Positions 1 through 22,972 of a DNA stretch of 22,972 nucleotides are shown here, piece by piece (position 1 is the first letter of the stretch; every line of letters starts with the position of its first letter). The notes under the pieces are model-generated. The model searched no databases, had not been told where the DNA came from, and worked only from the letters and a program-made list of their open reading frames with translations. The position numbers and the translations under genes were made by a program. The stretch spans positions 1 to 22,972 of the forward strand of contig JBHLRQ010000046.1 of the NCBI GenBank assembly GCA_048882385.1, in the 5' to 3' direction. The DNA is from Candidatus Thorarchaeota archaeon (lineage in GTDB: Archaea; Asgardarchaeota; Thorarchaeia; Thorarchaeales; Thorarchaeaceae).

Positions 1-776
1 AAAAAGACCTCCTCCAATCCCTCCACTTTAGAAACCTCTCTCAACAGTGTTTCAATCTTATCAGATTCGACAGTTCTGCCTCGACCACCATATGATAATG
101 CATTAGGCGAAAGAAACCATGTGCGATTGAAACCACTAACCTCGACTGCTCTCTCAAGCCAATCTACAATCACCTCGATAGATCTATGCCGCACCCTCCC
201 TCCAGTCAAAAATGGAGTACAACAGAATTTGCACGAATAAGGACAACCGCGTGTGACCTCAATTGGTCCTACTATGTTCAGCCCCAAAGCAAAGGGAGGA
301 TAGCTATCTAGATCAACAGGAGGCTGGTCTCTAGGAATTGGACAGCTAACTGAGTTACTACCAACGACTCCTGGTATCTTCAGAGGGTCCTTATCATTAG
401 TGAGATGCCAAAGAAGATCTGGAAATGTCTTCTCTCCCTCACCGACTATCACATAGTCAAAACCATTCTGAAGTAATTCCATTGGACGTGCACTCGCATG
501 CGCACCACCAGCTATTAGAGTAACAGTTTTTCCAAAATGCTCACGTATTTCACTAATCTCTTTGTAGACCCGTTCAGTCTGTGTACTCATCACTGAATGA
601 GCAAGTATTGTAGGTCCTTGACTGACAATCTTTTGCAATGATTTCAAGGAATGCTCAATTGGTGCTTTGATATTCAAATCAACAAGTCTAGGATCTGTTT
701 CAATAGCGCCGGCAAGAGCTGCTATGCTATATCTTGAAGAAGAATGTGCCCTGAAGACGAGGGTGTGTGATGCCAA
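1..776 (-). CDS. B12-binding-domain radical SAM protein (TIGR04013/MJ1487-like); 3' end runs off the window
   Basis: Manual translation, absent from the ORF track. TTG start at 776, MASHTLVFRAHSSSRYSIAALAGAIETDPRL..., B12-binding-type motifs AGGAHASARP and GFDYVIVGEGE, radical SAM motif EVTRGCPYSCKFC (CxxxCxxC). Open to position 1. Confidence 0.88.
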   Translation of the reverse strand, partial: MASHTLVFRAHSSSRYSIAALAGAIETDPRLVDLNIKAPIEHSLKSLQKIVSQGPTILAHSVMSTQTERVYKEISEIREHFGKTVTLIAGGAHASARPMELLQNGFDYVIVGEGEKTFPDLLWHLTNDKDPLKIPGVVGSNSVSCPIPRDQPPVDLDSYPPFALGLNIVGPIEVTRGCPYSCKFCCTPFLTGGRVRHRSIEVIVDWLERAVEVSGFNRTWFLSPNALSYGGRGRTVESDKIETLLREVSKVEGLEEVF

Positions 777-790
777 ATGCTACACGCGCT

Positions 791-1381
791 CTAGTTAACT
801 ATTCGCTCTGTAACTCCGCTGTCTGTGACACTCATGACACGGATGTCGCCGCCTGATTGAGCATCTCTTGCTATTCCTGCTTTGACAGCGTTGATGGCAA
901 TAACTTCAGCCTCTTTTACTGTCATATCTGGTTTGAATCCTTCTTCAAGGACACCATAGGCAGTTGCTGTTCCAGTACCAGTTGCGGTGAACTCATCTGG
1001 GATAAGAGACCCTCCCATATCAAGTGTGAAGAGTTGTGGCCCATCAGAGTCAATACCAATAACAATAGTCTGTACATACAAAGGTGCCATGCGTCGAGCA
1101 TAGAGTGTATTGGCCAGCATCTTAGAAAGCGCTCTTACAGTAATTTCCTTCTTCTGATTCAGCTCGTAAAGTTTGATTTGAGCTTGAAGTCTATTTACCA
1201 GCATCTGATAGTCTGAGGTCAGACCCGCAGAAGCCAAAACGATTGTATCGGTGAGCTTGAAAGCCTTGATTCCTGTATCACTTAGGACAAATGTACCCCA
1301 CGTGATCAATGAATCAGTAGCTACCACTACGCCATCACTGCATTTTATCCCGACAACAGTTGCACCAGTTGGAAGTGACAT
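791..1381 (-). CDS. psmB: Proteasome beta subunit, probably a non-catalytic paralog
   Basis: PTGATVVGIKCSDGVVVATDS, AGLTSDYQ, DMGGS, ATGTG, RDAQSGG are typical 20S beta-subunit motifs. ATG at 1381 preferred (GGAGG about 10 nt upstream); the ORF track starts at TTG 1387. Confidence 0.93.
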   Translation of the reverse strand: MSLPTGATVVGIKCSDGVVVATDSLITWGTFVLSDTGIKAFKLTDTIVLASAGLTSDYQMLVNRLQAQIKLYELNQKKEITVRALSKMLANTLYARRMAPLYVQTIVIGIDSDGPQLFTLDMGGSLIPDEFTATGTGTATAYGVLEEGFKPDMTVKEAEVIAINAVKAGIARDAQSGGDIRVMSVTDSGVTERIVN

Positions 1382-1475
1382 TATCAATGAGCCTCCGAAT
1401 GGGAGTTAGTCTGTGTTGGTCACGTCCGGTCTTTTTAAAACGTTTGCGAACTGTCCCTTGTCATCCTGAAGGAGC

Positions 1476-2540
1476 TTGGTAGAATTGCGTAAATTGAATC
1501 CCTTTGCAAATATTCCAACCATCATGACAGCAGAGGAGATTATCGAGTACGCACATAATAGATCAATGCGGATAAGCATGAAAAGCTCTCTCAGAATGAA
1601 AAAGATAGAACGTACCAGAATCAGAGAAATCACACGACTTCAAGAGTTCGCTAAGCAAGTCAAGGCAAAAATCGGAGAGTCGGTCGAACAATTTCCTTCT
1701 GTCGAAAGACTTCATCCATTCTACATTGAGCTCTCAGAAATCTTAGTTGGAAATGACAAGCTGAAACAATCTCTAGGTGCAATCTATAATTGTATACCCC
1801 CTATCGATGCCATCACTGACAAACATCTTGAAGCAATCAAACTGGCTGATGATTTCAAACAAATGAAAAAATCAAGAAGTGCTGCAAAAGGCAGAATATC
1901 ATCGATATTGAGAGCAACTGCAGAAAATCTTGACTTCATAATTGAAGCAAAGAAGACGCTCTCAAAACTTCCTGGCATCACACCCAATTCCCCAACAATT
2001 GTCTGTGCAGGATTCCCGAATGTTGGAAAATCAACTCTTGTAAGGGCAGTCTCAACTGCTGAACCAGAGGTTGCATATTATCCTTTCACTACAAAGAGTG
2101 TAATCATAGGCCATCTCCGTATTGATAATCACAGTGTACAGATAGTAGACACTCCTGGTATCTTAGACCGACCAATGGCTAAACGAAACGAGATTGAACG
2201 AGAAGCCATTGCAGCCCTCAAATACCTTGCAAACGTCATCATTTTCATGATAGATCCTTCAGAAGCTTGTGGATGGACATTTGAGGACCAGCTTAATCTC
2301 TTGAGTGAAGTGCAGAAGATGTTCCCCCTGAATCCCCTCCTCATCGTCTTAAACAAGGTAGACATAACACCTCCAGAAAAGCTTGAGATCGCAAGAAAGA
2401 AACTACCCCAAAGTCATGAGATTGTAGCGCTTGAGGGTGTAGGCGTTGAGAAGCTGATCAAGGAAGCAGTACAAGAAGTAGATCTCGTTTCACTTCAGGA
2501 ATCTGTTGATGAATATCTATCAACACTCTTAAAGAGATAG
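1476..2540 (+). CDS. NOG1-family nucleolar GTP-binding protein (OBG-like GTPase)
   Basis: N-terminal helical region with FPSVERLHPFY; G1 GFPNVGKS, G2 YPFTT, G3 DTPGILDR, G4 NKVD; ERxAI motif. Confidence 0.93.
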   Translation: MVELRKLNPFANIPTIMTAEEIIEYAHNRSMRISMKSSLRMKKIERTRIREITRLQEFAKQVKAKIGESVEQFPSVERLHPFYIELSEILVGNDKLKQSLGAIYNCIPPIDAITDKHLEAIKLADDFKQMKKSRSAAKGRISSILRATAENLDFIIEAKKTLSKLPGITPNSPTIVCAGFPNVGKSTLVRAVSTAEPEVAYYPFTTKSVIIGHLRIDNHSVQIVDTPGILDRPMAKRNEIEREAIAALKYLANVIIFMIDPSEACGWTFEDQLNLLSEVQKMFPLNPLLIVLNKVDITPPEKLEIARKKLPQSHEIVALEGVGVEKLIKEAVQEVDLVSLQESVDEYLSTLLKR

Positions 2541-3590
2541 TCCAGCACCTACTATTGTTAAGATTCCCGATTTGTCAACATTACTCTGTAGATTGAATTG
2601 CGTTCCTAGTATGTGCTCTGTAGCCCAGATGTTCGTTGTTAGATGCGATGTGATTGTCGTTATACCAATCTTACTTGTGCCAGATGCTATTGCTAAATAA
2701 GGAATAAGCATATCACACAGATGCGAATCTATTGCCATCTCTGAGGAAACTTCACCCACAAGGTGTGTGGCCGCATTACTGCCTACACTCTCTGCACTTA
2801 TTCCACGCTCGCCAAGCATATCCGACCCCAGTCTATTTCCACAATCATCTTCAGCCCAAATCACGATTCCACTCCCAGGACCAAGATGTGGGTCATCACC
2901 TTTTGGATATGATTCTCGTACAATATCTGCTTGTATGTTTAATTGGTCCTCAATTACATTCTCAGCTGATGAGGCCTGTCTTTCTGCAATATGACCTGGC
3001 AATCGAACACAATGCGAAATGCCACTGACATTCTTCAATTTTCCAAATTTGACAACTTCCAAGGGTTCAATCTCACTGGTAGGAACAATCTCACAAGACA
3101 CCATTCCTCCACCCCTTGGGTAATGACCTCTGCGCTTCTGATTAATCCTTATTGTTGCTCCCATTCCTTTCATTGTATCAGTGAATACGTTACTCAAGTA
3201 ATCAATGGGGGGGCTCCATTTTACATCCGTTCCACCTCTCAGATTAAGAACTATGGGTTCTGAAGACAATATAGCAGGAGGAAGGACTGCCTGAAGTACA
3301 AGAGAGATTGACCCTGCTGTACCGACATCGTAACTGAATGTTCCAGACCGGCGTTCATTTGGTATAAATTCGATAGTAGTGCTCCCCAAATCAAGCCCTC
3401 TAATCGTAGCATCTACAAGTCGTCCAGTCAATTCAATGCCTGCTATATGTTGCTTCTTCAGACCTGGTTTTGGCCTACCCGCACGAATGTTTGTGATGCG
3501 GATTGGCTTCATCGTCAGAGCTGAGAGTGAAACTGCTGTACGCAAAATTTGACCGCCACCCTCACCAAACGAGCCATCTATTACAATCAT
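2529..3590 (-). CDS. rtcA: RNA 3'-terminal phosphate cyclase
   Basis: IDGSFGEGGGQILRTA, RAGRPKPGLKKQH, TAGSISLVLQ, GGTDVKWSPPIDY, GHYPRGGG, and TSHLTTN carrying the His nucleophile. Overlaps the NOG1 3' end by 12 nt (convergent). Confidence 0.95.
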   Translation of the reverse strand: MIVIDGSFGEGGGQILRTAVSLSALTMKPIRITNIRAGRPKPGLKKQHIAGIELTGRLVDATIRGLDLGSTTIEFIPNERRSGTFSYDVGTAGSISLVLQAVLPPAILSSEPIVLNLRGGTDVKWSPPIDYLSNVFTDTMKGMGATIRINQKRRGHYPRGGGMVSCEIVPTSEIEPLEVVKFGKLKNVSGISHCVRLPGHIAERQASSAENVIEDQLNIQADIVRESYPKGDDPHLGPGSGIVIWAEDDCGNRLGSDMLGERGISAESVGSNAATHLVGEVSSEMAIDSHLCDMLIPYLAIASGTSKIGITTITSHLTTNIWATEHILGTQFNLQSNVDKSGILTIVGAGLSL

Positions 3591-3706
3591 CAGGGAAACC
3601 AGGTATGAGAATTGTCCACACCGTTATGAACTATCTCCTAAAGGGCATATTTTGACTCAGTCCCAATCCTTATTTGTGCCACAAGTCAAATCAGAATGCG
3701 GTCACG

Positions 3707-4231
3707 ATGAAGTCACTATTCATAGGGCGATTCCAGCCAATTCACAAGGGACACATCCACACAATGAAGCAAATCTTAGCCAAGAACGAAGACATAATCA
3801 TCGTTGTTGGCAGCTCGCAATACTCACATACCCCAGATAATCCATTCACTGGCGGTGAAAGAGTGATGCTCATTAGACGTGCATTGATTGATGAGAAACT
3901 CCCTTTGGATCGTATCACCGTGGTCCCCTTATCAGATATTAACATCCATCCGTTGTGGGTGAGTCATATGCGCTCCTTTGTACCATATTTTGACAAGGCG
4001 TACAGCCATAATCCCCTTGTCAAGAGGCTACTTGAAGAGGGCGGAATCAAGACCGACTCGACTAAGCTTCTGGAGCGTTCTCAATACAGCGCCAGTCATA
4101 TCCGTGACCTAATCAGGTGGGGTAATGAGGAATGGGAAACCCTTGTCCCTGAGGGTGTTGCAGCTCTGATAAAGGAGCATAAATTAGATGACAGAATTCG
4201 TGAAGTTGGCGAAATCCGTACAAAGCGCTGA
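3707..4231 (+). CDS. nadM: Nicotinamide-nucleotide adenylyltransferase (archaeal NMNAT)
   Basis: MKSLFIGRFQPIHKGH (HxGH motif), GSSQYSHTPDNPFTGGER, SASHIR, WETLVP. ATG at 3707 chosen over the upstream TTG at 3674. Confidence 0.93.
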   Translation: MKSLFIGRFQPIHKGHIHTMKQILAKNEDIIIVVGSSQYSHTPDNPFTGGERVMLIRRALIDEKLPLDRITVVPLSDINIHPLWVSHMRSFVPYFDKAYSHNPLVKRLLEEGGIKTDSTKLLERSQYSASHIRDLIRWGNEEWETLVPEGVAALIKEHKLDDRIREVGEIRTKR

Positions 4232-4244
4232 TTTCATGGTATGC

Positions 4245-4252
4245 TTTAAATA
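4245..4252 (+). promoter_or_regulatory. Candidate TATA box upstream of proS
   Basis: TTTAAATA in the nadM-proS spacer. Confidence 0.45.
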
Positions 4253-4378
4253 CAAAACGGGATGACGAAGTGTTGGTGAACGTAAATGCTAGGTGAACAC
4301 GTTCCGAAATATCAATAGAACACTACTTCTCAGTCCTAGTCAATACCATGTATCACAACTTAGACAGAGGATAATATC

Positions 4379-5857
4379 ATGAGCAGTCAACAGAAAGACA
4401 ATAAAATTGCCATATTCGACATAGACAAGGAAACTAACTTTCCTGACTGGTATACTGAAATCGTTCGAGTGGCAGAACTCGCTGATGTCAGATATGGTGT
4501 CAAAGGGTTCACTCCTTTTCCCCCATGGAGCACAATGAGCATGAACCTTATGTTTGACATTCTAGAAGATGCACTTCAACGTAAAGACCACTTGCCCATG
4601 CTATTTCCAACCGTCATTCCGGAAGCAAACCTCAGGAAAGAGGCTGACCATGTTGAAGGCTTCACTCCCCAGGTTTTCTGGATATCAGAGATTGGCGACG
4701 GTGAGAAGCTAGAGGAGCGATTGGCACTCAGACCAACCAGTGAAACTGCGATCTATCCCATGTATTCACTTTGGGTGCGAAGTTGGCGGGACTTGCCTCT
4801 GAAACGGTATCAGCGCGTATCGGTATTCAGATCTGAGATCAAGAGCACACGTCCATTTCTACGAGGAAGAGAATTTCTCTGGATTGAGAGCCACAATGTC
4901 TATTCAACACATGAAGAAGCAAAAGCTCAGGTGCTGGAAGATATCGAAATCTCGAAGGAGGTCTGTACAGACAACTTTGGACTACCAGTGATGGTATTTC
5001 GAAGAACACAATGGGACAAGTTTCCTGGAGGTCTCAACACATATGCGGCAGATACATTGATGCCCGATGGTAAGGTAATACAATTGCCCTCAACCCATGA
5101 TCTCGGCGACAACTTTGCCAAGGCATTTGATATCAAGTTTCTGAATAAAGAAAATGAAACAGTCCATGCTTGGCAAACATGCTATGGTCCTGCAATATCC
5201 AGAATCTATGGTGCGATGATTTCAGTCCATGGTGACAACAAGGGTCTAAGACTGCCTTTCAAGGTAGCTCCCTATCAAGTGGTGATTATACCTATTTTCA
5301 AAGGCAAGAGTGCAGACTCTGTACTCAAATACTGTCAGGACATCAAAAAGAAGCTACAGAATGCTGGTTTCCGTGTCTATCTAGATCAGAGTGAGGAAAC
5401 TCCTGGATGGAAGTACAACTACTGGGAAATGAAAGGAGTACCAATACGTATCGAGGCAGGTCCTCGTGATCTAAAACAGAACAAGGTTGTTGTGTTTCGC
5501 AGAGACACGATGAAGCGAGTAACTATCGATCTTAAGGATTTGAAAAAGAGAGTAACCTCTCTTGGAAAGGAAATCGACGAATATTTGCTCAAAACTGCAG
5601 AATCCAAGTTTGAAGGTCTCATTGTGGATGCTGAGCGATTTGGTGAGATAGATGATGCTCTTGACCATGGAAAGATTGCTCGTGTACCTTTCTGTTCAAT
5701 CGAAATGGATGCATATTCCTGCGCTGAACAAGTCGAGAAGAACACACGTGGTGAGATTCGAGGCACTCGGATGGACATCAACGAAGAACCAGAAGGTCTT
5801 TGTGTTGCATGTGGGAAGGTGGCCAAAGAGGTCGTTTATATAGCAAGATCCTACTAG
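4379..5857 (+). CDS. proS: Proline--tRNA ligase, archaeal/eukaryotic type
   Basis: NFPDWYTE, EADHVEGFTPQVFW, LALRPTSET, PFLRGREFLWIESH, GLRLPFKVAPYQV, PGWKYNYWEMKGVPIRIE, C-terminal CVACG...YIARSY. Confidence 0.97.
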   Translation: MSSQQKDNKIAIFDIDKETNFPDWYTEIVRVAELADVRYGVKGFTPFPPWSTMSMNLMFDILEDALQRKDHLPMLFPTVIPEANLRKEADHVEGFTPQVFWISEIGDGEKLEERLALRPTSETAIYPMYSLWVRSWRDLPLKRYQRVSVFRSEIKSTRPFLRGREFLWIESHNVYSTHEEAKAQVLEDIEISKEVCTDNFGLPVMVFRRTQWDKFPGGLNTYAADTLMPDGKVIQLPSTHDLGDNFAKAFDIKFLNKENETVHAWQTCYGPAISRIYGAMISVHGDNKGLRLPFKVAPYQVVIIPIFKGKSADSVLKYCQDIKKKLQNAGFRVYLDQSEETPGWKYNYWEMKGVPIRIEAGPRDLKQNKVVVFRRDTMKRVTIDLKDLKKRVTSLGKEIDEYLLKTAESKFEGLIVDAERFGEIDDALDHGKIARVPFCSIEMDAYSCAEQVEKNTRGEIRGTRMDINEEPEGLCVACGKVAKEVVYIARSY

Positions 5858-5925
5858 AGTTGGAGTCTGAGATTTTCTGGATTGCTATCTGAGAAATTCA
5901 TTGACACCTCTTTGGAGTTGAGCTG

Positions 5926-6909
5926 ATGAAGGTACTAGTTCCCTATCCTGATGAACTCGTCAAGATTTTCAAAAGCATAATGGGTGATGAAGCTGAAATT
6001 GTTCAATCAGAGCTATCAGCAGAGTCGATGCTTGATCATGGTGGTGATGTGGAAATTGTTGCGTCTGTCAGTGTTCCAGGAGAATTCATTCGGAAAGCAT
6101 CAAACCTCCGAATGATTCAAACATTTGGAGCTGGAATCGATAGGGTCGATATTGATGCTGTGAAAGACCGGGGTGACATTATAGTCTGCAACAATCATGT
6201 CAACTCCGCAGAAGTCGCTGAATTTGCGATAACGCTGCTTTTTGCAGTTGCAAAGAATCTCATTCCAAGTGACCGGGAACTTCGAGCTGGAAATTGGGTC
6301 CATAGATGGGGTGGTCCTGTTCCAAATATCGAAATCCGAGGAAAGAAGGTGCTCATCGTTGGACTGGGTCACATTGGTGCTGATATAGCAAAGAAACTGA
6401 AGTCCTTTGAAGTCACAATCACTGCAGCCACGAGGAGTGGGACATCAAACAATGAACACCTTGTAGACCAACTAGTAAGAATTGAAGAAGTGAAAACACA
6501 TGTCGGTGAATCAGATTTCGTTATCCTCTCCTTACCTTTGACTGATGAATCTACGGGTCTTGTAGATAGAGAATTTCTCTCTTTGATGAAATCCAACTCG
6601 ATTTTGGTGAATATCTCTCGCGGTCAGATAATTGATGAACAGGCACTCTATGAGGCTCTGAAGGATAAACGGATTCATGGTGCAGGAATTGATGTATGGT
6701 GGAGATATCCCTCTAAATGGCGCGGAACAGCAATTCCACCATCAGATGTACCATTCCATGAGCTAGATAATATCGTGGTTTCACCTCACAGGGCTGCTTA
6801 TTCTGAGAACGTTGAGCGTGAGTTGTTCCTGTTTGCAGCAAAAAACATTCTCAGCTTTATTCGTGGCAAAACTCCTCTCAACATAATCGACATCGAACGA
6901 GGCTATTAA
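5926..6909 (+). CDS. D-isomer-specific 2-hydroxyacid dehydrogenase
   Basis: GAGID, VAEFA, Rossmann GLGHIG, LPLT, NISRG, GIDVWW, SPH. Confidence 0.92.
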   Translation: MKVLVPYPDELVKIFKSIMGDEAEIVQSELSAESMLDHGGDVEIVASVSVPGEFIRKASNLRMIQTFGAGIDRVDIDAVKDRGDIIVCNNHVNSAEVAEFAITLLFAVAKNLIPSDRELRAGNWVHRWGGPVPNIEIRGKKVLIVGLGHIGADIAKKLKSFEVTITAATRSGTSNNEHLVDQLVRIEEVKTHVGESDFVILSLPLTDESTGLVDREFLSLMKSNSILVNISRGQIIDEQALYEALKDKRIHGAGIDVWWRYPSKWRGTAIPPSDVPFHELDNIVVSPHRAAYSENVERELFLFAAKNILSFIRGKTPLNIIDIERGY

Positions 6910-7078
6910 CCATTCCACATCAAAAATGTAGGAGAACTTCAATCCTCCTATGGCATCAGATTGTAATAGGGAGTATTGTCTCATGGCGCGTTCAATATAC
7001 CTCAGTGAGTCAGAGAGTCAAGACTTTAAGGACAACATTACTCATCGCAGAAGAAACAACCATTCGGGGGACAACATT

Positions 7079-9268
7079 TTGACCCTAGAGAGTCTGTCTG
7101 ACATTCCCGGTGTAGGTGACAAGGTTAAGCAGTCATTGATTGACCACTTTGGAAGCGAGGCTGTAGCACTCAAAGTGATTCAGGACTCAAGAGTCGACCT
7201 AGTGGCCGCTGTTCCAGGCATTGGATCAAGGCAAGCTGTGAATCTTGTCAAGGGTGCCTTTGAACTGGAATTTGGTGCGACCTCCAACATGTTACTACGG
7301 AGCACGGACATCCGAAAAATCTACGAAGCAAGTCTCGAAATTATCCGCGGATATGCAAACACAACATATGCGAAGGACAAACTATTCCTCTATTTCCCTC
7401 TCCCTCCGGAGAAGACAGATGCCATTCTTGAGAGGCAGAAGTACTTCGCTAATGCTGGAGAGATGGCTGGCGCACTTGCGAAAGAACAGCGTGAAAAACT
7501 GAAAAGTCTGTTAAGCCAAGTCAGAGGACTCTATCGGAGAATAAAACCTCGTAGAATTGAGGGTCGTGTCATAATCACAAATGATGACAAGGTCTTTGAC
7601 ACACTCATAAAGGAGAGCGTTGACAGATGGTGTCCTGTCTATGTTCTTTCTGACGGTGAGAGTGGTGCAGACTATGCCCAGGGATATGACCTGGTCATGT
7701 ACATCTCACCACTGGGTGTTTATGATGATTCGATAGACATGCTGGACAATGTTGAGATTCTAGGAAAGGACTGGTCGATAGAAGATGTCCTTCCAGAAAT
7801 GACAGTCAGTTTTTACTCTCGCAACTATCGTGTCATTGATGCCGCGTGTCAGATTGTGGAAGCGTTCGACAAAATTCCTTCTAATGACTCTGTGTTAACA
7901 TTCTCATCAGCGCTAGACTTTGAGAAACTCACGAAAGTAGGTACGATCCTAAAGAATATTGATGAGAACGGCGATTTGGCTCAAGGTATTGATTCGGAGC
8001 TTGATAGATATCGAACTGCTGTCAAGGTATTTCCAACAGCTGTAGCTGAAACCGAAGCTTGGCTCAATGAGGAAATAACTACACGAATCTCAAAGAGCCA
8101 AGTCACTCTTGGAGGTCAACAAATCATCAGCATACTTCAGTCTGCAGATATGGAAGGTGCAGATGGAAGTGCTCTGAGGAACATGCTACCAGCTGAGATC
8201 GTAGAAACCTTCACAACAACACTTCAAGATGCTGAGGACAGACTAGTGCAGATGCTAGGACTAACAGTTCGTGAAGCTGATTGGGTGACGGGCATCATCA
8301 GTGAGGAGATATCCCTTCCAGTCAAGATGATTACAACTCAGATAAATGACCTTGAAGACCGGTTAAGGAGATTGTTCGCTGAGAAGCAGTTTAAACTCAT
8401 CAAGAAGTTTGCGAATGAACTAGATGAGTTGAAAGACGTTGTTACACAGGCAGTCCAGACACTGCTTGAGTTCGACTTGTTCCTTGCAGTTGGATTATTC
8501 TCAGCAGACTATAAGTTACGGACTCCTAATATCTCTCGAGAGTATAGCGGAGTTGGTGTCAGAGGAGCAACCAATCTGTTCCTTTCTGAGAGCAACATCA
8601 AAGGAAAACATGGTCCTGTACAACCAATTGACTATGCAATTGGAAAGACGCCATTTCAGCCTGAAGGCACTAATGGTGAGAACTGTGCCATACTGTCTGG
8701 AGCTAACAGTGGTGGAAAAACTACAACTATACAGACTCTTGCCCAGATCGTCACACTGGCTCAATCAGGATTCCCAGTTCCTGCAGAAGAAGCCTATCTA
8801 CCGGTCTTTGAGGAGTTGTATTTCTTCTATAAGAGTCGAGGAATGGTGAGTGCTGGTGCATTTGAAACGACCCTTAAGCAATTTGCAGAAATTGTTGTAT
8901 CAGACAAATCGAAATTGGCACTTTTTGATGAGGTTGAAGCAATAACGGAACCGGGTAGTGCTGCAAATGTGATTGCAGGACTCATCGAAATCCTGCAGAG
9001 CGATCCCAATACTTCTACGGTCATATGCAGTCATCTTGCTAGAGAGATTGAAGAGGTCACAGATGTACCGATAAGAATCGATGGTATAGAAGCAAGAGGT
9101 CTGGATGAGGAGCTAAATCTTGTCGTGGACAGAACGCCTAGGTTTGGAGTTCTAGCAAGAAGCACTCCTGAGCTCATAGTTGAACGCCTCTCGAAGCTTG
9201 CCAAAAGTCCCAAGAAGGAAGTATACACAAAAATTCTAGAGAACCTCACAAGGGAACGAACCAAATGA
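7079..9268 (+). CDS. Archaeal MutS-like ATPase with N-terminal helix-hairpin-helix (MutS2/MutS5-type, no mismatch-binding domain)
   Basis: HhH motifs LSDIPGVGDK and AVPGIGSR; MutS domain V Walker A SGANSGGKTT, LAQSGFPVPA, SAGAFE, Walker B LALFDEVEA, and CSH. Likely start TTG 7079 after GGGGGA; the ORF track extends to 6950. Confidence 0.85.
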   Translation: MTLESLSDIPGVGDKVKQSLIDHFGSEAVALKVIQDSRVDLVAAVPGIGSRQAVNLVKGAFELEFGATSNMLLRSTDIRKIYEASLEIIRGYANTTYAKDKLFLYFPLPPEKTDAILERQKYFANAGEMAGALAKEQREKLKSLLSQVRGLYRRIKPRRIEGRVIITNDDKVFDTLIKESVDRWCPVYVLSDGESGADYAQGYDLVMYISPLGVYDDSIDMLDNVEILGKDWSIEDVLPEMTVSFYSRNYRVIDAACQIVEAFDKIPSNDSVLTFSSALDFEKLTKVGTILKNIDENGDLAQGIDSELDRYRTAVKVFPTAVAETEAWLNEEITTRISKSQVTLGGQQIISILQSADMEGADGSALRNMLPAEIVETFTTTLQDAEDRLVQMLGLTVREADWVTGIISEEISLPVKMITTQINDLEDRLRRLFAEKQFKLIKKFANELDELKDVVTQAVQTLLEFDLFLAVGLFSADYKLRTPNISREYSGVGVRGATNLFLSESNIKGKHGPVQPIDYAIGKTPFQPEGTNGENCAILSGANSGGKTTTIQTLAQIVTLAQSGFPVPAEEAYLPVFEELYFFYKSRGMVSAGAFETTLKQFAEIVVSDKSKLALFDEVEAITEPGSAANVIAGLIEILQSDPNTSTVICSHLAREIEEVTDVPIRIDGIEARGLDEELNLVVDRTPRFGVLARSTPELIVERLSKLAKSPKKEVYTKILENLTRERTK

Positions 9269-9840
9269 GTCATCGCGTGCTAGTCTTTGGGGATGCCCAT
9301 ATTCCCTCAAGAAGAGATTCAATACCAAAAGCATTCTATGACCATATAGAGAAGACCAGCTATGATTTGGTTTTGATTACAGGTGATCTTGTCAGAGAAT
9401 CAGATATGTATTCAGCATTTCCTCCATTGCCTCGCTCTTTCACAGTAGTTGGTAATATGGACTATGGAAGTAAGTATAATTTTCATGAACAAGTTCAACT
9501 GGATGAGTTCAATCTTCTACTTCTTCACGGAACCCAGTTACGCCCACGTGGAAACATCAAACAACTCTGGGAAATAACGCAAGAGGTAGGAGCTGATATT
9601 GCAGTTCATGGTCATTCACACAAGGCATCAATTGACCTGTTCAATGACAAACTCTTCTTGAATCCTGGAACTGTGTCTGGAGCCACTGGTGGATGGGGTG
9701 GAAAGACTGATGCTAGCTTCATTGAACTGAGTGTGAAGAAGGACAAACTTGAGGTAAGAATGTTCCATACTGACTGGAGAGTAGTGAAAGAATCTGAAAC
9801 ACATTTTGAAAAACAGGATGACAAAATCATTCGAATTTAA
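9265..9840 (+). CDS. YfcE/MJ0936/Vps29-family metallophosphoesterase
   Basis: GDAHIP, TGD, GNMD, LHG, GHSH, LNPGTVSGA. ATGA overlap with the MutS-like stop codon. Confidence 0.9.
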   Translation: MSHRVLVFGDAHIPSRRDSIPKAFYDHIEKTSYDLVLITGDLVRESDMYSAFPPLPRSFTVVGNMDYGSKYNFHEQVQLDEFNLLLLHGTQLRPRGNIKQLWEITQEVGADIAVHGHSHKASIDLFNDKLFLNPGTVSGATGGWGGKTDASFIELSVKKDKLEVRMFHTDWRVVKESETHFEKQDDKIIRI

Positions 9841-10433
9841 TATTCTCCCCATGGATCTGGGCTAAGAAGTCGTATATAGATTCGTTTCAGAACGTTGGAG
9901 CTCTCTAGCAAGATTCTTTTAGTTATCCTTTGTTTGTCCACTTCTTTTGACCCGCCTCCAAGGAACTTGCTTAGAACCTTTGTCTGTCCTTTTGGTGCCT
10001 TGATTTTTTCTGGAGTCACTTTCGCAATCTCTTCCTCAGGAAAGATATCCCGAGTAAACCGTAGGTCCGAAAAGAATTTTGAGAGTGCCTCCTTTGTGGC
10101 AAGATCATCAGTTGATTTTTCAGGCAATTCATCTACAAGACCTAAAGCTCTTACTCTAAGGTGGGCTGAGAGAATCTCTTGGATTTCCTCAGCAAGATCG
10201 CGATTCATTCCGCATGCAATACCAATGTTGATCATGAGTATCCTGATTCTATCAAGAATAATACCAGTATCGCCGCCTATGATGCTTTTTCCTCGCATTG
10301 AAACAAGCCAGTCTTCGTATGTCTGATTGACACTACGCAAATCATCCTCAAACTTGATTAATTTCTCAATCTCATCTGGTGGAATTAACGTGCACCAGAC
10401 TGTCATTGAAACACGGTTATCATCAGATGACAT
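9837..10433 (-). CDS. Hypothetical protein (~198 aa, helical)
   Basis: MSSDDNRVSMTVWCTLIPP...LLSPDPWGEY has protein-like composition. The ORF track's 79 extra N-terminal residues overlap the opposite-strand gene and look spurious. TTAA overlap with the phosphoesterase stop. Confidence 0.75.
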   Translation of the reverse strand: MSSDDNRVSMTVWCTLIPPDEIEKLIKFEDDLRSVNQTYEDWLVSMRGKSIIGGDTGIILDRIRILMINIGIACGMNRDLAEEIQEILSAHLRVRALGLVDELPEKSTDDLATKEALSKFFSDLRFTRDIFPEEEIAKVTPEKIKAPKGQTKVLSKFLGGGSKEVDKQRITKRILLESSNVLKRIYIRLLSPDPWGEY

Positions 10434-10525
10434 GAGATGGACATACGTTCTCCTGTTTTCAGTATTGCGTGCTTGAGCTCTTTCTAATAGTCTAATAATA
10501 CTAAGAAATCCGCGTGTTGGTTTCA

Positions 10526-10801
10526 ATGCCAGAATACAAAGTGAAAATCGAGGTAATCGATATCCAAGGAACTGGAAAATGCTCAATGGACCAGAAGATT
10601 GGTGACACCTATTACTATCCCGAAGACAGAGGGAAGATGTGTCCAAGCTCTTTCTATGTCCTCTATCCATGGATAATGGTGATGCAATCCGGTGGAAGAT
10701 TCACTGATGAAGGAGATGGAAGTGATTTTATGACAACTGGGTGTCCTGACTACCGACATCAAGTCGTATACAGGATATCTCGGAGAGAGGTCGATGAATA
10801 A
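10526..10801 (+). CDS. TIGR04076-like small Cys-containing protein
   Basis: MPEYKVKIEV...GKC...KIGD...MCPSSF...L.P...GG...CPD...VVYRISR pattern. Confidence 0.8.
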   Translation: MPEYKVKIEVIDIQGTGKCSMDQKIGDTYYYPEDRGKMCPSSFYVLYPWIMVMQSGGRFTDEGDGSDFMTTGCPDYRHQVVYRISRREVDE

Positions 10802-11174
10802 TCATAACCAAGAAGAAAGATATTCCATCAACACTAATGTGAAGTTTGGTCCGCTACAACTTGTTGATATTCCAACATTGATTGAGGAATCCACGAAAGA
10901 ATGGCAGAATTTTTCACTATGTGAAGTAAATGACTGTGTCATTCGACTTGGTGTCATTCATGGGGAGTTTCATTGGCACAAACACGATGACGAGGACGAG
11001 TTCTTCTATGTTATCGATGGATTGCTATCTATTCAGATAGAGAAGAGAGAATATGTCCTACATCCTGGACAGGGATTTATGGTTCCAAGAGGAGTCCTTC
11101 ATCGAACCAGAGCTCCTCAGCGCACTTCGATTCTCATGGTCGAGGGCAAGACTGTGACTCCAACTGGAGACTAG
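10794..11174 (+). CDS. Cupin domain protein
   Basis: GEFHWHKHDDEDEFFYVIDG and VPRGVLHRT cupin motifs. 8-nt overlap with the upstream gene. Confidence 0.9.
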   Translation: MNNHNQEERYSINTNVKFGPLQLVDIPTLIEESTKEWQNFSLCEVNDCVIRLGVIHGEFHWHKHDDEDEFFYVIDGLLSIQIEKREYVLHPGQGFMVPRGVLHRTRAPQRTSILMVEGKTVTPTGD

Positions 11175-11240
11175 TCCTACAAACGAAAAACTACGCTATT
11201 TTGTTGCATGGCCACATTACCTAACGGATATCTAGAAGCA

Positions 11241-11747
11241 TCAATGCACCTGACTTATTGGTGTGGCTTCTCTCCGAATTCTCTCCTCGGTTCTTCCAAT
11301 TCTTTCTATGATTCTCTTGAGTGTCTTTAGCATTCCTTCAAGATCATCATCCAAACTACCGTGCGACAAAATTCTCTCAACGGTGAGAAGAGCTTCTTCT
11401 GCTTCATGAATTAGACCGTACGCTGTCTTGGGATACTCTGATACTCTATCCTCTTTCAGCACAAAGCGTATCAAATCCAGAAGTTCCTCAGTTCCATAGA
11501 CTTTCATGTTGATTGCCATTTTTGGACAGGCTGCAACACAAACACCACAGCCTCTACATCTCTCTTGACGCACATGTATGGTCTTGTCGATTATCACAGG
11601 CGCATCCCATGGACAGAGATCTGTACATAGACCACACAAGATACACCCATCTGCGCCAGTGCCTCTGACTTCTATTACTGACAATAAGGCAACTTCTGTA
11701 GGGTCAAGTTCATCACTTATTTGGAGTTCGCTATCTATTCCATTCAT
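11241..11747 (-). CDS. 2x[4Fe-4S] ferredoxin-domain protein with helical C-terminal extension
   Basis: CILCGLCTDLCP and CRGCGVCVAACP; GTGGTGG RBS-like sequence upstream. Confidence 0.85.
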   Translation of the reverse strand: MNGIDSELQISDELDPTEVALLSVIEVRGTGADGCILCGLCTDLCPWDAPVIIDKTIHVRQERCRGCGVCVAACPKMAINMKVYGTEELLDLIRFVLKEDRVSEYPKTAYGLIHEAEEALLTVERILSHGSLDDDLEGMLKTLKRIIERIGRTEERIRREATPISQVH

Positions 11748-11764
11748 AGAACCACCACGTCACT

Positions 11765-12085
11765 TCACCCTAATATCGTTAGACTGCATCCACGTCTTTC
11801 CAGTTCTTTCTCAATCCTCATCATATGGACTGTTGAAACACTTATTGCGTTCTTCAGGGAAACTCGCATCAACTTAAGATCAATTTCAGTATGTTCCGAT
11901 AGGTTCCTAGGAAGAACGACGTTGAATGAATGTTTCCGCCACCTTAACAGGTCGCTCATTTTTTCAGATTGCATATGTTTTGATTGTATTCTATTTTCGC
12001 AAATATCTGAGTGGTTCAGTGAACTACTACCATCAACTGCTCCATCTTGAACAAATGGTACATGTTTGTCATTATTGGCAGTCAT
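11765..12085 (-). CDS. Hypothetical protein
   Basis: ORF ends 17 nt before the ferredoxin start on the same strand; GGTGATG upstream of ATG 12085 (MTANNDK...). No recognisable motif. Confidence 0.5.
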   Translation of the reverse strand: MTANNDKHVPFVQDGAVDGSSSLNHSDICENRIQSKHMQSEKMSDLLRWRKHSFNVVLPRNLSEHTEIDLKLMRVSLKNAISVSTVHMMRIEKELERRGCSLTILG

Positions 12086-12340
12086 TAACATCACCAAGTA
12101 CAATATTACACTATTCATTTATAACATTATGCCATTCTATACTAAAATTAGTGTCACCAAATTATATATTAAGAGGAAACACTATGATGAATAAAATGGG
12201 TGATATATGCGCCTGTCTTGAAAAACAGCTGTTAATTCCGGTTGAAGCATATGCAATAGAATATCACAAATGCCAATCATCAAGAATATTTATGACAGCT
12301 TTTGACAAGATTACTAAAGAGAGGAATATCAGTGGGTCAG

Positions 12341-13348
12341 GTGTTGAATGATTTACTCAACGTCAAGCTATTGCAGTTAATCTGTTCTGGCACAGGAGTT
12401 GATATTAACATTAGCGAGCTCTCTGAGCAGTTAAAGAAACACAGGAACACTGTTGCTTCGAGATTGGATAATCTGTTCTCTAGTAAGATCATCGATAAGC
12501 CCTTTCATCCATTTCCTATGGTTTTTGCAGAATACCCTCTTCTTGTTTTTGAGAAAGCCAATCTACCTCGCGATCGAAAAACAAACACGTGGATAGAGAA
12601 GAACCCGCATATCTGGGCGGCATTCTTCGTCAAAGATGAGGAATACAACACTCTGCTGATCGAGCTCCATGAAGATCTTCATGCATATCAGGTATGGAGA
12701 AACTGCATCCTTCAAGGAGAGTATATCTCCTCTGAAGCTATCTATCTCAGCACCAAGGCGATAATCAAGAATGACCTTGCTGCTTCAGTTGAACTCCTAA
12801 AGTCGGATTTCCGTAACTCCCCGCAGATGAAGCTAAATGGGCTCTCAATGGACCAGACCTACTTGGATCTAATTGAAGCTCTCATACTGGGCAAGAGTGT
12901 GTGGACAAATCCGAATTCATTGGCGCGGGAGCTTAACGTTCACCGTATGACAGTTCAAAGAAGACTTGACCTAATGCTTGAAGAGAATATCATCTCTAAT
13001 CCTGTATCCCGTTTTCCGCGAATGTGGGCCCCACCTGGATACTTTATTGTACTATCACTGTTTGAACTGAAGAAACAAAAAGATCACATATCTAAGATCT
13101 TGACAGAAGATCCCCATACATCTCTAATTGTTAAAGCTGGTGCAGGAAAGTACAACCTTCTTGCAATCAGCTGTTTTTCAAGACTCAGAGACCACCTTAC
13201 TTGGGAGGAGGAATATGATCAGCGGTTCTCCGGATCCATTGGAGCAGTCAAGAATCTCTATCTCTCTCCATCAATGACTTTCTCTATACACCAACAATTT
13301 GTACCACTCGAATATCTAAAGAAGCAGCTAGCTAATCTTCGTGGGTAA
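12341..13348 (+). CDS. Transcriptional regulator with two tandem Lrp/AsnC-like wHTH + RAM-like modules
   Basis: INISELSEQLKKHRNTVASRLDNLFSSKII and TNPNSLARELNVHRMTVQRRLDLMLEENII, each followed by a beta/alpha ligand-binding-like segment. Start uncertain (12302, 12341 or 12344). Confidence 0.75.
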   Translation: MLNDLLNVKLLQLICSGTGVDINISELSEQLKKHRNTVASRLDNLFSSKIIDKPFHPFPMVFAEYPLLVFEKANLPRDRKTNTWIEKNPHIWAAFFVKDEEYNTLLIELHEDLHAYQVWRNCILQGEYISSEAIYLSTKAIIKNDLAASVELLKSDFRNSPQMKLNGLSMDQTYLDLIEALILGKSVWTNPNSLARELNVHRMTVQRRLDLMLEENIISNPVSRFPRMWAPPGYFIVLSLFELKKQKDHISKILTEDPHTSLIVKAGAGKYNLLAISCFSRLRDHLTWEEEYDQRFSGSIGAVKNLYLSPSMTFSIHQQFVPLEYLKKQLANLRG

Positions 13349-13503
13349 TTGGTAGTTGAAAGAAGATATAGCGCTGAATGGAGTTGGTTACCCATCCATA
13401 GTAGCAGCAATCACTATAATGAATAGGTCTAACTATGGACCGATGAGAATAAAGAATACTCGAATATTGATTTCTGATAATGTCCAATTAAATTAATGGC
13501 AGA

Positions 13504-14994
13504 TTAGGTGACAATCACATCTGGAAATTTCGCTATCATGATATCTTTGAGATACCTCATACTAGGAGTCTTTGCAGTTTTTTGAACTTCTTTCAGTATC
13601 TTCTTAGCATCGTCGTATTTTCCTTGTCTGTATCGAAGCTTGGCTTTGAGAATCATTGATTGGGCTGCAATACCAGGAAAGTCATTATCTTGCACATACT
13701 TCTCAAGTTTTTCCATCCAGTTTCCAGACAGGTCTTGCTTTTCGTGTAGTGTTGTATCCTCGAGCATGTCAATTTCCATCTCTGTAAGATTCAGAAGGCA
13801 TATGTTTTGAAACAATGGAGTCGGACTGTTCTCCATAAAATCAAGTACTCTTTGGAAATTCATTTGAGCGTTTTCAAATCGGTTCTCTGCCTTATCGAGT
13901 AATCCTTCAACCATGTAGTACCAGTTCACATGATTCACATCCCCAGACTTCAATGCATGCGTATGACAGATATCTATCACTTCCTTTGCTTCATCATACC
14001 TTTCAAGATTGATCAGAGCCCAAGCTTGTTGTGCTCGAGTATATGCAAGTTGACGATGTGGTGCATTTTCTGGAGAGATTGCCCTCTTTACTCTGTCCAG
14101 CGCTCTATTTCCATCTCCACTCATGTTATAGTAGAATGCAATAAGGGAGTCTATGCCCTTTGTTGGATGGCCAAGTGAAACTTGATATTTCCTGAATTCG
14201 CAGTGATAATCGATTGCGGCATCAAACTCCCCCCTCATTCCCATGATTTGTCCCATACTCTGCTGAATATACCCAATCTGGACGAAATACCCAATTTCTT
14301 CGCTTAGTTCTCTTGTGGTCAATAACATATCTATGGCTTGTTTAACATCACTCTGTCTAATCAAATTGGCTAGAAAACCAAGAGTACAGGCGGCAAAAAC
14401 CCTATCATCGAATTTTCTTGCTATTGCCAGTACCCGTCTGAAATTAGCTATTGCTGCTTTTCTGTCATTCTCTCTCAGTAGAGCCATAGCTTCGATCCAG
14501 AGAAGATATGATTCAAAAAAGTGCAACTCGCTGTTGTCTTTTACAGCAGCTGCGATTGTATCAAGTGGCCAAATCTCAACATCGGCCTCAGAAAAGAAAT
14601 ACTGAGTAGACATTCTCCATGTAAGGTATAGATGACTTGATATCCAGTTATTGGGTGACATATCAAGGGCGGTCTTAAGAGAGGCTCTCACCTCATCCCA
14701 ACTGATGTTTGTGCCTCTATTCACTTTGACATGCAGAAGAAGAGGTTTGGCCAGGTCAGACACCTTCCCTGCTGCTTCAAGTCTATCAATCAGATTGAAA
14801 TTCTCTACCCAGTATGCGAATGAGATTGCCAAATACTCCAGTAATGGAGATGATTGTTCAGCGATTATCTTATCACAGAGTTTCTCTGTGAAGTCGCCAT
14901 AATTCTCTGCCTCCTTCATCACCAATTCAAGCGTATTCCTTGACTTCTCATCCACATAAGGAAAACACATAGTTATTGTGCCTAGTGGCTCCAT
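13504..14994 (-). CDS. Tetratricopeptide-repeat (TPR-like) protein
   Basis: All-helical with TPR-like patterns (MGQIMGMRGEFDAAIDYH, AWALINLERYDEAKEVI, AKLRYRQGKYDDAKKIL). Start ATG 14994 or GTG 15003. Confidence 0.82.
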   Translation of the reverse strand: MEPLGTITMCFPYVDEKSRNTLELVMKEAENYGDFTEKLCDKIIAEQSSPLLEYLAISFAYWVENFNLIDRLEAAGKVSDLAKPLLLHVKVNRGTNISWDEVRASLKTALDMSPNNWISSHLYLTWRMSTQYFFSEADVEIWPLDTIAAAVKDNSELHFFESYLLWIEAMALLRENDRKAAIANFRRVLAIARKFDDRVFAACTLGFLANLIRQSDVKQAIDMLLTTRELSEEIGYFVQIGYIQQSMGQIMGMRGEFDAAIDYHCEFRKYQVSLGHPTKGIDSLIAFYYNMSGDGNRALDRVKRAISPENAPHRQLAYTRAQQAWALINLERYDEAKEVIDICHTHALKSGDVNHVNWYYMVEGLLDKAENRFENAQMNFQRVLDFMENSPTPLFQNICLLNLTEMEIDMLEDTTLHEKQDLSGNWMEKLEKYVQDNDFPGIAAQSMILKAKLRYRQGKYDDAKKILKEVQKTAKTPSMRYLKDIMIAKFPDVIVT

Positions 14995-15203
14995 ATCTAT
15001 CACATCTTTTGTAAGAGTCTGAATTCACATACGTTAACTCTTTCATCATTAAGAAATTATTAGTTCCATTATTATAAAATTATTAGTTTATTAGTTCATT
15101 GTTTTGGCTTGCTCTTCAATCATGAAACTTGGTGATACTCTGGAATAGCTCAATACTTCTGAGAGTCTATTTCATATCTGAGAAAGTTCATATAACTACT
15201 GCA

Positions 15204-16070
15204 ATGTACGAGATTAGATCACTACGTCTGTCTGACAGAGAGGATATTCTGGAGATAGCACGACACATCTGGGAAGGACATGACTATATTCCGTACCTCT
15301 TTGATACCTGGCTAAATGATAGACACTCATACACCGCAGCAATTGAACAAGATAGTCATGTGGTTGCGCTCGCAAATCTTAGAGTGATAGAGAATGGAAA
15401 GACAGGCTGGATGGAGGGCCTTCGAGTTCATCCAGACTATCGCGGCAGAGGTTTTGCAAAACTTCTAACACAGCATGTTGTTCAGATGGCAAAAGAAATT
15501 CCGGTTGAAAGGATCCGTTATACAACAGCGGCTGACAATGAATCATCTCTCCATCTAGGAGAATCAGTAGGGATGAGAAGGAAGTTCGATCTTGCTGTTC
15601 ACTGGCAAGATATTGATAATGAAATTTCTTGGTCTGTATCACAGAATCCTGTTAGAGAGGTGTCTGTGGCGGAACTGTATCCACGTGTTCTCAATACTGA
15701 ACTATTTCCACACAACATAATAATCTACGACTGGAAAGCTCTGGATGTCACTCGTGAGAGTCTTGAAAAAATCGGAAAGGATTCGAGATTTTGGATGCAA
15801 ATCATGGGAGACGAGATTGTGTCAATCTCTCTTGGACTCACTCGTGAGGACCAATCGGGCTCTCATTGGAGTTTCTCAATCTATGCAAAAGATGGCTCAA
15901 CATTTCTCGACCAATTGGCACACCAGGTGAAGATGACATTCGACACTGGATGCAAGAGCTTCTTCGTGACATATCAGACAGATTTTGTTGAATCTCTCTA
16001 CTCTCTGGATTGGGTAAAACGATATGATGATGACTCCATGACTCTGACCCTATTAGAGCGTACTTTCTAA
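15204..16070 (+). CDS. GNAT-family N-acetyltransferase
   Basis: IWEGHDY, GWMEGLRVHPDYRGRGFA (acetyl-CoA-binding motif A), NESSLHL. ATG 15204 preferred. Confidence 0.9.
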   Translation: MYEIRSLRLSDREDILEIARHIWEGHDYIPYLFDTWLNDRHSYTAAIEQDSHVVALANLRVIENGKTGWMEGLRVHPDYRGRGFAKLLTQHVVQMAKEIPVERIRYTTAADNESSLHLGESVGMRRKFDLAVHWQDIDNEISWSVSQNPVREVSVAELYPRVLNTELFPHNIIIYDWKALDVTRESLEKIGKDSRFWMQIMGDEIVSISLGLTREDQSGSHWSFSIYAKDGSTFLDQLAHQVKMTFDTGCKSFFVTYQTDFVESLYSLDWVKRYDDDSMTLTLLERTF

Positions 16071-16229
16071 TAAGAATCCCAATTCTTGGAATCTGAGAAC
16101 TCGAGCAGCAATATAGCCATCTCCTGAATAAGTAACTCTTTGCGTTACAGAATAGTACAAGTCTTGAATGCTCTGCCAATTTTTATAGATAGTAGGTCAT
16201 TTGTGCTAATATGGAGGGTATAACCATCA

Positions 16230-17144
16230 ATGAAAGCTATCCATAATCGATTGGTATACTCTCTCGTCTTAGTCATCGCAATTGCACTATATGCGGTTGT
16301 CATTTTATCGCTGGATTATACCTTCATTGGAAATGGATTTAGTCCATTCAAAACATGGAGTCCAATTCAGACAACTTACTTTGCTATTGCTGGATTCGTT
16401 TCTCTGTCAATATTGATTCTCAATGATCTCCGAACTAGGAATGCAAATCTCCAAGGATTGGTTCATGTTCCTCCAATCATCGTGCTGTCTTTTCTCATTC
16501 TTTTCTCGATGGATTCTCGTCAAGTACTGCAGTATTTACCCTACCTCCAAGTCTTCCTATTCAATGACTTCGGCAGCCTGTTTCTTTTCGGAGGTCTTCT
16601 TGCTGTATATCTCACATACCTGATATCAGATAACTCATACAGGACTATAAGCAATCAGAATGGCTATCTCGAATTTTTGCTGCACTCGATTCTAGTTGTA
16701 TTCATTGGTCCGCTTCTATTGGGCACAGCATTCTTCTTTGGTATATCCATCTGTCTGAGTCTTGGTCTGGAAATATTCCCATTCTATGGCGAAGGGATAA
16801 TCGGTTCTGTTCTGGTTGTTTCTGTTCTGCTAGCTATGTATGCGACAGCTAGGATTCTCAGTTACCTAGAGCATAATGAATTACCAAATTTGGATTCAAT
16901 CACACTTGGTCAGGTTCTCAGAGTCATTTTCGAGATCATTGTTGTCTACGTCTGCACTGTGGCAGGATTCTCAATTGTTGGAGGACTAGTCACTGACAGT
17001 ATTCCAATGACAGAGATAGTTCCCTTCAGTCTAATTTCATTAGGACTCTATTCGGTCATACCATTCAGTATTCTGCTCACACGTTTCAGAATCTTTCCAA
17101 TTCTATCTTCTAACAGTCCAAGAAAAACAGTTAGCAAATGTTGA
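16230..17144 (+). CDS. Multi-pass membrane protein (about 8 hydrophobic segments)
   Basis: Long hydrophobic stretches; GGAGGG RBS and TTTTATA upstream. Confidence 0.75.
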   Translation: MKAIHNRLVYSLVLVIAIALYAVVILSLDYTFIGNGFSPFKTWSPIQTTYFAIAGFVSLSILILNDLRTRNANLQGLVHVPPIIVLSFLILFSMDSRQVLQYLPYLQVFLFNDFGSLFLFGGLLAVYLTYLISDNSYRTISNQNGYLEFLLHSILVVFIGPLLLGTAFFFGISICLSLGLEIFPFYGEGIIGSVLVVSVLLAMYATARILSYLEHNELPNLDSITLGQVLRVIFEIIVVYVCTVAGFSIVGGLVTDSIPMTEIVPFSLISLGLYSVIPFSILLTRFRIFPILSSNSPRKTVSKC

Positions 17145-17186
17145 TGTGTCTTCAAAGTCAAGTCACACATGAAGTGAGTTTTTGAT

Positions 17187-17390
17187 ATGACTATTGAGAA
17201 ATGTCCGTCCTGTGGAAAAGCTATGGAACCTGGTTATCTTATTGCTGGCCGCGCAATTTTCTGGTGTGACCATTTACCCAATTTAATTTGTAGATGTGGA
17301 GCAGCGTTATCAAAGAGAATGATAACATGTTCTGGTATCGCATGTTATAGATGTAAGAGTTGTCGGATTATTCGTTATTTGATAGACTAG
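17187..17390 (+). CDS. Small Zn-ribbon protein (PF20097/DUF6487-like), copy A
   Basis: KCPSCGKAMEPGY...W...YRCKSCRII pattern; paralog at 18196-18411. Confidence 0.82.
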   Translation: MTIEKCPSCGKAMEPGYLIAGRAIFWCDHLPNLICRCGAALSKRMITCSGIACYRCKSCRIIRYLID

Positions 17391-17392
17391 AT

Positions 17393-17418
17393 AAAAAGTA
17401 GCGCTGCCGATATTATGA
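17393..17418. repeat. tRNA-3'-end-like direct repeat, copy 1 (degenerate)
   Basis: AAAAAGTAGCGCTGCCGATATTATGA aligns without gaps to the other copies; begins 3 nt after the Zn-ribbon A stop. Confidence 0.7.
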
Positions 17419-18057
17419 ACTAACTTCCTCGAATGAATCTTCAATGTATTGCAGTCTTTTCATATATTCTTCTCTTTTCCAATCATCGATATTAGTTAGG
17501 GAAGCAAGTCTTCTTAGAGCATCAAGAAATGTCGAATCTTCTCTAGCGGCTACCAAATCTATTACACGCTTTTTGGATGTTGCATCATTTCGGCTCTTAT
17601 AGAACCTTATACCCAAAAGGAGAATGACAAGAAAGGATGCGAGTGCTGCGATCGATGTGAACGATACCACTGAGCCTGAAGGAGAAATCAAATCCGAAAT
17701 TGGGAGAAAAATCGCGATGGGAAGGAGAACCAAAACTGCCACAGAGAAAGAAACTGCACCTTTTGATCGAATACGTTCTTTGTTCATCTGGACCTCTGAA
17801 TAGGCAAAGAGTTCGAACTCATTCAGAGCATCTATTTCCCAAACATCAAGATAGACCAAGTCCTCTCCTCCTGGATCTTGAATTACATATGGATCGAGTT
17901 GCCAATCTTCTCCAAAGTGTTGACGTTTGACTGCATACTCAGCATATTTTGAATCCCTCCTCAGTATTTTTTCGATCTCTTCACATTTCTTATCTATGAA
18001 GTAAGTAAGCTCGGTCAGATCAGAAACATCAACTTCAACTCTCAATCTTTTCCACAC
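17413..18057 (-). CDS. Hypothetical membrane protein (2 TM helices)
   Basis: 214-aa ORF with GTG start and two central hydrophobic segments. Its TAA stop lies inside repeat copy 1. Confidence 0.72.
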   Translation of the reverse strand: MWKRLRVEVDVSDLTELTYFIDKKCEEIEKILRRDSKYAEYAVKRQHFGEDWQLDPYVIQDPGGEDLVYLDVWEIDALNEFELFAYSEVQMNKERIRSKGAVSFSVAVLVLLPIAIFLPISDLISPSGSVVSFTSIAALASFLVILLLGIRFYKSRNDATSKKRVIDLVAAREDSTFLDALRRLASLTNIDDWKREEYMKRLQYIEDSFEEVSS

Positions 18058-18195
18058 CTACACTACGTCTAGAAGGTAGACTTGAAGCAAAATGAGGATT
18101 TCTGGCAGATTGTTATCATAAGGAGAAGTGGCACCATTGGTAGCAAATATTGATGTGGCTTCAAAGAAATACACATCAAATGAGGAGACCCAGAT

Positions 18196-18411
18196 ACGGA
18201 AGAAGTTGAGAAATGTCCATCTTGTGGAAAAGATATGGAAAAAGGATGGTTGGCAGCAGGTGATAACATACATTGGTGCAATGAAACTAACCCCCCAGGC
18301 GCATGGATCAGACGTGGTGATAAATTAACCAAGGGCTGGGTCAATCCATTCACGATTTCAGGATATAGATGTAAGAACTGTCAGATTATTCGATATCAGA
18401 AAATTGATTGA
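18196..18411 (+). CDS. Small Zn-ribbon protein (PF20097/DUF6487-like), copy B, with ACG at the expected start position
   Basis: Manual translation, absent from the ORF track: (ACG)EEVEKCPSCGKDMEKGWLAAGDNIHWCNETNPPGAWIRRGDKLTKGWVNPFTISGYRCKNCQIIRYQKID*. GAGGAG at 18182-18187; in-frame TGA at 18181. Confidence 0.78.
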   Translation, partial: TEEVEKCPSCGKDMEKGWLAAGDNIHWCNETNPPGAWIRRGDKLTKGWVNPFTISGYRCKNCQIIRYQKID

Positions 18412-18414
18412 TAG

Positions 18415-18437
18415 AAGAAATGGCGCTGCTGGTATCA
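18415..18437. repeat. tRNA-3'-end-like direct repeat, copy 2
   Basis: AAGAAATGGCGCTGCTGGTATCA, identical over 23 nt to 18743-18765. Confidence 0.9.
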
Positions 18438-18462
18438 CAAGTCCAATTCTGAAAGCTTTCGC

Positions 18463-18472
18463 AATATATTAA
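18463..18472 (+). promoter_or_regulatory. Candidate TATA box for the 65-aa gene
   Basis: AATATATTAA; the same 10-mer occurs at 18841 upstream of the PRC-barrel gene. Confidence 0.5.
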
Positions 18473-18520
18473 TGACAACAAAAGGTTGGAAACCGAAACA
18501 CACAGTCGGATGGGTACACG

Positions 18521-18718
18521 ATGATAAAAGAATCGAAAAAACTGATCATCGAAACTCTCCTGACTTCAATAATGTGGATTTTCACGCTCACACCTATCAT
18601 TTTGTTTGGCTATTCATTCTCAGCTGAGTATATGATTATCTTCGCTGGGCTCTCCCTTTCTCTGATCGGTGACATTTCACTAGAACTCTACAAGCGAAGG
18701 AAAAAGTCTACTACTTAG
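18521..18718 (+). CDS. Small 2-TM membrane protein (65 aa)
   Basis: Two hydrophobic helices with basic termini (KKL..., KRRKK); upstream TATA-like box. Confidence 0.65.
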   Translation: MIKESKKLIIETLLTSIMWIFTLTPIILFGYSFSAEYMIIFAGLSLSLIGDISLELYKRRKKSTT

Positions 18719-18742
18719 TTCCTGAGGATGAGAGAACTGAGA

Positions 18743-18765
18743 AAGAAATGGCGCTGCTGGTATCA
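18743..18765. repeat. tRNA-3'-end-like direct repeat, copy 3
   Basis: AAGAAATGGCGCTGCTGGTATCA, identical to copy 2. Confidence 0.9.
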
Positions 18766-18840
18766 AGTTTGATGCTGTAGTCAAGAAACCAAGAGAAGTA
18801 AGTTCTTCCATGTTTACAGCCTGTGAGAGTGTAACCCCAA

Positions 18841-18850
18841 AATATATTAA
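18841..18850 (+). promoter_or_regulatory. Candidate TATA box for the PRC-barrel gene
   Basis: AATATATTAA about 46 nt before the ATG; GGTGA RBS-like sequence just upstream of 18897. Confidence 0.5.
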
Positions 18851-18896
18851 CAATTGTTAAAACATCATCAAGAAGAAATCCTTTCGTGGTGAAACA

Positions 18897-19565
18897 ATGA
18901 AGTTATCCAAACCAGTATGCTGTCAAGAAATCAAAAACATGGACGTCGTGGATGCATCAGGTAAAACGATTGGAAAGATCTCGAATCTGACATTTACATT
19001 CGAAGGCTCACTGAAGCTCAAACATTTCATTCTTGGTGGATCAAGAGTGGAGGAGTTTCTTGAAGCCATCAATCTAAAACCAGATGAAGACCCTGTGTTT
19101 GAATCTACTGTAATCAAGAAAATAGATACCCACATTCATCTTGATACTTCTGTGAACGGTCTAAAGGATTTCCAGGATACAATCTCCGATGATGAGATAA
19201 AGTTCTCAGACCTTCAGAAACTGGAGATTGTTGATAAAAACGGCTCCAAAGTGGGACGTGCAATCAATGTGGATTTTGATTTAGACGGTCGTACAGCCTT
19301 GATAGCTGGTGGGGGTCTAATAGAAGAGAAGCTTGAAGCTTTTGGTCTGAAGGAAGACGTGGATATTATAGTACCTTTCAAGGTCATCGTTTCGATAGAT
19401 GAATCAATAAGACTCTCAGTTTCAAAAGATGAATTAGATACAAGTCTAGATGGGATACTAAGAGAACGAGTAAATGAAATCAGGTACCAAAGAGAGGCTG
19501 CTGCAGCCCAAAGCCATGGCAAAAAGGTACGAGTGCCTATCCACTGGCGCTATGGACGTGCATAA
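18897..19565 (+). CDS. Tandem PRC-barrel domain protein
   Basis: Two homologous halves: MDVVDASGKTIGKISNLTF...GGSRVEEFLEAINLKPDED and LEIVDKNGSKVGRAINVDF...GGGLIEEKLEAFGLKEDVD. Confidence 0.85.
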   Translation: MKLSKPVCCQEIKNMDVVDASGKTIGKISNLTFTFEGSLKLKHFILGGSRVEEFLEAINLKPDEDPVFESTVIKKIDTHIHLDTSVNGLKDFQDTISDDEIKFSDLQKLEIVDKNGSKVGRAINVDFDLDGRTALIAGGGLIEEKLEAFGLKEDVDIIVPFKVIVSIDESIRLSVSKDELDTSLDGILRERVNEIRYQREAAAAQSHGKKVRVPIHWRYGRA

Positions 19566-19655
19566 GAGCCTAGCACTTTCTGATTTCCGGATGCAAGACA
19601 ATGATGCCCCAGAAAGAAACCAATATGACGATATCTACGCGCATCTAAGAATAGG

Positions 19656-19685
19656 AAAGAAGGAATGGCGCCGCCGGGATTATGA
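19656..19685 (-). repeat. tRNA-3'-end-like direct repeat, copy 4 (most tRNA-like; att-like fragment)
   Basis: 19666-19681 reverse-complements to AATCCCGGCGGCGCCA, which parses as T-loop end (AAT) + 5-nt T-stem + 7-nt acceptor strand + discriminator A. It is followed on the minus strand by TTCCTTCTTTC. Confidence 0.8.
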
Positions 19686-19801
19686 TTTTGTTAATTCTGG
19701 TTTTATTCCATCCATGCAGATTTCAAAATCTTTTGAATTTCCTCAAGACTTTCCAGATATAATCTTCTACATTTACAACCTTAGGTGAATGACATAACAC
19801 C

Positions 19802-19820
19802 AAAAAAAGAAAGAAAGAGA
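19802..19820 (-). terminator. Oligo-T archaeal terminator after the surface protein gene
   Basis: Minus strand reads TCTCTTTCTTTCTTTTTTT, starting about 12 nt past the stop codon. Confidence 0.6.
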
Positions 19821-19831
19821 TTGTGTTAACT

Positions 19832-22651
19832 TCACACTTGAAAGTGTGCTTCAACAACAATCCCTTTGATTGCTTCAACTATACTGCTAAACGCAATACC
19901 TTCCACTATGACCTCAACTTGATAAATTCCTGCCTCGATGTTAATGAAGTAGTAGAAACCTTGTTCGTCTGTTGTTGTTTCCAAGAGAACTTGGCCTAGT
20001 TCATCCAGCAATTTCACCGTCACACCAGGAACGGGAAGCCCGTTTGCATCTCTGACATAGCCTGCAATTGCAGTGGTCTTCTTTAGGTTTCCAACTAAGC
20101 CAATCGAAGTATAATATGATCCGGCAAGCGAACTCCCAGGCACTGATAACGACCCACTCAATCCGGAAATCTCCGAAGTGAACGTGTAGCTCTTTATGAT
20201 GAAATCCGAGAGGGTTTCATAGAGATTACCTCTTAGGGCATATGTCAAATGAGCAATTATGTGCAATCTACTTCCCGAATCAAAATTCTCTACATATACA
20301 TTATTGTCAGTAATTATGCAATGTTCTGTTATCTCTATATCGTCAAGAAAAACGTGTATTGGATTAGTGCCCTGGAAAGCAAAGTCTGATGGTATGTCTA
20401 GAAGAACATTAAGGGCATCAACAGCTAGAGGCCAAGCGTTTTCAAGCTCTACATGATAGAAGAATTGACCAGGATTAGTGGCTACGAGCCTATATTCTCC
20501 TGATTTAGTCTTTGACATCACAATTCGAAAACTACTGAGCTCGTTTCCATCACCATCCGTGACATACGATTCAGACTTCAGACTTACTAATTGAACCGTG
20601 GTTGTATGAGTATCTTCAGTATTACCGACGTTGTCGGTACTGAAATATGAGATTGAGTAAGTTCCATCAGGACCATCTATTTTGAATCCATCAGTATAAA
20701 CGATCCATTCACCTTCGTCGATTCTGTAGTATGTTGCAGCAATACCTGAAACGTCATCTGACCGGTCTAGCGTAAACAGTGTCCCTGATGTGACATAGTA
20801 AAGAAATCCATCGGTATAATAAGGCTCCATTAACAACCCAGTTTCTGGGGCCTGTAAATCTAAGATGATCTGAACATCGAGCAACACTGACTCACGATCT
20901 TCAGGTCGATCATTGTCGTTGTCTTCAACATATACTGTTGCAGTGTATATCCCCGGATACAAAACTGCGATGTGCGGATTAAGGTCCGTGAATGTGTATC
21001 CATCAATCTGGACTAGGACTGTGCCAATGCCACTGGAGTCAGTTGCATCTATATCAATTGTGAACTGTATCTGATCTCCAGACATCTGAAGGTTCCCTAC
21101 CCAAAGTATTACAACAGGGGGATCAGAATCATCGTCGATTATTTCGAAGTAGAATGATTGAGTCGTTGAAAGCTGATCTCCGCCCCTATCATTGTCATTG
21201 TCCCAGATCTCAATCTCAGCACAATTGAGTCCCGGCGTTTTAGGACTTGGCACCTCTATCCAATAGTATCCATTAATGTAGTCCGCGTAGTATTTTATCC
21301 CATTGAATGCAATCCACCGATCAATGCCAGAGGAGTCAGCTGCCTGAATCCGAATCTGAAGGTAATCCTCGCTGTCATATATTGGTTCTGAAAAAATCTC
21401 TTGAATAACTGGTGGTGATGTGTCATCATCATATATGAAGAAGTTACACATATAGGATGTCGAAAGCTGGTCTCCTGGTCGGTCTTTGTCTGCGTCCCAC
21501 ACCTTTACCTCCACGGTGTGATCACCTGGCGTTCTTGGACTGTTTACACTAGCGCTGTACCAGTATGAGTAAATGTCCTCCAGAGTATATGGATCCCACC
21601 CAATGAGCTCACTATGGTCGTATTCGCTCTCATAGTTAACGCCGTTGAACGTTATCATATTATCAATGCCACTATCATCATCATAAGCGCAGACTTCTAT
21701 TGGGATTTGATCCATACTGTCTATGATTAGACTCGGACATTTGAATGGTTCAAACCATGGATTAACCATACTTGACTCAGGAATTACTGGTGGAGTAGAG
21801 TCATCATCTGTTGTGGATATGCTAAAGAACACTGTCGTGTAACGGTATCTTGCATTGTATGTGAATGGGGGCCATAGCAAAAGTTCATCATATCTCCATA
21901 AGACCTGAACAGCTAGATAATGCTCTCCTGGAGGCACACCTGTGCAGCTAGCGTGATAGACAACGAGCGGTAATGGCTGCTGTCCCCACACCCCTACTCC
22001 AAGGTCCCAATCAGACCCCAGAAAATTCCAATCTTGATCGAGTTCGGGAATATAGGGTAAGGTTTCATAGGGATATGGATCAAGGTAGCCATAGGGTCCG
22101 TAAGGACCTTTCATATCACTACCATCTATGAAGGTGTCTCCGCCCTCGGTATTTGTATCAGACTTGTCGTAGTCCACATACGCGTATACTCTGAATATGT
22201 GTTCTCCAAAGACCAAATTCTCAATAGAGAAGTCACAGGAGAAGGAAACGTCGGTCGTTGACCAAGTTAAAACTGGCCCTATAATAGGAGTCATATGTAT
22301 CTCCGAGAGAAGCTGGCTCTTCTCTTCGTCTGTATATGTCCCATTTGCCCATCCTTGGTACACTGATGCCTGTTTGTCTAATGTTTCAATCGTTATAGGA
22401 TCTGCCTGCTGGATGTCTGTATATGTCATATTTTTCCATTCTAAGAGAAAGCTCCTCCATTCCTCAAATGTCTGAGGTAGCCATGTGCTGTCCTCCGAAA
22501 TAGCTGAAGCACTCTGCGTTTCGAAACCAGTTTTGGTTTCTTGGTGTACTATAGACGAAAATGAGTTCTGCGAAAAAGCATGGCCTGCATAGACCAAGCC
22601 GGATGCAAGTAGCAAAAACCCAATTACCACTATAGTTCTCCTTCTTATCAT
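19832..22651 (-). CDS. Large secreted acidic protein with repeated Ig-like domains and a C-terminal carboxypeptidase-regulatory/CnaB-like domain
   Basis: Signal peptide MIRRRTIVVIGFLLLASGLVYAGHA; three DDD..PP...D.SGI...D.D.DR..D repeats; SDDVSGIAATYYRIDEGEW...YFSTDNVGN module; terminal IAGYVRDANGLPVPGVTVKL...TTTDEQGFYYF. Confidence 0.85.
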   Translation of the reverse strand: MIRRRTIVVIGFLLLASGLVYAGHAFSQNSFSSIVHQETKTGFETQSASAISEDSTWLPQTFEEWRSFLLEWKNMTYTDIQQADPITIETLDKQASVYQGWANGTYTDEEKSQLLSEIHMTPIIGPVLTWSTTDVSFSCDFSIENLVFGEHIFRVYAYVDYDKSDTNTEGGDTFIDGSDMKGPYGPYGYLDPYPYETLPYIPELDQDWNFLGSDWDLGVGVWGQQPLPLVVYHASCTGVPPGEHYLAVQVLWRYDELLLWPPFTYNARYRYTTVFFSISTTDDDSTPPVIPESSMVNPWFEPFKCPSLIIDSMDQIPIEVCAYDDDSGIDNMITFNGVNYESEYDHSELIGWDPYTLEDIYSYWYSASVNSPRTPGDHTVEVKVWDADKDRPGDQLSTSYMCNFFIYDDDTSPPVIQEIFSEPIYDSEDYLQIRIQAADSSGIDRWIAFNGIKYYADYINGYYWIEVPSPKTPGLNCAEIEIWDNDNDRGGDQLSTTQSFYFEIIDDDSDPPVVILWVGNLQMSGDQIQFTIDIDATDSSGIGTVLVQIDGYTFTDLNPHIAVLYPGIYTATVYVEDNDNDRPEDRESVLLDVQIILDLQAPETGLLMEPYYTDGFLYYVTSGTLFTLDRSDDVSGIAATYYRIDEGEWIVYTDGFKIDGPDGTYSISYFSTDNVGNTEDTHTTTVQLVSLKSESYVTDGDGNELSSFRIVMSKTKSGEYRLVATNPGQFFYHVELENAWPLAVDALNVLLDIPSDFAFQGTNPIHVFLDDIEITEHCIITDNNVYVENFDSGSRLHIIAHLTYALRGNLYETLSDFIIKSYTFTSEISGLSGSLSVPGSSLAGSYYTSIGLVGNLKKTTAIAGYVRDANGLPVPGVTVKLLDELGQVLLETTTDEQGFYYFINIEAGIYQVEVIVEGIAFSSIVEAIKGIVVEAHFQV

Positions 22652-22972
22652 TTCCGAATCCTCTCCCTTCTAACCCCTATCTCTAAGGGCCGTCTATACT
22701 ATAAACTAACTAGTTTAAAAATATAATCTCGAATGTTTCAAACATCAGTTTAATTAATGCAGAAGAATGTTATTGCCGAAATAATGCATCTGCTACAACC
22801 TCTGGATTTGTGAGATCGATACCAGTTTCTCGTTTGATTCATTCAGCGAGACTATTGTTTAGTTCCTCTTGGTCCTCACTCATATCTACCACAGTCCCTA
22901 CTACTTTTCAGTTCTAATACTCCGATATAAGCACGGTGCTACTCTTCGGTACGAACAGCAATGTTAATATTG

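Follow-up and report, generated by a model that had tools for sequence, protein, structure and literature searches.

One-gene units between tRNA-Asn 3'-end repeats in a Thorarchaeota genome

Genes and repeats of the array

The window, by which we mean the whole stretch of 22,972 nucleotides that was analysed, carries between 16.1 and 19.7 kb an array of six one-gene cassettes, with a repeat of about 23 nt at every junction. The first unit encodes a 304-aa multi-pass membrane protein (M304; 16230..17144, + strand), an open reading frame (ORF) without a Pfam family, whose orthologues are bounded by repeats in two relatives, G004 (L019 5475..6515) and G022. It is followed by Zn1, a zinc-ribbon protein of 67 aa (17187..17390, + strand; DUF6487, PF20097, E 2.2e-08), and by T214, a minus-strand ORF (17413..18057) that specifies 214 aa with two predicted membrane helices and likewise belongs to no Pfam family. 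T214 is the most frequent cassette family in these arrays, with paralogues or orthologues of constant polarity in L020, L021, L022 and L026, and its matches in the Atlas are limited to uncharacterised archaeal clusters. The fourth unit holds Zn2, a second DUF6487 zinc-ribbon gene (18184..18411, + strand; PF20097, E 8e-12), which is probably decaying, because an in-frame stop lies at 18181 and the first in-frame ATG, GTG or TTG is reached only at 18235. The fifth and sixth units are occupied by S65, an ORF for a 65-aa membrane protein (18521..18718, + strand), and by the gene of a 222-aa PRC-barrel protein (18897..19565, + strand; PF05239, E 2e-11). Homologues of S65 in G013 and G018 terminate at decayed repeats, and the TATA-like sequence AATATATTAA stands about 50 nt upstream of both the S65 and the PRC genes. 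An earlier note on this DNA had listed the zinc ribbon, the protein with two membrane helices, the 65-aa membrane protein and the PRC barrel, all of which are present, together with the second DUF6487 copy. The tRNA-Asn promoter is separated from the array by a minus-strand ORF for a 939-aa secreted or surface protein (19832..22651), which is accessory: only 2 of the 28 genomes of the genus give a match, one being the genome of the window (G000), which has the only full-length match, and the other G006, where query residues 642-930 alone are covered.

Four same-orientation copies of one motif, each preceded by an A/G-rich tract and spaced 1022, 328 and 917 nt apart, had been described at this locus, and the sequence bears out the copies, the tracts and the spacings. 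The copies are direct repeats on the + strand, with their first T at 17399, 18421, 18749 and 19666. When TRGCGCYGCYGRKAT was searched with at most one mismatch, four matches were obtained in the window, whereas 100 shuffles averaged 0.02 and never reached four, and a scan of the whole assembly (3,698,314 bases in 256 contigs, ∼3.7 Mb) returned the same four places only; the motif is restricted to one locus and is not spread genome-wide. A position weight matrix (PWM) built from 28 repeat copies found, at a score of at least 6, exactly five sites in the window (0-2 in 20 shuffles), namely the four copies and one at 18129. This fifth, decayed copy reads TGGCACCATTGGTAGCA, four transitions away from the family consensus, and cuts the 1022-nt interval into 730 and 292 nt, resulting in one gene per interval; the gene content that the earlier note gave for the intervals stands, while its count of one or two genes in each falls to one.

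Among the recognisable copies, all on the + strand, m1 (17391..17413; A/G tract plus TAGCGCTGCCGATAT; PWM score 25) is three transitions off the consensus and has an orthologue with the same TAG variant at L021 10948. The next, m5 (18121..18145; TGGCACCATTGGTAGCA; score 28), is the copy that the first description lacked, and is orthologous to Zn-cassette left ends at L021 11684 and L026 5696. Copies m2 (18413..18437; AAGAAATGGCGCTGCTGGTATCA; score 34) and m3 (18741..18765; score 34) are the same over 23 nt, and m4 (19658..19680; TGGCGCCGCCGGGAT; score 37) is the best-kept copy. The M304 unit is edged by two far more decayed relics, near 16093 and near 17125, both also on the + strand. The left one (16093..16108), found by column-for-column alignment with good copies that precede the orthologous M304 gene in G022 and G004, retains about 8 of 16 core positions. 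The other, at the M304/Zn1 boundary (17119..17135), was read from the sequence by comparison with Zn-cassette left ends (...GGTAGCAAATATTGATGTG) at 18129 in the window, L026 5696 and L031 762; the right part of the left end, GTTAGCAAAT, survives in it, and the G+C-rich core is gone. Motif sites are intergenic without exception, and all copies inside any one array share a direct orientation.

Origin of the repeat and position of the tRNA

Sequence comparison shows that the motif corresponds, in reverse complement, to the final 12-15 nt of a tRNA-Asn(GTT) gene together with its pyrimidine-rich trailer. ARAGORN places tRNA-Asn(GTT) at L022 5106-5181, with the 3' end CCGGCGGCGCCA, and the same 3' end runs on into the T-arm in G005, G023, G041 and G009. 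In reverse complement, the repeat consists of the ...CTACCGGCGGCGCCA end of tRNA-Asn and about 8 nt of trailer, that is, the 3' strand of the acceptor stem, the discriminator, CCA and trailer, and the A/G tract ahead of each copy is explained as the complement of the trailer. Read in the tRNA sense, the pyrimidine-rich tract after the motif resembles the tracts that follow genuine tRNA genes of G000. The identity with a tRNA 3' end, which had been proposed from the window, can be read in the relatives, where the tRNA is tRNA-Asn(GTT); within the tail predicted at that time, AATCCCGGCGGCGCCA, the part CCGGCGGCGCCA is tRNA sequence and the remaining letters are not. The 12-mer TGGCGCCGCCGG occurs in 20 of the 28 genus genomes, with no matches for the reversed control, and 11 of the 28 have at least two copies on the same contig. 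Across 400 genomes of the phylum, contigs with three or more copies were seen in family f1 only, in genera g1 and g25. Copy m4 is the sole exact copy of the tRNA-Asn 12-mer in the G000 assembly.

The motif might instead be a functional intergenic signal, such as a terminator, operator or RNA element, that resembles a tRNA end, with gene order varying for unrelated reasons. Its intergenic position, the pyrimidine-rich tract that follows it in the tRNA sense, and the way in which genes on the tRNA-sense strand, for example T214, stop 1-2 nt from it would all suit such a signal. However, in relatives the motif matches the 3' end of the neighbouring tRNA-Asn letter for letter, it is confined to a single locus in G000 and decays freely there, and cargo lies both ways round relative to it (42 ORFs opposite, 33 in the same orientation). 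Furthermore, no Rfam family was found between 16000 and 20500, where the best E-value was 2.7, and we give this explanation almost no credence.

The array adjoins an intact tRNA-Asn in G005, G018, G013, G378 and G379. In the G000 assembly the intact tRNA-Asn was not found (unassembled), but the last 18 nt of the window (22954..22971, minus strand), which read AATATTAACATTGCTGTT on the minus strand, are a tRNA-Asn promoter flank. This 18-mer is unique in G000, the window end has its orthologue in the flank of L041 (G021), and in relatives the distance from the 18-mer to the tRNA-Asn 5' end downstream of it is always about 28 nt. Because the promoter flank ends the window, the tRNA-Asn should start about 28 nt past the contig end on the + strand, inverted with respect to the array, rather than as the minus-strand gene that the earlier note expected to the right. 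Arrays inverted relative to the tRNA are also present in G014, G042, G371, G375 and G396.

Other tRNA 3' ends are repeated in G000 as well (Ala, Leu, Tyr, Phe and that of the tRNA on C94), at intervals of ∼0.4-3 kb, and mostly 1-2 genes lie between the copies. The genome holds at least 25 tRNA-tail fragments, 0.3-3 kb apart.

Units, orders and recombinases among relatives

Arrays were found across one Thorarchaeota family, and 63 inter-repeat units, with a median length of 909 nt, were collected from 20 genomes. One ORF of at least 60 aa was present in 50 of the 63 units, two in eight, three in three, and none in two; where there was one, it filled 58-94% of the unit. Cargo in the family includes peptidases, transporters, methyltransferases, surface proteins and proteins without an assigned function. 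As had been supposed for the window, the units carry no recombinase of their own, with none among the 48 array and flanking proteins in a Pfam scan. The tyrosine recombinase expected nearby is also absent from the locus, and PF00589 did not detect one in G000. Profile searches of this genome, which is 95% complete, gave no match for PF00589, PF16795, PF00239, PF01867, PF01797 or PF00078, so tyrosine and serine recombinases, Cas1, Y1 transposase and reverse transcriptase were not found by this means. The Cas1 profile (PF01867) matches 7 of 14 reference genomes used as a control, and reverse transcriptase (PF00078) is the enzyme that a tRNA-primed retroelement would need. PF00589 likewise had no match in G013, G014 and G042, the genomes with the best arrays; in the genus it matches 9 of 28 genomes, most array-bearing genomes being without a match, and no copy of the repeat site was present in the 2.4-3.5 kb examined around each of six integrase loci.

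Comparison by blastn and of neighbouring genes revealed gain, loss and reordering of units in relatives with breakpoints at the repeats, which is the behaviour that the earlier note had anticipated. The PRC cassette illustrates this well, since its matches run from repeat to repeat (window 18743-19677 in G022, 18739-19688 in G005), and it has six kinds of right-hand neighbour across eight arrays. Its DNA is only ∼82-86% identical between species, and there is accordingly no sign of recent exchange. More generally, 168 of 453 HSP ends inside arrays fall within 20 nt of a repeat, compared with 4.3% for random positions, and in several species the left and right boundaries of one-gene units are the same while the units next to them differ. 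The order of units is PRC-Y600-M304 in G004 and Y600-PRC-M304 in G022, a difference that is beyond the reach of deletions alone. Logan assembled contigs from three studies reproduced the window order and contained no circular junctions, deletion variants or joint at a repeat, although such contigs lose rare variants.

One explanation for these units is that they are scars of larger elements, several-kb viruses, plasmids or islands in tRNA-Asn, whose backbones and integrases were deleted until one cargo gene was left, with the differences in order caused by general homologous recombination between the 23-nt repeats and not by a dedicated cassette system. Consistent with this, an insert of ∼8.2 kb adjoins the tRNA-Asn 3' end in G014 and encodes a HerA-like ATPase (DUF87) as well as two further proteins, of 683 and 197 aa, and its junction, ctatggttaa|TGGCG, is also present in G008 and G375; a recombinase is missing today, and the G000 repeats are decayed. 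Bacterial precedents can be cited from two sources, which describe integrated elements that decay to integrase-less, att-flanked units (PMC5704250) and partial tRNAs scattered in Prochlorococcus islands (bioRxiv 10.1101/2020.12.28.424599). However, random deletion would leave fragments and pseudogenes, whereas 50 of the 63 units are exactly one intact ORF, and one-gene units keep both of their boundaries across species amid changing neighbours. In addition, the Y600/PRC swap between G004 and G022 requires excision and re-insertion of a single unit, and we regard scars as a rather unlikely origin.

The repeats themselves are chimeric, in that the right part moves with the cassette on the right and the trailer varies with the left neighbour: GGTAGCAAAT accompanies Zn, ATTATGA accompanies T214, and AATATCAA accompanies PRC in both G004 and G022, where the left neighbours are different. 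Repeat score climbs toward the tRNA side in 8 of the 9 arrays whose tRNA end is known, and in adjacent repeat pairs from all arrays the tRNA-proximal copy scores higher in 35 and lower in 19, but the age gradient over all arrays is weak (Spearman 0.23, p about 0.05, arrays not independent). These features bear on the possibility that the repeats are target-site duplications, made by a transposase- or casposase-like enzyme that inserts linear DNA through a long staggered cut, duplicating ∼23 bp per insertion in the manner of CRISPR repeats or casposon target sites, with no att site on the incoming DNA. Casposons use tRNA 3' ends as targets and make duplications of 14-15 bp. The score gradient is compatible with growth at the tRNA-proximal end, and the S65 unit lies between the identical 23 nt of m2 and m3, which share two derived C-to-T changes absent from the tRNA and thereby fit a fresh duplication of a mutated site. 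Against this, neither Cas1 (PF01867) nor Y1 transposase was detected in G000, no terminal inverted repeats were seen at cassette ends when the junctions were read by eye, and the repeat has a right edge that changes with the cassette to its right, for which a crossover inside an att core provides a better fit than a fixed duplication. Duplication of this kind therefore seems highly improbable.

Interpretation and comparison with known systems

The arrays are best read as tRNA-anchored islands of a known type, here in a new variant form, and they probably arose as mini-cassettes without an integrase accreted serially and site-specifically at the tRNA-Asn end and were shuffled. A site-specific recombinase provided in trans would have inserted small circles without an integrase, bearing one copy of the site each, successively at the 3' end of tRNA-Asn, and every insertion would have displaced older units farther from the tRNA. 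Between array repeats, this reaction could later excise, re-insert and sometimes invert units, resulting in species-specific orders, and might have flipped the tRNA-plus-promoter segment in this lineage. The enzyme, the circular intermediates and the direction in which the array grows are elements that we infer. Several points count against serial accretion: the missing recombinase, the integrase loci without a copy of the site nearby, the lack of circular junctions and deletion variants in the assembled contigs, the absence of signs of recent exchange, and the weak age gradient. Moreover, double-strand site-specific recombination would have to act on circles of ∼300 bp, which are small as substrates, and an extra inversion step is needed for the G000 array, which is inverted relative to its tRNA. 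This array looks old and is probably inactive, because its repeats decay, one start codon is lost, and no recombinase is detectable; in G000 repeats, C-to-T and G-to-A transitions increase away from the tRNA side. It is also conceivable, though we think it doubtful, that Thorarchaeota possess a dedicated integron-like capture system for single-gene cassettes that works through several tRNA tails (Asn, Ala, Leu, Tyr, Phe and others). Its recombinase or mechanism would lie outside the tyrosine, serine, Cas1, HUH and reverse-transcriptase families, since none of these is detectable in a 95%-complete genome with at least 25 sites.

The closest known relatives of eukaryotes are the Asgard archaea, whose ways of gaining and shuffling accessory genes are, to our knowledge, little understood. 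The locus points to a family-wide, tRNA-anchored hot spot in which one-gene modules are rearranged singly. The tRNA-tail repeats offer a simple sequence signature by which the flexible genome of Thorarchaeota can be mapped, account for some assembly breaks in Thorarchaeota metagenome-assembled genomes, and pose a concrete search problem, namely the enzyme for these sites, given that no known recombinase is present. A dedicated enzyme, if there is one, would serve archaea in the way that the integrase serves integrons, on a simple double-stranded site of ∼23 bp, and a dedicated capture system would represent a new class of platform for cassettes that shapes Asgard accessory genomes.

Among known systems, bacterial CIMEs share with these arrays direct repeats of a tRNA tail, an intact tRNA at one end (here in the relatives), and integrase-less units with repeats on both sides. 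CIMEs are generally kilobases or tens of kilobases long, whereas the Thorarchaeota units have a median of 0.9 kb, contain one gene, occur at several tRNAs of a single genome (G000), and lack a detectable known recombinase. Tandem accretion and CIMEs at bacterial tRNA 3' ends are covered in a review (PMC5704250, citing Pavlovic 2004 and Bellanger 2011), which describes units between direct repeats of the tRNA 3' end that lack integration genes of their own and retain att sites, stack in tandem by site-specific integration at a resident att, and may be mobilised in trans, all of which resembles the Thorarchaeota arrays. In the papers cited here, CIMEs and tandem islands differ in being multi-gene, in deriving from recognisable ICEs or IMEs, and in usually having an integrase of known type in the tandem.

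Tycheposon islands of Prochlorococcus are similar in that a full-length tRNA stands beside the island and partial tRNA copies lie inside it, newcomers push older elements inward, and the cargo is adaptive and accessory (bioRxiv 10.1101/2020.12.28.424599). They differ in being bacterial, in carrying tyrosine or serine recombinases and replication modules, and in having partial tRNAs as remnants and not as separators of nearly every gene. In Dehalococcoides, according to PMC3146451, several islands lie in tandem downstream of one small-RNA gene, ssrA, extending up to 100 kb downstream of it; direct repeats of 20 bp from the ssrA 3' end mark the limits of every island, and cis-mobilization was proposed for some islands that lack an integration module. 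In contrast to the Thorarchaeota arrays, their target is a tmRNA, and sixteen identified islands possess an integration module of six genes that includes the serine recombinase DsiB (PMC3146451).

Integrons, which have been reported in Archaea too (bioRxiv 10.1101/2022.02.06.479319), are like the arrays in that most cassettes hold a single gene, the accessory cargo is diverse, every cassette has one recombination site, and cassettes are reordered. The arrays differ in having no intI, a tRNA-tail site in place of an attC-type imperfect palindrome, and a tRNA platform instead of attI and Pc. A repeat search of the sequence lists no inverted-repeat pair at the junctions that could form an attC-type hairpin, and the cassettes are neither uniform in orientation (both occur, as counted above) nor all promoterless, AATATATTAA being placed before S65 and PRC. 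Thus, the integron analogy drawn in the earlier note holds for single-gene units (50 of 63), but not for intI, attC hairpins or uniform orientation.

Partial tRNAs are also described in other archaea, for which PMC9897764 and the review PMC8371274 report tRNA 3' fragments as direct repeats made by integration into tRNA genes, and tandem integration at one locus. The cases reported there are single elements of ∼9-23 kb, and 20 Thermococcaceae genomes together yielded about seven partial tRNAs, compared with at least 25 fragments in G000.

Repeats, relics and the genes between them

The window, which is an entire contig of a 3.7-Mb archaeal metagenome-assembled genome (G000; 43% G+C), carries four plus-strand copies of the motif, at 17399, 18421, 18749 and 19666, just where an earlier note on this DNA had placed them. 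Only 0.02 matches are expected, four were reached in no shuffle, and the four sites are the sole matches in the whole assembly, so that the motif is confined to this locus. A repeat search, together with a weight matrix derived from 28 copies, added a decayed fifth copy at 18129, and alignment with relatives revealed a heavily decayed relic near 16093. A second relic, read from the sequence near 17125, has lost the G+C-rich core and kept the cassette-side part GTTAGCAAAT. With the fifth copy and the two relics, the region therefore reads as a series of genes, each set off by a repeat or a relic, that extends from a GNAT gene to the gene for a 939-aa surface protein. From left to right, it comprises the GNAT gene, a relic, the gene for a 304-aa membrane protein (M304), a relic, Zn-ribbon 1, the repeat at 17399, a 214-aa membrane protein on the minus strand (T214), the decayed copy at 18129, Zn-ribbon 2, the repeat at 18421, a 65-aa protein (S65), the repeat at 18749, a PRC-barrel protein (PRC), the repeat at 19666 and the 939-aa protein, again on the minus strand. 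The family consensus of the repeat is TGGCGCCGCCGGTA, and all departures of the window copies from it that were checked are C-to-T or G-to-A transitions.

Two other readings of the motif were rejected. Against its opening a short ORF (ATGGCGCTG...), the copy at 17399 has no start codon and the frames are not alike among copies; as a split-tRNA half or T-arm, it has neither a complementary T-stem nor a 5' half nearby. Rfam gave no credible match within 16000-20500, and viral contigs searched with two patterns matched only in G+C-rich phage or conserved enterobacterial prophage coding sequence, with at most one copy per locus.

Units of this kind, counted as the DNA between consecutive same-strand repeats, were collected from 20 genomes (n=63). 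Their median length is 909 nt (range 79-4661 nt), and 50 of the 63 hold a single ORF of at least 60 aa, while eight hold two, three hold three and two hold none; 42 ORFs are oriented opposite to the repeat and 33 in the same direction. The cargo is varied, and includes enzymes (M1 peptidase, SAM methyltransferase, APH-type phosphotransferase, flavin reductase, PLD-like nuclease, UbiD, beta-lactamase-family hydrolase, nitroreductase, PhzF, LD-carboxypeptidase and D-aminopeptidase), a cation-efflux protein, beta-propeller and beta-helix surface proteins, a tail-sheath-like protein, TPR, PRC-barrel and DUF6487 proteins, and several families without a known domain. As the earlier note had held for the window, the units encode no integrase: a recombinase or transposase was found in 0 of 48 scanned proteins. 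In the S65 and PRC units a TATA-like AATATATTAA precedes the start codon by ∼50 nt, so that some units, at least, seem to bring their own promoter. The T214 protein matched only uncharacterised clusters in an Atlas search, all below 0.9. Paralogues of cargo genes are present elsewhere in G000, on contigs C18, C17 and C10.

Around its beginning (18180-18240), Zn-ribbon 2 has no in-frame ATG, GTG or TTG from the stop at 18181 as far as 18235, and is probably a decaying copy, because its first CxxC lies upstream of any usual start; the equivalent frame in G013, a relative, is open from a GTG within the repeat. Ahead of both Zn-ribbon genes (17132-17170 and 18141-18176) is a conserved block, TAGCAAATRTTGATGTG..CTTCAAAG, which is kept in relatives' Zn cassettes. 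An inverted repeat lies within it (TTGATGTG ... CACATCAA in the second copy), and the block may serve as an operator or form a leader hairpin. A lone phage tail sheath-like protein (PF04984/PF17482) forms a unit in G359 (locus L060, contig C104, 75-1253), and the fetched stretch has no other tail genes. Three tandem TPR paralogues of 499-505 aa lie beside the G013 array (locus L021, contig C22, 5045-9822; compare 13504-15003 in the window). Since one TPR protein constitutes a single unit between two repeats in G018, what looks like a fixed left flank may belong to an older portion of the array.

The repeat as a tRNA-Asn tail

ARAGORN found no tRNA gene in the window, and of the 30 tRNA matches that Rfam gives in G000, not one has the motif as its tail, the best partial matches being unrelated tRNAs. 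Relatives in the same genus (g1) have the motif in clusters, with AAGAAG-like tracts ahead of the copies. One copy in G018 forms the 3' terminus of a gene that ARAGORN calls as tRNA-Asn(GTT) (locus L022, 5106-5181), and in G005, G023, G041 and G009 the motif is joined to the same T-arm, one or two introns lying deeper in the gene. The repeat is therefore the complement of ...CTACCGGCGGCGCCA, that is, tRNA positions 62-76 with the encoded CCA, plus ∼8 nt of trailer. The A/G-rich tract previously noted ahead of each copy is accounted for as the complement of a pyrimidine-rich tRNA trailer, and genuine tRNA genes of G000 carry similar trailers. The tRNA-Asn gene itself is intron-free in G018 (L022, 5106-5181), whereas in congeneric species one or two introns interrupt it at differing positions (loci compared: L020, 3643-3830; L034, 70-190; L035, 1261-1380; L046, 104-260).

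BLAST and pattern searches did not find tRNA-Asn in the G000 assembly. The final 18 nt of the window, read on the minus strand, are AATATTAACATTGCTGTT, an 18-mer that is unique in G000 and in relatives' loci always precedes the tRNA-Asn 5' end by ∼28 nt; G021 (locus L041) has a flank orthologous to the window end. Because of this 18-mer and the orthologous flank, the tRNA-Asn gene of G000 should start just past the contig end, on the plus strand, so that it would face away from the array and have the opposite orientation to the repeats. A minus-strand tRNA to the right of the window had been predicted, and this promoter flank implies the plus strand instead. The inverted layout is also found in G014, G042, G371, G375 and G396, and in G005, G018, G013, G378 and G379 the array follows immediately on the tRNA 3' end. 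Inversion at the site appears to occur, because G014 and G005 have common outer flanks (GNAT on one side, a 157-aa gene and a ZIP transporter on the other), between which the tRNA-plus-promoter segment is flipped.

An exact 12-mer of the motif was present in 20 of the 28 genus genomes, and at least two copies occurred on a single contig in 11 of 28, with several copies at contig ends; a reversed control gave 0 matches. In a sample of 400 genomes from the phylum, 67 had a match, and contigs with at least three copies were confined to genera g1 and g25 of one family (f1). Another genome, G315, had many matches, but these were spread across separate contigs, and the control pattern matched there too. 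Arrays fetched from g25, g22 and g29 have the same construction.

Other G000 tRNAs likewise have their last 15 nt recurring close by, at short spacing (loci L295-L301). Tails of tRNA-Ala recur on contigs C110 (2139-7757; five copies), C98 (810-3801; three copies) and C20 (37344-39413), and those of tRNA-Leu on C187 (559-2054), C66 and C134; tRNA-Tyr on C1 (125524-130596) and tRNA-Phe on C125 (104-1073) have two extra copies each. In some of these arrays the copies lie upstream of the tRNA in inverted orientation, like those of the window; C94 (906-3889), with three 31-nt copies, has this arrangement. The fragments measure 15 to >40 nt and, in the arrays inspected, are spaced ∼0.4-3 kb apart; the intervals inspected hold mostly one or two genes. 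With tRNA-Asn included, G000 contains at least 25 tRNA fragments, as against seven partial tRNAs in 20 genomes of Thermococcaceae, where the elements measure 9-23 kb, as reported in PMC9897764.

Rearrangement and polarity of the arrays

Comparison of relatives bore out the expectation of changes at the repeats: homology blocks span from repeat to repeat, and unit order varies. By blastn, the PRC unit matches over 18743-19677 in G022 and 18739-19688 in G005, the T214 match starts at 17393 in G013, and the S65 matches end at 18743 and 18752. Across the arrays, in all different-genome pairs, 168 of 453 HSP ends fell within 20 nt of a repeat, versus 4.3% of random positions, a figure that is descriptive and not a test, since the genomes are related. 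Among eight arrays, the PRC unit has six kinds of right neighbour and three kinds of left neighbour; it is followed by the 939-aa gene (window), a flavin reductase (G004), T214 (G005, G042), a methyltransferase (G010), M304 (G022, L306) or a beta-propeller gene (L302). The order is PRC-Y600-M304 in G004 and Y600-PRC-M304 in G022 (Y600 being a unit of relatives), and M304 lies upstream of PRC in the window. Because these orders conflict, deletions from one ancestral order are insufficient to explain them. The repeats themselves are chimeric: from about position 10 rightward the sequence tracks the right-hand unit and the trailer tracks the left-hand unit, behaving as an att core would. PRC homologues of at most 57% identity lie in ordinary contexts, where the repeats are absent. 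Assembled Logan contigs from four public sequencing runs of three studies (X2, X6, X7, X12) reproduced the window order with zero joints at repeats, X6 having no cover over 16330-17127 and X12 covering part of the PRC gene only; stretches lacking cover count neither way.

Repeat quality increases toward the tRNA side in eight of the nine arrays with a known tRNA end. The window's five copies score 25, 28, 34, 34 and 37 in turn, after the two relics, and of the adjacent pairs in all arrays, 35 have the higher score in the member nearer the tRNA and 19 have the lower score there. This gradient, a modest signal, fits a model in which units enter at the tRNA end and displace older ones outward.

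Candidate enzymes and comparison with known systems

A tyrosine recombinase had been expected near the array, and PF00589 is unmatched anywhere in G000. Nor did the genome match any of the other recombinase, Cas1, Y1 transposase or reverse transcriptase families searched (PF16795, PF00239, PF01867, PF01797, PF00078), which as positive controls matched 3, 12, 7, 6 and 3 of 14 reference genomes, respectively (PF00589, all 14). Within the genus, PF00589 was matched in 9 of 28 genomes, above cut-off in eight, and in none of G013, G014, G005 and G042; the site was absent from six relatives' integrase loci that were fetched. That the tyrosine recombinase family is unmatched in 19 of the 28 genomes, including ones 93-97% complete, points to the absence of a XerA-type recombinase from these Thorarchaeota. 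The enzyme may come from transient elements, belong to an unrecognised family, or have been lost from the lineage, and which enzyme acts on the sites is the interesting question raised by this locus. Directly after the tRNA-Asn 3' end in G014 (locus L293, contig C10 26000-45999; 57-8355) lies an insert of ∼8.2 kb, which encodes a 910-aa HerA-like (DUF87) ATPase, 683-aa and 197-aa proteins without a family, and an MFS transporter, and ends in a 22-nt 5' fragment of tRNA-Asn plus promoter in the opposite orientation. Its left junction recurs in G008 and G375, and it is a candidate integrative element with an unrecognisable integrase.

Full-text searches, together with Asgard mobile-element papers (PMC8813620, PMC11529989), yielded no account of arrays like these from Asgard archaea. 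Accretion anchored on tRNA genes is known from tandem ICE, IME and CIME in bacteria (PMC5704250), from the ssrA islands of Dehalococcoides with their 20-bp repeats (PMC3146451) and from tycheposon islands (bioRxiv 10.1101/2020.12.28.424599), and tandem integration has been noted in archaea (PMC8371274). The integron resemblance proposed in the earlier note stands as a functional likeness only, because the array has neither intI nor attC and its genes are of mixed orientation; the observation itself was real and its interpretation largely right in kind. We therefore file the locus with the tRNA-anchored accretion islands, as a variant that differs from those known in its one-gene units, their density, the lack of any detected known recombinase, the involvement of several tRNAs and the host lineage.
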